A stretch of 64,000 bases of DNA from Hyalangium minutum (GTDB taxonomy: Bacteria > Myxococcota > Myxococcia > Myxococcales > Myxococcaceae): positions 124,001 through 188,000 of the forward strand of contig NZ_JMCB01000013.1 of assembly GCF_000737315.1 (NCBI RefSeq), in the 5' to 3' direction. How positions within the stretch are numbered: position 1 is the first letter of the stretch; each line of letters starts with the position of its first letter. This document shows, one piece after another, positions 1-64,000 of this stretch. A model generated the notes under the pieces. That model had not been told where the DNA came from. It was given only the letters and a program-made list of their open reading frames with translations, and did not search any database. Made by a program: the position numbers and the translations under genes.

Positions 1-582
1 CGGAGGCTCCGGTGCCAGAACCGGCGGGAGGATGGATCCGTCTCGCCGGTGTATCGGGTGGACGTGGTGGATAGGCCCCGGCTGGACGCCGTGGCGGTGC
101 TCGTCTACCGCCGCAGTGCGTCGGGCCTCGAGGTGCTCACCCGGAAGAACCTCCGGCCCGCCGCGTACTTCCGCAAGGGCAAGGAGATGGTGGTGCCGGA
201 TCCGGTGAGCTACCTGCTCGTGGAGGAGCTCGTCGCCGGCGTCATGGAACTGGAGGACAAGGGCGAGGAGGGGGTGCGGCGCCGGGCGGTGGAGGAGGTG
301 CGCGAGGAGGCCGGCTATGAGGTGAAGCCCGAGGAGATCCGCTTGCTCGGTGGGGGCTTCTTCGTGGCGCCGGGCATCCTGTCGGAGAAGGTGTTCCCCA
401 CGGCGGTGGACGTGACGGGCAAGGAGGCCCATGAGCCGGAAGGGGATGGCTCTCCTTTAGAGGAGGGGACGCGGCTGCAGTGGCGCCCGCTGCCCGAGGT
501 GCTCGCCGCTTGCCGCCGGGGGGAGGTGCCGGATGCGAAGCTGGAGATCTCCATCACCCGCCTGCTGGCCGAGCAGCCATAG
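1..582 (+). CDS. NUDIX hydrolase (ADP-ribose pyrophosphatase-like), 5' partial
   Basis: Frame open from base 1; Nudix box G(VMELE)DKGEEGVRRRAVEEVREEAGY. Confidence 0.85.
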   Translation, partial: RRLRCQNRREDGSVSPVYRVDVVDRPRLDAVAVLVYRRSASGLEVLTRKNLRPAAYFRKGKEMVVPDPVSYLLVEELVAGVMELEDKGEEGVRRRAVEEVREEAGYEVKPEEIRLLGGGFFVAPGILSEKVFPTAVDVTGKEAHEPEGDGSPLEEGTRLQWRPLPEVLAACRRGEVPDAKLEISITRLLAEQP

Positions 583-665
583 CTCACCGCCCGGGTTGGC
601 CGCCAGGATGGGACCGGATAGGGTGCGCGAGCCGTTTCCGTTCCGCTCCGCCGAGGTCCTTCCGC

Positions 666-2126
666 ATGTCGTCGATGCCCGCGTGGCTGCAACAGTTGTT
701 GCCGATCTTGATCCTGCTGGCAGCGATCTCCCTGGTGATCGCGCGCCTGCCCAAGGTCGAGCTCGGGCACACGGAGGCCTTCAAGCGCCGCCGCTTCCTC
801 AACTGGTTCCCGCTGGGCATGACGTACGCGTTCCTCTACATGGGGCGCTACAACCTCAACGAGGCCACCAGCGCGCTGGGCAGCCGCACCTCGAACGCGG
901 ACTTCGGCACCATCTTCGCCTGGGGCACGATCGTCTACGGCGTGGCGTTCTTGCTCAACGGCCCGCTGACGGACAGGTGGGGCGGGCGCCGGACGATCTT
1001 GATCTCGGCGGCGGGCTCCTCGGTGTGCAACGTGCTGATGGGCCTCGTGGTGCACGCCGTGCTGACGCAGGACTGGCAGCCTCCCGGCGGGCTGGTGGGG
1101 ACGCTGTCCGTGCTCTACGCGGTGAACATGTACTTCCAGAGCTTTGGCGCGGTCTCCATCGTCAAGGTGAACGCGGCGTGGTTCCACCTGCGCGAGCGCG
1201 GGACGCTGGGAGGCGTGTTCGGCATCCTCATCTCGCTGGGCGTCTACTTCGCCTATGACTGGAGCCGGATGATCACCCGTGCGGCTCCGACGTACTGGGT
1301 GTTCTTCATCCCCGCGGCCATCCTCGCCGCCTTCGTGGTGCTGGACTTCTTCATCATCCGCGACACGCCGAGCGATACGGGCCACCCGGACTTCGACACC
1401 GCGGATGCGTCCTCGGGAGAGACGGGCCCCCGGCTCGGGGCATTCGAGGTGCTGGGCAAGATGCTCCGCAACCCCGTCATCATCGTCATCCTGCTGATCG
1501 AGTTCTGCAGCGGCTACATGCGCAACGCCATCATGCAGTGGTACCCCAAGCTGGCGAAGGGCATCGGCATGGGCGACAGCTTCGTCGCGTCCAACTGGGG
1601 CATGCTGCTGTGCGTGGCCGGCATCACCGGAGGCATGTTCGCCGGCATCATCTCCGACAAGATCTTCGACTCTCGGCGCGGGCCCGTATCGGCGGTGCTC
1701 TATGGTGGGATGACGCTGGGCGCCGTGGCCACGCTCTTCCTGCTGAACACCCCGCTGCTGGGGTGGACGGTCATCTTCATGTCGCTGTGCGTCATCGGCG
1801 TGCACGGCATGCTGTCGGGTACCGCCAGCATGGACTTCGGCGGCAAGAAGAACGCGGGAGTGGCGGTGGGCATCATCGACGGCGCCGTCTACGCGGGCAC
1901 CGCCTTCCAGTCCGTGCTGCTCGGCAGGCTGTTGCCCTCGGGCGCGGCCGCCAAGGACATCAACAACTGGAGCAACTGGCCCATCGCCCTGGTGCCGCTG
2001 GCGGTGGCAGGGCTCGTGCTGGCCACTCGGGTGTGGAACGCCAAACCCCAGGCGAAGAAGGAGGCCGTTGCTGATCCAACGGCCCCCGTGGCCGCGCCGG
2101 CGCGTCGGACGGGCACCGAAGGGTAG
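666..2126 (+). CDS. MFS transporter, GlpT/UhpC (organophosphate:Pi antiporter)-like
   Basis: About 12 hydrophobic segments; Y..LYMGRYN, GPLTDRWGGRR and GIISDKIFDSRRGP MFS motifs; ATG 666 chosen over the ORF start at 480. Confidence 0.85.
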   Translation: MSSMPAWLQQLLPILILLAAISLVIARLPKVELGHTEAFKRRRFLNWFPLGMTYAFLYMGRYNLNEATSALGSRTSNADFGTIFAWGTIVYGVAFLLNGPLTDRWGGRRTILISAAGSSVCNVLMGLVVHAVLTQDWQPPGGLVGTLSVLYAVNMYFQSFGAVSIVKVNAAWFHLRERGTLGGVFGILISLGVYFAYDWSRMITRAAPTYWVFFIPAAILAAFVVLDFFIIRDTPSDTGHPDFDTADASSGETGPRLGAFEVLGKMLRNPVIIVILLIEFCSGYMRNAIMQWYPKLAKGIGMGDSFVASNWGMLLCVAGITGGMFAGIISDKIFDSRRGPVSAVLYGGMTLGAVATLFLLNTPLLGWTVIFMSLCVIGVHGMLSGTASMDFGGKKNAGVAVGIIDGAVYAGTAFQSVLLGRLLPSGAAAKDINNWSNWPIALVPLAVAGLVLATRVWNAKPQAKKEAVADPTAPVAAPARRTGTEG

Positions 2127-2214
2127 TGCCGGAGGGAGGGAGCGCGTTCAGGGGCGGACGGCTGCGAGGCCCGAGCGATTTCAGTGTGACGGGGTTGTGA
2201 CGTAAAATGCCTGC

Positions 2215-3792
2215 GTGCCCTCGGAATCCGCCCCGCTGCTTCAGAACCGGTTGGAAGTCCACGACCGGAAGCAGTTCGAGATCAAGCTCGAGTACCAGCC
2301 GTCGGGCGCCGACGACGAGACGCGCTATCTCGTCGAGATGTTCCTGTTCCTGCCGAACAGCCTGAACATCGACGCGGAGACGTACCCGCGGGCGGACTTC
2401 TACGCGGACATCCACAACTACGTGCGCTTCACCACGCCGGTGATGAGCCTGGAGGAGCTGCTGGTGGTGGAGGGCTCGCCGCTGATGCGGCTCGAGGCGT
2501 GGCTGAGGACGGGGCTGCCCACGGAGGCGGAGGTCGTCTACCAGGCCAAGCTCCTGTGCTGCATCTTCCGTGGGGCGCTGCGCCGCTTCGTGAAGCTGGT
2601 GGATGGGCGGTGCGAGCCGCCCAGCGCCGCCGGGCTGGGCGAGGCCGAGTACGCGGACCTGCAGCGGATCATCCTCCAGTCACAGGAATCCGTGGTGAAG
2701 GTGCTGGAGCGCTTCCGGGGCTGGCAGAAGGCCACGGGCGAGCTGAGGCTGCAGAAGAAGACGCGCGTCTCGCTGCGTCTGGTGGACGAGTACATGAGCC
2801 TCACGGTGGAGCAGTACTTCCGCAAGGCCGTGACGGAGATGGATGCGCTGCCGCGCTCGGGCGTCTACATCGAGCCGCGCAAGGCGCTGATGGCGGCGGT
2901 GATCCGCGAGGAGACGTACCGCAAGGAGAACCAGCTTCGCAGCGTGCTGAGCCCCACCGGTGACAACGAGGAGTACATGCACCGGATCGGGTTCCTGAAG
3001 AAGTTCTGCATGAACATCCTCTTCCTGGCGGCGCGGAGGAAGCAGAAGCGCCAGGGCTGGGAGGAGGTGCTGTTCGCGATCGCGGCGGGTTTGGCCATGG
3101 CCTTCGCCACGGCGGTGCTCTTCGTCGCGCAGAGGCAGGGAGGCGTCCCCCAGGAGAGCCTCAACTTCCTGCTGATCGCCGTGGTGGGCTACATGGTGAA
3201 GGACCGCATCAAGGAGGGGCTGCGCCGCTTCTTCAGCAAGTTCGCCTCGATGCACCTGTACGACCGGATGGCGGAGATCTTGGATCCGGTGACGAAGAAG
3301 TGCCTGGGCACGCTGGAGGAGCGCGTGGACTACGGCCGCACGGTGAAGGTGCCCAAGGAGATCGCCGAGCTGCGCTGCCTGGACGACTTCATCACCGTGT
3401 CCCAGGGCGAGCTGTCCGAGACGGTGCTCCGCTACCAGAAGGAGATCGTCCTGGACGCGGAGTTGCTGCCGAAGACGGACCGGCGGCTGACGGGCGTCAC
3501 GGACATCATCCGCTTCAACGTGGAGCGCTTCCTGCGCGATATGGACGACCCGGAGCTGGCGCTGGAGTACGTGGATCTGGAGGACTTCTCGGTGGGCCGG
3601 GTGAAGGGCGCCAAGAGCTACCAGGTGGATCTGGCGTTCCGCTTCACCACGGACGAGGCGGACCAGAAGAAGGTGTCCGTGCAGCTGGTGCGGCTGGTGC
3701 TGGATCGCAACGGCATCAAGCGCATGCTGCGCGTCGCGCCCGAGCAGACGGATCGGCCTCCGCACCCCGAGCCGTACCGCAAGGCGGCCTGA
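2215..3792 (+). CDS. Hypothetical membrane protein (two adjacent TM helices flanked by soluble domains)
   Basis: 525-aa ORF with typical codon usage; hydrophobic VLFAIAAGLAMAFATAVLFV and LNFLLIAVVGYMV. Confidence 0.75.
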   Translation: MPSESAPLLQNRLEVHDRKQFEIKLEYQPSGADDETRYLVEMFLFLPNSLNIDAETYPRADFYADIHNYVRFTTPVMSLEELLVVEGSPLMRLEAWLRTGLPTEAEVVYQAKLLCCIFRGALRRFVKLVDGRCEPPSAAGLGEAEYADLQRIILQSQESVVKVLERFRGWQKATGELRLQKKTRVSLRLVDEYMSLTVEQYFRKAVTEMDALPRSGVYIEPRKALMAAVIREETYRKENQLRSVLSPTGDNEEYMHRIGFLKKFCMNILFLAARRKQKRQGWEEVLFAIAAGLAMAFATAVLFVAQRQGGVPQESLNFLLIAVVGYMVKDRIKEGLRRFFSKFASMHLYDRMAEILDPVTKKCLGTLEERVDYGRTVKVPKEIAELRCLDDFITVSQGELSETVLRYQKEIVLDAELLPKTDRRLTGVTDIIRFNVERFLRDMDDPELALEYVDLEDFSVGRVKGAKSYQVDLAFRFTTDEADQKKVSVQLVRLVLDRNGIKRMLRVAPEQTDRPPHPEPYRKAA

Positions 3793-3805
3793 GAGGCACG
3801 TCGCC

Positions 3806-4267
3806 GTGTCCGAGGCGGATCGACAGCGGTGGAATGCCCGCTACCAGGAGCAGGCCGGGGGCTTGGAGCCGTCCCGGTTCCTTCAGTCGCTCTCGGACCG
3901 GCTGCCGAGCACGGGGCGGGCGCTCGAGGTGGCCGGTGGGCCGGGGCATGACGCCCTGTAGCTCGCGAGGCGTGGCCTGGATGTGACGCTCGTGGACATC
4001 TCGGACGTGGCGCTCGAGCGCGCCGCCGCGGCCGCGCGGCAGGCCGGTGTCCCTTTGCGTGTGGAGCGGGTGGACGTGGAGGAGGCGCCGCTTCCCCCCG
4101 GGCCCTACCAGCTCGTGCTGTGCATGAACTTCCTCTGGCGCCCGCTGTTCGAGGCAATTCCTCGGGTGCTCGAGCCCGGCGGGCTGTTCGTCTTTGCCCA
4201 GCCGACCCGGAGCAACCTCCAGCGGAACCCGCACCCCTCGGCCCGCTTTCTCCTGACTGGTGCGTGA
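3806..4267 (+). pseudogene. Class I SAM-dependent methyltransferase (TehB-like), in-frame TAG and truncated C-terminus
   Basis: GTG 3806 reads MSEADRQRWNARY...RALEVAGGPGHDAL*LARRGLDVTLVDIS; motif I is followed by TAG at 3959-3961; frame continues to an abrupt end LLTGA*. Confidence 0.8.
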
Positions 4268-4342
4268 CCTTCCTACACCCGGTGGAGTGAGCCGCATCAG
4301 GGGCACGTGCTAGGGTGCGCGCCTCGTTTAGGAGGAGTCTTC

Positions 4343-7087
4343 GTGTCACTTTGGAACTCGAACCGGCGGGCTGTCTCGCTCGCCGTCACAGTGTTGGCCT
4401 TGGGAGTGCTCGCGGCCTGTGGTGGCAGCGGAAACCCCGTCACCCCGGACCCGAACGCCAGTGCCGAGATCAAGGCCATGCTCCCGCAGGAGCTGGCGGT
4501 CTCGGATGTGGCCCGCGTCCACGTGGAAGCCCGTGGGCCTGGCATCCCCACGCCCGTTGGAATGGATCTGTCCCTGCAGGGCAGCACCTGGCAGGGCACC
4601 CTTCTCGCAATCCCCGCGGGGTTGGACCGCATCTTCGAGGCCAAGGCCTACGACGCGGCCGGGCTGTTGCTCTACGCCGGGCAAGCGGGGCCGATCACGA
4701 TCGCCTCGGGCAGCACGGTGAGCGTGGCCATCCTGCTCCAGCAGGTCAACCCGCCGCCTCCGTACCAGAACGTGCCGCCGACGATCGACTCGGTGGTGGT
4801 CTCCGCCAACCAGGTGTCGCCCGGTGGCACCATCACGCTGACGGCCACCGCGCATGACGAGAACGCGGGGGACACGATCACCTTCGCGTGGACGGCGACT
4901 GCGGGCTCCTTCAGCAATCCGTCTGCTTCCGCGACGAGCTGGGTGGCTCCGGCGGCCGAGGGCCCGCAGGTGCTGACCCTGGAGGTGACGGACTCGAAGG
5001 GGACGAGCGCCCGGCTGAGCGTCAACGTCAGCGTCCAGCGCCCCGGCGCGAGCGGCGATGCCAATGTGACGGTGGGCTTCAACACCTGGCCGAGGGTGAA
5101 CCAGATGCGGGCGACGCCGTCCATCCTCACGCTCAACGTCCCCGTGCAGCTCTCCGTCGTCGCCTCCGAGCCGGACGGCGACGCCCTGAGCTACACGTGG
5201 AGCGCGAACTGCCCGGGTCGCTTCGAGGACAGCCTCGTGGCCACGCCCCGGTTCACCTTGTTGTCGCAGCCTCCCCCCGGTCCTGTTTTTTGCACGCTCA
5301 CCGTCACCGTCTCGGATGGCCGGGGAGGCCAGACCACGGGCTCCTTATCGCTGCTGGCTGGGACCCCGTCGCAGGCCAACGTGGCGCCTCAGATCGACAG
5401 CACCTTCAAGAGCTCCGAGCAGGCGGGCGGTGGCGAGGTGGTGACGATGGGCCTCACCGCGCATGATCCCGAGTCCACGCCGCTGACCTTCTCCTGGACC
5501 GCGAGCCAGGGCTCCATCCTGGCCACCCGGGGTACCAGCACCGCGAGCGAGGTGGATTGGAGGGCGCCCGCGTGCCTCAATGGGCCGATCACCGTGACGG
5601 CGGCCATCGCGGATGCCTGGGGCGCCGTGACGCACCAGCAGTTCTCCATCGCCCCGCGCGCGGGCTCTTCGTGCGGCGCCCTGACGGTGTCAGGTATGCG
5701 CAACTCCTACCGCGTCCGGCCAGATGGCAGCACCCTCACGGTTCCGGTGAATCTGTCGGGTGTGACGCTGGGCGCGTGGGTGCCGAGCACGGATGGCGCG
5801 AGCTACACCTGGCGGCCGGGGAGCGGTGACGCCAGCGGCACGTTCATCATCCCCAACGTCGATCGCACGCCCTACCTGCTCCGGTTCGGGGGCTCGTACC
5901 TGTGGGCCCACAGCCGGATGCTCGATCTGAGCCGGGCCGACTTGGGCCGCCATGACACGGTGATCGAGCCGGAGACGACCCAGCTCCAGATGCAGGTTTC
6001 CGGGCTGAATCCCTGGCAGGGCGGCGATGACTTCCAGCTCAGCTCGGCGAGCACGGGCCTTGGCTACTTCTCGGCGACGAGCTGCTCCACTCCGTTCTTC
6101 CCGGAGGACCTCGACGGCGAGACCTCCTTCAACTTCACCATTGACTACCTGTACTCGATGCAGAACTGCGGGACTCCTGCGGCCCGGATCGACGCGTCTC
6201 GCGGGGACGTGCTGTATGCCACCCAGCTGGTGAGCCGCACGGATGCGGCCACGGGGATGACCTTCCAGGAGGTTCAGCGGAGCTTCCAGACGAACTCGCT
6301 GACGGGCCCGAATCCGAGCACGCTGCTGCTCAGCGGCACGCTGGCGCCGCTGCCGCTCGTGAGCCGGGTGGTGGACTACCGCGCCGCCTCGTTCGAGGCC
6401 CTGGCTCTGGCGGGGCACCCCTCCGCGACTGCGGGGACCACCACTCTGAACCTTGGGATCTTGCCGGGCTACGACCAGTTTGGCTCCTACGCGGGCTGGC
6501 CGGACCTGGTGCTGGCGACTTTCGGCGCGGGCCTGGGAGACGTTGCCCCCACGTTCACGTATGGCAATCCCTATCCTGCCAACTGGTCCCAGTTCATCAC
6601 GGCCCAGACCACCTCGCGGGTCCGTTACTCGGTGCCGCTGGAGGGCGGAGGCTCGTCCACGCCGCGCATCTACTCGGCGTATACGTACGCCCAGCAGCCC
6701 GTGGGGAACGGTCCGATCATCCCGCTGGTGGGGCCGCCTCGGGATCTGCGGCTCAATGGCGCGCTGGCTTGGGACGTCCTCACGGGTGTGGGCGAGACGC
6801 CGCTGATGAGCTGGACGGCTCCGAGCCTGGGAACTCCGACCTCGTACTCGGTGCGCGTGTATGAGCTCTACGCCACGAGCACGGGGAGTACCTCTCGGGT
6901 GACGGTGACGAACCTCGCGACGGACCAGACCCAGCTCCGGATGCCGCCCGGCGTGCTGGTGCCAGGCAAGCACTACCACCTCCAGGTGTCGGCGCTCTTC
7001 GAGCAGGGGACGGATCCGGGCAGGCCGTACATGCTCCGCCCGGTGTACCACACGGCGATGGCGGTGACGGGCCGCTTCCAGCCCTGA
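4343..7087 (+). CDS. Large lipoprotein with three Ig/PKD-like repeats and a C-terminal beta-rich/FN3-like region
   Basis: SD GGAGG then GTG 4343; lipobox LAA-C; three NxxPxI...L.v.A.D.(dG)d.L.y.W repeats; C-terminal WTAPSLGTPTSYSVRVYEL. Confidence 0.8.
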   Translation: MSLWNSNRRAVSLAVTVLALGVLAACGGSGNPVTPDPNASAEIKAMLPQELAVSDVARVHVEARGPGIPTPVGMDLSLQGSTWQGTLLAIPAGLDRIFEAKAYDAAGLLLYAGQAGPITIASGSTVSVAILLQQVNPPPPYQNVPPTIDSVVVSANQVSPGGTITLTATAHDENAGDTITFAWTATAGSFSNPSASATSWVAPAAEGPQVLTLEVTDSKGTSARLSVNVSVQRPGASGDANVTVGFNTWPRVNQMRATPSILTLNVPVQLSVVASEPDGDALSYTWSANCPGRFEDSLVATPRFTLLSQPPPGPVFCTLTVTVSDGRGGQTTGSLSLLAGTPSQANVAPQIDSTFKSSEQAGGGEVVTMGLTAHDPESTPLTFSWTASQGSILATRGTSTASEVDWRAPACLNGPITVTAAIADAWGAVTHQQFSIAPRAGSSCGALTVSGMRNSYRVRPDGSTLTVPVNLSGVTLGAWVPSTDGASYTWRPGSGDASGTFIIPNVDRTPYLLRFGGSYLWAHSRMLDLSRADLGRHDTVIEPETTQLQMQVSGLNPWQGGDDFQLSSASTGLGYFSATSCSTPFFPEDLDGETSFNFTIDYLYSMQNCGTPAARIDASRGDVLYATQLVSRTDAATGMTFQEVQRSFQTNSLTGPNPSTLLLSGTLAPLPLVSRVVDYRAASFEALALAGHPSATAGTTTLNLGILPGYDQFGSYAGWPDLVLATFGAGLGDVAPTFTYGNPYPANWSQFITAQTTSRVRYSVPLEGGGSSTPRIYSAYTYAQQPVGNGPIIPLVGPPRDLRLNGALAWDVLTGVGETPLMSWTAPSLGTPTSYSVRVYELYATSTGSTSRVTVTNLATDQTQLRMPPGVLVPGKHYHLQVSALFEQGTDPGRPYMLRPVYHTAMAVTGRFQP

Positions 7088-7113
7088 GCCGAGCCGTGCG
7101 GTGAATGCGTGAG

Positions 7114-7149
7114 AAGCCCCGGTGGCAGCAGTGCCGCCGGGGCTTTTTT
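7114..7149 (+). terminator. Rho-independent terminator
   Basis: Stem AAGCCCCGGTGGCA / TGCCGCCGGGGCTT followed by a T run, 26 nt after the lipoprotein stop. Confidence 0.85.
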
Positions 7150-7198
7150 CCTTCCTGGCTCCAGGGATTCCCTATGCTGCCGCCCGGGAGGTGCCGCC

Positions 7199-7606
7199 TT
7201 GCCGTTCTCCATCCGCCTGCCGGTGACCGCGCAGGATCTCGATGAGCTCCAGCACGTGAGCAACGTGGTCTACGTCCGGTGGATCCAGGACGTGGCCGTG
7301 GCTCACTCCGAGGCGGTGGGGTTGAGCTTGGAGGTCTACCGGCAGCTGGGCGCCGTCTTCGTGGTGCGCCGGCATGAGGTGGACTACCTGCGCCCGGCGC
7401 TCGCGGGAGACGAGGTGGAGGTGGAGACGCGCGTGGTGGCGAAGAGCCCCGTGACGGCGACGCGGCAGACCTTCATCCGGCGGGTGGCGGACGGGCAGGT
7501 GCTGGTCCAGGCCCAGACACAGTGGGCCTACGTGTCCACGTCCACCGGGAGGCCCGTGCGCATTCCGCCCGAAGTGACTCAGCGCTTCACGATCGAGCCC
7601 GTGTGA
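7199..7606 (+). CDS. Acyl-CoA thioesterase (4HBT/YbgC hotdog fold)
   Basis: DLDELQHVSNVVYVRW and VVRRHEVDYLRPA motifs; SD GGGAGG before TTG 7199. Confidence 0.85.
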   Translation: MPFSIRLPVTAQDLDELQHVSNVVYVRWIQDVAVAHSEAVGLSLEVYRQLGAVFVVRRHEVDYLRPALAGDEVEVETRVVAKSPVTATRQTFIRRVADGQVLVQAQTQWAYVSTSTGRPVRIPPEVTQRFTIEPV

Positions 7607-7609
7607 GGG

Positions 7610-9061
7610 CTATGAGGCGCTCGACGAGGCGCTGGGTGTCGTGGGCGTGGGACGGTTGATGCCAAGTGCGGCCAGAGTGGCAACGAGCCCCGTGGCCGCC
7701 GAGAACCACCACACGTTCCTGAAGGTGTGGTCCGGATCCAGGGGCGCCGCGCCGCTGCCGAGGATGACCACGAAAGCGCTCGTTCCGATGACGAAGCCCA
7801 TCTGTCGCGCCATGTTGACGACGGCGCTTCCCGTCGAGGTCTGATCCCGGGGCAACTCGACGGTGGCCGACGCGAAGATCGTCGGGAGCGCCAGTCCCAT
7901 GCCGACGCCGATGACGAGCCATCCTGGGAGCACGGAGACGGCGAAGGTCGAGGAGGCGTTGGCGCTGGAGAGCAGCAGGAGCGGACCTGCGGCCAGCATC
8001 AGGGTTCCGAGCGCGGCGATGCTCCCAGGGCGGAAGCGCTTGCTCAGCCTCGAGCTGACGGCGGCGAAGATCGGCACCATGCAGGGGCCGGGGGCAATCG
8101 CCAGTCCCGTCTCCAGGGCGGACCAGTGCCAGCGCTGCTCCAGGAACAGGATGACCGAGAGGAGCTCGGCGCCGAAGGCGACGGACAAGAGGAACGCGGA
8201 GACGTTCGACCAGGCGAAGACGCGGTGCCGGAGCAGCGAGAGGTCGAGCACTGGAGAGGGGTGGCGCGCCGATCGGACGAGGAACGCCACGGAGCCCACT
8301 GCCACCACGGCGCAGGAGAGCAGGGTAGGGATCGAGGTCCAGCCCCAGTCGGGGGCCTTGACGAGCCCGAGCGCCAGCGCGCCGGTCGCCACGATCAGGA
8401 TGGCGCCGCCGAGGAGATCGGGGAGCCGCGACGAGGACTCCGGCCGAGGATTCGGAAGGAACCGGAACGCGGCGATGGCCGCAGCCACGCCGATGGGAAG
8501 GTTGATGACGAAGATCCATCGCCAGGAGGAATCGATGAGGAGTCCGCCGATGGCGGGTCCTGCCGCGCCCGCAAGGGACGAGCTCGAGGCCCAAATGCGG
8601 ATGGAGCGGGCCCGCTGCTCGGGGGGCATGGCCGTCAACACGAGCCCCATGCTCGCGGGAGTCAACACGGCGGCCCCGGCGGCCTGAAGGCACCGGAACA
8701 CGACGAGCCACGTCAGATTGTTGCTGAGCGCGCAGCCAAGGCTGGCGAGGGTGAACAGCCCGAGCCCCACGAGGAAGCCTGCTTTGCGGCCGTAGCGGTC
8801 GACGAGCCGGCCTGCGGGCACGAGCAGTGCGCCATAGAAGATGGTGTAGCCATTGAGGACCCAGCTCAGGTCCGACAGCGACGCCTGGCCGACGTCGCGG
8901 CCGATGTCATCGAGCGCGATGTTGACGATGAACATGTCCAGCGCGGCCATGAACACCGACGAGCAGAGGATCAGCAGGACGAGGGCTGGGCGGGCGCTGG
9001 GGCGGGCCAGCGCGTACGGCGAGGAGGAGGAGAGGGCTTCCATGCGCGTGTGAGCCTCCAT
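7610..9061 (-). CDS. MFS drug:H+ antiporter, DHA2 (14-TMS) family
   Basis: MAALDMFIVNIAL, GRLVDRYGRK and GPAIGGLL motifs; start uncertain (9043/9061/9079). Confidence 0.88.
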   Translation of the reverse strand: MEAHTRMEALSSSSPYALARPSARPALVLLILCSSVFMAALDMFIVNIALDDIGRDVGQASLSDLSWVLNGYTIFYGALLVPAGRLVDRYGRKAGFLVGLGLFTLASLGCALSNNLTWLVVFRCLQAAGAAVLTPASMGLVLTAMPPEQRARSIRIWASSSSLAGAAGPAIGGLLIDSSWRWIFVINLPIGVAAAIAAFRFLPNPRPESSSRLPDLLGGAILIVATGALALGLVKAPDWGWTSIPTLLSCAVVAVGSVAFLVRSARHPSPVLDLSLLRHRVFAWSNVSAFLLSVAFGAELLSVILFLEQRWHWSALETGLAIAPGPCMVPIFAAVSSRLSKRFRPGSIAALGTLMLAAGPLLLLSSANASSTFAVSVLPGWLVIGVGMGLALPTIFASATVELPRDQTSTGSAVVNMARQMGFVIGTSAFVVILGSGAAPLDPDHTFRNVWWFSAATGLVATLAALGINRPTPTTPSASSSAS

Positions 9062-9092
9062 GAAGGACGCGCCCGGCAAAAAAGCGCGTTAA

Positions 9093-9137
9093 ATGACGGT
9101 CATCATGAATGTGTCTATTCATGTCGGTTATCATGTA
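9093..9137. promoter_or_regulatory. Putative TetR operator pair in a divergent intergenic region
   Basis: Palindrome ATGACGGTCAT (9093-9103); near-duplicate ATGACGGTCATCATG / ATGTCGGTTATCATG (9093, 9121); inverted repeat CATGAAT..ATTCATG (9104-9123). Confidence 0.6.
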
Positions 9138-9169
9138 AGCTGTCAAGCGTTCCTGGGGTGGAGGACGAG

Positions 9170-9775
9170 ATGAAGGTGTCGAGAGAGCAGGCGGAGGCGA
9201 ACCGCGCCCGCATCATCGAAGTGGCCGGAGAACTCTTCCGCGAGAAGGGGTTCGACGGCATCGGGGTGGCCGATCTGATGAAGGCGGCCGGCCTGACGCA
9301 CGGAGGCTTCTACGGTCACTTCAAGTCAAAGGATGACCTCGCCGCGCAGGCCTGCGAGCAAGCGATGGCCGGGACCCTCAAGAAATGGAACAAGTACGTC
9401 GCCGAGTCTTCGGATGAGCCGCTGGCCTTGTTGGTCTCCCAGTACCTGTCGACGCGGCACCGCGACAACCCGAGCAAGGGCTGCCTCTTCGCGAGCCTTG
9501 GGGGGGAGACGGTTCGTCAAAGCTCCACGGTGCGCCGCACGGTCACGGCCGGGCTTCGCTCCATGATCGATCTGCTGACCGGCCTCGTTCCAGGACGGTC
9601 CAAGGCAGCGCGGCGCGAGAAGGCCATCGCCACCATGTCTGGGATGGTGGGAGCGCTGGTTCTCGCCCGCGCGGTGGACGACAACGCCTTGTCCGAGGAA
9701 ATCCTGCGAGCAGCTGTCGCCACATTCGGTCAGAAGCAGACAGCGCGCGCGGAGGAAGAGGCAGGTGCCAGCTGA
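9170..9775 (+). CDS. TetR/AcrR family transcriptional regulator
   Basis: N-terminal HTH AGELFREKGFDGIGVADLMKAAGLTHGGFYGHFKSK; real start ATG 9170. Confidence 0.92.
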   Translation: MKVSREQAEANRARIIEVAGELFREKGFDGIGVADLMKAAGLTHGGFYGHFKSKDDLAAQACEQAMAGTLKKWNKYVAESSDEPLALLVSQYLSTRHRDNPSKGCLFASLGGETVRQSSTVRRTVTAGLRSMIDLLTGLVPGRSKAARREKAIATMSGMVGALVLARAVDDNALSEEILRAAVATFGQKQTARAEEEAGAS

Positions 9776-9887
9776 TGAAGTGAGGGGCGACTGCCGTGAG
9801 AGTCGCGGTCACCCAGGCGTTCGGTTATGGGGCACGAGTCAACGCCCTCATGCCTGAAGGCGAGGGCCCTCGCTGGGAGTGGTCATC

Positions 9888-10658
9888 ATGGACAAGGTCA
9901 TCGTCATCACGGGAGCGAGCTCGGGCATTGGTGCGGAGTTGGCGCGTCAGGCGGGAGAGAAGGGGGCGAAGCTGGTGCTGGCGGCGCGCCGTCAGCCGGA
10001 GCTGGAGGCGGTTGCGGCCCGCTCGGGGAAGGAGGCGATCGCCGTCGTCACCGATGCCACCCAGCGTGCGGACATGGAACGGCTGCGGGACGCCGCGCTG
10101 CAGCGCTTCGGCCGCATCGACGTCTGGGTGAACAACGCTGGGCGAGGCATCACCCGTCCGGTGTCGGAGCTCACGGACGAGGACCTCGACGTCATGATGC
10201 GGGACAACGTGAAGAGCGCGCTCTACGGCATGCAGGTGGTGCTGCCGCACTTCAAGGCGCGCAACGCGGGGCAGATCCTGAACGTGTCGAGCGGGTTGGC
10301 GCGGCTACCGCTGGCGCCCTTCCGCTCGGCGTACAGCGCGGCCAAGCACGCGCTCAACGGGCTCACCGCGTGTCTGCGCTTGGAGCTGAAGCAGTCGCAC
10401 CCGGGCATCATGGTGAGCGTGGTGATGCCGGGAGTGGTGGCCACGGAGTTCGGCAGCAACGCGCTGGGAGGCGGCCCTGACTCCCGCACGCTGCCCGGGG
10501 CGCAGAGCGTCGAGGACGCCACGAAGGTCATCCTCGACGTCATCGAGAACCCGCAGCCCGAAGCCTACACGCAGCCTCAGATGAAGGCGGACGTCGAGCG
10601 CTACTACCACGATGTCGCGGCCTTCGAGGCGGAGCTCAGCGCTCGCTTCCGGCGCTGA
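9888..10658 (+). CDS. Short-chain dehydrogenase/reductase (SDR)
   Basis: TGASSGIG, VNNAG, NVSS and YSAAK catalytic motif. Confidence 0.92.
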   Translation: MDKVIVITGASSGIGAELARQAGEKGAKLVLAARRQPELEAVAARSGKEAIAVVTDATQRADMERLRDAALQRFGRIDVWVNNAGRGITRPVSELTDEDLDVMMRDNVKSALYGMQVVLPHFKARNAGQILNVSSGLARLPLAPFRSAYSAAKHALNGLTACLRLELKQSHPGIMVSVVMPGVVATEFGSNALGGGPDSRTLPGAQSVEDATKVILDVIENPQPEAYTQPQMKADVERYYHDVAAFEAELSARFRR

Positions 10659-10774
10659 GGCGAAGGCACCAGCGGCCCTACGTGCAAGGTGAGAATCGCG
10701 AGGAGGACCCTTGAGGTCCACTCACCCCGCGTGGCTTTTCCCCTGTCAGACCTTCGGGATAGACCGGAGGCTGC

Positions 10775-10984
10775 ATGGGCCACAAGAAGCCACGCCCCCC
10801 GATGGATGTCCCCACGATGTCCGAGGCCGCGCAGTCGCTCTTCGAGGAGCGCGCGGCCATCCGGGAGTTCCTGGGCGGCATGCCGCGCGTGGAGGCCGAG
10901 GCCGCCGCTCGCGAAGACGTGCAGCGGATCCTGGCTGCGGACCGTGCTGCCGCCACCGCCTGGCGCGAGCGCATCAAGTCCTGA
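10775..10984 (+). CDS. Small hypothetical protein with an FEERAAI.E..GG..R.EAE motif
   Basis: 69-aa ORF; SD GGAGG upstream. Confidence 0.6.
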   Translation: MGHKKPRPPMDVPTMSEAAQSLFEERAAIREFLGGMPRVEAEAAAREDVQRILAADRAAATAWRERIKS

Positions 10985-11003
10985 ACTGGCGCCATGAATG
11001 ACG

Positions 11004-11033
11004 AAAGCCATCCCCGCGCCAAGCGAGGATGGC
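11004..11033 (-). terminator. Probable intrinsic terminator between convergent genes
   Basis: Hairpin GCCATCC-C-CGC / GCG-A-GGATGGC with a short T run on the minus strand. Confidence 0.5.
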
Positions 11034-11065
11034 CTCCTGTGCGGCTGTGCGGGCGGCGCGTCTCT

Positions 11066-11743
11066 TTAGAAGACGACGGGGAAGTTGAGGCGCTTGGCGT
11101 GCGGGGCCTTCTCGCCGTCGAGCTTCTCCTTGCCGATCTCGTACGAGGCCGCATCCTGGCGGATGTTCACCATCTGCTCCTCGATGAAGTCCACTTCACC
11201 ATCGGCCTTGGCGTCGGCGACGGTCTGGGCGATGTCGGCCTGGTCCGTGAGCAGCGTGTTGGCCTCGGCGCCGGTGAGGGAGCCGTTCCGCACGCCCTGG
11301 GCAATCTGGCCAATCTGCGAGGCCTGCGCCTTGGCCGTGGGGTCACCGGCCGTGCCGCGCGCTCGGTTATGGGTGGCCGCGAACGCGTCGAGCCCCGCCT
11401 GGGTCTGCAGGCGGCGGATGTTGGCGGCCTCCTTCGCGGTGATCACGCCGTCGGCGCCAGCGCGGGCGGTGGTCCCGGCGATCTTCGCCTGCTGGCTCAG
11501 GAGCTTCGAGGCCTCCTTCTCGGTCAGGGCGCCGCTCTTGAGCCCCTTCTGGATGGTGTCGAGCTGGCTGCCCTGGGTGTTGGCCAGCTGCTGCGAGCGC
11601 ACCGGCGTGAGGAACTTGTCCAGCGTGCCCGGCTTCGGCGGAGGAAGCGGCAGCGGCACAGGACGGGGCAGGGTGGGCGACGGCAGCGTCGGCTGGCTGG
11701 GGGTGAGGATGGGACCCGCGACGGAGGAGTTGATCTTGGTCAT
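11066..11743 (-). CDS. Hypothetical protein with a Pro-rich N-terminus and internal G.LT..EA..L..Q..I helical repeats
   Basis: ATG 11743 MTKINSSV; repeats KSGALTEKEASKLLSQQAKI, GVITAKEAANIRRLQ and RNGSLTGAEANTLLTDQADI. Confidence 0.7.
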   Translation of the reverse strand: MTKINSSVAGPILTPSQPTLPSPTLPRPVPLPLPPPKPGTLDKFLTPVRSQQLANTQGSQLDTIQKGLKSGALTEKEASKLLSQQAKIAGTTARAGADGVITAKEAANIRRLQTQAGLDAFAATHNRARGTAGDPTAKAQASQIGQIAQGVRNGSLTGAEANTLLTDQADIAQTVADAKADGEVDFIEEQMVNIRQDAASYEIGKEKLDGEKAPHAKRLNFPVVF

Positions 11744-11937
11744 GGGAGCGATTTCCGGAAGTGAAGTGACATCGGGATTTTCGGGATTACTCCCAAGGAG
11801 TTGCGTCAGACGGGTCAAAATCTGCCCGGCCCGTGCTGAAGCCACCCCACGTTCTTCTGCCCTGGCTACGGACACCCAGCCGTCCGAGCGGCTTTCCCGG
11901 CATAGCGGCCCCGAGCCGCGTATATCCTCGGAGCCTC

Positions 11938-12684
11938 ATGGCCTACGACGACTTCAAGAGCCGCATCCGTGAGGGCTGGCAGCACACGCTCCACGGAATT
12001 CTGGCGCGTGCCCGCTCGCTCGGCGCGAAGGCTGTGCTGGCGTTCGACCTGGACTCCACGCTCTTCGACAACCGCCCCCGGCAGGCGCGCATCCTCCGGG
12101 AGTTCGGCTCGGCCCGAGGCCTGACCACCTTGGAGGCCTGCGGCGTCGCTCACTGGACCAGCGGGTGGGACATGAAGGTGGCCATGCGCAACTGCGGCTT
12201 GGCCGCCGAGCAAGTCGAGGCCCTCTACGCCGAGGCCCGTGCCTTCTGGGCGCAGCGCTTCTTCACCAGTGAGTACTGCCTGGATGACGTTGCCATCGAT
12301 GGCGCGGCGGCCTTCACGTACGCCGTGGTGGGCACGGGCGCCCAGCTCATCTACGTCACGGGGCGCCACGAGGGGATGCGCGAGGGCACGGTAGGGGCCA
12401 TGCGCCGCTGCGGCCTGGCGCTCCCGGGCGAGGGGGCCACTCACCTCATCATGAAGCCCGCCCTTCGCGACAACGACGACGCCTTCAAGCGCGACGCCCA
12501 CGCGCGGCTGGGCACGCTCGGCCAGGTGATTGCTGCCTTTGACAACGAGCCCACCCACGTCAATGACTACCTGCAGCGTTTCCCCGAGGCGACGGTCATT
12601 CACCTGGCAACGGACCACTCCGGCCGCCCGGTGCAGCTTTTGGAGGCCGTCGTCTCCATTCCTCACTTCACGGGTGGAACATGA
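11938..12684 (+). CDS. HAD-superfamily hydrolase (acid-phosphatase-like)
   Basis: Motif I FDLDSTLFD; motif II YVTGR; late AFDNEP. Confidence 0.8.
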   Translation: MAYDDFKSRIREGWQHTLHGILARARSLGAKAVLAFDLDSTLFDNRPRQARILREFGSARGLTTLEACGVAHWTSGWDMKVAMRNCGLAAEQVEALYAEARAFWAQRFFTSEYCLDDVAIDGAAAFTYAVVGTGAQLIYVTGRHEGMREGTVGAMRRCGLALPGEGATHLIMKPALRDNDDAFKRDAHARLGTLGQVIAAFDNEPTHVNDYLQRFPEATVIHLATDHSGRPVQLLEAVVSIPHFTGGT

Positions 12685-12803
12685 CGCGGTGCGCCTAAGC
12701 CATACTTTGACTTTGAAGTCCCACTGCCGCGCGCTATGAGGCGCACGGCGTTTCAAGCCCCGCTGGTACCTGGCGGGGGACCCTTTCAGGGAGGCAGCTC
12801 GCG

Positions 12804-13925
12804 GTGGCCAGCAAGTACTCGAAAGACCTGCTGTTGACGATGCACCGGAAGATGTACCTCATCCGCCGCTTCGAGGAGCGCACGGACCAGGCCTACAAGC
12901 AGCAGAAGATCGCCGGGTTCTGCCACCTCTACATCGGCCAGGAGGCCGTCGCGGTAGGCACCAATGAGGCGCTTCGTCCGGACGACTACATGCTCTCGGG
13001 CTACCGTGACCACGGTCAGCCGCTGGCCCGTGGCTCGGATGCGGGCATGGTGATGGCGGAGCTGTTCGGCCGCGGCACCGGCTACAGCAAGGGCAAGGGC
13101 GGCTCGATGCACATCTTCGACATCGAGCACCATTTCTACGGGGGCTACGGCATCGTCGGCGGGCAGATTCCGCTGGCCGCCGGCATGGCGTTCGCCAGCC
13201 GCTACCGCAACGAGGATCGCGTCACGGTGTGCTTCTTCGGCGACGCGGCGGCCAACCAGGGCGCCTTCCACGAGACGTTCAACATGGCGGTCAAGTGGAA
13301 GCTGCCGGTCATCTACATCTGCGAGAACAACCGCTACGGCATGGGCACGGCGATTGGCCGCGTGTCGGCGGAGCCGGAGATCTACAAGCGCGCGTCGGCC
13401 TACAAGATGCGCGGCGAGGCCGTGGACGGCATGGACTGCCTGAAGATGTACGAGGCGGTGAAGGACGCCGTCGAGTACTGCCGCGCGGGCAAGGGTCCCG
13501 TGCTGATGGAGGCGAACACGTACCGCTTCCGCGGCCACTCCGTGGTGGACCCCGCCGTTTACCGCTCCAAGGACGAGGTGGAGCACGAGCGCAAGAACGA
13601 TCCGATTCCGAAGCTCAAGGAGTACGCGATCAAGAACAAGCTCGCCACGGAGGCGGAGTTCGACGCCATCGACGAGGAGATCAAGGCCCAGGTGGACGCG
13701 GCGGTGAAGTTCGCCGACGAGTCGCCCGAGCCCAGCCTCGAGGAGCTGTGGCGCGACACCATCGTGGAGCCGGGCGAGGAGGACGTGCGCCCGCGCGAGC
13801 GCGTGCTCGGGACGAAGGTGAAGTGGCCTTCGTACCCCTCGGGGCAGGAGCTGAAGGTGACGTGGGATCTGGAGCCTCGCCAGCAGGCCGAGCGCGAGGA
13901 CAAGAAGGCCGGGCTGGCGCGCTAG
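12804..13925 (+). CDS. pdhA: Pyruvate dehydrogenase E1 alpha subunit
   Basis: GFCHLYIGQEA, GKGGSMH, TPP motif GDAAANQG...ENN and YRFRGHS. Confidence 0.97.
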   Translation: MASKYSKDLLLTMHRKMYLIRRFEERTDQAYKQQKIAGFCHLYIGQEAVAVGTNEALRPDDYMLSGYRDHGQPLARGSDAGMVMAELFGRGTGYSKGKGGSMHIFDIEHHFYGGYGIVGGQIPLAAGMAFASRYRNEDRVTVCFFGDAAANQGAFHETFNMAVKWKLPVIYICENNRYGMGTAIGRVSAEPEIYKRASAYKMRGEAVDGMDCLKMYEAVKDAVEYCRAGKGPVLMEANTYRFRGHSVVDPAVYRSKDEVEHERKNDPIPKLKEYAIKNKLATEAEFDAIDEEIKAQVDAAVKFADESPEPSLEELWRDTIVEPGEEDVRPRERVLGTKVKWPSYPSGQELKVTWDLEPRQQAEREDKKAGLAR

Positions 13926-13982
13926 CTGCGCGCCGTGCCTCAACCTCTTATTCACACACGAGCTGACGAGTCGGAGCCAACG

Positions 13983-14969
13983 ATGCCCGAGTTGATGTAC
14001 CGCGAGGCGCTGAACCAGGCGCTCGCCGAGGAGATGGAGCGCGACGCCAACGTCTTCCTCATTGGTGAGGAAGTGGGCCGCTACAACGGCGCGTTCAAGG
14101 TGTCCCAGGGGCTGCTGGATCGGTTTGGAAGCGCGCGCATCATCGACGCGCCCATCTCCGAGCTGGGCTTTGCCGGCCTGGGCGTGGGCGCGGCCATGGT
14201 GGGCCTGCGTCCCATCGTGGAGATGATGACGTGGAACTTCGCCATCCTGGCGATGGACCAGATCGTCAACAACGCGGCCAAGCTGCGGCACATGTCCGGA
14301 GGCCAGCTGCGCTGCCCGATCGTGTTCCGCGGCCCGGGTGGCGCGGGCGGCCGGCTCTCCAGCCAGCACAGCCAGGCACTCGAAGCCAACTACGCCCACT
14401 TCCCGGGCCTCAAGGTGATTGCCCCGGCCACGCCCGCGGACGCCAAGGGCATGCTCAAGTCGGCCATCCGCGATGACAACCCCGTCATCATGTTCGAGGG
14501 CGAGCGCCTCTACGCCATCAAGGGCGAGGTGCCCGAGGGCGAGCACGTCGTCCCCATCGGCAAGGCGGACGTGAAGCGCGAGGGCAAGGACGTCTCCATC
14601 ATCACCTGGAGCCGCATGTACTACTTCGCCGAGCAGGCCGCGCAGCAGCTGGAGCAGGAGGGCATCTCCGCGGAGATCCTCGACCTGCGCACGCTGCGGC
14701 CGCTCGACGAGGAGGCCATCCTGGCCACGGTGCGCAAGACGAACCGCGCCGTCATCGTGGAGGAGGGTTGGTCGCTGGCGGGCGTGGGCGCCTCGGTGGT
14801 GGACATCATCCAGTCCAAGGCGTTTGACGAGCTGGACGCGCCGGTGCAGCGCGTGACGGGACTGGACGTGAACATGTCCTACGCCACGAACCTGGAGAAC
14901 GCGACCCAGCCGGACGCCGCGAAGATCATCGCCGCGGTGAAGAAGGTCCTCTACCGAGAGGGAGCCTGA
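13983..14969 (+). CDS. pdhB: Pyruvate dehydrogenase E1 beta subunit
   Basis: GEEVGRYNGAFKVSQGL, DAPISELGF and SQHSQ motifs. Confidence 0.97.
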   Translation: MPELMYREALNQALAEEMERDANVFLIGEEVGRYNGAFKVSQGLLDRFGSARIIDAPISELGFAGLGVGAAMVGLRPIVEMMTWNFAILAMDQIVNNAAKLRHMSGGQLRCPIVFRGPGGAGGRLSSQHSQALEANYAHFPGLKVIAPATPADAKGMLKSAIRDDNPVIMFEGERLYAIKGEVPEGEHVVPIGKADVKREGKDVSIITWSRMYYFAEQAAQQLEQEGISAEILDLRTLRPLDEEAILATVRKTNRAVIVEEGWSLAGVGASVVDIIQSKAFDELDAPVQRVTGLDVNMSYATNLENATQPDAAKIIAAVKKVLYREGA

Positions 14970-14974
14970 GACGT

Positions 14975-16582
14975 ATGGCCAAGCCCATCGAGATGCCGTC
15001 GCTCTCCCCGACCATGACGGAGGGGAAGATCGTCAAGTGGCTCAAGAAGGTGGGGGACAAAGTCTCCTCCGGTGAGGCAGTCGCCGAGGTGGAGACCGAC
15101 AAGTCCAACCTCGAGATCGAAGCCTACGACGACGGCGTTCTGCTCCAGATTGCCGTGGCCGAAGGCCAGATGGCCAAGGTCGGTGCCCCCATCGCCTACC
15201 TGGGCGCCAAGGGCGAGAAGGTCGAGGCCGGTGCGGCCTCCGCGCCTGCTCCCGCCGCTCCGAAGGCTCCGGCCGCCGCGCCCGCTCCGGCTCCGGCTCC
15301 GGCAGCCCCGGCTGCTTCTGCTCCGGCCGCGGGCGGTGAGGGGATCCCGGTCCCCATGCCATCGCTCTCCCCGACGATGACCGAGGGGAAGATCATCAAG
15401 TGGCTCAAGAAGGTGGGCGACAAGGTGTCGTCCGGTGAGGCCATCGCCGAGGTGGAGACCGACAAGTCCAACCTCGAGATCGAGTCCTACGAGGACGGCA
15501 CGCTCGCGAAGATCGTCGTGGGCGAGAACCAGATGGCGAAGGTGGGCGCTCCCATCGCGTTCATCGCGGGCAAGGGCGGCAAGGCGGCGGCTTCCGCGCC
15601 TCAGGCCTCCGCACCCGCGCCTGCGGCGGCTCCTGCTCCTGCGGCTCCCAAGGCCGAGGCGCCCAAGGCTGCCGCGCCCGCAGCGGCTCCTGCGGCTTCG
15701 AAGGGTGGCCGTGTCCGGGCCAGCCCGCTCGCGAAGCGGATGGCGAAGGACCGGGGCATCGACCTGGCTGCGCTGCAGGGCTCGGGTCCGCTCGGCCGCG
15801 TCGTGAAGCGTGACATCGAGCAGGCGCTGGCTCAGGGCGTGCCCGCGAAGCAGGCTCCGGCGGCGGCTCCGGCCAAGGCGGCGCGTGCGGCTCCGGGCGT
15901 CCGGCCCGAGCCGCAGGTGGTGCCGATCTCGTCGATGCGCAAGGTGATCGCCCAGCGCATGAACGAGGTGAAGCCCGGCGTGCCCCACTTCTACCTGACG
16001 GTGGACGTGGAGATGGACGCGGCGATGAAGATCCGCGAGGAGGCCAAGGCACTGGAGTCCAAGGTCTCCGTCAACGACATCATCGTGAAGGCGGCGGCCA
16101 TCGCGCTGAAGCGCTACCCGAAGATCAACGTGTCTCTGCAGGGCGACAAGATCCTGCAGTACGCCACGGCGGACGTGGGTATCGCGGTGGCGCTGGAGGA
16201 GGGGCTCATCACGCCCATCATCCGGGATGCGGACCAGAAGGGCCTCTCGGCGATCTCCGCCGAGTCCCGCGAGCTGGCCGAGCGCGCCCGCAAGCGGGCC
16301 CTCAAGCCGGACGAGTACACCGGTGGCTCGCTCACGGTGAGCAACCTGGGCATGTACGGCATCGACCAGTTCGTGGCCGTCATCAACCCGCCGCAGGCTT
16401 CCATCCTCGCGGTGGGCGCGGTGGCGGACAAGCCGGTGGTGCGTGACGGGCAGATCCTCGTGCGGAAGATCCTCACGGTGACGCTCTCGTGCGATCACCG
16501 CGTGATCGACGGCGCCATCGGCGCGGAGTACCTGCGCGAGTTCAAGACGCTGCTCGAGCACCCGATGCGCCTGTTGTTCTAG
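14975..16582 (+). CDS. pdhC: Dihydrolipoamide acetyltransferase E2 with two lipoyl domains
   Basis: Two EVETDKS lipoyl motifs; Ala/Pro linkers; E3-binding RASPLAKRMA; catalytic DHRVIDG. Confidence 0.97.
   Translation: MAKPIEMPSLSPTMTEGKIVKWLKKVGDKVSSGEAVAEVETDKSNLEIEAYDDGVLLQIAVAEGQMAKVGAPIAYLGAKGEKVEAGAASAPAPAAPKAPAAAPAPAPAPAAPAASAPAAGGEGIPVPMPSLSPTMTEGKIIKWLKKVGDKVSSGEAIAEVETDKSNLEIESYEDGTLAKIVVGENQMAKVGAPIAFIAGKGGKAAASAPQASAPAPAAAPAPAAPKAEAPKAAAPAAAPAASKGGRVRASPLAKRMAKDRGIDLAALQGSGPLGRVVKRDIEQALAQGVPAKQAPAAAPAKAARAAPGVRPEPQVVPISSMRKVIAQRMNEVKPGVPHFYLTVDVEMDAAMKIREEAKALESKVSVNDIIVKAAAIALKRYPKINVSLQGDKILQYATADVGIAVALEEGLITPIIRDADQKGLSAISAESRELAERARKRALKPDEYTGGSLTVSNLGMYGIDQFVAVINPPQASILAVGAVADKPVVRDGQILVRKILTVTLSCDHRVIDGAIGAEYLREFKTLLEHPMRLLF
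14993..15490 (+). repeat. Intragenic duplication of the lipoyl-domain coding sequence
   Basis: Near-identical ~135-bp segments starting at 14993 and 15356 (ATGCC.TCGCTCTCCCCGAC.ATGAC.GAGGGGAAGATC...). Confidence 0.9.
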
Positions 16583-16648
16583 TCCCGAAGCAGGGCCGCC
16601 ATGCTCACGCGCGTGGCGGCCCGGCTGGGCCCGGTGCTTCTCAGCAAC

Positions 16649-16870
16649 TCAGCTCCGGGTCTCTTCGTCTTCCTCGTCGATGTCGCGCTCGAGACGGCGC
16701 TGGGCCTCGGTGACGTCGGCCTGCACTTCGCGCGGCGTGCCGGTGGGCAGCTCCTCCTCGTGCTCCTTCGAACGGCCCTGGATGCCAGGCCATGGCTCCG
16801 GCCGGGTCGCCTGGACGTGATCGATGTGCTCCACGTAGCCCTTGTCCTTCTTGTCCTTCTTCTCCATCAC
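16649..16870 (-). CDS. Small charged hypothetical protein
   Basis: 73-aa ORF; SD-like GGAGG upstream on the minus strand. Confidence 0.55.
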   Translation of the reverse strand: MMEKKDKKDKGYVEHIDHVQATRPEPWPGIQGRSKEHEEELPTGTPREVQADVTEAQRRLERDIDEEDEETRS

Positions 16871-17018
16871 CGCCTCCTTCCACGTGTCCGTAGAGATACG
16901 GTGAGGTGGGAAGGTGGGGTAGCAACGGGACTGCCGGTGGAGGGCTTGCTGGGTTGCCTGCTCTCCGGGCGATGAAAAAAGCCCGCAATCGAGCCGTCAC
17001 CTGCTTAACTTCTCCTCA

Positions 17019-17324
17019 ATGAACGACGACATGACACGGGCCCGGTCCACCGAAGGCGATGGTGGGTTGGGGGCACGTGCGAAGCCGGCCCCTTCGCTCG
17101 CATCCTCGCTGCGGCAGGCGCTCCAGGGCGCGGTGTTCCCGCTCTCGCGGGAGCATCTGGTTCTGGTGGCCCGAGAGAACGCCGCTCCCGCCGAGCTCCT
17201 CACGCTGATGTCGGGGCTGCCCAGTGGCGAGTTCCGCTCTCTCGAGGCTGTGGAGTTCTCGCTCGAGGGCGCCGTGCAGCACAGGGCCCGTGCGCTGCAC
17301 GAGTCCGGTAGCAACGAGCGCTGA
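17019..17324 (+). CDS. DUF2795-like small protein
   Basis: LQGAVFPLSREHLVLVARENAAPAELL...LPSGEFRSLEAV matches the L.G..FP..k..L...A pattern. Confidence 0.7.
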   Translation: MNDDMTRARSTEGDGGLGARAKPAPSLASSLRQALQGAVFPLSREHLVLVARENAAPAELLTLMSGLPSGEFRSLEAVEFSLEGAVQHRARALHESGSNER

Positions 17325-17530
17325 GGCGCTGCTGCTCCGCTCCTGAGCCAGCGGCCGTGCTTCGCACGGACCGTTTCGGCGGGGTACGCGGGGCTTGAGA
17401 CGCGGCGCGTCACGATCAGTGATCACTCCCGCGAGCATGTGAAGGGGAGGGGGATGCGCTGGCGGGTGGTAGCGGTATCCTGTCGTCATCCTCACCGGGT
17501 TACTCCTCCGCCCGGGCCGGAACCCCATCC

Positions 17531-18688
17531 ATGAGCCCGTACGATCTTCCCGCAGTCCTCTATTGTGACGACGACGCCCTGAACCTGAGGGTGTTTGACG
17601 CGAACTTCGGGCAACGCTTCCGCATCTTCCGCTGCTCCTCGCCCAACGAGGCGCTGGCGATGCTGGAGCAGCGGCGCGGAGAGATTGGCGTCGTCATCTC
17701 CGATCAGCGCATGCCCGGCATGAGCGGCGTGGAGCTGCTGGAGCGTGCGCGCACGCTGGCGCCCGACGCCAAGCGCATGCTCGTCACCGCCTACGCGGAC
17801 CTGCAGGCCGTGGTGGACGCGGTGAACCGCGGCCAGGTGACGCGCTACTTCGTCAAGCCGTGGGATCGCGCGGAGATGCTCGCGGCGCTCGAGGATGCGC
17901 TGAAGATCGCGCGCCTGGAGCTGAAGATCCGCGAGGTGGAGAGCCGGATGATGAAGGCCGAGCGTCTGGCCACGCTCGGGCAGGTGACGGCCGGCATTGC
18001 CCATGAGCTGATGGGCCCGGTGGGCTACCTCTCGCAGAACGTGGCCGCGCTGCGCCGCGACATCGATCAGGTCATCGAGTACGTGAACAAGCACCTGGCC
18101 CAGGATCCGGACCGGGGCGTATCGGAGACGGTGAAGGATCTGCCCTCGCTCATCGGGGACCTGGTGACGGGCACCGAGCACCTGCGGCAGGTGGCGCATG
18201 GGCTCAAGGCGCAGGCGCGCGGCGATGAGACGGAGCAGGCCGCGGAGATCTCCGAAGTGGTCTCCTTCGCCGTGAAGCTGGCGCGCGCCGAGGTTCGCGA
18301 TCGCGCCCGCCTGACGAGCAACGGCGATCCCGTGCGCGTGCTGTTCGGCCCGGTGAAGCTCTGCCAGGTGATCCTCAACCTCGTGGTGAACGCCGCTCAG
18401 GCCATGGAGGGCATTGGCCGGCAAGGGAAGATCGACGTGCGGTGGGCCACGCAGGACCACAACGTCATCATCACCGTGGCGGACAACGGTTGTGGCATCC
18501 CCGTCGAGCTGCAGGAGAAGGTGTTCCAGCCACTCTTCACCACCAAGCCGGTGGGTATCGGCACGGGCTTGGGGCTCTCCATCTGCCGCGAGCTGGTGAC
18601 GCAGTACGGCGGCAAGCTCAAGCTCTCCTCGGTGCCGGGGGAGGGGACGGAGATCGAGATTTCCCTCATCAAGGCGCCGATGCCTTGA
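17531..18688 (+). CDS. asgA: Hybrid receiver-histidine kinase, AsgA-like
   Basis: N-terminal REC (CDDD, SDQRMP, TAY, KPW) followed by H-box AHELMGP and N, G1, F, G2 boxes; no sensor or TM segment; 385 aa; architecture matches M. xanthus AsgA. Confidence 0.75.
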   Translation: MSPYDLPAVLYCDDDALNLRVFDANFGQRFRIFRCSSPNEALAMLEQRRGEIGVVISDQRMPGMSGVELLERARTLAPDAKRMLVTAYADLQAVVDAVNRGQVTRYFVKPWDRAEMLAALEDALKIARLELKIREVESRMMKAERLATLGQVTAGIAHELMGPVGYLSQNVAALRRDIDQVIEYVNKHLAQDPDRGVSETVKDLPSLIGDLVTGTEHLRQVAHGLKAQARGDETEQAAEISEVVSFAVKLARAEVRDRARLTSNGDPVRVLFGPVKLCQVILNLVVNAAQAMEGIGRQGKIDVRWATQDHNVIITVADNGCGIPVELQEKVFQPLFTTKPVGIGTGLGLSICRELVTQYGGKLKLSSVPGEGTEIEISLIKAPMP

Positions 18689-19262
18689 GGCCGAAGGCGT
18701 TGTGGAGCATGCGGCGCACGCGCCACATCGTCTCCACCTCGCTGGGGCGGACCTGATCCACCAGGACTGCGGTCCGCTCCTCGCGCTGCTCCTTCGGGCG
18801 CCCCTTCTTGGGCACAGCCTTCCACGTGACGCGGATGAAGTAGCGCCCGGGGGGGTGCTCGAACACGTCCACGGCCGTCACGTCGTCGAAGGGGATGGTC
18901 TCCAGCCGGGTCGCCGAGGGGGCCCAGGTCAGGCGCTCCAGCCGGAGCGTCTCCGTGGCGAAGTGCAGGACGAACCGCCGGCGCCCCAGCCGGGCCTCGA
19001 GCTTCAGCGCCGCCCCAATGAAGGCCGTGGCCACCAACCCCAGCCCCACCGGCCCCCCGTATCGGCTGGGGGCCACCACCAGCAGGGTGAGGCTGCACAG
19101 CGCACACAAGGCCGCCAGCATGATGCACAGCTCGGGGAGCAGGCGCTGGCTGACGGTGGGCGGCAGGCTTTGCCCTACCATGCGCCCTTCCTCGTACCTC
19201 AGGCGCACGTCTCCAACCCGAGGGGGGATCCGGTTCTCCGCCAGGGCGTCGGCAAAGCTCAC
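18669..19262 (-). CDS. Hypothetical membrane protein (2 TM plus PH-like C-terminal domain)
   Basis: Two hydrophobic helices then a beta-rich tail; GTG 19262 preferred start. Confidence 0.65.
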   Translation of the reverse strand: MSFADALAENRIPPRVGDVRLRYEEGRMVGQSLPPTVSQRLLPELCIMLAALCALCSLTLLVVAPSRYGGPVGLGLVATAFIGAALKLEARLGRRRFVLHFATETLRLERLTWAPSATRLETIPFDDVTAVDVFEHPPGRYFIRVTWKAVPKKGRPKEQREERTAVLVDQVRPSEVETMWRVRRMLHNAFGLKASAP

Positions 19263-19330
19263 ACCTACAGCATAGGTCGTCTTCTCTCGTCGCTCGAAGT
19301 TACCTGCAAGCTGTGCGAATCTCTCCCCCA

Positions 19331-20296
19331 ATGGATCTGCCGTTCGAAACGGAGGATGAGGCAGCGGGTGGGGGGACACTCGCCTCGACCGTATTGGTAG
19401 TGGATGACGAGCCCGTCGTGCTGGACGTGTGCAGCCGGTTGCTGGCGCGCGAGCCAGACCTGGTCGTCACCCAAGCCACCAGCGCCGAGGAGGCCCTGCC
19501 GCTGCTGGAGTCCCAGCGCATCGACGTCCTCATCACCGACAAGAACCTGCCGCAGATGAGCGGCATCGAGCTCATCGCCGAGGCCCGTCGGCTCCAGCCC
19601 ACGCTGGAGGCGATGATGATCACCGGCTACGCCAGCTCGGAGTCGGTGATCGCCGCCTTCGCGGCCGGGGCCAGTGACTACATCCTCAAGCCGTTCGATG
19701 ACCTGCGCGTGCTGCGGGCCAAGGTCCGCTCGGCGCTCGAGCGGCGCACGGAGCGCATCAAGGGCCGTGAGCAGGCGCGGGACGTGGCCAGGCAGGCCGC
19801 CGCGCTCCTGGAGACAGGGCAGGACGCCCCGGAGCCCGCTCATCAGGCGCTCGAGGACGAGCTGCGCAGCTACGAGCAGACGGTGAAGAGCGGCGCCATG
19901 ACGGGCCGGGTGGCGGTGGTGGGCAGCCCCGAGGCCGTGCAGATGCTGGCTTCCGAGGGCTTCCAGGCGGTGGACTTGCCCGCCACCTCTCCGGAGCTGG
20001 AGCACTGCGACGTCGTCATCCTCGAAACGGGCGAGTCCCGGTGGCGGATGCTGGCGGAGATCCTCCAGTCTCGCTCTCCGGACGTGCTCCTGTTGGCCAA
20101 CCCCCAGGCGGACCTGTCGGACCTGCTGGAGGCCATCGGCCTGCGACTGGACCTGGTGGGCTTTGGCTCCTCGGCGGGCACCCAGGCCCTGCCGGAGCGG
20201 GTGAGGATGCTGCTGGTGAGCCGGAGCATCCAGCGGGCGCAGACGCGGCTCGCCAACGCCCTGCTGCTCTTCCACCGCAGCATCTCCCGCCGCTGA
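19331..20296 (+). CDS. Response regulator (REC, helical linker, degenerate second REC-like domain)
   Basis: VLVVDDEP, ITDKNLP, ITGY and ILKPF motifs; no HTH. Confidence 0.85.
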   Translation: MDLPFETEDEAAGGGTLASTVLVVDDEPVVLDVCSRLLAREPDLVVTQATSAEEALPLLESQRIDVLITDKNLPQMSGIELIAEARRLQPTLEAMMITGYASSESVIAAFAAGASDYILKPFDDLRVLRAKVRSALERRTERIKGREQARDVARQAAALLETGQDAPEPAHQALEDELRSYEQTVKSGAMTGRVAVVGSPEAVQMLASEGFQAVDLPATSPELEHCDVVILETGESRWRMLAEILQSRSPDVLLLANPQADLSDLLEAIGLRLDLVGFGSSAGTQALPERVRMLLVSRSIQRAQTRLANALLLFHRSISRR

Positions 20297-20350
20297 GCTG
20301 AACCCGAGGCGCCAGGAAAACCTGGCGCTTGGACTCGCTCGCAGACCCGC

Positions 20351-20390
20351 AAAAGCGAAGCGCCCGCTCTCCACGAGGAAGAGCGGGCGC
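20351..20390 (-). terminator. Intrinsic terminator of the gltX-tRNA unit
   Basis: Stem GCGCCCGCTCT / AGAGCGGGCGC (20360-20390) followed by TTCGCTTTT on the minus strand. Confidence 0.8.
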
Positions 20391-20396
20391 CTCAGT

Positions 20397-20468
20397 TGAC
20401 CCTGCCGGGATTCGAACCCGAGTTTGTGCCGTGAGAGGGCACCGTCCTAACCACTAGACGACAGGGCC
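20397..20468 (-). tRNA. tRNA-Glu(CTC)
   Basis: GGCCCTG acceptor stem; D arm TCTAGTGGTTAGGA; anticodon stem GTGCC-CT CTC AC-GGCAC; GGTTCGAATCC; CCA not encoded. Confidence 0.95.
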
Positions 20469-20527
20469 GTTCAACTGCGCCTTCAAGTATCGCTTCGGCA
20501 TCCTTGCGTCAACCGAAGTTTTTCGAG

Positions 20528-20598
20528 CTGGGGAACTAGGATTCGAACCTAGATAAGCAGAGTCAGAGTCTGCTGTCCTGCCGTTAGACGATTCCCCA
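20528..20598 (-). tRNA. tRNA-Gln(CTG)
   Basis: TGGGGAA acceptor stem (U1-A72); anticodon stem GCAGA-CT CTG AC-TCTGC; GGTTCGAATCC. Confidence 0.95.
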
Positions 20599-20665
20599 AG
20601 AGCTGCCGTGCTGCGTGCTGCCGACTTCGAAACCTCTCCTACCACAACTCGCCGGGCTTCGTGAA

Positions 20666-21085
20666 CTACCGAGTTTTCTTCCCCGACTTCGTCTCCGGCG
20701 TCTTCCTGACGGGAGCCTGCTTCGGAGGCGCAGGCACCGGAACGACATAGATGCGAACCTCGTCGTTCGCTTCATAAATGTTCAACCCGTCGAAGTTCTT
20801 CCCCGAGGGGTTGACGATGTGCACCGCCTTCACGCCCGGCTGGTTGACGATCGGCTTTCGAGGATACGCCTGAGACGGATACACCGTCCGATAGTACTTC
20901 AGCGTCTCCTCATAGCCCTGCGGCGCCCGATACCTGTTCTCGCCCACCCTCTGCGCGCCGTCGGGGAGCTGCGCCCCGCTGACCGTCTCCGCCCCCGCCC
21001 CCGTCACCCACAGGACGGCCACAGCCGCCCAGAGCGGGCGCGGCTTATAGAAACGGCTCTTCAGGCTGTCAAGCGCTCGCGACAT
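20666..21085 (-). CDS. Hypothetical exported protein
   Basis: Signal-peptide-like PLWAAVAVLWVTGAGA; basic C-terminal tail. Confidence 0.7.
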   Translation of the reverse strand: MSRALDSLKSRFYKPRPLWAAVAVLWVTGAGAETVSGAQLPDGAQRVGENRYRAPQGYEETLKYYRTVYPSQAYPRKPIVNQPGVKAVHIVNPSGKNFDGLNIYEANDEVRIYVVPVPAPPKQAPVRKTPETKSGKKTR

Positions 21086-21151
21086 GGGGCGGCAAGATAG
21101 GGCCCGGCTGCGGCGTCGTCTACCGCCATCGCACGGGCCCCGGTTCAGGTG

Positions 21152-22582
21152 TCAGCCGCGTGCCAGGGCCGCATCCAGCCGGCGCAGGGCCTCGTCCTTG
21201 CCCATGAGGAGCAGCGTCTCGCCGATGCCCGGGCTCACCGTGTTGCCGGTGATGGCCACCCGGATGGGCTGCGCCACCTTGCCCATGCCCACGCCTGCTT
21301 TCTCGCTCACCGTCTTGATGACCGAGTCCAGGCCCGCCACGGTCCACTCCGGCATGGCCGCCACCTCGTCGCGCACCTGCCGGACGAGCTTCAGCGAATC
21401 CGCCGTGAGGTGCTTGGCCGCCGCCTTCTCGTCCAGCGTCACGCCCTGGAGCAGGTAGGGCACGGCCATGGTGGCCATCTCCTCCAGCGTCTTGGCGCGC
21501 TCGCGGAAGGCGATGACGAAGTGCTCCAGGCGCGCGTCGTCCGCGGGCAGCGCGTGGCCCTTGTCCGCGAGGAACGGCGCCAGCCGCCGGGCGATGTCCG
21601 CCGGGGGCAGCGTCTTCAGGTAGTGCTGGTTCAGCCACAGCAGCTTGTCCGGGTTCCACACGCCGGAGGTGCTGCCCACATCCTTGAAGTCGAACCACTC
21701 GACCATCTGCTGGCGGGAGATGACCTCGTCGTTGCCGTGGCTCCAGCCCAGGCGGATGACGAAGTTGAGCAGGGCCTCCGGGAGGATCCCGTTGGCCTTG
21801 TGCAACATGACGTCCGCCTCCTTGTGCTTGCGCTTGGAGAGCTTCTCGCGGTCCGGCCCGAGGATGAGCGGCAGGTGCGCGAACTGCGGCGGTTGCCACC
21901 CGAACGCCTGGTAGAGCATCAGCTGGGGGAAGGTGGAGTTCACGTGCTCCTGCCCGCGCGACACCAGGGTGATCTCCATCAGGTGATCGTCGAGGACGCA
22001 GCCGTAGTTGTAGAGGGGGATGCCGTCGCCGCGCATCATGACCCAGTCATCCAGGTCCGAGTACTCCTTGGTGATCTTCCCCAGCACCAGGTCGTCGAAC
22101 GAGACGGAGCCCTCTTGCGAGGGCATCTTGAAGCGAATCACGTGGTGGCGCCCCTCGGGAGCGTCCTTGCGCTCGCGGCAGGTGCCCTCGTACTTGTAGG
22201 TGCGGCCCTCCTTCTCCGCCTGGGCGCGGCGCTCCTTGAGCTCCTCCTGGGTGCAGTAGCACCGGTAGGCCTTGCCCGCGGCGATGAGCTGATCGATGTG
22301 CTGGCGGTAGGTGTCCAGCCGCTGCGTCTGGAAGTAGGGCGGGAAGGGGCCGCCCTTGTCGGGGCCCTCGTCCCAGTCGATGTCCAGCCACTTGAGCCCG
22401 TCCAGGATGGCCTTCAGCGAGGCCTCCGTGGAGCGCTCCAGGTCCGTGTCCTCGATGCGCAGGATGAACGTGCCGCCGAAGCGGCGCGCATAGAGGTAGT
22501 TGAACAGCGCGGTCCGGGCGCCACCAATGTGCAGGTAGCCGGTAGGAGAGGGTGCGAAACGTACGCGGTGAGCGGAGGCCAT
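21152..22582 (-). CDS. gltX: Glutamate--tRNA ligase
   Basis: RFAPSPTGYLHIGG (HIGH), LRIEDTD and KLSKR (KMSKS) motifs. Confidence 0.98.
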   Translation of the reverse strand: MASAHRVRFAPSPTGYLHIGGARTALFNYLYARRFGGTFILRIEDTDLERSTEASLKAILDGLKWLDIDWDEGPDKGGPFPPYFQTQRLDTYRQHIDQLIAAGKAYRCYCTQEELKERRAQAEKEGRTYKYEGTCRERKDAPEGRHHVIRFKMPSQEGSVSFDDLVLGKITKEYSDLDDWVMMRGDGIPLYNYGCVLDDHLMEITLVSRGQEHVNSTFPQLMLYQAFGWQPPQFAHLPLILGPDREKLSKRKHKEADVMLHKANGILPEALLNFVIRLGWSHGNDEVISRQQMVEWFDFKDVGSTSGVWNPDKLLWLNQHYLKTLPPADIARRLAPFLADKGHALPADDARLEHFVIAFRERAKTLEEMATMAVPYLLQGVTLDEKAAAKHLTADSLKLVRQVRDEVAAMPEWTVAGLDSVIKTVSEKAGVGMGKVAQPIRVAITGNTVSPGIGETLLLMGKDEALRRLDAALARG

Positions 22583-22694
22583 ATGAGGAGGCGCGGATTA
22601 GCAAGCGGGGGGATGACTGGTCAACGCGTGTCCAACAGTGAGCCGAGCGTTGCTGGAACCCATGGGCTACACTGACGGCAACAGAGGTGACCTG

Positions 22695-23270
22695 ATGACA
22701 CTCCGCACCATGATCTCCGCGCTCCTGGCCGTCGCCCTGCTGGCCGGGCTGCCAGCAGCCGCCACGACGATGCTCCGAATCGACCTGCCCGAGCTGGCCC
22801 AGGGCTCTGACACCGTGGTCCATGGCACCGTGCGCCGCACGGAGAGCCGGTGGAGCGCGGACAAGCGCCGCATCGTCACCGATGTGGAGATTGAAGTGGC
22901 GGAGACGCTCAAGGGGCAGGCGGGCAACACGGTGCTCGTCGTCCAGCCAGGGGGCCGGGTAGGGGACATTGGCCAGGTCGTCCACGGGCTGGCCTCGTTC
23001 TCCGAGGGCGAGGAGGTGGTGGTGTTCCTCGAGCGCCGCGGCACGAGCGCCTTCCGCGTCATGGGCATGGCCCAGGGCAAGTACCAGGTTCGCCGCTCCG
23101 CCGATGACCGCTCGGCGCTTGCTGTGCCGGACAACACGGGGGACGCGCTGCTGCTGGACCCGTCGACGCGCCAGCCGAGCACCACCGCGCAGCGGACGCT
23201 CACGCTCGACGAGCTCAAGGCCGCCATCAAGACCGCCTTGCAGCAGCCAGGGCAGGAGAAGCGCCAGTGA
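22695..23270 (+). CDS. Secreted hypothetical protein resembling the N-terminal/pro-domain of matrixin-family proteases
   Basis: Signal peptide ending AAA-TT; TTM...L.ELA..SD.VV.G.V...PGG.VG...F..GEEVVVFL pattern. Confidence 0.7.
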   Translation: MTLRTMISALLAVALLAGLPAAATTMLRIDLPELAQGSDTVVHGTVRRTESRWSADKRRIVTDVEIEVAETLKGQAGNTVLVVQPGGRVGDIGQVVHGLASFSEGEEVVVFLERRGTSAFRVMGMAQGKYQVRRSADDRSALAVPDNTGDALLLDPSTRQPSTTAQRTLTLDELKAAIKTALQQPGQEKRQ

Positions 23271-24163
23271 TGATTCCCGCATTGGTACTCGCCCTCTCGC
23301 TGGGCCAGGTCTCCTCGGCTCCCTATGCGCGCAGCCGCGCCGATGCGGGCGATTCCTCGTCGCAGTGCCTCTTCTGGACGGTGCCGAAGATCACCTGGTA
23401 CCAGAGCTCCGTCGGCAACCCGCCGACGAAGCCCGCAGGCTCCGAGTTCGATGCCGTCCGCCGCTCCTTCCAGAACTGGCAGGAGGTCTTCTCCTCGTGC
23501 GGCAACCTCTCCATGGCGGAGGGGGGCACGGTGAATGACCGAGAGGTGGGCTACGAGGTGGGCGGTGACAACCGCAACCTCGTGCTCTTCCGCCAGCGCC
23601 GGTGCTCGGAGGTGGCGCCGTCCAATGACTCCTGCTGGACTGACGACGTCTGCGGCAACAAGTACGACTGCTGGAGCAATGACAGCCAGACGATCGCCGT
23701 CACCCTCACCACGTACGACGAGATCTCCGGCATCATCTACGACTCGGACATCGAGCTGAACACGCCGGGCTTCTACTTCACCACGTCGGATGGGCCGCTC
23801 TGCAATCTGCCGGTGACGACCACCCACTGTGTCTCCACCGACGTGGAGAACACGATGACGCACGAGATCGGTCACTTCATCGGACTGGACCACACCACCT
23901 ACCTGGGCTCGACGATGAACCCTCGGGCTCAGCCCGGAGAGACGTCCAAGCGGACCATCGATCAGGGCTCCAAGGACTTCGTCTGCGCGGCGTATCCGAA
24001 GGGGAAGCCCAGCGTGGCCTGCATCCATCCCACCACGGAGCAGACGCTGGGGCGCAAGGCCGCGCTGGCGGGCTGCTCCAGCGCCGGGGCCGAGGCGTGG
24101 TTGCCCGCGCTGGCGGGTTGGGTCCTGCTGGCCGTGCGCCGCCGCCGGGGGGCTGGCGCGTGA
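23267..24163 (+). CDS. Metzincin (M10/matrixin-like) metalloprotease with MYXO-CTERM tail
   Basis: HEIGHFIGLDH at 23861, Met-turn STMNP, C-terminal GCSSAG...hydrophobic...RRRR; GTGA overlap with upstream gene. Confidence 0.9.
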   Translation: MMIPALVLALSLGQVSSAPYARSRADAGDSSSQCLFWTVPKITWYQSSVGNPPTKPAGSEFDAVRRSFQNWQEVFSSCGNLSMAEGGTVNDREVGYEVGGDNRNLVLFRQRRCSEVAPSNDSCWTDDVCGNKYDCWSNDSQTIAVTLTTYDEISGIIYDSDIELNTPGFYFTTSDGPLCNLPVTTTHCVSTDVENTMTHEIGHFIGLDHTTYLGSTMNPRAQPGETSKRTIDQGSKDFVCAAYPKGKPSVACIHPTTEQTLGRKAALAGCSSAGAEAWLPALAGWVLLAVRRRRGAGA

Positions 24164-25071
24164 GCCGTCTCCTGCCGCTCCTGCTGGCGGTCCTGTTCAT
24201 GGCGCCTGCCGCGGGAGCGCAGGTCTACCGGCGCACCGCGGTGCCCGGCCAGCCGCTGTGCCTCAACTGGCTCAGCCGCGAGTTCGTCTACCACGTCGAC
24301 TCCCAGGGCAGCCTCCGCACGCCCCGGGACACCGAGTTCCCCGCCATCGAAGCCTCGTTCGACACTTGGCGGACGCTCTCGGCGACGTGCAGTGACTTCA
24401 CCTTCGTCCGCGGCCCGGACGTGGACCGCCCCTTCGTGGGCTATGACAAGACCCCGGGCGCGGAGAACCAGAACGTCATCACCTTCCGGGAGACCGCTTG
24501 CCGGGATGTCGTTCCGTTCGATGATCCGTGCATCGACGCGGAGACCTGCGCGAACGATTTCTCCTGCTGGGAGCATGGGGACCTGACCATTGGGCTCACC
24601 ACGACGACTTTCAGCTTCAAGAACGGCGTCATCCTGGACGCGGACATCGAGCTCAATGCCTCGCAGCCCGGAGGCAACCTGGGCTTCCTCTTTACCGTCG
24701 TCAGCTCCCCGCTCTGCGAGGGCCTCCCCAACCCGGACTGCGTGGCCATAGACCTGCAGAACACGCTGACCCATGAGATTGGCCACGCCATGGGGCTTGA
24801 TCACGTGTTCGAGCCGCTCTCCACCATGGAGGCCTCAGCACCCCCAGGTGAGACGACGAAGCGGATCCTCGATGTGGGCACCTCCGCAGGCTTCTGTGAC
24901 ACGTACCCGCGCGGTCTGCCTCCCACGCAGTGCACCGCGCTCGGCGTGTCGAGCAAGAACCTCTTGGCCCAGAGCGCGGGGACTACCTGCGCGGCGGCCC
25001 CGGGAGGGCTGCTGCCCGGTGTGCTGCTGAGCCTGTGGATGCTCCGGCTCCGGCGCAGGGCTCGCCGCTAG
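24160..25071 (+). CDS. Second metzincin metalloprotease with MYXO-CTERM-like tail (paralog)
   Basis: HEIGHAMGLDH, STMEA, C-terminal TCAAAPG...LLSLWMLRLRRRARR; GTGA overlap. Confidence 0.9.
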   Translation: MSRLLPLLLAVLFMAPAAGAQVYRRTAVPGQPLCLNWLSREFVYHVDSQGSLRTPRDTEFPAIEASFDTWRTLSATCSDFTFVRGPDVDRPFVGYDKTPGAENQNVITFRETACRDVVPFDDPCIDAETCANDFSCWEHGDLTIGLTTTTFSFKNGVILDADIELNASQPGGNLGFLFTVVSSPLCEGLPNPDCVAIDLQNTLTHEIGHAMGLDHVFEPLSTMEASAPPGETTKRILDVGTSAGFCDTYPRGLPPTQCTALGVSSKNLLAQSAGTTCAAAPGGLLPGVLLSLWMLRLRRRARR

Positions 25072-25080
25072 GGGGCGCCC

Positions 25081-25800
25081 ATGGGCGTCGCGTTCTTCGA
25101 TCTCGACAAGACGCTGCTCGCGGTGAACTCCGCCACGCTGTGGATCCGCCGTGAGGTGGCCCTGGGCCACATCTCCCGTCTTCAGGCACTTCGCGCCAGC
25201 CTGTGGATCGCCCGCTACCACCTGGGCTTCGTCTCCATGCAGGACGCGGTGGTCGCGGCCATTGCCCAGCTGGCGGGCACCTCGGCTCAGGCGCTCCAGG
25301 ATCGCACCACCGCCTTCTATGAGGCGCAGGTCCGTCCGCTCTATCGCCCCGGCGCCCTTCGCGCCGTCGAAGAGCATCGCGGCGCGGGAGATCGGCTGGT
25401 GCTGCTGACGTCCTCCTCGGGCTACCTCTCAGAGCTCGTCTTGCGCGATCTGCGCCTGGACGCCATCCTCTGCAACCGCTTCGAGGTGGATGCGCACGGC
25501 CTGCACACCGGCCGTCCTCTGGGAGATGTCTGCTTCGGATCGGGCAAGCTCACCCACGCGGAGCGCTACTCCCGGGAGGCGGGCTTCGCGCTGTCCCAGT
25601 GCTCCTTCTATACGGACTCGTATTCGGATCTGCCCGTGCTGGAGGTGGTGGGGAGGCCCGTGGCCGTGCACCCGGACTACCGCCTGCGCCGCGAGGCGGT
25701 GCGGCGCGGCTGGCCGGTGGTGGACTGGGGTGTGCCCTCCATCGGGGCCCCGGCCGCCGGTTCGCCTGCGTCTCCGCAGGCGGGCTCCGGCGCCGGGTGA
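25081..25800 (+). CDS. HAD-IB family hydrolase (SerB-like)
   Basis: FFDLDKTL, LLTSS and FYTDSYSDLP motifs. Confidence 0.88.
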   Translation: MGVAFFDLDKTLLAVNSATLWIRREVALGHISRLQALRASLWIARYHLGFVSMQDAVVAAIAQLAGTSAQALQDRTTAFYEAQVRPLYRPGALRAVEEHRGAGDRLVLLTSSSGYLSELVLRDLRLDAILCNRFEVDAHGLHTGRPLGDVCFGSGKLTHAERYSREAGFALSQCSFYTDSYSDLPVLEVVGRPVAVHPDYRLRREAVRRGWPVVDWGVPSIGAPAAGSPASPQAGSGAG

Positions 25801-25807
25801 GCGGCGC

Positions 25808-27808
25808 TCAGCGCCGCGGCATCTGCAACTTGATGTTGAACACGTAGTCCACCGCGACCACCTGGCCCTTATAGAGGATGGGCTTGTAGACGCGCGACAG
25901 CAGCGCCGCCACCACCGTCTGCTCCATGAGCGGCACGGACTTGAGCACGCGGCAGCTCTGCACGCGGCCCTCGCGGGTGATGGTGCACTTCACCAGCATG
26001 GTTCCCTGCACCCGGGCCGCCAGCGCCTCGCGGGTATAGGTGATCTCCTTGCCTTCGAGCTGCTCCGGCCGGCTCATGCCATCGCCGTACGGCATGGGCT
26101 TGGCGCCCGCCGCAGCGAGCACGTTGGCCGGGAGCACCTGCACGGCCCCCCCGCTGCCTGACGTCTCCGTGGGAGCGTTGTCGGAATCGGCCGCCTTGGC
26201 CACGGGCGCCGAGGGCGCCAGGGACTCCGCCGGATGCAGCGAGGCCATGGAGGTGGCGGGCTCCAGGCTGGAGCCGCGCGCACTGGCGAACTCGGTCCTC
26301 GAGCCCGGCAGGCCTCCCCGGCGCCTCTGCAGCTTCTGCGAGAGCACCACGTCTCCCGAGCCACCGGTGATCACGGCCTCGGTCTGGTAGCCCTCGAGCG
26401 CGAAGACGAGCTCGGCCGTCACCGTGCCGTCGCCGCCCGCGGGGAGCTCCAGGACGAACGGCGTCGTGCCGCGCTCCTTGCCCTGGTAATAGACGCGCGC
26501 GCCCGTGGGCTCGCTCATGAGGCGGAAGCGCACCTTCTGGGGCGCCGCCTGCGTGGGCTCGGGCGCGGCCGGGGGAGGCGTCGAGGGAGCCGGGGCCGCC
26601 GCGGGCGTTGCCTCGGCCACCACGGGTGCGGCGGGAGGGGCCTCCTTCGGGCGCATCACGGCGAACGTCGTCCCCAGCCCGAGGACGATGGCACCCCCAG
26701 CCAGCGCCAGGGCCAGCGTCTTGCGCTTGCGGCCCTTGGCCGCCGACTCGGGCTCCTCGACGCTGATGTCCAGCGCCAGGGTGGAAGAGCTGGTGTCCGT
26801 GGCTGCGGCGGACGCGAAGGCAGGGGAGGGGTGGGGGCCCGTGGTCGCCCCGGCACCGGGACGCTTGAAGATGCCGCTGTGGCCACCGGCGGCCATGTTG
26901 GCCGTCCGCAGCGCCTCCAGCATCTCGTCCATGGACTGGTAGCGCCGCGCGGGATCCTTCTCCAGGCAGCGCATCACCACGTGCTCGATGTCCGCGGGTA
27001 CGGGGTGGTGCGGCCGCAGCGAGTTGAAGGGCGGAGGCGGCTCCTTGCAGTGCGCGAAGATGAGCTCCAGGTGGTCCCGCGCGATGAACGGTGGGCGGCC
27101 CTGCAGCATCTGGTACATCACCACGCCCAGCGAGTAGATGTCGCTGCGCGCGTCCGACACGTTGCGCGCCTGCTCCGGAGCCATGTACTGCGGCGAGCCG
27201 AGGAACGTGCCGCTCTGGGTGATCTCCGGGTTGAGTGCCGCCTGGGCCTCATTCTCGGCGATGTACTTCACCAGGCCGAAGTCCAGCACCTTCACCAGAT
27301 CCTGGTCCGACTCATTCAGGAGCATGATGTTGGCGGGCTTCAGGTCCCGGTGGACGATGCCGATGCCGTGGGCCTCGCGCAGGGAGCGACAGACCTGTTG
27401 CACGATGGCAATCACCCGGCTCCACGGCAGGGAGCCAGATTGGGCGAGCGCCTGCGCAAGTGTCCTACCCTCCAGGTACTCCATGGCGATGTAGTAGATG
27501 CCGTCTTCGCTCTGGCCGTAGTCGATCACCGTCACCGTATTGGGGTGGCGGAGCTTGGACGTGAGCGAGGCCTCGCGCAGGAAGCGCTGCTGAAAGCCGG
27601 GATCCTTGGTGCTGGGGAAGCTGGGGTTGAGGACCTTGAGCGCCACCACCCGGTCCAGCGGGGCCTGCATGGCCTTGTACACCTTGCCCATGCCGCCGAT
27701 GCCAATCGGCTCGGTGATGCTGAAGCGACCATTGAGTGTCCGGCCAACGAGCGGATCCCCCCCGGGGGTCGCAACGGCCTCAGTGCTCGGAGCGTCACTC
27801 TTGATCAT
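25808..27808 (-). CDS. Membrane Ser/Thr protein kinase with PEGA-like and TonB C-terminal domains
   Basis: GIGGMGKVY, VALK, HRDLKPAN, DFG, APE; TM LALALAGGAIVLGLGTTFAV; SEPTGARVY..G..RGTTP; YTREALAARVQGTMLVKCTITREGRV. Confidence 0.92.
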   Translation of the reverse strand: MIKSDAPSTEAVATPGGDPLVGRTLNGRFSITEPIGIGGMGKVYKAMQAPLDRVVALKVLNPSFPSTKDPGFQQRFLREASLTSKLRHPNTVTVIDYGQSEDGIYYIAMEYLEGRTLAQALAQSGSLPWSRVIAIVQQVCRSLREAHGIGIVHRDLKPANIMLLNESDQDLVKVLDFGLVKYIAENEAQAALNPEITQSGTFLGSPQYMAPEQARNVSDARSDIYSLGVVMYQMLQGRPPFIARDHLELIFAHCKEPPPPFNSLRPHHPVPADIEHVVMRCLEKDPARRYQSMDEMLEALRTANMAAGGHSGIFKRPGAGATTGPHPSPAFASAAATDTSSSTLALDISVEEPESAAKGRKRKTLALALAGGAIVLGLGTTFAVMRPKEAPPAAPVVAEATPAAAPAPSTPPPAAPEPTQAAPQKVRFRLMSEPTGARVYYQGKERGTTPFVLELPAGGDGTVTAELVFALEGYQTEAVITGGSGDVVLSQKLQRRRGGLPGSRTEFASARGSSLEPATSMASLHPAESLAPSAPVAKAADSDNAPTETSGSGGAVQVLPANVLAAAGAKPMPYGDGMSRPEQLEGKEITYTREALAARVQGTMLVKCTITREGRVQSCRVLKSVPLMEQTVVAALLSRVYKPILYKGQVVAVDYVFNIKLQMPRR

Positions 27809-27973
27809 TCCTGCCCCCTGCCTGCAAACGACATCCATGCCTCCGTCCCGGGTCCCGGTGACCATCAAACCACAACCGCAAGTCCGCCGCGATCACCGCC
27901 CAGCACCCACCGTATCAGGTCGGACACAGCGTTTTGGAGCAGCCGAGGAAGCGACCTTGGCCGCTCGCCCGCA

Positions 27974-28003
27974 TTGACGGTCCTCCATTGGGCAGACTAC
28001 GTT
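27974..28003 (+). promoter_or_regulatory. Candidate sigma70-type promoter of the che cluster
   Basis: TTGACG-18 nt-TACGTT, ending 40 nt before the cheW ATG. Confidence 0.4.
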
Positions 28004-28043
28004 TCGGACTTACCCGAGCCCGATTTTCGGGTGGGTCTCCCCG

Positions 28044-28610
28044 ATGGCTGAAACTCCCACAAATCCGGCGGAATCCCAGGCCCAACGTGCCTCTGTCCAG
28101 CGGCGGCTGATCTCGCTGGAGAACGAGCTGGCGCGGCTGCGGCGAGAACTCTTTCACCTTGGCGGCGAACACCGGCTGCCCGGGCTTTTCCTCACTGTAG
28201 AGGTCGCCGGCACCCAGGTGCTCTTGCCTTCTGACGCAGTGCAGGAGGTGGTCCGGCTGGTGGAGCTGCAGATCCTCCCAAGCTCACCCCCGCATGTGCT
28301 GGGCGCCTTCGTCTACCGAGGCGTGTCCGCCATCGCGGTGGATCTGGCCCGGATGATGGGGGTGGAGCGCGAGCCCTCGCTGGATGCCCACCTGGTGGTG
28401 TGCTCCGGCATCCGCACCGTGGCGCTGCTGGTGGACCACGTGCAGGACATCGTCGAGGCACCGTTGCTGGTGGATCGGGTGGAGGAGACCGAACAGAGGT
28501 CTCCGTGGGACAAGACCGGCTTGATGGCGGGGCTGTGCCGCTCTTCGGATGGCGCCTTGCGCCCGCTCTTGAAGACCTCGGCCATCCTAGCGGTCCCGGA
28601 GGAGACGTGA
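28044..28610 (+). CDS. cheW: CheW adaptor (Che4-type, first copy)
   Basis: VQEVVRL...LPSSPPHVLGAFVYRG...VDLA...ALLVDHVQDI. Confidence 0.88.
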   Translation: MAETPTNPAESQAQRASVQRRLISLENELARLRRELFHLGGEHRLPGLFLTVEVAGTQVLLPSDAVQEVVRLVELQILPSSPPHVLGAFVYRGVSAIAVDLARMMGVEREPSLDAHLVVCSGIRTVALLVDHVQDIVEAPLLVDRVEETEQRSPWDKTGLMAGLCRSSDGALRPLLKTSAILAVPEET

Positions 28611-29998
28611 GTGAGGGGCCGCGAGTGGACTCGCTCGATGAGGCCACGCTAAGCCGGGTCGAAGAGGTGCTGCGCGAGGCCAGCGGGATGACCCTGGCCT
28701 CCAGCGTGCGGCGCTCGCTGAGCACGGCCATCACCCGTGCGGCCGAGGCCCGGGGCATGGAGATCCCCGCCTTCCTCCAGAAGCTGCTGGCCCGCGAGGC
28801 GGCGGTGGTGGAGCAGTTCATCGAGTACGCTGTCATTGGCGAGACGTACTTCTTCCGCCACCCCGAGCACCTGCGCGAGCTGGGCCGGGTGGCCGCGCTG
28901 AAGGAGGACGGCCTGTTCCGCGTGTGGAGCGCGGGCTGCGCCACCGGCGAGGAGGCCTACAGCATCGCCATGACGCTGATGGCCGCGGGGCTGCCCGTGG
29001 AGCGCATCCGCGTGACGGCCAGCGACATCTCCGCCCGCTCGCTGCAGCGCGCCCGCGCCGCCACCTATGGCCCCTGGTCCGTGCGCCGCATCGAGCCCTC
29101 CATGGAGCGGCGCTTCCTGACGCCCCAGGGCGATCTGGTGATGGTCAGCTCCCAGGCGCGGCGGCCGGTGGAGTTCCTCCGCCACAACCTGGTGCTCGAC
29201 ACGGCGCCCGTGTCCGAGCAGGACGCCGTCTTCTGCCGCAACGTCCTCATCTACTTCCCCCACGAGTTGGTGCGGCAGGTGATCGCCAAGCTCATCGGCG
29301 CGCTCGTGCCCGGCGGGCTGCTCTTCCTGGCGCCCGCGGAGATCCCTCTCACCAATGGCATGGGGCTGGAGCAGCTCGACGTGCAGGGCTCGCCGGTCCT
29401 CCGGCTGCCCCGGCCCCGGGCCGCCACGCCCGTGGAGACCGTGGCCGTCACCACTCCGGCGGGGCCCGACCCCAAGCAGGAGCTGCTGCGCAAGCTGAAG
29501 GCGCCCGTCCTCGGCTCGGTGTCCACGGTCCGCCCGGCTCCGGCTCCCGTTCCGTCCCCCGAGCCCCCGGCGCCTGTCCGTACAGGTGCGTCCGCAGGCT
29601 CCGGTGCGGCGGCCAGTGATGACGTGATGCGTCAAGCGCTGAGAGCAGCCCAGGAAGGAAAGTTTGACCAGGCTGAAGAGCTGGCCAAGGAAGCGGCTCG
29701 GAAGCTTGTCCCCGAAGCATACCTGCTGCTGGCCATGGTCACGGAGACCCGGGGCAACCTGAACGCGGCGGTGGATTTGGTCCGCAAGGCACTGTATCTG
29801 GACCCGTCGATGGCGCTTGGCCACGCTACGCTGATGACGCTGTACTCGCGGCTGAGCAAGCGGGAAGAGGCGGAGCGGGCCCGGCAGAACGCGTTGCGCG
29901 CGCTGGATGGGTTGGACGACGAGCATCTACTCCGGGGAGTGGAAACGATGACGGCGGGAGGCTTGCGGCAGGCGCTGGCCGCTCGCAATCGGACATGA
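28607..29998 (+). CDS. cheR: CheR methyltransferase with C-terminal TPR
   Basis: IGETYFFRH, WSAGCATGEEAYS, CRNVLIYF; TPR ARKALYLDP-like; GTGA overlap at 28607. Confidence 0.93.
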   Translation: MSEGPRVDSLDEATLSRVEEVLREASGMTLASSVRRSLSTAITRAAEARGMEIPAFLQKLLAREAAVVEQFIEYAVIGETYFFRHPEHLRELGRVAALKEDGLFRVWSAGCATGEEAYSIAMTLMAAGLPVERIRVTASDISARSLQRARAATYGPWSVRRIEPSMERRFLTPQGDLVMVSSQARRPVEFLRHNLVLDTAPVSEQDAVFCRNVLIYFPHELVRQVIAKLIGALVPGGLLFLAPAEIPLTNGMGLEQLDVQGSPVLRLPRPRAATPVETVAVTTPAGPDPKQELLRKLKAPVLGSVSTVRPAPAPVPSPEPPAPVRTGASAGSGAAASDDVMRQALRAAQEGKFDQAEELAKEAARKLVPEAYLLLAMVTETRGNLNAAVDLVRKALYLDPSMALGHATLMTLYSRLSKREEAERARQNALRALDGLDDEHLLRGVETMTAGGLRQALAARNRT

Positions 29999-30047
29999 TG
30001 GCAGGGGCGCAGTAAGGCGCGTGTGCGCGCAATAGCTGGGAGGTCAC

Positions 30048-31675
<1,628 letters not shown>

Positions 31676-31679
<4 letters not shown>

Positions 31680-32092
31680 ACACGGCCGCGACACGAGGCG
31701 CACCGCTGAAGGTCCTGATCGTCGAGGACACCAAGACGATCACCAACCTTCTGCAGGTGTACCTGATGGGGTGGGGGCTCCAGTTCTTCGATGCCGGCAA
31801 CGGCGTCCAGGGACTGGCCAAGGCACGTGAGATCAAGCCGGATCTGATCATCTCCGACGTGCAGATGCCGGAGATGGACGGCTTCGCGCTCTGCGCGGCG
31901 GTGAGGGCGGACTCCTCACTGCACGCCACGCCCTTCCTGCTGCTCACTTCGCTCAAGGACGAGGCCAGCCGCCAGCGCGGCCGGCTGGTGGGCGCCAGCG
32001 CCTTCCTCAACAAGCCCGTCTCCGTGGACGAGCTGCGGGAGCGCGTGCGCGAGCTGCTGAAACTCCCTGTGAAGGGCCCCACGGGCCGCTGA
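31676..32092 (+). CDS. cheY: Single-domain response regulator CheY
   Basis: VLIVED, ISDVQMP, LLTS and NKP motifs. Confidence 0.9.
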
Positions 32093-32099
32093 GCCGCCG

Positions 32100-32675
32100 A
32101 TGGCCACCGAAGACACCAAGGTCGAGATCGACTACTCCACCCTCATCCAGCGCTTGGATGAGGCGCGAGCGGTGATCGAGAACGCCCAGGTGAGCCCGGA
32201 GAAGCGCCGCGAGGTGCTCTCCACGCGGGCGCGCGCCCTGGCGGGCTCTCGCGAAGAGGTTCGGCCCGAGGTCCTCACCGTGCTGGTGTTCCAGGTGGGC
32301 GGCGAGCGCTACGCGGTCCCCATCGAGCAGGTGGACCATGTGCTGGAGTCCCGAGGGCTGTGCGCCCTGCCCGGGGCGCCGAGGCATGTCATGGGTGCGC
32401 TGGTGTCACGCTCGCGCGTGGTGCCGGTGTTGGACCTGCGTCAGCTGCTGGGCCTGGAAGGAGGCGGTATGTCCGACCTGGCCAAGGTGGTGGTGGTGGA
32501 CGTGGCCGGGGATGCCTTCGGCATTGCCGCCGAGATGGTGGACGGGCGCGCGGAGCTCTTGCGCTCCACGCTCTCCCAGCCTCCTCCCGGGCCCTTCCTG
32601 TACCTGACGCCGGATCGACTCACCGTGCTGGACGTGATCCAGCTGGGGCTTCCGTCCGCCGAGAGGCGGGGGTAG
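32100..32675 (+). CDS. cheW: CheW adaptor (second copy)
   Basis: VFQVGGERYAVP...LPGAPRHVMGALVSRSRVVPVLDLR. Confidence 0.9.
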   Translation: MATEDTKVEIDYSTLIQRLDEARAVIENAQVSPEKRREVLSTRARALAGSREEVRPEVLTVLVFQVGGERYAVPIEQVDHVLESRGLCALPGAPRHVMGALVSRSRVVPVLDLRQLLGLEGGGMSDLAKVVVVDVAGDAFGIAAEMVDGRAELLRSTLSQPPPGPFLYLTPDRLTVLDVIQLGLPSAERRG

Positions 32676-32684
32676 GCGAGGCGC

Positions 32685-35273
32685 ATGGACGAGCAGGTCC
32701 TTCGCAGCATCTGGCCCATCTTCTCCGCGGAGACGCGCGAGCAGATTCAGGCCATCTTCGAGAAGATCGAGATCCTCGAGAAGGATCCGGCCGGCCGGGA
32801 TCCGGACCTCTTCCCGTCCATGAAGCGGTTGGTCCACAGCCTGAAGGGCTCCGCCGCGAGCCTCGGGCTGTCGGAGATCGAGCAGGTCGTCCACGCCATC
32901 GAGGATGGGCTGGCCCGCTTCCGCTGGGACGAGCAACTGCCCGGTGAAGTGGTCAGCGTCACCGTCCGAGGGCTGCAGAAGATCGAGGACGCCCTGGGAC
33001 GCGGTGACCAGGGCGGCGAGCCGGTCATCGACGGGCTCGCGGAGCTGCTGGCCTCCCTCGGACGGGGCGGGGAACTCAAGGGGCCGAACAAGGAGCGGGA
33101 GAAGGAGAAGGAGCGCCACCGTGCTCTGGAGCGGTTCCGCCAGGACGCGATGATGGTGCTGGGGAAGCTCGAGGAGGCGCTGATCGCGCTGGTCTCGCCG
33201 GACGTGCCGGATCGCCCGGGCACCGTGAGCGCGGCGGTGGCGCTGGCCCAGTCGCTCAAGAACAAGGCCGAGACCGCCAAGGAGACCCGCGTCGCTCCGC
33301 TCGTGGAGCGGATGGCCGCGGCCTTCTCGAGGATGGAGCAGGCGGGTGACACCGCCAGCATCGCCGCGTCACAGCTCACGGAGATCCTCGTGGAGCTTCG
33401 TGGCGTGCTCGTGCCCAATGAGCCGGCGCCCTCCGCTGCCCCAGAGTCTGCTCCGGCTGCCGCGCCCGTTCCGGCAAAGCAGGTTGCTCAGGCCCTGCGC
33501 GCCGCCAGCGAGGCCTCCACTGCGCCCGCTCCCAGCACGGGTGAGGGCAAGGGGCCCGTGGATCAGGCGGTCCGCGTCTCGGTGAAGACGCTGGAGTCGC
33601 TGGGGCTCCAGGTGGAGCACCTCATCTCGGGCCGCGCCTTGCAGATGCGCCGGACGGATGCGCTCCGGGACCTGCTCGACAACACGCACGACACCATCGT
33701 TCACCTGGAGCGCTCCGCGTCGCACCTGTCCCTGTCGGGCGGGGGCGAGGCGCTGGAGTCCCTGCGGACGGGTGTGCTCAACCTGCGCAGCATCCAGAAG
33801 CGGTTGGTGGAGCTGCTGAAGGAAGGCACCCGCGAGGGTGAGCAGCTCAACCTCGTGGCCCAGGTGGTGCGCGACGACCTGCGCGACATGCGCATGGTGC
33901 CCGCCGCGCAGGTGCTGGAGCCGCTGCGACGCACGGTGCGCGAGGTGAGCTCGCGCCTGGGCAAGCAGGTGGAGCTCTTCATCTCGGGCGGAGACGTGCG
34001 GCTGGACCGCCGCATCCTGGATGCCTTGAAGGATCCGCTGCAGCACCTGGTGCGCAACGCCATCGACCACGGCATCGAGATGCCGGACGTCCGCCGCGAG
34101 GCGGACAAGAACGAGAAGGGCAAGCTCTGGATTCGCGTGGAGCCGCGAGGCACCCGCATCGCCGTCGTCGTGGAGGATGACGGCGGAGGCTTGTCTCCCG
34201 CGAGGGTGCGCGCCACCGCCGTGAAGCGCGGGCTGTTGAGCTCGGAGGCCGCGGCGAAGCTCCCGGATGCTCAGGCCGCGCGGCTCATCTTCCAGCCCGG
34301 CTTCTCCACCCGAGACCAGGTGACGGAGACCTCCGGCCGTGGCGTGGGCCTGGACGTGGTGCTGGCCACCGCCCAGCGGCTTCAGGGCGCGGTGGACATC
34401 TCCTACACCGAGGGGCAGGGGACGCGCTTCACCATCGATCTGCCGCTCTCGCTGGCCTCCGCGCTGGGGCTGCTGATCCGCGTGGGCACGGCCATCGTTG
34501 CCGTGCCTTCGGACATGGTCGAGCGCGTGTTCCGGCTGGCCCCGGGTGACGTGGGCACGGTGGCCGGACGTGTGGTGGCTCGCGTGGACAACGAGCAGAT
34601 CACCTTCCTCTCGCTCTCCGAGGCCATCGGGCTGCCCCGGCTGCCGCTGGCGCTCGAGGCCGGGAAGATGCAGACGGTCATGCTGCTCACGCTCGGCAAG
34701 GAGCGGGCGCTGTACGCCATTGATGAGGTGGTGGGACAGCAGGACGTCGTCGTCCGCACGCTGGGTCCGCACCTGAAGGGCGTGGCGCACCTGGCGGGCG
34801 CCGCCGTGCTGGATGACGGCCGCTTGGTGCCGGTGCTCAACGCGCCGGAGTTGTTGCGCGCCGCCGCCCCGAGCACGCGCGGCATCAGCACCGGCGAGAT
34901 CCGCCGTCCTCGCGTCCTGGTGACGGACGACTCGCTGACCACGCGCTTCGCGATGAAGTCGCTGCTGGAGATCGCCGGCTACCCGGTGGTCACCGCGTCG
35001 GACGGCGAGGAGGCCTGGGAGGTGCTGGAGCGCACGCCTTGCCAGCTCGTGGTCAGCGACTGGCAGATGCCCCGGCTGGACGGCGTGGGCCTCACGCGGC
35101 GCATTCGCGCCCACCCGACGCTCAATCGCACGCCCGTCATCCTCGTCACCTCGCTCGACAGCCCCGAGGAGCGGGCCGAGGGCCTCGAGGCGGGCGCGGA
35201 CGGCTACCTCGTCAAGCGCGAGGTGGAGCGCGGCAAGCTGCTGGAACTCGTGCGGCAGCTGATGCCTGGGTAG
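32685..35273 (+). CDS. cheA: CheA-REC hybrid histidine kinase
   Basis: Hpt VHSLKG; HLVRNAIDHGIE; FQPGFST; SGRGVGLD; CheW (P5) domain; C-terminal REC (VTDDS, SDWQMP). Confidence 0.95.
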   Translation: MDEQVLRSIWPIFSAETREQIQAIFEKIEILEKDPAGRDPDLFPSMKRLVHSLKGSAASLGLSEIEQVVHAIEDGLARFRWDEQLPGEVVSVTVRGLQKIEDALGRGDQGGEPVIDGLAELLASLGRGGELKGPNKEREKEKERHRALERFRQDAMMVLGKLEEALIALVSPDVPDRPGTVSAAVALAQSLKNKAETAKETRVAPLVERMAAAFSRMEQAGDTASIAASQLTEILVELRGVLVPNEPAPSAAPESAPAAAPVPAKQVAQALRAASEASTAPAPSTGEGKGPVDQAVRVSVKTLESLGLQVEHLISGRALQMRRTDALRDLLDNTHDTIVHLERSASHLSLSGGGEALESLRTGVLNLRSIQKRLVELLKEGTREGEQLNLVAQVVRDDLRDMRMVPAAQVLEPLRRTVREVSSRLGKQVELFISGGDVRLDRRILDALKDPLQHLVRNAIDHGIEMPDVRREADKNEKGKLWIRVEPRGTRIAVVVEDDGGGLSPARVRATAVKRGLLSSEAAAKLPDAQAARLIFQPGFSTRDQVTETSGRGVGLDVVLATAQRLQGAVDISYTEGQGTRFTIDLPLSLASALGLLIRVGTAIVAVPSDMVERVFRLAPGDVGTVAGRVVARVDNEQITFLSLSEAIGLPRLPLALEAGKMQTVMLLTLGKERALYAIDEVVGQQDVVVRTLGPHLKGVAHLAGAAVLDDGRLVPVLNAPELLRAAAPSTRGISTGEIRRPRVLVTDDSLTTRFAMKSLLEIAGYPVVTASDGEEAWEVLERTPCQLVVSDWQMPRLDGVGLTRRIRAHPTLNRTPVILVTSLDSPEERAEGLEAGADGYLVKREVERGKLLELVRQLMPG

Positions 35274-35288
35274 TCCGGGCGCTCCGGC

Positions 35289-38200
35289 TCAGAGCGCCTC
35301 CACCGTCACCGTGTTGTCTTCCGGCTTCCGGTCGATCAGCTTGTAGAGCGGATCCAGCCCCGCCTTGGCGGGGCGCGTGCTCACCTGCACGGTGAAGCTG
35401 ACGTCCCCCTGCTGGATGAGGCGCTTCTCCAGGAAGAGGGGCTTGCCGTCCGCGTCGAGCACGCCCACGTCCACGTAGTCGTTGAGCGGGAGTTCCTTCT
35501 CCTGGCCCAGCCCGTCCGCCTCCACCTTGCGAGCCTTGGCGGTGATCTTCACCTCGAAGCGCCCGTTGGGCAGGGCCGTGGAGGTGGCGGTGACAGCGCG
35601 GTTCTCGTAGAGGGTGATGCGGTCGAAGAAGTCCTCGAGCAGGTAGCGCAGGTGATCGGGCGTCACCGCGCGCAGCTCGGCGATCAGCTCGGGCGAGTGG
35701 GTGAACGGAGGCGACTGGTACGCCGTCTTTCGGAGGAAGGAGGCGAGGGCCTGGTTCACCTTGTCCTCGCCCAGGTAGTCCTGCAGCGCGTACATGATGA
35801 GGCTGCCCTTGCGGTAATGGACGTAGCCCTGGTTCTCTACGCGCCCCAGGGGCATCTCCTTGTTGCGCTCGATGCTGCGGCCATTGAGGTAGCGGTCCAG
35901 CTCGTAGCGCAGAAAGCGGCCCATCTTCTCCGCCCCGTACTTGCGCTTCATCACCATCAGCGCCGAGTACTGCGACAGCGTCTCCGACAAGAGCGTGGCG
36001 CCCTGTACGTTGCCGCCGACCACCTGGTGCGCCCACCACTGGTGGGCCACTTCGTGCGCGGTGACGTAGTACGGGTAGTCCACGTCCTTGGGATCGTCCG
36101 GATCCACCCGGGCGATGAAGCCGATGCTCTCCGAGTAGGGGATGGTGTTGGGGAAGGACTGGGCGAAGGAGGCGTAGCGGGGGAACTCCAGGATGCGCAC
36201 CTGCCGGTGCTGGTACGGGCTGAAGGCGTTCGTGAAGTAGTCCAGCGAATCCTTCACGGACGCGATCATCCGGTCCAGGTTGTACTCGTGGCCGGGATGG
36301 TAATAGACCTCGATGGCCACGCCGTTCCACGCGTCGCGCTTCACCTGCCAGCGCGCGGAGAGGAATGAGAAGAAGCTCAGGATGGGGCGGTCCATCTTGT
36401 AGTGGAAGTAGCGCCGCCCGCCCTCGGTCCACTCGCGCTCCAAGTAGCCGGGCGCCAGGGCGATCTGATCGGGCGAGGTGCTGACGGTGGTCTCGAAGGT
36501 GATCCAGTCCGAGTCCGAGCCGATATAGGTGTTCATCCGCGCCTTCAGATCGTTGACGTCGGCCATGCGCTCCTTGGGGGCCAGTCCCAGGCGGCGGCGG
36601 GTGTCCTCGTCCGACAGCTCGGAGTTCTCCTGGTAGCCCAGGTGAGGCAAGGCCTCGCTGTTGACGAAGGTGCCGTTGTCCACCACCTCCGTGGGCTGTG
36701 ATCTGTTCTTGAAGCCTCGGGCTGCGTACTCGAGATCAAAGCTCAGCTCCGCCTTCGCGCCGGGCGCGAGCGGCTCTGGCAGGCGGTACGTATAGAAGCC
36801 GAGCCGCGTGTCCTGCTCCGAGGCGGTGTCCAGCCCCACCACCGAGAGCTTGTGGATCGTCAGCTCCGAGCGGGGCGGGAGGTTCACGTAAACCGTCTTC
36901 ACCGGCTGGCCCGAGCGATTCTCCAAGCCGTAGATGCCCAGGAAGCGGACGCGGGCCTCCTGGGGATAGATGTCCGTCTGCACCTTCACCGACACGATGC
37001 GCGGCTGGGGCTCCGAGGAGAGGGCCTTGTACTTCTTCTCGTAGTCCGCCTGCTCGGCCTGCTGCTCCCGCTCGGTGAGGTAGCGGTTGAGGCGGTTGGT
37101 GTTGTGGAAGATGGAGATGCCCACTCCCGCGAAGCCGAGCAGCGCGACCGCGAGTCCCACACGCACCGGACCGGACAGCCGCGTCCCCACTGTGCGCAGC
37201 CGCCAGGAGGCGCCCTCCTCGGAGCCTCGGGCCCAGAAGAGGTGGGCCGCCAGGGCCAGCGCCAGGGCCGCCAGCCCCCAGTACAGGTGGAACCAGAAGT
37301 ACGGCCGGAGGAACGGCCCGAAGCCGTTCATGTCTGAGTACGTGTACGAGGGCGAGCCCGCGTAGCTGTACAGGTTGTGCTCGAAGCCGAACTGCGAGGC
37401 GAACTGCGAGAGCACCAGGTAGAGCACCATGATGAAGTGCCCCACGTACTTGTGGTTGACCACCACGTGGATGAACACCGCGAGCACGCACAGCAGCCAC
37501 AGATCCGGCAGCCGCAGGCCGAACAGCTCCGTCACGTAGAGGCCCAGCTCGAAGTGCGTGTAGCCCTTCGCAGCCTGGACGATGAGCCCGCAGAGGAACA
37601 CCACGCAGGTGAGGATCACCTGCACACCCATGAGGGCCAGCAGCTTGGAGACGTATGGGAGCCAGCCCGGCGTAGGCAGCGCGTCCATCAGCCCGCTCAT
37701 CTGCGCGTCTCGCTCCCGCCAGATGAGCTCGCCCGAATAGAAGGTGATGATGATGATGTGGAAGAGGGCGAAGGTGCCGCCCACCATCTCCAGCACCATG
37801 TACGTCACGGGCCAGGTGTTGGTGCCGTACATCGAGCCCATGGCGCGCGCGCTGATGAAGACGAAGAGCACCCCCGCGAGCACCATCACCAGGAAGTAGA
37901 CGTTCTTCACCGTCTCCTTCAGGTCCAGCCACGTCAGCTTCGGGAGCAGCCGCAGGAAGGTGGTACCTCGGAAGTCCCGGTTGAGCGCGGGCAGCGGAGC
38001 GATGGAGGCGGGGAGCGCGGGCTCGGAGGAGGGCTCCTGCTCCTTCTGGCCCCGGAGGGGCAGTGCGTGCGTCCGCTGGAAGCGCACGTACGTGAAGACG
38101 AGCGCCACGATGCCCACCGCCAGCCACACCAGCCGGTTGAGCAGGAACCAGCCCTCCAGGGGCAGCAGGCGGGTGTTCTTCTCGGCCACCGTCCAGTACT

Positions 38201-38876
38201 CGGTCACCACGCGCTGAGCGTTGAGGCCGAAGGGATCGGCCAGCGCGGAGATCCACTTGGTCTCCAGCTCGCGCATCAGGCTGCCGCCGATGAGGTAGCC
38301 GATGAAGAGCACCACGGTGCCCACGTACACGGGGAGGATGCGCCGGGTGAGCGCGGCCAGCGCGAAGAAGAGGGCGCCCGCGAAGAAGAGGTTGGGCAAC
38401 ACGCTCGTCACGTACGGCCAGAGGTACGCGGCGCCTGAGTTGGGGCCCACCAAATGCTTCTGGAGCCACGGCATGTAGCTGCCCACGAAGGCCCCCAGGC
38501 CGATGCTCGAGAAGATGACGAGCAGGACGAGGAACGCCCCCAAGAAGCGGCCGAAGAGGTACTGGGCCTTGGAGATGGGCGTGGTGAAGAACAGCGTGTG
38601 CGAGCCCGCGGCGAAGTCCTGGTACACCGCCTGGCCCATCATCGCGCCAGAGATGATGACGCCCGTGAAGCCCAGGTAGGCCATCATCACGCTGAGCGAG
38701 TGAGGCGAGTTGGCCAGCACCTTGCCGCCCCCACCCGCGTTGAAGGTGACGGCCTCCCAGGCTCCGGCTGCGGCGTTCATCAAGATGAAGCCCAGCGCCA
38801 GGTACACGCCGAAGTACACCCACGTGGAGAGCATCTTGAGCCGGCGGCGCAGCTCGAAGAGAGCGATGGCGATCAT
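35289..38876 (-). CDS. ABC-2 type permease fused to an M1 family zinc aminopeptidase
   Basis: Two multi-TM halves then a soluble domain with HEVAH (36042-36056) and downstream LSETLSQY; YRKG. Confidence 0.88.
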   Translation of the reverse strand: MIAIALFELRRRLKMLSTWVYFGVYLALGFILMNAAAGAWEAVTFNAGGGGKVLANSPHSLSVMMAYLGFTGVIISGAMMGQAVYQDFAAGSHTLFFTTPISKAQYLFGRFLGAFLVLLVIFSSIGLGAFVGSYMPWLQKHLVGPNSGAAYLWPYVTSVLPNLFFAGALFFALAALTRRILPVYVGTVVLFIGYLIGGSLMRELETKWISALADPFGLNAQRVVTEYWTVAEKNTRLLPLEGWFLLNRLVWLAVGIVALVFTYVRFQRTHALPLRGQKEQEPSSEPALPASIAPLPALNRDFRGTTFLRLLPKLTWLDLKETVKNVYFLVMVLAGVLFVFISARAMGSMYGTNTWPVTYMVLEMVGGTFALFHIIIITFYSGELIWRERDAQMSGLMDALPTPGWLPYVSKLLALMGVQVILTCVVFLCGLIVQAAKGYTHFELGLYVTELFGLRLPDLWLLCVLAVFIHVVVNHKYVGHFIMVLYLVLSQFASQFGFEHNLYSYAGSPSYTYSDMNGFGPFLRPYFWFHLYWGLAALALALAAHLFWARGSEEGASWRLRTVGTRLSGPVRVGLAVALLGFAGVGISIFHNTNRLNRYLTEREQQAEQADYEKKYKALSSEPQPRIVSVKVQTDIYPQEARVRFLGIYGLENRSGQPVKTVYVNLPPRSELTIHKLSVVGLDTASEQDTRLGFYTYRLPEPLAPGAKAELSFDLEYAARGFKNRSQPTEVVDNGTFVNSEALPHLGYQENSELSDEDTRRRLGLAPKERMADVNDLKARMNTYIGSDSDWITFETTVSTSPDQIALAPGYLEREWTEGGRRYFHYKMDRPILSFFSFLSARWQVKRDAWNGVAIEVYYHPGHEYNLDRMIASVKDSLDYFTNAFSPYQHRQVRILEFPRYASFAQSFPNTIPYSESIGFIARVDPDDPKDVDYPYYVTAHEVAHQWWAHQVVGGNVQGATLLSETLSQYSALMVMKRKYGAEKMGRFLRYELDRYLNGRSIERNKEMPLGRVENQGYVHYRKGSLIMYALQDYLGEDKVNQALASFLRKTAYQSPPFTHSPELIAELRAVTPDHLRYLLEDFFDRITLYENRAVTATSTALPNGRFEVKITAKARKVEADGLGQEKELPLNDYVDVGVLDADGKPLFLEKRLIQQGDVSFTVQVSTRPAKAGLDPLYKLIDRKPEDNTVTVEAL

Positions 38877-38886
38877 GTCGCGCTCC

Positions 38887-39795
38887 TCAGGCCACGGCCG
38901 GTGTGGCGGGGACCGGCGCTGTCTGCACGTGGCCCTTGATGGTGGCGAAGTAGGCGTCCTCGAGATCCGGCTCCACGGGCTCGAAGCCCGCGCCCGGTGA
39001 GCCCTCGCTGTAGACGTGCACGCGCGTGCGCCCCATCACCAGCCGGGTGGAGATGACGCGCTGCTGGGCCTGCACGTCCGCCAGCTCCGCCTTCTCCACG
39101 AAGCGCCGCCAGATGCGCCCGGAGAGCCGCGAGATGGCCTCCTGCGGCTCGCCCGCGAGCAGCACCCGGCCCTTGTCCAGCACCGCCATCTGCGAGCACA
39201 GCTCGTGGACGTCCGCGACGATGTGCGTGGAGAGGATGACGATGACGTCCTGGCCGATGTCCGCCAGCAGGTTGTGGAAGCGGACACGCTCCTCGGGATC
39301 CAGACCGGCGGTGGGCTCGTCCACGATGAGCAACTGGGGGTTGCCCAGCAGCGCCTGCGCAATCCCGAAGCGCTGGCGCATGCCGCCGGAGAAGCTGCCC
39401 AGTGGCTTCTTGCGAGCCGCGTAGAGGTTGGTCTGGTTCAGCAGCGCGGAGACGCGCGCCTTGCGCTCCTTCGCCTGGCTGATGCCCTTGAGCGTGGCCA
39501 GGTGCTCCAGCAGATCCTCGGCGGACACCTTGGGGTAGAGACCGAAGTCCTGCGGCAGGTAGCCGAGCACCCGCCGCACCGCGTCCTTGTCCCGCAGCAC
39601 GTCGATATTCCCGAGCGTGGCGCTCCCGCTGTCCGCCTCCTGGAGCGTGGCCAGGGTGCGCATCAGCGTGGACTTGCCCGCGCCGTTGGGCCCCAGCAGA
39701 CCGAACATCCCGGGCCGCACGGTGAGTGTGACATCTGCCAGCGCCTGCGTCCCATTGGGATAGCGCTTGGACAGGTTCTGGATGCGAAGCTCCAC
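38887..39795 (-). CDS. ABC transporter ATP-binding protein
   Basis: Walker A GPNGAGKS, signature FSGGM, Walker B LIVDEP, STH. Confidence 0.95.
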   Translation of the reverse strand: MELRIQNLSKRYPNGTQALADVTLTVRPGMFGLLGPNGAGKSTLMRTLATLQEADSGSATLGNIDVLRDKDAVRRVLGYLPQDFGLYPKVSAEDLLEHLATLKGISQAKERKARVSALLNQTNLYAARKKPLGSFSGGMRQRFGIAQALLGNPQLLIVDEPTAGLDPEERVRFHNLLADIGQDVIVILSTHIVADVHELCSQMAVLDKGRVLLAGEPQEAISRLSGRIWRRFVEKAELADVQAQQRVISTRLVMGRTRVHVYSEGSPGAGFEPVEPDLEDAYFATIKGHVQTAPVPATPAVA

Positions 39796-39849
39796 GGAAG
39801 GCCCTTGGATGAAGAGGGCCGCATCATGGAAGCAGGTGGGAGCCTTTGG

Positions 39850-40911
39850 CTAGCGAGGCCGCGCGTTCACCGTGGCGGCGGGCAGATGGAGCCGCAGCTC
39901 GAAGGGCGCCTCGTCCTGGATCGAAAGGGCACCCCCCAGCCGCTGCAGGAGCTGCTCCAGCCGCGCCAGCTTCCGGGCCATCAGCAGCCGGGGCCGGTCC
40001 GTGGACACGCTCAGCGTCCACATGCCCAGCTTCTCCTGCTCCTCGATGTGCACCCGCACCACGCCGACCCGTGAGGTGCCCAGATCCCTGGCCAGCAGCC
40101 GCGTCAGCTGCGTCACCACCGAGCGAGGACCTCGCACCGGTGCCCACTTCGCCGAGCACTCGAAGTGCAGGGGGAGCTTCCGGGCCCGCGCCATCGGCTC
40201 GAAGGCCTCGAGCGCCAGGGCGCGCAGATCCTCCGGCGCCCCGCCGCGCGAGAGCTGCCGGGAGATGAGCTGGCCCATCATCTGGGTGGAGCCCTGCATG
40301 CGCTCCACATATTTCTCCATGGTGGGCGTGAGCTCGCCCGTCATGCCCTTGCGCATCATCTCCAGGTAGCCCTGGATGACGAGCAGCGGAGTCCGCAGGT
40401 CGTGAGAAGCCCGGGAGCGGTTGCTCTCCCGATAGGACAGCTCGCGCTGCAGCTGCCGCAACTGTTGGCAAAGCGAGGCTTGCCTGCCCTGAAGGCTGGC
40501 CTCTCGCCTCCACGCCTTGAGGAGCGAACCCGCCAGCCCGGCGAAGCGCTCCAGTGTCTCGCGTTGTTCTCCGCTGGTCCGCTCCGGAATCACTCCGAGT
40601 GACGAGCGGCCCTCCTCTATTGGAATGAGCTGGGAGGCGCGCAGACGGGACAGGGAAGGCAGCCGCAGCCCCGCCTCCGCAATCCGCACCCGCCCCTCAT
40701 GGAGGGCGATGCCCGCCACCCCCGTGAGCCGCAGGGCTTCCTTCAGGAGCGCGTCGATGCCCGCGCGAGCCCCGTCCCGGAGAGAGCGCTCGGCCACCGC
40801 CGCCAGCGATCGCTCCACCTCTATTACTCCAACAGAATCTTCGGGCCGACGCCCGCTCAACGCTCCGGCATGCACGTGGCTAGGAATGAGCACGCCTTCA
40901 GATAGGCGCAA
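39850..40911 (-). CDS. HisKA (DHp) protein with a degenerate ATPase-like C-terminus
   Basis: H-box ASHDLRTPL (His at 40402-40404); no N, G1 or G2 boxes recognisable; start uncertain. Confidence 0.7.
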   Translation of the reverse strand: MRLSEGVLIPSHVHAGALSGRRPEDSVGVIEVERSLAAVAERSLRDGARAGIDALLKEALRLTGVAGIALHEGRVRIAEAGLRLPSLSRLRASQLIPIEEGRSSLGVIPERTSGEQRETLERFAGLAGSLLKAWRREASLQGRQASLCQQLRQLQRELSYRESNRSRASHDLRTPLLVIQGYLEMMRKGMTGELTPTMEKYVERMQGSTQMMGQLISRQLSRGGAPEDLRALALEAFEPMARARKLPLHFECSAKWAPVRGPRSVVTQLTRLLARDLGTSRVGVVRVHIEEQEKLGMWTLSVSTDRPRLLMARKLARLEQLLQRLGGALSIQDEAPFELRLHLPAATVNARPR

Positions 40912-41046
40912 CGGTACCCACTCTGAGGACTGATCGACACACGACAGAGAAACGACTTTCCCTCTCCGCGTGCGCAGTCATGGCGTTTTTACCGGTGCGC
41001 AGACCCCTCGGGAGACCCAACCCCAACAAGATCCACGGCTTACCCC

Positions 41047-41062
41047 TGGCCGGGCGATTGCT
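41047..41062 (+). promoter_or_regulatory. Candidate sigma54 (-24/-12) promoter
   Basis: TGGCCGGGCGATTGCT: GG-N10-GC with TGGC and TTGCT, 30 nt before ATG 41093. Confidence 0.6.
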
Positions 41063-41092
41063 AACCGCTGACCCGGAGCGCGAAAGGGGCGG

Positions 41093-43168
41093 ATGGGGAC
41101 CTTCGACTATTACACGACGCTGGTTCGACTCGCTCCGGCAGCCGTCGCGAAGAGCGCGGTACGCCGGGTGCAGGGGGTTGCGAGGCAGGCTCTCTATCGC
41201 CGCCGGTACCGGGTGGATGAGCTGCGGATCCTCCAGGCGTATGGGGCCGAGTCCGCGGCGGAGCTCGCGGGCAAGCTCCTGGAGACGCGCCACTCCAGCG
41301 TGTGGTGTGAGCACCGTCAGCGCCGGTCTGTGCTCGAGGCGCTCGCGGCCGTGCCGGGTGCCCGGGAGCGGGCGCTGGAGCGGGCCGAGGCGGCGCTCCG
41401 CCAGGAGTTCCGTGTCTTCGGCACGCGCGTGGCCTTCGGTGAGGGCCGGTCGGTGGAGTGGTCCCTGGATCCGGTGAGCGGCTACCGCTACCCGCTGGAG
41501 CCCGTGGAGCAGCTCCAGTTGGTGCGGCCCGGGACGGATCCCAAGTACCCGTGGGTGCTCGGGCGGCTCGACAGCCTCGTGGCGCTGGGGCAGGGCTACT
41601 GGGTGGAGGAGAGCGAGCAGGCACGTTCCCGCTACGCGCGCGCCTTCGTGCTGCAGACGCTGGATTTTCTGCAGGCCAACCCTCCTGGGCAGGGTGTGCA
41701 GTGGGCGTGCACCATGGAGGTGTCGCTGCGGGCGGCCAACATCGCGCAGGCGCTCGCCATGTTCGCGGAGGCGCCCGAGGTTCAGCGGCCCGAGTTCCTC
41801 GTGCCCGTGCTGAGCTCGCTCGCCGAGCACACCGCGTGGGTGGAAGCGCATCCGGAGGACCAGGGCGCGGTCCCCAACAATCACCTCATCGCCAACTACG
41901 TGGGCCTGCTGGTGGTGGGCCTGCTGTTCCCGGAGCTCCCGGGCGCGTCGAACCAGGTGGCGCTGGCGGTGAAGACGCTGCGCACGCAGGTGCTGGCGCA
42001 GGTGCACGAGGATGGCACCTCCTTTGAGGGCTCCACCTCCTATCACCGGCTCGTGGTGGAGTTGTGCACCCTGGCGCACGTGGTGGCGCTCCGGGCCGGC
42101 GTGATGCTGGGCAAGGACTTCGAGGAGCGCCTCCTCAAGATGTTCCGCGCCACGCGCGCTTGGTGCTCCGAGCAAGGGCGGGTGGCTCAGATCGGCGACA
42201 ACGATTCCTGCCGCGTCTTCCCGCTCCGGGAGCGCGACGATCAGGACCACGGCTATCTGGCTCCGCTGGGCGCGGCGCTCTTCGGCGACGCCTCGCTGGC
42301 GGGCGGCGAGTTCCCGGACGAGGCGGCGTGGCTGCTGGGCAAGCCGGGCCTGGAGCGCTTCCAGGCGCTGGGGACGGCTCCAGCGCCCTCCTCGGTGTGC
42401 TTCCACTCGGGGGGCTTCCACGTGCTGCGTGGAGCGGGGGCTGTCGTCACCATCAGCGCGGGCCGTCAGGGGCAGCGCGGGGTGGGCGGGCACAGCCACA
42501 ACGACAAGCTCTCCTTCGAGCTGCACCTGGGCGGAGAGCCCGTGATCGTGGATCCGGGGACAGGCACGTACACGCGGGACGCGATGGTCCGGAACTTCTT
42601 TCGCGGCACCTCGGCGCACAACACGCTGGTGGTGGACGCGGTGGAGCAGGCTCCCTTGGAGCCCGAGCGTCTCTTCGCGCTGCCCGAGGACGCCCGGGCC
42701 CGGGTGGAGGTGTTCCAGCCGGGCGCGCAGCTGGATCGGCTCACCGTGCGGCACGACGGGTACCGGACGCTGCCGTCGCCCGTGGGCATCGAGCGGACCT
42801 TCTACCTGGACAAGCGGGAGCGTGCGCTCGCGGTGACGGATCGGCTCGTCGGTACGGGGGCGCACGAGGTGGTGGGCCGGCTGTACCTGCCGGACGAGCA
42901 CGTGCGGCTGCGTCCCGCCTCGACCTGGGAGATTGCGCGGGCCTTGCGTGTGCCGGATGCGCCGCGGGCCTTCGAGCCGCTGTGCGTGGAGTTGGGGCCA
43001 GAGGACGCGCCGAGGGCGTGTGTGCTCTTCGCCTCGGGACTGACGCCCCGGTTGGACGGGGCCCTGTACTCGCCGGGCTACGGGCGGGTGAGGCCGGCGT
43101 CGGTGGTGACTTACGGGGCACGTCGCGTGCCTCCGGCATGGCTGCGGTGGGTGGTCGTCTTTTCGTGA
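41093..43168 (+). CDS. Heparinase II/III family (alginate lyase-like N-domain) protein
   Basis: PNNHLIAN, FEGSTSYH, IGDND, GGHSHNDKLSF, VDPGTGTY and AHNTLVVD motifs. Confidence 0.85.
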   Translation: MGTFDYYTTLVRLAPAAVAKSAVRRVQGVARQALYRRRYRVDELRILQAYGAESAAELAGKLLETRHSSVWCEHRQRRSVLEALAAVPGARERALERAEAALRQEFRVFGTRVAFGEGRSVEWSLDPVSGYRYPLEPVEQLQLVRPGTDPKYPWVLGRLDSLVALGQGYWVEESEQARSRYARAFVLQTLDFLQANPPGQGVQWACTMEVSLRAANIAQALAMFAEAPEVQRPEFLVPVLSSLAEHTAWVEAHPEDQGAVPNNHLIANYVGLLVVGLLFPELPGASNQVALAVKTLRTQVLAQVHEDGTSFEGSTSYHRLVVELCTLAHVVALRAGVMLGKDFEERLLKMFRATRAWCSEQGRVAQIGDNDSCRVFPLRERDDQDHGYLAPLGAALFGDASLAGGEFPDEAAWLLGKPGLERFQALGTAPAPSSVCFHSGGFHVLRGAGAVVTISAGRQGQRGVGGHSHNDKLSFELHLGGEPVIVDPGTGTYTRDAMVRNFFRGTSAHNTLVVDAVEQAPLEPERLFALPEDARARVEVFQPGAQLDRLTVRHDGYRTLPSPVGIERTFYLDKRERALAVTDRLVGTGAHEVVGRLYLPDEHVRLRPASTWEIARALRVPDAPRAFEPLCVELGPEDAPRACVLFASGLTPRLDGALYSPGYGRVRPASVVTYGARRVPPAWLRWVVVFS

Positions 43169-43221
43169 ACGGTGTTGTTGAGGCGCCGTGTCCCGCGGCG
43201 CCTTGCTTGGAGGGAGTACAG

Positions 43222-44547
43222 ATGCGCGTCATGGTCAGCCCGCTCGTGGATATGATCCGCAAGCGGGAAGCTAAAGTGGGGGTTGTCGGTCTGGGCTACG
43301 TGGGGCTTCCGCTCGGCATGGCGTTCGCCGATGCGGGGTTCCCGGTGATGGGGCTCGATATCGACAAGCGCAAGATTGACAAGATCGCCAAGGGGGAGAG
43401 CTACATCAAGCACATCCCCAGCGAGCCGCTGAAGAAGCTGAGCAGCGAGGGCAAGCTCAAGGCGACGACGGACTTCGCCAAGGCCAAGGAGATGGACTGC
43501 ATCGTCATCTGCGTGCCCACGCCGCTGACGGCGTCGCGTGAGCCGGACATGACGTACATCGTCCAGACGGGCGAGGCGCTGTCCCCGTACGTGCGCCGTA
43601 ACCAGCTCTTCGTGCTGGAGTCCACCACCTACCCGGGCACCACCGAGGAGGTGCTCAAGCCGCTGCTGGAGAAGAGCGGCCTGAAGGCGGGCGTGGACTT
43701 CCACCTGGCCTTCAGCCCCGAGCGCGAGGATCCGGGCAACAAGAGCTTCAACACGAAGACGATCCCGAAGATCGTCGGCGGCTTCACGCCGGCGTGCCTC
43801 GAGGTGGCGCAGGCCCTGTACTCCAGCGCGCTGAAGGAGACGGTGCCGGTGTCCTCCACGCGCGTGGCGGAGCTCTCCAAGCTGCTGGAGAACATCTTCC
43901 GCTGCGTGAACATCGCCATGGTCAACGAGATGAAGATGCTCTGCGACCGCATGAACATCGACGTGTGGGAGGTCATCCAGGCGGCGAGCACCAAGCCGTT
44001 CGGCTTCATGCCCTTCTTCCCGGGCCCGGGCCTGGGCGGTCACTGCATCCCGATCGATCCGTTCTACCTGACGTGGAAGGCGCGCGAGTACGAGTTCCAC
44101 ACCAAGTTCATCGAGCTGGCCGGCGAGGTGAACACGCAGATGCCGTACTACGTGGTGCAGCGCACCATGGAGGCGCTCAACCAGCACAAGAAGACGCTCA
44201 ATGGCGCCAAGGTGCTGTGCTTGGGTGCGGCGTACAAGAAGGACATCGACGACATGCGCGAGAGCCCGAGCCTCCGCGTCATCTCGTTGCTCAAGGAGAA
44301 GGGTGCCGTGGTCAGCTACCACGACCCGTACGTGCCGAAGCTGGAGAAGGGCCACGGCTTCAACTTCGAGATGACCTCCGTGCCGCTGTCGCCGGAGACG
44401 CTCGGCCAGTACGACGCGGTGGTGATCCTCACGGACCACTCCAACATCGACTACTCCATGGTGGTGAAGAAGTCCCAGTGCGTCGTCGACACGCGCAACG
44501 CCACGAAGCACGTGGGACCGGGCCGTGAGAAGGTGACGAAGGCCTAG
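43222..44547 (+). CDS. Nucleotide-sugar (UDP-HexNAc) 6-dehydrogenase, WbpA/WecC-like
   Basis: VVGLGYVG, ICVPTP, ESTTYPGTT, SPERED, GPGLGGHCIPIDP and AYKKDIDDMRESP motifs. Confidence 0.93.
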   Translation: MRVMVSPLVDMIRKREAKVGVVGLGYVGLPLGMAFADAGFPVMGLDIDKRKIDKIAKGESYIKHIPSEPLKKLSSEGKLKATTDFAKAKEMDCIVICVPTPLTASREPDMTYIVQTGEALSPYVRRNQLFVLESTTYPGTTEEVLKPLLEKSGLKAGVDFHLAFSPEREDPGNKSFNTKTIPKIVGGFTPACLEVAQALYSSALKETVPVSSTRVAELSKLLENIFRCVNIAMVNEMKMLCDRMNIDVWEVIQAASTKPFGFMPFFPGPGLGGHCIPIDPFYLTWKAREYEFHTKFIELAGEVNTQMPYYVVQRTMEALNQHKKTLNGAKVLCLGAAYKKDIDDMRESPSLRVISLLKEKGAVVSYHDPYVPKLEKGHGFNFEMTSVPLSPETLGQYDAVVILTDHSNIDYSMVVKKSQCVVDTRNATKHVGPGREKVTKA

Positions 44548-44651
44548 TTGCACGGGGGCTGATTGCCTCCCAAGCGAGGGTCCTCGCCGCTCTGGAGCAG
44601 GGCGGTGAGGACCTTCGGTGCATTGCGGGGTGGTTTCGGTACAGTGGGGCC

Positions 44652-46385
44652 GTGCGACTTCCCCTCTCGCCCGTCCTTCCCCTGTTGGCTGTCTCCGCTC
44701 TCCTGGCTGCCGCCGCGCCTCCGGCCGATCCGCGTCTGGAGATGGCGGATGCGATGATCGCTGAGCTGACCCGCAGCCAGCAACAGCTCCAGCTCAAGGG
44801 CCACGAGCCGCCGTACTTCATCAGCTACCAGCTCAAGGACTACGACCAGTACGCCATCGCCGCGCGCTACGGGGCGATCTTCACGGATGACGGCTCGCGG
44901 GATCGCCGGCTGGCGGCGGATGTGCGGGTGGGCTCGTACCAGTTCGACAGCTCGGTGCCCGAGGAGCAGGACTTCCTCGTCTCCACCAAGGGGACGAGCT
45001 ACTACGCGCGGCCGGACGGCCCGATCGACGACTCGCCGATGGCGCTGCGCACCGCGTTCTGGCTGCTGACGGATGAGAAGTACAAGTCCGCGCTGGCCCA
45101 GTTCCTCAAGAAGAAGGGCGAGGACGTCTATACGGTGGAGGATCCGAAGCGCCCGCCGTCCTTCTCCAAGGAGAGGCCGAACACGCACGTGCAGCCGTCC
45201 GTGGCGTTCCCGTTCGATCGGGAGCGGTGGCGCAAGGTGGCGCGGATGCTGTCGGCCCGGTTCAACGGGCATCCGGAGATCTTCGACTCGGATGTGCGCG
45301 TCACGGCAGACAAGGTGATGCGCGTGTTCGTCTCCACGGAGGGCAGCCGCATCATCACCGAGGAGACGCTCTACGGGCTGCACGTCACCGCGGTGGCTCG
45401 CGCGGAGGACGGGCAGCTGCTGGACAACTCGCGCAACTACTACACGCCCACCGAGGCGGGGCTTCCGGACGACAAGACGCTGCTGGAGGCCACGGACAAG
45501 GTGATCACGGAGCTGCTGGCGCTGCGGAAGGCGCCCGCGATCGATCCGTATACAGGGCCGGCGATCCTGGCGCCCGAGGCCTCGGGCGTGCTGTTCCACG
45601 AGGTGCTGGGGCACCGGCTCGAGGGGCACCGGCAGGCAGACGATCGCGAGGGCAAGACGTTCCGAGGCCAGGAGGGCAAGCAGGTCCTGCCGCCCTTCCT
45701 CTCCATCTCCGATGACCCAACGGTGCGAGAGCTGAGCGGGGAGAAGCTCAACGGCTATTACCTCTATGACGAGGAGGGCGTGAAGGCGCAGCGGGTGCCG
45801 CTGGTGGAGAAGGGCGTGCTGCGCAACTACCTGCTGTCGCGCCAGCCGGTGGAGGGCTTCCTGCAGTCCAACGGGCATGGCCGGAGCCAGGGCTCGCAGC
45901 GGCCGGTGGCGCGCATGGCGAACCTGCTCGTGGACTCCACGAAGCAGGTGTCCGACGAGGAGCTGAAGCGGCAGCTGATCGCGGAGGCGAAGCGGCAGGG
46001 CAAGCCGTACGGGCTCATCATCCGCGACATTACCGGCGGCAACACCAACACCTCCAGCTACGGCTACCAGGCATTCAAGGGCGTGCCCCGGATGGTGTTC
46101 CGGGTGGATGTGCGGGATGGGAAGGAGACGCTGGTGCGGGGCGTGGAGATCGTCGGCACGCCGCTGTCGGCGGTGAACCGGATCCTGGCCTCGGGCAGTA
46201 GGCAGGGCGTGTTCAACGGGTTCTGCGGCGCGGAGAGCGGGATGGTGCCTGTGTCCACCGTGGCGCCTGCGATGCTGCTCCAGGAGATCGAACTGCAGCG
46301 GACGATGGAGGGTAAGGACCGCCCACCGATCCTCTCCAGCCCCTCGGCCGCTTCGCGGCAGCCCGAGGCGAAGAAGCAGGAGTAG
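44652..46385 (+). CDS. TldD/PmbA family metalloprotease with a signal peptide
   Basis: LFHEVLGHRLE (HExxxH), YDEEG, SNGHGR, FCGAESG; hydrophobic N-terminus ending LLAAAA. Confidence 0.85.
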   Translation: MRLPLSPVLPLLAVSALLAAAAPPADPRLEMADAMIAELTRSQQQLQLKGHEPPYFISYQLKDYDQYAIAARYGAIFTDDGSRDRRLAADVRVGSYQFDSSVPEEQDFLVSTKGTSYYARPDGPIDDSPMALRTAFWLLTDEKYKSALAQFLKKKGEDVYTVEDPKRPPSFSKERPNTHVQPSVAFPFDRERWRKVARMLSARFNGHPEIFDSDVRVTADKVMRVFVSTEGSRIITEETLYGLHVTAVARAEDGQLLDNSRNYYTPTEAGLPDDKTLLEATDKVITELLALRKAPAIDPYTGPAILAPEASGVLFHEVLGHRLEGHRQADDREGKTFRGQEGKQVLPPFLSISDDPTVRELSGEKLNGYYLYDEEGVKAQRVPLVEKGVLRNYLLSRQPVEGFLQSNGHGRSQGSQRPVARMANLLVDSTKQVSDEELKRQLIAEAKRQGKPYGLIIRDITGGNTNTSSYGYQAFKGVPRMVFRVDVRDGKETLVRGVEIVGTPLSAVNRILASGSRQGVFNGFCGAESGMVPVSTVAPAMLLQEIELQRTMEGKDRPPILSSPSAASRQPEAKKQE

Positions 46386-46402
46386 GGCGGTACGTCCTTC
46401 GT

Positions 46403-47320
46403 TCAGCTCCCGGGTGCTTCTGCGGGTTCTTCTGGAGCACTTTGCTCCTCGGAGGGAGCAAGAGCATCGGGGGAGGGGTGCAGCAAGCGCCCGCCCTTGA
46501 AGCCTCTCAGGCGCAAGTAGCGCGAGAAGTCCCGGAGAAAGGCCTCGGGCGGTAGCCCCACGATGGAGGTGAAGGCCCCCGGGAAGTCCGGCCCCCGGCT
46601 CATCTCCTCCAGCAGCTTGCGCACCGTGTCCTCCCCATAGCGGTTCACCAGGAAGCTGAAGGCGTGGTGGGCTGCTCCGTAGGCCACGGGCATCTGCTCG
46701 GCGTAGAGCGGCTCGGGGCGCAGCAGGGGTTCCCAGGAGGGATTCTCCTCCAGCGTCCGTGCGAGGGTCTCCAGTGTGGGCCAGCGGTAGCCCTGGTTCG
46801 CCGTGTACGAGGCCATGCCCTCGCGGAACCATCCGGGGATCTTCTTCTGCCGCCAGCCGCCCAGGTCCGCCGCCGCCTGGTACATCACCGTGTGCGTCAG
46901 CTCATGCAGGAGTGTCTCGTTCAGGTCCTGCTGCGTGGCGCTCAGCGGGCTCCAGGTCTCCGGCGCTTGCACATCCACCACGTCGTAGCGCGCCCACGCC
47001 CGCAGCCACTCGTAACCCGAGCGCTTCGCGGCTCGCTCCAGGGACTTGTGATCCGGATGGACCCGCACCGTTACCGGCTCGTGGAGCCTGCCCCACTTCA
47101 CGAGCTGGTGCCCTGCATTCTCCAGCGCGGCTCGGACCATGAGCGCGCCCGCCTCCTCGCGGGAGGGGTACTCGATGCGGAAGGTCCCCACCGCTGTCTC
47201 CACCGTGAGGAGCTCGGCCTTCAGCCCAGAGCGTGGCCCCACGCATCCGGCGCTCACCCACAGTGCGAGCACCGCGCTGGCCATCGTTCCCCTGTGGCTC
47301 CTGCCCACCGTCACGCGCAC
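46403..47320 (-). CDS. Putative lipoprotein zincin (peptidase MA-like)
   Basis: LLHELTHTV plus WFREGMASY; possible lipobox SAG-C. Confidence 0.75.
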   Translation of the reverse strand: MRVTVGRSHRGTMASAVLALWVSAGCVGPRSGLKAELLTVETAVGTFRIEYPSREEAGALMVRAALENAGHQLVKWGRLHEPVTVRVHPDHKSLERAAKRSGYEWLRAWARYDVVDVQAPETWSPLSATQQDLNETLLHELTHTVMYQAAADLGGWRQKKIPGWFREGMASYTANQGYRWPTLETLARTLEENPSWEPLLRPEPLYAEQMPVAYGAAHHAFSFLVNRYGEDTVRKLLEEMSRGPDFPGAFTSIVGLPPEAFLRDFSRYLRLRGFKGGRLLHPSPDALAPSEEQSAPEEPAEAPGS

Positions 47321-47321
47321 C

Positions 47322-48257
47322 TCACTCCGCGTCCAGCCAGCGCAACACCGTGCGCCCCACGTCCGCCACGGTGGCCAGCGCCTCCACCTCTGGCGCAGGC
47401 GGCCCGAAGTAGAGCACGGGCACGGGGTTCAGGGTGTGGCTCCGTGTCGAGAGATCCTCCACGTTGCCGTGATCGCTGCAGATCAACACCCGCGCATCCG
47501 GCGGCCGCAGGGCCACGATCTCCCGCGCGAAGGCATCGAAGGTGTCCAGGGCCGCCAGGGCTGCCTCGAAGTCTTGCGCGTGCCCGGCCTCGTCAGCCAG
47601 GTAGTGCTCGAAGAAGGTGAAGTCCACGCCCTCGGCCACCTGCCAGAAGATCCGCGCTGCTTCCTCGGGCGTGCGCTGGGGCACGGACAAGCCCATGCGG
47701 TGCGCGTGAGTGCCGGTGATGTCATGGGTGAGCCCGTCCCCCGCGCGCGCGTCATCCAGCGTGCGCAGGGGTACGCCTCCCGCCGCGAAGGCCAGGGTGG
47801 ATGCCGAGGGCTTCAAGCGCTTCGCTGCCGCAGGAGGGAAGACGAACTCCGGGGGCGTGGTGGAGGCTCGCCGGTGCAGCTTCAGCAGGTCCAGGTATGG
47901 CGCCGCGTAGCTGTTGGCGAAGGTGGCGGTGCGCCCAGCGGCCACCAGCCGCTTCACGAGCGAGCGCTCCGCCAGGATCTCCCGCAGGGGTGGGTTCGGG
48001 TAGCCCAGCACGTGGCGCTGAATGAGGGCAGGCGCGGGGTCGCCCGTGAGGATGGCCGTCTGGTTGGAGGCTGACTGGGGGCGGCCCTCCACACCGAAAG
48101 TGGTATCCACAGGGATACACCACCCCCCTGGGGGCAGGGGGGTCCCGGGGGCGTCCCCGAACTGGGAGAGCAGGTGGGCCCTCCCAGCGAGCGGGTTCAC
48201 TGCCGTGTCCTTCCGGCCTACACCCACACCATCGATGAACAGGAGCGCGACTCGCAC
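47322..48257 (-). CDS. Alkaline-phosphatase-superfamily metalloenzyme (iPGM/phosphopentomutase-like)
   Basis: LFIDGVG, PQSASNQT (Ser nucleophile), DEAGH and CSDHGN motifs. Confidence 0.8.
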   Translation of the reverse strand: MRVALLFIDGVGVGRKDTAVNPLAGRAHLLSQFGDAPGTPLPPGGWCIPVDTTFGVEGRPQSASNQTAILTGDPAPALIQRHVLGYPNPPLREILAERSLVKRLVAAGRTATFANSYAAPYLDLLKLHRRASTTPPEFVFPPAAAKRLKPSASTLAFAAGGVPLRTLDDARAGDGLTHDITGTHAHRMGLSVPQRTPEEAARIFWQVAEGVDFTFFEHYLADEAGHAQDFEAALAALDTFDAFAREIVALRPPDARVLICSDHGNVEDLSTRSHTLNPVPVLYFGPPAPEVEALATVADVGRTVLRWLDAE

Positions 48258-48298
48258 GATTTCTGACTGTATCCTCGAATTTCTGGAATCCGTCACCC

Positions 48299-49387
48299 AT
48301 GGCCCTTCACGGCGACCTCTTCAGTTATCCGCTTCCTGAACTTCTGCAGTGGCTCGACGGCTCTCGCAAGACGGGGACGTTGCAGCTGTCCTGGGAGGCC
48401 GGGGAGCGCAAGATCTTCGTTCTCTCCGGCCAGGTGGTCGCCACCGCCAGCCGGGGGCTGCGTGAGCGCGTGGCCCGGCTCCTGGAGCTGGCCAAGCTGA
48501 GCTCGGGCAGCCGAGTGCTGGCCTCCTTCGAGGAGCTGCAGCGCACCCCGGATGTCGAGCAGGCCTTTGCCACTCACGGCGTGGACGTGCGCATGGTCCG
48601 GGAGATGGGGCGCGAGGAGCTCTTCAGCTCGATGATGGACCTGACCATCGCCGGGCGCGGCACGTTCCACTGGACGGAGGATGCGGACCGCACGGGCGAA
48701 GACTGGGTGCCCTCGGACATGAGCATCCGCGAGATGCTCTTCGAGTCCCTGCGCTGGGTGGACGAGCACGGGGATGTGGAGCAGGCGCTGCCCATCGACG
48801 CGATGAGCGTGCGGGCGGTGGCTCCGCCGAGCGCGAGCCAGCCGCTGTTGCACCGGGTGATCCTCACGCTGTGCGCCAACTCGCAGAACCTGGGGCGGCT
48901 GAGGCTGTCGATGGGGATGTCGCGATCGGCGGTGACGCGGCGGGTGTTCGATCTGCTGCGCTTGAAGCTGGTGGAGGTGGAGGGAGCGCCGCAGGTCGAG
49001 GCGGATCCGGTGGCGGAGATGCTGGAGAAGGGGCAGGTGTTGGTGCGTGAGGGACAGTACGACTCGGCGGGCATCATCTGCGCCTCGTTGCTGGCCAGTG
49101 ATCCGGCGGATCGGCGCGTGCGCGAGTTCGCCCGCATGGTCCAGCGCGAGCACGTGGCGGCCCTCTATGGGGAGCTGCCTCCGGTGGCGGTGCCGGTGCC
49201 GGTGCACGATCCGGAGGGCATGGCGCTGCTCAAGCCCGAGGAGCGTCAGATCGCCGGCCTGGTCAACGGCGGCTGGGATGTGTCGACCTTGGTGCTAGCC
49301 GTACCCGCGCGGGAGCTGGACACCCTGCGCACGTTGGCGAAGCTGGTGCGCATGGGCCTGGTGCAGCTCACCATGCCGATGCGCTGA
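48299..49387 (+). CDS. DUF4388 (PATAN-like) domain protein with a TPR-like helix pair
   Basis: L.GDL....LPELLQWL..SRKTGTLQL...KIF..SGQVV...G.F.W pattern. Confidence 0.85.
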   Translation: MALHGDLFSYPLPELLQWLDGSRKTGTLQLSWEAGERKIFVLSGQVVATASRGLRERVARLLELAKLSSGSRVLASFEELQRTPDVEQAFATHGVDVRMVREMGREELFSSMMDLTIAGRGTFHWTEDADRTGEDWVPSDMSIREMLFESLRWVDEHGDVEQALPIDAMSVRAVAPPSASQPLLHRVILTLCANSQNLGRLRLSMGMSRSAVTRRVFDLLRLKLVEVEGAPQVEADPVAEMLEKGQVLVREGQYDSAGIICASLLASDPADRRVREFARMVQREHVAALYGELPPVAVPVPVHDPEGMALLKPEERQIAGLVNGGWDVSTLVLAVPARELDTLRTLAKLVRMGLVQLTMPMR

Positions 49388-49434
49388 TCCAGGGCCTGTG
49401 ATGGAGGGAAGAGCGCGGCCCCAGCGCTGGCGGG

Positions 49435-49989
49435 CTATTGCAGGTGTGGAGCGCCCCCATCGGCTGAGGAGAGGCCCCCATCTGGACTGACAGTGGGGAC
49501 TCCCCCGTCTGCCTGTTCCGCCGGGCTCCTGGGCTTCCCTGCGTCCGGGACGCTGGGGCCCCAGGGAGCCTCAGGTTCAGTTCCGATGACCCGACGGAGA
49601 ATGCGGCCGTTGGTGCTGATGGCGTACTTCGCGCCCGTGTCCACGGAGATGTACTGCGGACCGCAGAAGTCAGGGTCCTCCATGATGCGGACAAAGATGA
49701 TGTCGTCCTGACGGATGATTCGATAGCGATATGCCTCCGGCCTCATCCAGCAGGGCCGGTTCTCGTTGTCCGAGGGGAGAAAGTCATGGACAGCGATGCT
49801 GAGGGCTCGGAGGAGCGTGCCATCCAGCTCGTACGGCTTCTGTCCGGCACCGACCGCCACCGCTGAGTCCGCGAAGAACGGTGGGAACGCAATGGACGGA
49901 TCGTTCTCCTGCGGGAGCTGGCGCGAGCCCGGGGACCGCGCACATCCCACGAGGATCAGGGCCGCAAGCCACAGGGACACGTTGGTCAT
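49435..49989 (-). CDS. Hypothetical lipoprotein
   Basis: MTNVSLWLAALILVG-C lipobox; two Cys (RPCW, DFCG); lower GC than core genes. Confidence 0.75.
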   Translation of the reverse strand: MTNVSLWLAALILVGCARSPGSRQLPQENDPSIAFPPFFADSAVAVGAGQKPYELDGTLLRALSIAVHDFLPSDNENRPCWMRPEAYRYRIIRQDDIIFVRIMEDPDFCGPQYISVDTGAKYAISTNGRILRRVIGTEPEAPWGPSVPDAGKPRSPAEQADGGVPTVSPDGGLSSADGGAPHLQ

Positions 49990-50032
49990 CCGCATGGGGC
50001 CCTCTCGACGCACGTTCCGCCGCAGCAGGTGA

Positions 50033-50773
50033 TTACTTCGCAGGAGCAAATTGGAAATCCGTCTCACTGGTCCAGTGGACGGTGCCGACGGGGGTCTTGT
50101 GCCACTGGCCTTGTGCATCCGGTGTCCATTTCAGCACCTCGGTGCTTCCGTGGCTGTACTCATAGAAGCCGTCGCACGAGAACGGTTCCGGTGGGTGAGC
50201 GTTCGAGATGAAGGCGACGATGCTGACAGGGACGACGCCTTGCTCCGTTTGAACAGAGCCGCCATGAATCCGGGCGATCTTCGCCACGGCAGCGATGTCT
50301 TCCTCCGAGATGTTGGTGGGCGTGGCGGGATGGTTGTGAAGGAAGTACAGGTATTGGAGGCTGCGAGGGGGATATCGCGGGTCCTCCACGAAGGCCGGGG
50401 CTCTGCAGCCCTTTTCGCCGTTGGCGCGAAGCGGCTCCGTGCTCTCCACGAGGTAGCTCAGCTCGTATTGGTGGGTTGGCGTGTAGTAGAGCCAGGCGCA
50501 GTACTCGTTTGATACGCGCCACCGCACAGGGAAACTCGTGTCATCCGAGCGCCCAGCCGTTGCGTTGCGCTGACCCAGGATGAGTGGGCAGGCCGCCAGC
50601 AGCGCATCCCAAGAGGTGGGGAACGGTCCCTGGCCTGGAAATGGGCCGGCTACGCTGGAAGGGATCTTCCCGGACTCAAAGCGCACAACGCCTGGAGGTG
50701 GCGGAGTGGGAACGCATCCCCAGGCCGCAAGAAGCCCCAGCAGGTAGGCCCAGAGTGGTCTCCCCACATGCAT
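50033..50773 (-). CDS. Lipoprotein with a JAB/MPN+ (JAMM) metallo-isopeptidase-like motif
   Basis: LLAAWG-C lipobox; NEYCAWL ... HNHPATPTNISEED = E..HxHx7SxxD; start could be 50788. Confidence 0.7.
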   Translation of the reverse strand: MHVGRPLWAYLLGLLAAWGCVPTPPPPGVVRFESGKIPSSVAGPFPGQGPFPTSWDALLAACPLILGQRNATAGRSDDTSFPVRWRVSNEYCAWLYYTPTHQYELSYLVESTEPLRANGEKGCRAPAFVEDPRYPPRSLQYLYFLHNHPATPTNISEEDIAAVAKIARIHGGSVQTEQGVVPVSIVAFISNAHPPEPFSCDGFYEYSHGSTEVLKWTPDAQGQWHKTPVGTVHWTSETDFQFAPAK

Positions 50774-50804
50774 GGTCCTCTCCTGCACTGATTGTAGGTG
50801 GACC

Positions 50805-51998
50805 TTACGCCGTCTCGGGGAGGCCCGCGGCGTTCAGCCGGGTGAAGACCTGCATCACGAGGTACAGCGCGAAGGCGGCGTCATCCACCCGCGCCGTGTC
50901 CACGTGGTTGGACAGCCCCTGCAGCCGCAGCAGGTCCGAGCCATCCACCCGCAGCAGGAAGCCCTGCTGTGCCAACGAGCCCTCTCCCGCCAACGCCAGG
51001 GCTCGCCGGACCGCGTCCACGCACGCTTTCACGCACTGGGCATACTGTCCGCTGGCGAATGCGGTCTCCGCCGCACGGGCGTGGTCGAACAGCTCTCCCG
51101 GCGCCAGCGCCGTCGCAGGCCCCATCGCCCGTTGGCCCGCCGTGCGAGGGACGGGCACCGCCGAGGAGTTCGGAGTCACCTCCATCCGAGCCGCAGGAGC
51201 CATGGCTGCCGCCACGATGGGCGCGGGCCCACCCGCCGAGGCCACCGCAGGCAGTGTCGTCGAGGAGGGCGGGTGCTGCCGGGGCGTCATCGCCGGAGGT
51301 TGCACTGCCTGCATCGTCTGGGACGGCCGCGTCGGCAGGTGCTGGCTCAGCTGCGCCTCCAGCCCTGCTCCCGGAGCCACAGGGCTCGGGGTCGGGCGGG
51401 GCGGGGGAACGATGCGCTTGGCCCGGAGATCCTTGATGACCAGCCGGGTGATGGCTTTGAGCGAGTCCAGCACCCCCTGGCCGCTCGTGGCCGAGGTCTC
51501 GAACTCAGGCGCGCCGCGCGCGTTCAGCGCCGCTCGCATCTGCTCCACGGGCATTGCCTTGTCGATGTCCCGCTTGTTCCACTGCATCACCAGCGGGAAC
51601 CGATCCAGCCGGATGCCCTGCTCGAGCAGGTTCTCCTCCAGGTTTTGCAGCGACTCGCGGTTGGAGTCCAACGCCTCCGGCTGCGAGTCCGCCACGAACA
51701 CCACCCCGTCCGCCCCCTGCAGCACCAGCTTGCGCGTGGCGTTGTAGAAGACCTGGCCCGGCACCGTGTACAGCGCCAGCCGCACGGAGCAGTCATTCAC
51801 CCGCTCCACCTTCACCGGCAGGAAGTCGAAGAAGAGGGTGCGGTCGCCCTCCGTGGCGATGGACATCATCTCGCCTCGGTGCGCCGGCCGGACCGTCTCG
51901 TAGATCTTCCGCAAGGTCGTCGTCTTGCCCGACAACCCCGGTCCGTAGAAAACGATCTTCGCGGCCACTTCGCGGGCCAACAGGTTCACGCTGCTCAC
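50805..51998 (-). CDS. MglA-like small GTPase with a Pro-rich linker and C-terminal helical domain
   Basis: G1 GPGLSGKTT, DRTLFFDF, TVPGQ, VFVADS and NKRD; about 200 extra C-terminal residues. Confidence 0.92.
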   Translation of the reverse strand: MSSVNLLAREVAAKIVFYGPGLSGKTTTLRKIYETVRPAHRGEMMSIATEGDRTLFFDFLPVKVERVNDCSVRLALYTVPGQVFYNATRKLVLQGADGVVFVADSQPEALDSNRESLQNLEENLLEQGIRLDRFPLVMQWNKRDIDKAMPVEQMRAALNARGAPEFETSATSGQGVLDSLKAITRLVIKDLRAKRIVPPPRPTPSPVAPGAGLEAQLSQHLPTRPSQTMQAVQPPAMTPRQHPPSSTTLPAVASAGGPAPIVAAAMAPAARMEVTPNSSAVPVPRTAGQRAMGPATALAPGELFDHARAAETAFASGQYAQCVKACVDAVRRALALAGEGSLAQQGFLLRVDGSDLLRLQGLSNHVDTARVDDAAFALYLVMQVFTRLNAAGLPETA

Positions 51999-53149
51999 GG
52001 TGTAAGCTTACCTAGAACGACTCTGCGTCTCGCGCCAGTCGCCGACGGTACATTCGCTGGGGTCCCCAGCAGGTGCTCGGCCGCCAGCAAGGCAAAGCAG
52101 GCGGCTTCCTTGGCTCCTTCGGGAAACCCCAGGGTGTCCAGCGGCTTCACCGGCACAGGCCCCAGCCGCGCCGTGAACCGCTCCATCAGCGCCGGATTTC
52201 GGCTTCCTCCTCCAGAGACGTACACCGCCTCCAAGGACTTGAAACGGGGGAGGACGTAGGCCTCGTAGGCCCGCGCCGTGGCCTCCACCGTGAAAGCCAG
52301 CGCCGTGGCCAGCAGATCCGCCGGACGATCCGGGGACTGCTCCCAGAGGAAGGACACCAGCGCCTCGCCAAACCCCTCGCGCCCCGCGCTCCGAGGCGGC
52401 GGCAGGGCGAAGAACGGGTGCGTCAGCAGGTCCGCCAGCAGCGCCGGGATGGGCTTGCCCTGCCGAGACAGCTGCCCGTCCAAGTCACACTGGAGCTTGC
52501 CCCCCGTCATCCGCCGCGCCAGCCCGTCCAGCACCATGTTGCCCGGGCCCGTGTCGAAGGCGAGCACGTCGTCCAGCCGCTCGCCCACCACGCTCACGTT
52601 GGCGATGCCACCAATGTTCTGGAACGCTCGCACCGCCCCCGGCTGCCGGAACACCGCCCAGTCGAAGTAGGGCACCAGCGGCGCCCCCTGGCCCCCTGCG
52701 GCCATGTCCCGTGTACGGAAGTCACTCACCACAGGGATGCCCAGGCGCTCGGCGATGACGGAGGCTTCGCCCAGCTGCAGGGTGGAGGGCGTGGTGGAGA
52801 GGCTCGTGGGCAGGTGCGCCATCGTCTGCCCGTGCGAGCCGATCACATCCACGTCCCCGTTGCGCAGGCCCGCGCGGGTGATGACGGCCTGGGCCGCCTC
52901 TGCGAAGCGCTCGCCCAGCTCGAAGTTGAGCTCACAGAGCGAGCGCGCATCCTGCGGCCCGAGCACGCGCTGGATGAACTCCGGCGGGAACGGGCGGGAG
53001 ACGTGCGTCAGCAGCTTCAGCGTCACGGAGGGGCCCGTGCCCTCGATCTTGCAGAGCACCGCCTCCACCGCGTCCACGCTCGTGCCAGAGATCAGCCCCA
53101 CACAGAGGCGAGGGCGGCTCGGGTCGGCGGGGGAGCGAGGGGGGCGCAT
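51995..53149 (-). CDS. anmK: Anhydro-N-acetylmuramic acid kinase
   Basis: GLISGTSVDAVE, GSHGQT, DFRTRDMAAGGQGAPLVP, NIGGIAN, DTGPGN and SGGG motifs. Confidence 0.96.
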   Translation of the reverse strand: MRPPRSPADPSRPRLCVGLISGTSVDAVEAVLCKIEGTGPSVTLKLLTHVSRPFPPEFIQRVLGPQDARSLCELNFELGERFAEAAQAVITRAGLRNGDVDVIGSHGQTMAHLPTSLSTTPSTLQLGEASVIAERLGIPVVSDFRTRDMAAGGQGAPLVPYFDWAVFRQPGAVRAFQNIGGIANVSVVGERLDDVLAFDTGPGNMVLDGLARRMTGGKLQCDLDGQLSRQGKPIPALLADLLTHPFFALPPPRSAGREGFGEALVSFLWEQSPDRPADLLATALAFTVEATARAYEAYVLPRFKSLEAVYVSGGGSRNPALMERFTARLGPVPVKPLDTLGFPEGAKEAACFALLAAEHLLGTPANVPSATGARRRVVLGKLTP

Positions 53150-53252
53150 GGTCCGATTGTAAGCCCCCGGGCTCACGCTGGCCCGGAAACAGTGGATGCG
53201 CGAAGGGAGGGGGGCTGAGTGCTCGCCAAAACGGACGGGGCGTGAGAGCAGG

Positions 53253-53888
53253 CTACCGGTTGCAGGCCTGATCCATGCCGCCCTCGCAGGCCTTCTGGAA
53301 CAGCTCGACGGCGCGCTTCGGATCCGCCGTCACGCCACGGCCTTTCTCGTAGAAGAGGCCGAGGTTGAAGCAGGCACCGGCCTCACCTGTCGCGCAGGAT
53401 TGCTCGAAGATCTTGGCGGCGCGGCTGTCGTCCTGCGTCACACCCCGGCCCTGGGCATACAAGGCGCCGAGGTTGGTGCAGCCCCGGCTCGCACCCAAAG
53501 TGCAGGCCTTGTCGAAGAGCAGGGCGGCGTGGCCGTCGTCGCGCGTCACGCCGCTGCCCTGCACATAGAGGATGCCCAGGTTGGTGCAGCCGCGGGCGTC
53601 ATCGCCATCGCAGGCCTTCTCGAAGAGCGGGGCGGCGCGGCTGTCATCCTTCTCCACGCCCACGCCCTCCCAGTAGCTGACGCCCAGTTGGTAGCAGCCC
53701 TCCTTGTCGCCGGCCGCGCAGGCCTTCTCGCGATCAACAAAGGTCGGCTGGGCGGGCGTGACGGCGGTGGCGTCGTGCACTGCGGAGGGAGCGGCGGCGG
53801 CGGGCTTGCTCGTGGCGCAGCCTCCAAGTCCCACTGCGAGCGCGCAGATTCCGAGCATGAGGGCTGAAGCGTAGGGCGACGGTGACAT
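53253..53888 (-). CDS. Sel1-like (Hcp-type) repeat lipoprotein
   Basis: Lipobox LGG-C; four 36-aa repeats (AC..G...GC.NLG..Y..G.GV..D...A...F) plus a cap. Confidence 0.9.
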   Translation of the reverse strand: MSPSPYASALMLGICALAVGLGGCATSKPAAAAPSAVHDATAVTPAQPTFVDREKACAAGDKEGCYQLGVSYWEGVGVEKDDSRAAPLFEKACDGDDARGCTNLGILYVQGSGVTRDDGHAALLFDKACTLGASRGCTNLGALYAQGRGVTQDDSRAAKIFEQSCATGEAGACFNLGLFYEKGRGVTADPKRAVELFQKACEGGMDQACNR

Positions 53889-53905
53889 GACTGCCTCCTG
53901 GGGGC

Positions 53906-54832
53906 TCACGGCGTGCGTCGGGGTTTGGACTTCTGCTGCTCGAGGGTTCGCAGGGAGTCGCGCTGGAGCCGTGCTTGCGCCTCTTCCCGGCCCAACCCGG
54001 TGAAGTGCATCGCGAGCGCCGTCTTCACAGAGCCGCCCGCGGTGCTCAGCAGCCGTCGCGCCCGTGCGAGGGGCAGCTCCGTCAGCTCCGCCACCATGCG
54101 CACGGCACGCGCTTGGAGCTTCGCGTTGGCCGGGCGCACGTCCACCATCCGCCCGCGGTACACCTTGCCCAGCGAGACGAAGGCCGCCGTGGTGAGCGCA
54201 TTGAGGATCAACTTGGTGGCGGTGCCCGCCTTGAGCCGCGTGGAGCCCGCCACCAGCTCCGGGCCCGTCACCGCCAGGATCAGGATGTCTACCTGGAGCC
54301 GAGGCCCAGGAGGGTTACAGCACACGAGCACCGTCCGCGCTCCCCGTCGCCGCGCCTCGGCCAGCGCCCCGAGCACATAGGGCGTGGATGCACTGGCGGA
54401 GATGCCGCACACCACGTCCTTGGGGCCCGCGCGGAACCGGCGCACGGACTGAGCGCCTGCGGCCGGATCATCCTCGGCGCCTTCCACGGCGCGAGTCAGC
54501 GCCCGGTGGCCTCCGGCGATAACGGCCTGGACCTGGGAGGGAGGAGAACCAAACGTCGGCGGGCACTCACTGGCGTCGAGCACGCCGAGTCGCCCGCTGG
54601 TGCCAGCGCCCACGTAGAGCAGCCGGCCCCCGGCCCGCAACGCATCCGCTACGGCCCGCGCTGCTTCCGCTACGGACGGGAGCGCGCTGCGGACCGCTCG
54701 GACGGCAGCCAGGTCTTCCTGATGCATCCGGCGGACGAGGGCCTCGACAGAGAGGAGGTCCAGCTCGTCCGCGCGGGGATGAAGCCGCTCAGTGGGCGGG
54801 AGCGCGAGCGGAGTCGAACGCGGCCTTCCCAC
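53906..54832 (-). CDS. murQ: N-acetylmuramic acid 6-phosphate etherase
   Basis: GAGTSGRLGVLDASECPPTF, EGAED, GPELVAGSTRLKAGTATK and GRMVDV motifs. Confidence 0.96.
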   Translation of the reverse strand: MGRPRSTPLALPPTERLHPRADELDLLSVEALVRRMHQEDLAAVRAVRSALPSVAEAARAVADALRAGGRLLYVGAGTSGRLGVLDASECPPTFGSPPSQVQAVIAGGHRALTRAVEGAEDDPAAGAQSVRRFRAGPKDVVCGISASASTPYVLGALAEARRRGARTVLVCCNPPGPRLQVDILILAVTGPELVAGSTRLKAGTATKLILNALTTAAFVSLGKVYRGRMVDVRPANAKLQARAVRMVAELTELPLARARRLLSTAGGSVKTALAMHFTGLGREEAQARLQRDSLRTLEQQKSKPRRTP

Positions 54833-54849
54833 CCTCGAGCGCTCGGCGA

Positions 54850-55041
54850 TCAGGCGGCCTTGGTGATCTTGCCCGCCTTGATGCAGCGGGTGCAGGCCAG
54901 GACGCGCTCGGTACGGCCCTCAACGCTGGCCCGGATCTTCTGGAGGTTCGGCAGCGTCCGCTTCTTGGTCTTGTTGTTCGCGTGGGAGACGTTGTTGCCC
55001 ACGAGCGGCCGCTTCCCACAGATGTCACACTTCCACGCCAT
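54850..55041 (-). CDS. rpmB: 50S ribosomal protein L28 (Zn-ribbon form)
   Basis: [34 protein letters not shown]...CTRCIKAGK; SD AAGGAG. Confidence 0.97.
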
Positions 55042-55142
55042 GACAGCCAACTCCTTGAAAACAGGGGCTTTACAGGCTCTGCCCCGAAAAGAGCGGCGGA
55101 ACCTACCAGAAATCCCCTGAAAATCCAGCCGATCCGTTGGGC

Positions 55143-56654
55143 CTACCCCGCCGTGGGGGTCTTCTTCTTGAGCATTTCCTGCACGAGCCGCGCGGCGCGC
55201 ATCCCCGCGAGGAACTCGCCCTCCAGGCCCAGGCCAGGGAGCACCTCGCGGCCGGCGAGGAGGATGTTCTTCGCCGGCGTGCGCTGCTTCAAACCCGTGA
55301 CGCCCAGGAAGGCTTCCGCCTCGAAGGTGTAGAGGGGGTGGGGCATGAGCCTGCTGCCTCGCACGCCGCCAGCGTCCAAGTACGGCGCCGAGCGCAGCAC
55401 CCGGTGGGGCAGGGTGAAGGGCATCAGCGTCTCCAGCTCCTTGTCGATGCGCTGCGCAAGGACTTGCATGTGCTCTTCGCCCAGATCCCTCACGGAGGCG
55501 GGCACGAACGCGGCGGCGCAGACCACGCGGAGGGACTCGTCCTCCTGGCCCGACGGGGTGCGCGCCGGGTGGACCTGGATCAGCAGCGGCCGGAGCTCCA
55601 CGTCCTCGCTCTCCACGAGGAGCAGCTCGCCCATGCCTCGGGGCAGGGCGTTCGCGGGGACCACCCAGTTCACCGCGAAGAGCAGGGAGCGGTTGGTGGA
55701 GGCATCCAGGTGCTCGAGCAGGCTGCGGTGCCGCTTGCGGTCGGTGATGAGCCGCCGCAGCGCGCTCGAGTCCATGGCCGACACCAGGCACGAGGCCCGG
55801 TAGACGACGTCCGAGCGCACCAACTTCACGCCGGAGAAGCGCGCCCCATCGAAGGTGATCTCCTCGACGACGTAGCTGTCCGAGTTCTCGCGGGTGAGCA
55901 CGTCGCCGCCCAGCTCGGAGAGCCGCTTGACGATCATCTCGCGCAGGCCCTCGTTTCCGCCGGGGAAGCGCTGGGGAGACTGGAGCGCCTGGGACAAGGG
56001 GCGGGTGAGCGACAGGGGCGAGGAGGCCTCGTCCAGGTGGATCAGGAAGGGCAGCAGGCCCCGCAGCAGGGCGCCGGGCGGGGTGTTGTTGGACAGGCGC
56101 GGGTGTTTCTCCAGGCCCTCGTGCTGGCCGATCTTCTTTTTCAGGCCCCACGCCTCGAAGAAGCCATCCGGGGGCAGGTTGGGCTGCTCCTTGAGGAAGG
56201 CGTTGCTCTCTTCGTGCTGGGAGGCGGTGGTGGTGAGGGCAGCGAAGAGGCCCTCGGCCGCGTCACCGAACTCGCGGACCAGCTCGGCGCGACGGCGCGC
56301 AGGATCGGGCTGCAGATCCACCCGGTGGCGGGGCAGGACGAGCTGCAGCTCGGGCTGGTGCGGGCGCAGGGAGCGCTGGACGGTGGTGGTGAGGCCCAGC
56401 TCAGTGAAGGCCTCCTCCACGAGGGGCATCGCCTTGAGCGGGGGCGTGATGGAGGGTCCGTAGGGGAGCACATAGCCGCCGTGCTCGTAGCCAGTGCCGG
56501 TGCCGTCATGGTCGATGAGCAGCACACGGTGCTTGCGCTTGGCCAGGAGCGCGGCCGTGAGGGCTCCGCCCAGTTGGCTGCCCACGACGATGGCGTCGTA
56601 GACGTGCCGGGAGGGACCCGAGGGAACCTGGAGTCTGGCGGGCTGGGTGGCCAT
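55143..56654 (-). CDS. FAD/NAD(P)-fold oxidoreductase (phytoene desaturase-like), atypical Rossmann motif
   Basis: [22 protein letters not shown]...VLLID; C-terminal [17 protein letters not shown]. Confidence 0.7.
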
Positions 56655-56818
56655 TCGGGGGGCACACTACACAACGTCCCGGCTCCTGGCGCCTTTCTGA
56701 TGCGCGGACCTGTCGGGTGCCCTGCGAGTCCGGGTGGGGCCTCAGGGCCTTGGACTGGGGGCGGAGTCCCGCCGGTTGTGCGCTCAGTAGGGGCAAGGGT
56801 GGGAGCGCGCGGGCGGGG

Positions 56819-57511
56819 TCAGACGGCGCGCGCCGCCGCGATCAGGAGCCGGGCCTCCAGATCGGGCGGGAGGGTGGCGAAGTCTGGAGCCACCCACTGG
56901 GCGCCTGCCTCGCGGAGCACCTCGGGGGGCGTGGTGCTGGTGATGCCCACCGCGGCCATGCCCGCCGCGCGTGCCGCGATGATGCCGTTCACCGCATCCT
57001 CGAAGACGACGCACGAGGCGGGATCGACATCGAGCGCCTTGGCTGCGGCCAGGAAGATGTCCGGCGCGGGCTTGCCCCGGACCACCTCTTCGGCGCCGAC
57101 GACGCGCGCGAACAGCGAGCGGATGCCGAGCCCATCAAGCACCAGTGCACGGTTTCCCGTGGGGGCAGCGGTGGCGACGGCCAGCCGGGCCCCCGCGCTT
57201 CGCAGGCGGGCGATGAAGGCCTCGGCGCCTCTCATGAGCGATAGGTGGGGCTTATAGAGCTGGCGGTAGTGGGTCTCCTTCTCCTCGGCCAGCTGGTTCA
57301 GTTCTTCGGCAGAGAGGGGACGGCCCAGCAGGATGGGGAGGATCTCCTCGTTCTTCTTGCCCGCGAACTCGCGCTCGAACCGCTCGGCGGTGGCGTCGAT
57401 GCCGAGGCGCTGCGAGAGGGACACCCAGGCCTCGGAGTGGAAGCGCATGTTGTCGACGAGGGTGCCATCCATGTCGAAGATGGCGGCGTGCAGAAGTGTA
57501 GGCGCGATCAT
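56819..57511 (-). CDS. HAD family phosphatase (beta-PGM-like)
   Basis: IFDMDGTL, VATAA, KPAPDIF and VFEDA motifs. Confidence 0.92.
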   Translation of the reverse strand: MIAPTLLHAAIFDMDGTLVDNMRFHSEAWVSLSQRLGIDATAERFEREFAGKKNEEILPILLGRPLSAEELNQLAEEKETHYRQLYKPHLSLMRGAEAFIARLRSAGARLAVATAAPTGNRALVLDGLGIRSLFARVVGAEEVVRGKPAPDIFLAAAKALDVDPASCVVFEDAVNGIIAARAAGMAAVGITSTTPPEVLREAGAQWVAPDFATLPPDLEARLLIAAARAV

Positions 57512-57604
57512 GTCTCCTGAATTATCGCGTCCCGCGCCAGGATGGGATCGGGAAGCGCACGGAGGTGTCTGTCTGCTTGAGTGGGAGGAGGCCAGACCCG
57601 TGCC

Positions 57605-58096
57605 TCACAGCTCCTCGTCACTGAGGATGATGACCCCAGCGGAGTGGAGCAGGGCGGCTGTGACGCCTCGGCCCCGGACCACCTGGCCGTTCACGTGCGT
57701 GCCTTGGCTGCCGCATGAAGGGCTGCGCTCCTTGAGCACGGCCACCTTCACTCCGAAGCGCTTTACCGCCTCCAGGGCCAGCTCCGCGCCGTAGCGGAAC
57801 GCGGCTGTCCGGTCATCGCCCGTCGCGGCCACCACCGCCTGGGCCTGGCCCGCCAGCACCGCCTCTCCCGTGCCTCCGCGCAGCTCCACCGCGGGCCTCG
57901 GAATGCCCAGGCCCGCGCCCGTCTCCGGGCACACGGGCACGAGCTCCTTGCCCTCCAGTGCCCGCATCACCGGGTTCGAGCCTTTCGACTTCCCGTCGTA
58001 CCGGCAGGCTTCACCGAATAGGCACGCACTCACCAGCACCACCGAAGCCTCGCGCAGCGCCGCTAGCCGCTCCTCTTGCGTCAGCTCCACAGTCAT
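57605..58096 (-). CDS. DUF523 / TudS-like thiouracil desulfurase family Fe-S protein
   Basis: VSACLFGEACRYDG, PVCPE and LKERSPSCG motifs. Confidence 0.88.
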   Translation of the reverse strand: MTVELTQEERLAALREASVVLVSACLFGEACRYDGKSKGSNPVMRALEGKELVPVCPETGAGLGIPRPAVELRGGTGEAVLAGQAQAVVAATGDDRTAAFRYGAELALEAVKRFGVKVAVLKERSPSCGSQGTHVNGQVVRGRGVTAALLHSAGVIILSDEEL

Positions 58097-58755
58097 GGCG
58101 CCCCAGGGCTCCGCAGGCTCTGCTCGCTTCCCGTGACTTGCGCGGCCACCCGCGTTCCAGTCCCTTCCAGCGTCACCTTCCCCGTCACCACCAGACGCAC
58201 CGCCAGCGGGTAGAGCTTATGCTCCTCCGCGAGGATGCGCGCGCTCAGGCTTGCTTCGTCATCCCCTGGCAGCACCGGCACCGCCGCCTGCGCGATGATC
58301 GGCCCCGTGTCCGTGCCCGCGTCCACGAAGTGCACCGTGCATCCGGCGATCTTCACCCCGCGTTCCAGCGCCTGCCTTTGGGCATGCAGCCCCGTGAACG
58401 CTGGTAGCAGGGAAGGGTGGATGTTCAACACTCGCCCCGGAAATCTCGCCAGGAAGTCCGCGCTCACCAGCCGCATGAAGCCCGCCAGACACACCCACTC
58501 CACGCCCGCCTTCTCCAGCTCATCCCCGAGCGCCCGCTCGAAGTCCGCCCGCGAGCCGAACGCATTGTGATCCAGCGCCACCGCGGGCACTCCCGCCTTG
58601 CGCGCCCGCTCCAGCCCGAACGCGGTGGGCACGTTGGACACCACGCACACCACCTGCGCCGGGAAGTCCGCCTGCGCGCACGCGTCCAGCAGCGCCTGCA
58701 GGTTGCTCCCGCTGCCGGAGATCAGCACCGCCAGCCGGGCTCGCCCGCCGCTCAT
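58093..58755 (-). CDS. purN: Phosphoribosylglycinamide formyltransferase
   Basis: [25 protein letters not shown] and [13 protein letters not shown] motifs. Confidence 0.97.
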
Positions 58756-59786
58756 GGCTCGATGACCGCCGTGGCCTCGCCCTGGCCCTGTTCCACGCGC
58801 CCCACCTCCGATGCCTTCACGCCTCGCGCGCTCAGCACACTCAGCGCCTGCGCCACGTCCTCCTTCGCCACCACCACGATCAGCCCCAGCCCCATGTTGA
58901 ACGTGGAGAACATCTCGTCACGCGCCACCCCGCCCACTTTCGCGATCAGATCGAAGATAGGAGGTCGGCTCCACGCCTTCTCGCTCAGCACCGCCCGCGT
59001 TCCGTCCGGCAGGCAGCGGGGCAGGTTGCCCGGAATGCCGCTCCCGGTGATGTGCGCCATGCCCTTCACCTTCACCGCCTTCGCCAGTGCCAGCGCGTCC
59101 TTCACGTAGATCTTCGTGGGCTCCAGCAGCGCATCCGCCAGCGGCCGGCCCAGGCCCGCGGGCGTCTCCTTCAGCGGCAGCTTCCCGTCGTCCAGCAGCA
59201 CCTTGCGCGCCAGCGAGTACCCGTTCGAGTGCAGCCCCGACGACGGCAGGCCGATCAGCGCATCGCCCGGCATCACCGTCCGCCCATCGATGATCTCCGA
59301 GCGCTCCACCACCCCCACGCAGAACCCCGCCACGTCGTACTCGCCCCGTGAGTAGAACCCCGGCATCTCCGCCGTCTCGCCGCCCAGCAGTGTGCATCCG
59401 GCCTGCTCGCAGCCCAACGCGATGCCCTTCACCACCGCGGCTGCCGCGTCCACCTCCAGCCTCGATGTGGCGAAGTAGTCCAGGAAGAACAGCGGCTCCG
59501 CGCCACAGGTGAGGATGTCGTTCACCGACATGGCCACCAGGTCGATGCCCACCGTGTCGTGCCGCCCTGCCAGGAATGCCACCTTCAGCTTCGTGCCCAC
59601 CCCGTCCGTGCCCGCCACCAGCACCGGCTCCCGGTACTTGCCCGGGGGCAGGGCGAACAGTCCTCCGAAGCCGCCCACTCCAGCCACCACCTCGGGCCGC
59701 ATCGTGCGCGCAGCGTACGGCTTGATCCGCTCGACGAAGGCGTCTCCCGCCTCGATGTCCACTCCGGCCTGCTTGTAGGTCGTCAC
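58752..59786 (-). CDS. purM: Phosphoribosylformylglycinamidine cyclo-ligase (AIR synthetase)
   Basis: [37 protein letters not shown] and AHITG motifs; GTG 59786. Confidence 0.97.
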
Positions 59787-59876
59787 GGGCGGCCTTCTAC
59801 CGGCAAGCCCCCGCCCTTGTCTCGGCCCAGAAGCGCAGGTGTCGTGTTTGCGGCTACCATGGCGCCTCACTTCCGG

Positions 59877-62264
59877 ATGAAGAACTTTCTCTCGCGCCAT
59901 CGCTTCGAGGTGCTCGCCCTCGGCCTCGCCGTCCTCTTCGGCTTCCTGCATGTGTGGGTGGATGACGCCCCCGTCATTGGCAGCCGGGTCGATGACAAGG
60001 CCGCGCCCCTGCTCATCCGGGCCCTCCAGGCCGCCGAAGGCCGCATCACTGATCTCCAGTTCGCTCTCCGAGGCCGCCGCCCCGCCCACCCGGATGTCGT
60101 CGTCGTCGCCGTGGACGAGAAGAGTGCCCAGCGTTACGGCCTCTGGCCCTGGCCGAGAGATCTCCTGGCCCGCGCAATGGACCGGCTCCGAGAGGCAGGG
60201 GCCGGGGCTGTCGGCCTCGACATGATCTTTGCCGACGAGGTGGTCGACCGGCGCGCCCAGGCCTACGCCGGAGCGCTCGAGGAGCTGGATCGGGCGCTCT
60301 CCCAGGGCTCCCCCGAGAGCGCCGCCGCCCTGGCCGCTTACCGCGAGGAACTGAGCCGGCGGGCCGCCGTCAACACGGACTCCATCCTCGCCGCGTCCCT
60401 CAACCGCTTCCCTCAGGTCGTCCAAGGCATCGTCGTCTATCCCCCGAAGGAACGGGCGCGGTTCGCCAGCAAGGCCGAGGAGTGGACCCGGCTCCTTGAA
60501 CCTCACCTGATCCGCGAATTCCCGGGCGAGATCGCCGGGTCTTCACTCACGCACAAGGTAGACCTCGCCACGCTTCGCAGCTGGCGCATGGACTCCGCGC
60601 AGCTCCCGCTGTCCCTGTTCGCCGAGGCCAGCCGGCACCTGGGGTTCTTCAACTCCGCCGTGGATCCCGACGGCACCTTGCGCCGCATGCCCCTGTTCGC
60701 CTTGCTGGAGCGCCCGCGCGGGCTGGCCGTCTCGTTGGAGCTCCAGACGGCGGCCGCCTACCTGGGCGCCCAGGTCGAGCCGGTGGCAGACCCCGCCCAG
60801 AACCAAATCATCGGCGCCCGCTTCCGCCGCCCGGACGGAAAGCTGCTGCCCCTGCGCGTGCCCCTGCCGCACGACGAGCCCTTCTGGCTCATCAACTACC
60901 CGGGGCCTGCCAGCAGCTTCGTCACCCTGAGCCTGTCGGACGTGGTGGACGGCGCCTTTGACCCCGCGGCAGTGCGCGGCAAGGCGGTGCTCGTGGGCGT
61001 GACGCTGGTGGGCAACTACGACCAGCGCGTTACCCCCTTCAATGAATTCGAGTCCGGCGTCTACATCCACGCCGCCGCGCTCTCCAACATCCTCTCCCAG
61101 GACTTCCTCTTCCGGCCCCAGGAGACCCAGCCGCTCGAGCTACTCTTCATGCTCGGCACGGCCCTGCTATTGGCCCGCCTCCTGCCCCGGGTGCGCTTCG
61201 CCTGGAAGCTGGGCTCCGTGGCGCTGCTCATCACCGTGTGGCTCGTCGTGGATCAGGTTCTCTTCACCCGCGGCATCCAGGTGGCCACGGTGATGCCCCT
61301 GGTCAGCCTCATCACCTCGGCCTTCGCCGTCATCTTCCTGGGCTACTTCTCCGTGGATGCGGAGAAGGCCCAGCTGCACGCCGAGAAAGCCCGTCTGCGC
61401 AAGGCGTTCCAGCACTACCTGGACGCCAGCGTCATGGAGCAGGTGCTCGCCCACCCGGACAAGCTCAAGCTTGGCGGCGAGCGCAAGGAGCTCTCCGTTC
61501 TCTTCTCCGACATCCGCGGCTTCACCACGCTCTCCGAGCACATGACGCCCGAGCAGCTCGTCAGCTTCATCAACCAGTACCTCACCCCCATGACGGATGT
61601 CGTCTTCGCCCAAGGGGGGACGCTCGACAAGTACATCGGCGATGCGATCATGGCCTTCTGGGGCGCTCCGGTGGATCAGCCGGACCACGCCGTGCGTGCC
61701 TGCGCCGCTGCCCTGGGCTTCCTCGAGAAGCTCTCCGGCCTGCGGGCCCGCTGGCGCGCCGCCGGTCTGCCCGAGATGGACATCGGTGTGGGCATCAGCA
61801 GTGGCCTCATGAACGTGGGCCACATGGGCACCGAGAACCGCTTCAACTACACCGTCATGGGGGACGCGGTGAACCTCGCCTCGCGTCTCGAGGGCCTCAA
61901 CAAGGCCTATGACACCCGCATCCTCATCTCCGCCGACACCTATGCCCAGGCGCGTGGCCATATTGCCGCCCGGCGGCTCGGAGTGGTCCGTGTCAAGGGA
62001 AAGCGCGAGCCCACCGACATCTACGAGCTGCGCGCCATGGGCACCCCCGTGGGCCCGGATGCCGAGGCCATCCAGGCTTTCGAGGCCGGTGTGGCCTGCT
62101 TCCTCGCCCGAGACTTCTCAACCGCTGAGATTCACTTCCGCCAGGTGGTGGCCCTCTGGCCCGAGGACGGGCCCAGCCTCCGCTACCTGGAGGAGATCAA
62201 CACCCTGAAGTGGAACCGCCCCGGGCCCGACTGGGACGGGGTGTTCACCGCGACCACGAAGTAG
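59877..62264 (+). CDS. CHASE2-domain membrane class III adenylate cyclase
   Basis: CHASE2 ([13 protein letters not shown]), 3 [19 protein letters not shown] and [15 protein letters not shown]; K/T residues point to ATP specificity; start 59859 or 59877. Confidence 0.92.
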
Positions 62265-62317
62265 GCCCCCATCTAAATTTGACCCCGAGGGTGGGGGCTG
62301 CTTGACTCGGTCTCCAG

Positions 62318-62968
62318 ATGGGCGCCGAGGAAACCCTCTTTCAACGTTTCGGCAAGGAGTTCGCCAAGGGCACGGTCCTCTTTCAGGAGGGGGAGCCGGG
62401 CAAGGACATGTTCGTCCTTCAGTCCGGGAAGATCTCCATCTCCAAGAAGGTCCGTGACGTGGAGAAGGTCCTGGCCTTGTTGGGGCCTGGTGAGTTCTTC
62501 GGGGAGATGGCCATCATCTCCAACAAGCCGAGGAACGCCACCGCCACGGTGATGGAGGACGCCAAGCTCCTGGTCATCGACCCGAAGACTTTCGAGGCGA
62601 TGATCCGCGGCAACGCCGAGATCGCCGTGCGGATGATCAAGAAGCTGGCCGAGCGCCTGTCCGAGGCGGACGCCCAGATCGAAAACCTGCTCCTGTCCGA
62701 TCCGGCCAGCCGCGTGGTGCACCAGGTGCTCCAGGTCTGCCAGACGCGCGGCCGGCCCATGGAAGAGGGCATCGAGGTGGACTTCCCCGTGCGCGAGCTG
62801 CCCCGGCTCATCGGCGTGGGCGAGCCGGCCATCCGCCACATGCTGGACCGGCTCGAGCGGGCCGGACTCATCGAGCGCAGTGGTGACAGACTGACCGTGT
62901 ATGACACGGCCCGGCTGCACGACTTCCTCCAGTATCTGGAGATGAAGTGGAAGTTCGGAGACCTCTAG
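62318..62968 (+). CDS. Crp/Fnr family cyclic-nucleotide-binding regulator
   Basis: FQEGEPG...FGEMAII...PRNATA phosphate-binding cassette; C-terminal wHTH. Confidence 0.9.
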   Translation: MGAEETLFQRFGKEFAKGTVLFQEGEPGKDMFVLQSGKISISKKVRDVEKVLALLGPGEFFGEMAIISNKPRNATATVMEDAKLLVIDPKTFEAMIRGNAEIAVRMIKKLAERLSEADAQIENLLLSDPASRVVHQVLQVCQTRGRPMEEGIEVDFPVRELPRLIGVGEPAIRHMLDRLERAGLIERSGDRLTVYDTARLHDFLQYLEMKWKFGDL

Positions 62969-62969
62969 G

Positions 62970-63725
62970 GTGAAGCTGCAAGTCCTCGGCTGTCACGGCG
63001 GCGAACTGCCCTCGTGCCGGACCACATGCTTCCTCGTGGATGACGTGCTCGCGCTGGACGCGGGCGCGCTCACGAGCACGCTCACGCTCGATCAGCTGTG
63101 CAAGGTGGACGACATCCTCGTCGGCCACAGCCACTTCGACCATGTGAAGGATCTGCCCCTGCTGGCGGATCTGGTGATTGGCCGCCGGGACTCGCCCGTC
63201 ACCATTCACGCGTCGCGCGAGTGCGCCAAGGCGCTGCGCGACTACATGTTCAACAACTCGTTGTGGCCGGACTTCACCCGCATCCCCACGCGCAAAGAGC
63301 CGGTGCTCCGCATCAAGACGTTCCGCGCCGGGAGCACCTTCGAGGTCGGCCGCTACACCGTGCAGTCCATCCCCGTGAGCCACCCGGTGGAGTCCTGCGG
63401 CTTCGTCGTCTCCCATGGGGGCTCCTCCCTGGCCATGAGCGGCGACACCGGCCCCACCGACAAGCTGTGGCGGGCGCTCAACCAGGTGAAGAACCTCAAG
63501 GCGCTGCTGGTGGAGACCAGCTTCCCCAACGCGCTCCAGGAACTGGCGGACCTGTCCGGCCACCTCACGCCCAAGACGCTCCAGTCCGAGCTCACCAAGT
63601 TCCACCGCAACGGCGCCGAGGTGCTGCTGTACCACCTCAAGCCCGCCTTCGTGAGCCAGCTCAAGCGCGAGCTGGCAGGACTCCCCGTGGAGATCCTTGA
63701 ACTCGGAGATACCTTCGAGTTCTGA
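62970..63725 (+). CDS. Class II (metallo-beta-lactamase fold) 3',5'-cyclic nucleotide phosphodiesterase
   Basis: VLGCHGG, LDAG, HSHFDHVKDL, SHPV, SGDTG, ETSFPN, GHLTP and YHLKP motifs. Confidence 0.88.
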   Translation: MKLQVLGCHGGELPSCRTTCFLVDDVLALDAGALTSTLTLDQLCKVDDILVGHSHFDHVKDLPLLADLVIGRRDSPVTIHASRECAKALRDYMFNNSLWPDFTRIPTRKEPVLRIKTFRAGSTFEVGRYTVQSIPVSHPVESCGFVVSHGGSSLAMSGDTGPTDKLWRALNQVKNLKALLVETSFPNALQELADLSGHLTPKTLQSELTKFHRNGAEVLLYHLKPAFVSQLKRELAGLPVEILELGDTFEF

Positions 63726-63786
63726 CGGGGTGCGTTGTACCGGAAGGGTTGACGGCCGCCCCCGGCCAGATTAACCCCGCGCCTCC

Positions 63787-64000
63787 ATGGCATGGTTCTC
63801 CAAGAAGCCCCGTATTTCGACGCGTCAGGAGCCCTCTCAGGAGGAGCCCTCTCGCATGCAAGGCCTCTGGGCCAAGTGCGAGAGCTGTGACGAGATCATC
63901 TATCGCCAGGAGCTGGAGAAGAACTGGATGGTGTGCCCGCACTGCGAGCACCACCACCCCTGGACGGCGCGCTCCCGGCTGGCCGGCCTCCTGGACCCCG
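63787..64000 (+). CDS. accD: Acetyl-CoA carboxylase carboxyltransferase beta subunit, 3' partial
   Basis: GLWAKCESC.EIIY..ELEKNWMVCPHC zinc ribbon. Confidence 0.88.
   Translation, partial: MAWFSKKPRISTRQEPSQEEPSRMQGLWAKCESCDEIIYRQELEKNWMVCPHCEHHHPWTARSRLAGLLDP

Follow-up and report, generated by a model that had tools for sequence, protein, structure and literature searches.

JAB/JAMM proteins are known so far in two guises, cytoplasmic isopeptidases that serve ubiquitin-like systems and polymorphic-toxin tips, the latter from prediction only. Those JAB domains of prokaryotes that had been recognised by 2012 were, outside the toxin clades, intracellular (PMC3482391). In one of these clades, the predicted JAB-fold toxin Tox-JAB-1 is strictly associated with Imm65, an alpha+beta immunity protein carrying a signal peptide and a lipobox (PMC3482391); since Imm65 is a lipoprotein, the only one among the immunity proteins of that collection (Zhang et al., 2012, PMC3482391), the Tox-JAB-1 enzyme is implied to act outside the cytoplasm. 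A second clade, Tox-JAB-2 (DUF4329), has the immunity protein Imm-NTF2-2, which adopts an NTF2 fold, and its delivery is by RHS, T6SS or T7SS (PMC3482391). Myxobacteria possess lipoprotein toxins of another type, the SitA proteins, in which an N-terminal escort domain of ∼375 aa is joined to a polymorphic C-terminal nuclease that needs to enter the cytoplasm; the SitI immunity proteins are not transferred, and outer-membrane lipoproteins serve as cargo in exchange (PMC5562445, PMC8546572).

We analysed a two-gene cassette in a 64,000-nt stretch of Hyalangium minutum DNA (hereafter the window), for which the Tox-JAB-1/Imm65 pair, itself a computational prediction, is by analogy the closest precedent. 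A sequence-only reading of the window had singled out two co-oriented lipoprotein genes of low GC content at 49435-50788, the first bearing an E..HxHx7SxxD motif, between a DUF4388 gene and an MglA-like GTPase gene. The two ORFs, their common minus-strand orientation, both lipoboxes, the flanking genes and the exact coordinates of the motif were borne out, and the features are as follows.

48299-49387, plus strand: DUF4388 gene, flanking the cassette
49388..50804, no strand assigned: accessory 1.4-kb insert, the whole interval from the DUF4388 stop to the GTPase stop, containing the two-gene cassette
49435..49995, minus strand: gene 2, predicted partner lipoprotein, 186-aa ORF
49438..49575, minus strand: disordered Pro/Gly/Asp tail of gene 2, with the D[AG]G motifs PDAG, ADGG, PDGG and ADGG-APHLQ
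49576..49908, minus strand: globular core of gene 2 (aa 30-140), one helix and four strands, with two invariant Cys and GAKYAIS.DGRILRR
49942..49995, minus strand: predicted signal peptide and lipobox of gene 2, MRMTNVSLWLAALILVG followed by Cys (...LILVG/C; Cys codon 49942-49944)
50033..50773, minus strand: gene 1, encoding a JAB/JAMM-like lipoprotein of 246 aa if translated from the ATG at 50773
50297..50338, minus strand: HNHPATPTNISEED, the HxHx7SxxD metal-site motif of gene 1 (aa 151-164: H151, H153, S161 and D164), from sequence and alignment
50504..50506, minus strand: catalytic-type Glu of gene 1 (E95, counted along the 251-aa ORF), part of the invariant E-Y-C motif within NEYCAWL
50714..50773, minus strand: predicted signal peptide and lipobox of gene 1, MHVGRPLWAYLLGLLAAWG followed by Cys (...LLAAWG/C; Cys codon 50714-50716)
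50805-51998, minus strand: MglA-like GTPase gene, flanking the cassette

Mechanical ORF calling gave a gene 1 of 251 aa (50033..50788, minus strand) that starts at a GTG at 50788. The start is likely to be the ATG at 50773 instead, as the closest homologs, P0001 and P0002, are likewise 246 aa long; an RBS-like GGAGAGG lies upstream of this ATG. Gene 1 is followed after 37 nt by the first, and after 43 nt by the second, ATG of gene 2, so that the 43-nt gap reported earlier holds for the second start codon and not for the first. The GC content is 62.4% in gene 1 and 64.9% in gene 2, against a window mean of 68.1% and 68.6-72% in the neighbours (GC3: 73-78% in the cassette genes versus 83-90%), which places the 1354-bp cassette region at the 0.3 percentile among all equal-sized windows.

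The pair is absent from a close relative (L138), where the GTPase/DUF4388 junction measures 7 nt and the DUF4388, AnmK and GTPase proteins are 96%, 93% and 90% identical to those of the window. Stigmatella erecta (L136) and M. xanthus (L137) likewise lack the pair and have the GTPase abutting DUF4388. Of the other loci, 79 of 80 carry the cassette in contexts other than murQ-anmK-GTPase. The murQ-anmK context, with which a shared transcript had been suggested, is incidental because in L138 the GTPase and DUF4388 genes meet in the same way with no pair between them; given that relatives both close and distant have nothing at this junction and that the remaining copies lie elsewhere, a functional tie to murQ-anmK-GTPase was ruled out. 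Inspection by eye of the insert ends revealed neither direct repeats nor a target-site duplication, tblastn searches against plasmids and phages returned no match to the cassette, and we found no promoter-like site at the cassette and no terminator-like site on its coding strand. Nor was there a T6SS, Rhs, CDI, plasmid or phage link, or a trafficking or delivery domain. The cassette is accessory and self-contained.

Residues E95, H151, H153 and D164 are invariant among 51 gene 1 homologs (37-96% identity) and S161 is conserved in at least 90% of them; the JAMM residues are retained in a distant lipoprotein subfamily as well. Such conservation across homologs and the distant subfamily argues that the motif did not arise by chance. 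Many homologs have a spacing of x6 rather than x7 between HxH and S. The main family carries HNH, whereas HSH and HTH (within HSHPHN and HTHPHN) are confined to the distant subfamily, a likeness to the Tox-JAB-2 clade with its E, H[ST]H, S and D. The AlphaFold model of gene 1 (pLDDT 92.5, pTM 0.86) has the HxH closing strand 145-152 and the SxxD opening helix 162-175. An HxH at the end of a strand and an SxxD at the start of a helix is the layout of JAMM enzymes. Foldseek matches of the model were almost exclusively JAB/MPN structures, and we take the top 50 PDB matches to be all of this type (Prp8 Jab1, BRCC36, Rpn11, AMSH, EMC8). The best E-value against the PDB was 6e-4 with low TM-scores (0.23-0.29); against BFVD, the best match had a TMt of 0.52 and the list included a 'JAB domain-containing protein'. 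Based on this model, an MPN-like fold can be assigned to gene 1 with moderate, not strong, confidence.

Profile scans took in both proteins, 51 and 60 of their family members, consensus sequences and distant relatives. Curated family membership was ruled out for both, as Pfam, NCBIfam, PADLOC and PHROGs yielded no match to gene 2 and, for gene 1, only sub-threshold JAB matches. Specifically, aa 94-176 of gene 1 matched positions 18-98 of the Prok-JAB Pfam profile below threshold (E = 0.022; 15.1 bits versus a cut-off of 25), with E95 near the start of the match, and a RadC match was likewise sub-threshold (E = 0.15). These weak matches, and that to a CBASS JAB model, are in the correct register. 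Weak Prok-JAB matches occurred in 12 of 51 family members, none of them above threshold, and the family consensus had no match in the JAB HMM scan. The HMM of DUF4329, a family named earlier for comparison, did not match gene 1 at E up to 5, and the Tox-JAB-1 and Imm65 Pfam models did not match members of either family at E up to 1. Profile searches against PDB sequences returned nothing relevant.

The gene 1 family comprises 133 homologs, nearly all from Myxococcaceae and Archangiaceae, with no M. xanthus record among the matches listed. The mature protein of ∼225 aa is conserved end to end, lacks a variable tip and includes an additional conserved N-terminal segment of ∼60 aa. Every full-length homolog listed stands alone, at ∼200-340 aa; the sole longer match (1541 aa) is weak and partial. 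Gene 1 thereby differs from Tox-JAB-1, which forms the C-terminal tip of Bacteroidetes RHS proteins, whereas gene 1 is a stand-alone 246-aa lipoprotein without an RHS neighbour. The two also differ in the context of the Glu, which is NxxxE in Tox-JAB-1 and S-N-E-Y-C in gene 1, and in distribution, the Tox-JAB-1/Imm65 pair being from Bacteroidetes and the gene 1 family almost only from Myxococcaceae/Archangiaceae. Similarly, gene 1 has neither the escort domain nor the polymorphic tip of SitA.

Both proteins are predicted to be exported. Lipoprotein calls, made with a regular expression and a hydrophobicity check, identified a lipobox in ∼65 of 82 gene 1 copies and in 78 of 81 gene 2 copies; in the window, that of gene 1 is atypical (A-W-G-C) and that of gene 2 canonical (L-V-G-C). 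Lys at position +2, the inner-membrane retention signal of M. xanthus (PMC3222651), was found in none of the 65 gene 1 lipoboxes and none of the 78 gene 2 lipoboxes, while Arg or Lys occupies +3 in 55% of the gene 2 lipoboxes. As neither protein carries the +2 Lys signal, both are probably outer-membrane lipoproteins. The invariant Cys residues of the two proteins would form disulfides. Gene 1 shares E...HxHx7SxxD, its secondary-structure placement and an MPN-like fold with Rpn11, AMSH, BRCC36, Prok-JAB, RadC and CBASS Cap3. However, Rpn11, AMSH, BRCC36 and the prokaryotic JAB proteins are cytoplasmic or nuclear, whereas the gene 1 family is predicted to be exported and lipid-anchored and has four invariant Cys. 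Accordingly, the earlier description of gene 1 as a lipid-anchored JAB protein is supported by the intact motif, the lipobox and the MPN-like fold that Foldseek recovered from the AlphaFold model.

Gene 2 lies next downstream on the same strand in 81 of 82 gene 1 copies, drawn from 31 genome records, and the sole unpaired copy (L049) is a truncated gene 1; this pairing, with the lipobox in most gene 2 copies, supports the proposal that gene 2 is a lipoprotein partner. The pairing is also kept at the single distant-subfamily locus examined (L113). Genomes carry one to six diverged copies of the cassette, its spread is patchy, and presence or absence differs among close relatives. In contrast to gene 1, gene 2 also stands alone, as an orphan at L082/L083, L084, L085, L104, L114 and L125. 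Orphan gene 2 is conserved across Corallococcus species and is found also in Vitiosangium and in metagenomic contigs. At L092 and L113, an intact gene 2 adjoins a gene 1 that has shrunk to a remnant or bears an internal deletion, and premature stops interrupt gene 1 next to an intact gene 2 at L010, L023, L052 (copy 2) and L062; these premature stops could be sequencing errors. Decayed gene 1 copies outnumber decayed gene 2 copies by six to at most one, a difference that is not significant alone (rough length-weighted binomial, p ∼0.1). The cassette is therefore an obligate unit from the side of gene 1 and not from the side of gene 2, and the orphans and the broken gene 1 copies beside intact gene 2 argue that gene 2 is valuable alone. 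Judged by pairwise dN/dS (∼0.13 for gene 1, ∼0.16 for gene 2), both genes are functional and under ordinary purifying selection, with no arms-race signal. Clustering of flanking ORFs at 80 loci did not uncover a third conserved component; the groups obtained reflected synteny at individual loci, apart from one generic family resembling sensor kinases.

The sequence-only reading had expected gene 2 homologs to follow variable upstream domains. This did not hold, as they follow one JAB family or stand alone. A polymorphic-toxin architecture was ruled out, since gene 1 has no variable tip and variable toxin domains were not seen upstream of gene 2.

The exported gene 1 family, as predicted, combines lipid anchoring and an intact catalytic set with a dedicated lipoprotein partner, which points to JAMM chemistry on an envelope substrate. 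Our best explanation, to which we give somewhat less than an even chance, is that the cassette encodes an envelope-acting JAMM metallopeptidase effector and its cognate lipoprotein immunity or inhibitor protein. Gene 1 would be an exported, lipid-anchored, JAMM-type zinc metallopeptidase that cuts a peptide or isopeptide bond in an envelope component. Gene 2, in the same compartment, would bind gene 1 one-to-one and block it in the producer, and orphan gene 2 copies may guard against gene 1 proteins from neighbouring cells. In the window, the cassette would be expressed via read-through from the anmK-GTPase operon. The comparative data are of the generic kind seen in such systems, with the putative toxin gene almost always paired and with orphan immunity genes and toxin decay. 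The earlier toxin/immunity idea is thus sustained by the 81/82 pairing, the orphans and the decayed gene 1 copies.

Envelope hydrolases encoded beside a periplasmic or outer-membrane immunity protein are established, as in the T6SS amidase Tse1/Tsi1, the muramidase Tse3/Tsi3 and Bd3459/Bd3460, by which predatory Bdellovibrio protects itself. The cassette resembles them in that a candidate envelope hydrolase adjoins a partner of the same predicted compartment. For effectors of the Tse1, Tse3 and Bd3459 type, both the delivery machines and the peptidoglycan substrates are known. With Tox-JAB-1/Imm65 the cassette shares the strict association with a lipoprotein immunity gene, gene 2 being downstream of gene 1 in nearly all copies, but as homology between gene 2 and Imm65 was not detected, this likeness is one of analogy only. 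Imm-NTF2-2, by comparison, is not described as a lipoprotein (PMC3482391), whereas gene 2 is predicted to be one. The Sit systems offer a third likeness, that of myxobacterial lipoprotein toxins in several families, accessory and always in an operon with an immunity gene.

Several observations stand against the effector/immunity reading. The TM-scores are low, the E-values are modest and all JAB HMM matches are sub-threshold; both a delivery domain and a T6SS, Rhs, CDI, plasmid or phage link are missing; and selection is purifying rather than of the arms-race type. Moreover, the absence of solitary gene 1 would follow just as well from a need for gene 2 as chaperone or subunit. Delivery by outer-membrane exchange, as in SitA/SitI, is weakened because both proteins, lacking +2 Lys, would be outer-membrane cargo: SitI stays untransferred, whereas gene 2 is a predicted outer-membrane lipoprotein, and the two proteins would be exchanged together, undercutting kin discrimination by this route. 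The family is almost confined to myxobacteria that are social and predatory and that pass outer-membrane lipoproteins from cell to cell, which makes it a tractable candidate, either for a new effector/immunity family acting in the periplasm or for a self-protected lytic enzyme, and the stand-alone two-gene format would allow a first experimental test of the cleavage target of a 'toxin-type' JAB.

The strongest competitor, which we regard as unlikely, is a role in envelope housekeeping: gene 1 would be a peptidase of the periplasm with a part in trimming or recycling some envelope polymer (for example, peptidoglycan stem peptides or a protein-peptidoglycan tether) and gene 2 a regulatory or targeting lipoprotein, with paralogs differing in substrate or timing and no intercellular antagonism. 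Lipoprotein regulators of cell-wall enzymes are established and provide the precedent. Such a role would fit the predicted envelope location of both proteins, the purifying selection on both genes, the lack of delivery machinery or mobile-element genes near the cassette and the location of the pair, which in the window comes last, on the 3′ side, in the murQ-anmK run and whose strand bears no terminator-like site. However, that neighbourhood is incidental, given the empty site in L138, Stigmatella erecta and M. xanthus and the location of 79 of 80 other loci elsewhere. The patchy spread at one to six copies per genome, with no M. xanthus among the matches listed, likewise speaks against housekeeping, and it is hard to see why a regulator of its own enzyme, as gene 2 would be, should occur as an orphan or stay intact beside a decayed gene 1.

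It is improbable, to a greater degree, that the two proteins simply form an obligate two-subunit complex or chaperone pair, in which gene 2 serves the folding, Lol transport or activity of gene 1 without inhibiting it. The two families have diverged in step (Mantel r = 0.62, p = 0.001), the genes are closely spaced or translationally coupled (at L025 they overlap by 4 nt), the predicted compartment is common to both, and gene 1 is never found without gene 2, all as a complex would have it. Yet gene 2 persists as an orphan in Corallococcus species, Vitiosangium and metagenomic contigs, and is retained intact at loci where gene 1 is broken.

Equally improbable in our estimate is an enzyme paired with its substrate or pseudo-substrate, whereby the Gly-Gly C-terminal tail of gene 2 sits in the JAMM cleft of gene 1, either to be cleaved at D-G-G so that gene 2 is matured or released in the style of a ubiquitin-like precursor, or to act as a product-mimicking plug. 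In the AlphaFold model of gene 2, the core (pLDDT 87-97) is followed by a tail of pLDDT ∼55. D[AGS]G motifs are ∼10-fold more frequent in the gene 2 family than expected from composition, and in ∼85% of 127 homologs the last one is followed by 0-8 residues, with 27 homologs ending exactly at the motif. Among the window ORFs of at least 100 aa, only gene 2 has two or more PD[AG]G. The strict pairing of the genes would also suit a tail ligand, and JAMM enzymes cut after the C-terminal Gly-Gly of ubiquitin-like proteins (PMC3482391). On the other hand, the helix and four strands of the gene 2 core do not make a beta-grasp, the motif recurs two to five times per tail in the manner of a low-complexity linker, and the distant-subfamily partner at a single locus (L113) lacks the tail but keeps the pairing. 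If true, D-G-G processing of gene 2 by gene 1 would represent 'GG-tail' maturation of the ubiquitin-like type outside the bacterial cytoplasm, and a product-mimic plug would be a new immunity route for silencing a JAMM enzyme; either would take JAMM/GG-tail chemistry into the bacterial envelope.

The core of gene 2 had no significant structural or sequence match. The best Foldseek E-value was 0.3, and we take the weak, non-significant fold matches to be mostly NTF2-like alpha+beta proteins; the resemblance to NTF2 (compare Imm-NTF2-2) or PepSY is a lead only, without statistical support.

Least probable by far is a non-catalytic JAB-like scaffold that keeps the motif but serves as a binding module like Prp8 or an Rpn8-type MPN: the inactive Prp8 Jab1/MPN domain did provide the best PDB Foldseek matches and every JAB HMM match was sub-threshold, but inactive MPN domains have lost their metal ligands, whereas the E, H, H and D residues show no variation, and S is at least 90% conserved, in the family and the distant subfamily under purifying selection.

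Neither Pfam nor NCBIfam has a model for the gene 1 family, and the copy in the window is deposited with an annotation that leaves out the signal peptide, so that the family is invisible to routine annotation.

The pair is a real feature for which the databases hold no model: a stand-alone exported JAB lipoprotein (gene 1) with an obligate lipoprotein partner (gene 2), accessory and present in several copies per genome in Cystobacterineae. Both minus-strand ORFs are present as the sequence-only reading had described them, and the JAMM spacing it had claimed, E...HxHx7SxxD, is exact.

Features of the pair (window coordinates; gene 1 residues numbered on the 251-aa ORF)
50033..50788, minus strand, gene 1 ORF, 251 aa counted from GTG
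50504-50506, minus strand, gene 1 Glu95 within NEYCAWL
50297-50338, minus strand, gene 1 metal-site motif HNHPATPTNISEED, aa 151-164
49435..49995, minus strand, gene 2 ORF, 186 aa

Gene 1 is likely to start at the ATG at 50773, with GGAGAGG just before it, giving a protein of 246 aa, the length also found in its closest homologs, P0001 (96% identical) and P0002. The deposited annotation (P0285, 164 aa) takes an internal GTG, codon V88 of the ORF, as its start and so loses the lipoprotein signal peptide along with 82 conserved residues. The 43-nt intergenic gap reported earlier holds from the second ATG of gene 2, but is 37 nt from the first. The lower GC content of the pair was borne out (gene 1, 62.4%; gene 2, 64.9%; window mean, 68.1%): GC3 is 73-78% versus 83-90% in seven neighbouring genes, and among all equal-sized windows of the 64 kb the 1354-bp interval ranks at the 0.3 percentile. 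The only other stretch in the window equally low in GC (63.4%), at ~43150-44550 on the plus strand, encodes a nucleotide-sugar dehydrogenase-like product just past a heparinase II/III-like ORF (41093-43168) and could belong to a polysaccharide locus.

Gene 1 lies outside every curated family, and we place it in the JAB superfamily by motif and predicted fold because agreement with sequence profiles is weak. Its detectable homologs number 133; when 1.84 billion representative proteins were searched by profile, 96 matched in all, which indicates a small, narrow family. Across 51 aligned members (37-96% identity), E95, H151, H153 and D164 are invariant, as are C67, C97, C128 and C205, and S161 is conserved in at least 90%. 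A distant subfamily, which includes Myxococcus stipitatus MYSTI_07652 and a Corallococcus llansteffanensis protein, keeps E-Y-C, HxHP, SxxD and all four Cys, and also bears lipoboxes. In the confident AlphaFold model (pLDDT 92.5, pTM 0.86), HxH ends a strand and SxxD begins the following helix, which is the JAMM layout. Foldseek upheld the proposed JAB/MPN kinship in the identity of the PDB matches but not in their strength: the best 50 are almost all JAB/MPN structures, which we take to be Prp8 Jab1/MPN, BRCC36, Rpn11 homologs, AMSH/STAMBP and EMC8, but the best E value is a modest 6e-4 and TM scores are low (0.23-0.29). Against viral models the best TMt was 0.52, and the fourth match was a 'JAB domain-containing protein'. 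Sequence profiles lend the assignment weak support, with E = 0.022 for Prok-JAB (15 bits, below the cut-off of 25) and E = 0.15 for RadC; sub-threshold Prok-JAB matches occur in 12/51 family members, CBASS JAB models align at the motif only, and a PDB sequence search gave no match.

For gene 2, 60 homologs were detected, in the taxa that also carry gene 1, and searches of Pfam, NCBIfam and PDB gave no match. AlphaFold models its core (aa 30-140, pLDDT 87-97; motif GAKYAIS.DGRILRR) as one helix against four strands. Foldseek gave no significant match to this model; the weak ones are mostly what we take to be NTF2-like or PepSY/BLIP-like alpha+beta proteins. The final ~45 residues form a disordered tail, rich in Pro, Gly and Asp, in which D[AGS]G motifs are ~10-fold above the expectation from composition. 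The first such motif stands at a constant offset past GRILRR, the last lies at most 8 residues (0-8) from the C-terminus in ~85% of 127 homologs, and DGG or DAG is the exact C-terminus in 27. Within the window, no ORF of at least 100 aa besides gene 2 carries two or more PD[AG]G.

That both proteins are lipoproteins was supported by their own lipoboxes (MHVGRPLWAYLLGLLAAWG ahead of the Cys in gene 1, MRMTNVSLWLAALILVG in gene 2) and by those of most homologous copies, where a lipobox follows a hydrophobic stretch in ~65/82 gene 1 and 78/81 gene 2 copies. In M. xanthus, Lys at +2 is reported to keep lipoproteins in the inner membrane (PMC3222651); none of these ~65 and 78 lipobox-bearing copies has Lys there, and both proteins are therefore predicted to sit in the outer membrane. 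The even numbers of invariant Cys, four in gene 1 and two in gene 2, would fit disulfide-bonded periplasmic proteins. At +3 after the lipobox Cys, Arg/Lys is found in 55% of gene 2 homologs (C-x-R) and never in gene 1 homologs, whose pattern is C-[SA]-[SPA]-P.

Scanning reference genomes gave 108 loci. The 80 retained are spread over 31 genome records, each with 1-6 copies, and among the genera represented are Corallococcus, Archangium, Hyalangium, Cystobacter, Vitiosangium, Myxococcus and Citreicoccus. The partnership suspected from the window was substantiated by adjacency and by correlated divergence of the two families (Mantel r = 0.62, p = 0.001): a gene 2 homolog lies next to gene 1 on the same strand in 81/82 copies, at 20-110 nt or with a 4-nt overlap, and in the sole unpaired copy (L049) gene 1 is truncated. 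The single distant-subfamily locus available (L113) is paired too, with a tail-less gene 2 homolog. No recurrent third gene was seen around the cassette. Pairing is obligate from the gene 1 side only. Orphan gene 2 copies are seen in Corallococcus carmarthensis and one further assembly (L082/L083), where an unrelated lipoprotein and a TonB-dependent receptor lie upstream, as well as in a Myxococcaceae MAG (L084) and Vitiosangium (L085). In a gene 2-seeded metagenome scan, 31 copies were paired, 11 were not judgeable and seven were called orphan; three of the seven are clean (L104, L114, L125), and of the other four calls two stem from a single frameshifted locus (L129), one from a fragment (L133) and one from the second copy of a tandem (L120). 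Elsewhere gene 1 has decayed beside an intact gene 2: it is reduced to its final 56 codons in L092, its catalytic core is internally deleted in L113, and it has premature stops in L010, L023, L052 copy 2 and L062. Gene 2 is frameshifted in L016 only, where gene 1 is altered as well, and this may be an assembly error.

Vitiosangium sp. GDMCC 1.1324 carries two complete cassettes in tandem at L052 (4977-8244) and at L061 (1082-7281), one gene 1 copy of the L052 tandem having a stop; at the metagenomic L120, gene 1 is followed by two gene 2 copies. The only non-myxobacterial attributions, a Nitrospiraceae MAG (L074, 1.6-kb contig) and a Thioalkalivibrio MAG (P0279, 1.9-kb contig), probably reflect mis-binning, given such short contigs, and not genuine hosts.

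The cassette is accessory, and its GTPase/murQ-anmK surroundings are incidental. The adjoining GTPase is conserved across Myxococcaceae/Archangiaceae (87% identity to that of Hyalangium gracile, which points to a Hyalangium-like source for the window), and the pair is not universally conserved beside it.

Junction between the DUF4388 and GTPase genes in relatives
L138, close metagenomic relative (DUF4388 96%, AnmK 93%, GTPase 90% identical): the two stops 7 nt apart, pair absent without trace
L136, Stigmatella erecta: empty
L137, M. xanthus: empty
L134 and L135, Hyalangium gracile and H. versicolor: kinase/nSTAND gene in place of the pair
L033, Archangium MAG: pair present, 44% and 52% identical; flanks 65-78%

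Judging by homolog records, several closer relatives also have the pair adjoining the GTPase; the remaining copies lie in unrelated contexts. With the junction lacking the pair in L134-L138, empty in three of these, and other copies elsewhere, the proposal that the murQ-anmK-GTPase run is its functional context falls. Read-through from anmK-GTPase into the cassette is nonetheless plausible, since the coding strand shows no terminator-like site. No match was found in plasmids or phages, and no target-site duplication was seen at the cassette ends. Pairwise dN/dS (~0.13 for gene 1, ~0.16 for gene 2) indicates that both genes are functional, and gives no overall arms-race signal for either. One Archangium cassette group lies ~3.4 kb downstream of mglB-mglA (L025, L027, L032, L037, L039, L049, L063), flanked by two large TPR/coiled-coil genes; in L025 the two genes overlap by 4 nt (ATGA).

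We tentatively read the pair, with slightly less than even confidence, as an effector/immunity or enzyme/inhibitor cassette. Gene 1 would be a putative JAMM metallopeptidase acting in the cell envelope, and gene 2 a cognate lipoprotein of the same compartment that would keep it in check. This reading draws on an exported protein with an intact, invariant catalytic set, on gene 1 never standing without gene 2 while gene 2 is found orphaned or beside a decayed gene 1, on several diverged copies per genome, and on presence or absence differing among close relatives. Delivery by outer-membrane exchange is possible, as the cassette-bearing taxa are those where such exchange is known, but that both proteins would be cargo weakens the case. 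It is unlikely that gene 1 is a housekeeping envelope enzyme and gene 2 its regulatory lipoprotein, given the patchy distribution and the orphan gene 2 copies; the orphans likewise make an obligate complex or chaperone pair improbable. JAMM enzymes recognise C-terminal Gly-Gly, which would suit a substrate or pseudo-substrate role for the D-G-G tail, but the gene 2 core is no beta-grasp, the motif occurs more than once and the partner in the distant subfamily is tail-less, and we give this relation similarly little credence. The invariant metal ligands make a non-catalytic scaffold very improbable.

The nearest precedent to this proposed effector/immunity or enzyme/inhibitor cassette is Tox-JAB-1/Imm65, with which it shares the logic of a JAB toxin and lipoprotein immunity. 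Tox-JAB-1 is a predicted toxin tip on RHS proteins of Bacteroidetes, and Imm65 was the sole lipoprotein immunity protein of that survey, before which all prokaryotic JAB domains identified were intracellular (PMC3482391). Unlike that system, the present family lacks an HMM match, the NxxxE motif and an RHS carrier, and belongs to a different phylum. Tox-JAB-2 (DUF4329) has its H[ST]H motif in common with the distant subfamily only, and its HMM gave no match in the gene 1 family. SitA/SitI share host group and lipoprotein nature with the cassette, but differ in their escort domain and nuclease architecture; SitI immunity proteins are not transferred (PMC8546572), whereas the gene 2 product would itself be exchange cargo. 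The literature searched held no experimental work on toxin-type JAB domains: lipoprotein immunity to a JAB toxin was known by prediction alone, and the cassette would be a fresh variant of such a pairing.

The neighbouring MglA-like GTPase (50805-51998, minus strand) has an Arf/Ras-type domain (aa 1-190) followed by a ~200-aa Pro/Ala-rich C-terminal extension. The gene, whose conservation spans M. xanthus and Archangium, overlaps anmK by 4 nt in the window. Except in Hyalangium gracile and H. versicolor, it faces a convergent DUF4388/PatA_N gene in most of the genomes checked. The murQ-anmK slot, filled in the window by a Sel1-repeat lipoprotein gene (53253-53909, minus strand), varies among L134-L138: Hyalangium gracile and H. 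versicolor have a DUF2314 gene on the opposite strand, Stigmatella erecta a 358-aa protein without assigned function, and in L138 the slot is empty. It is a second small variable site of the same operon-like run.
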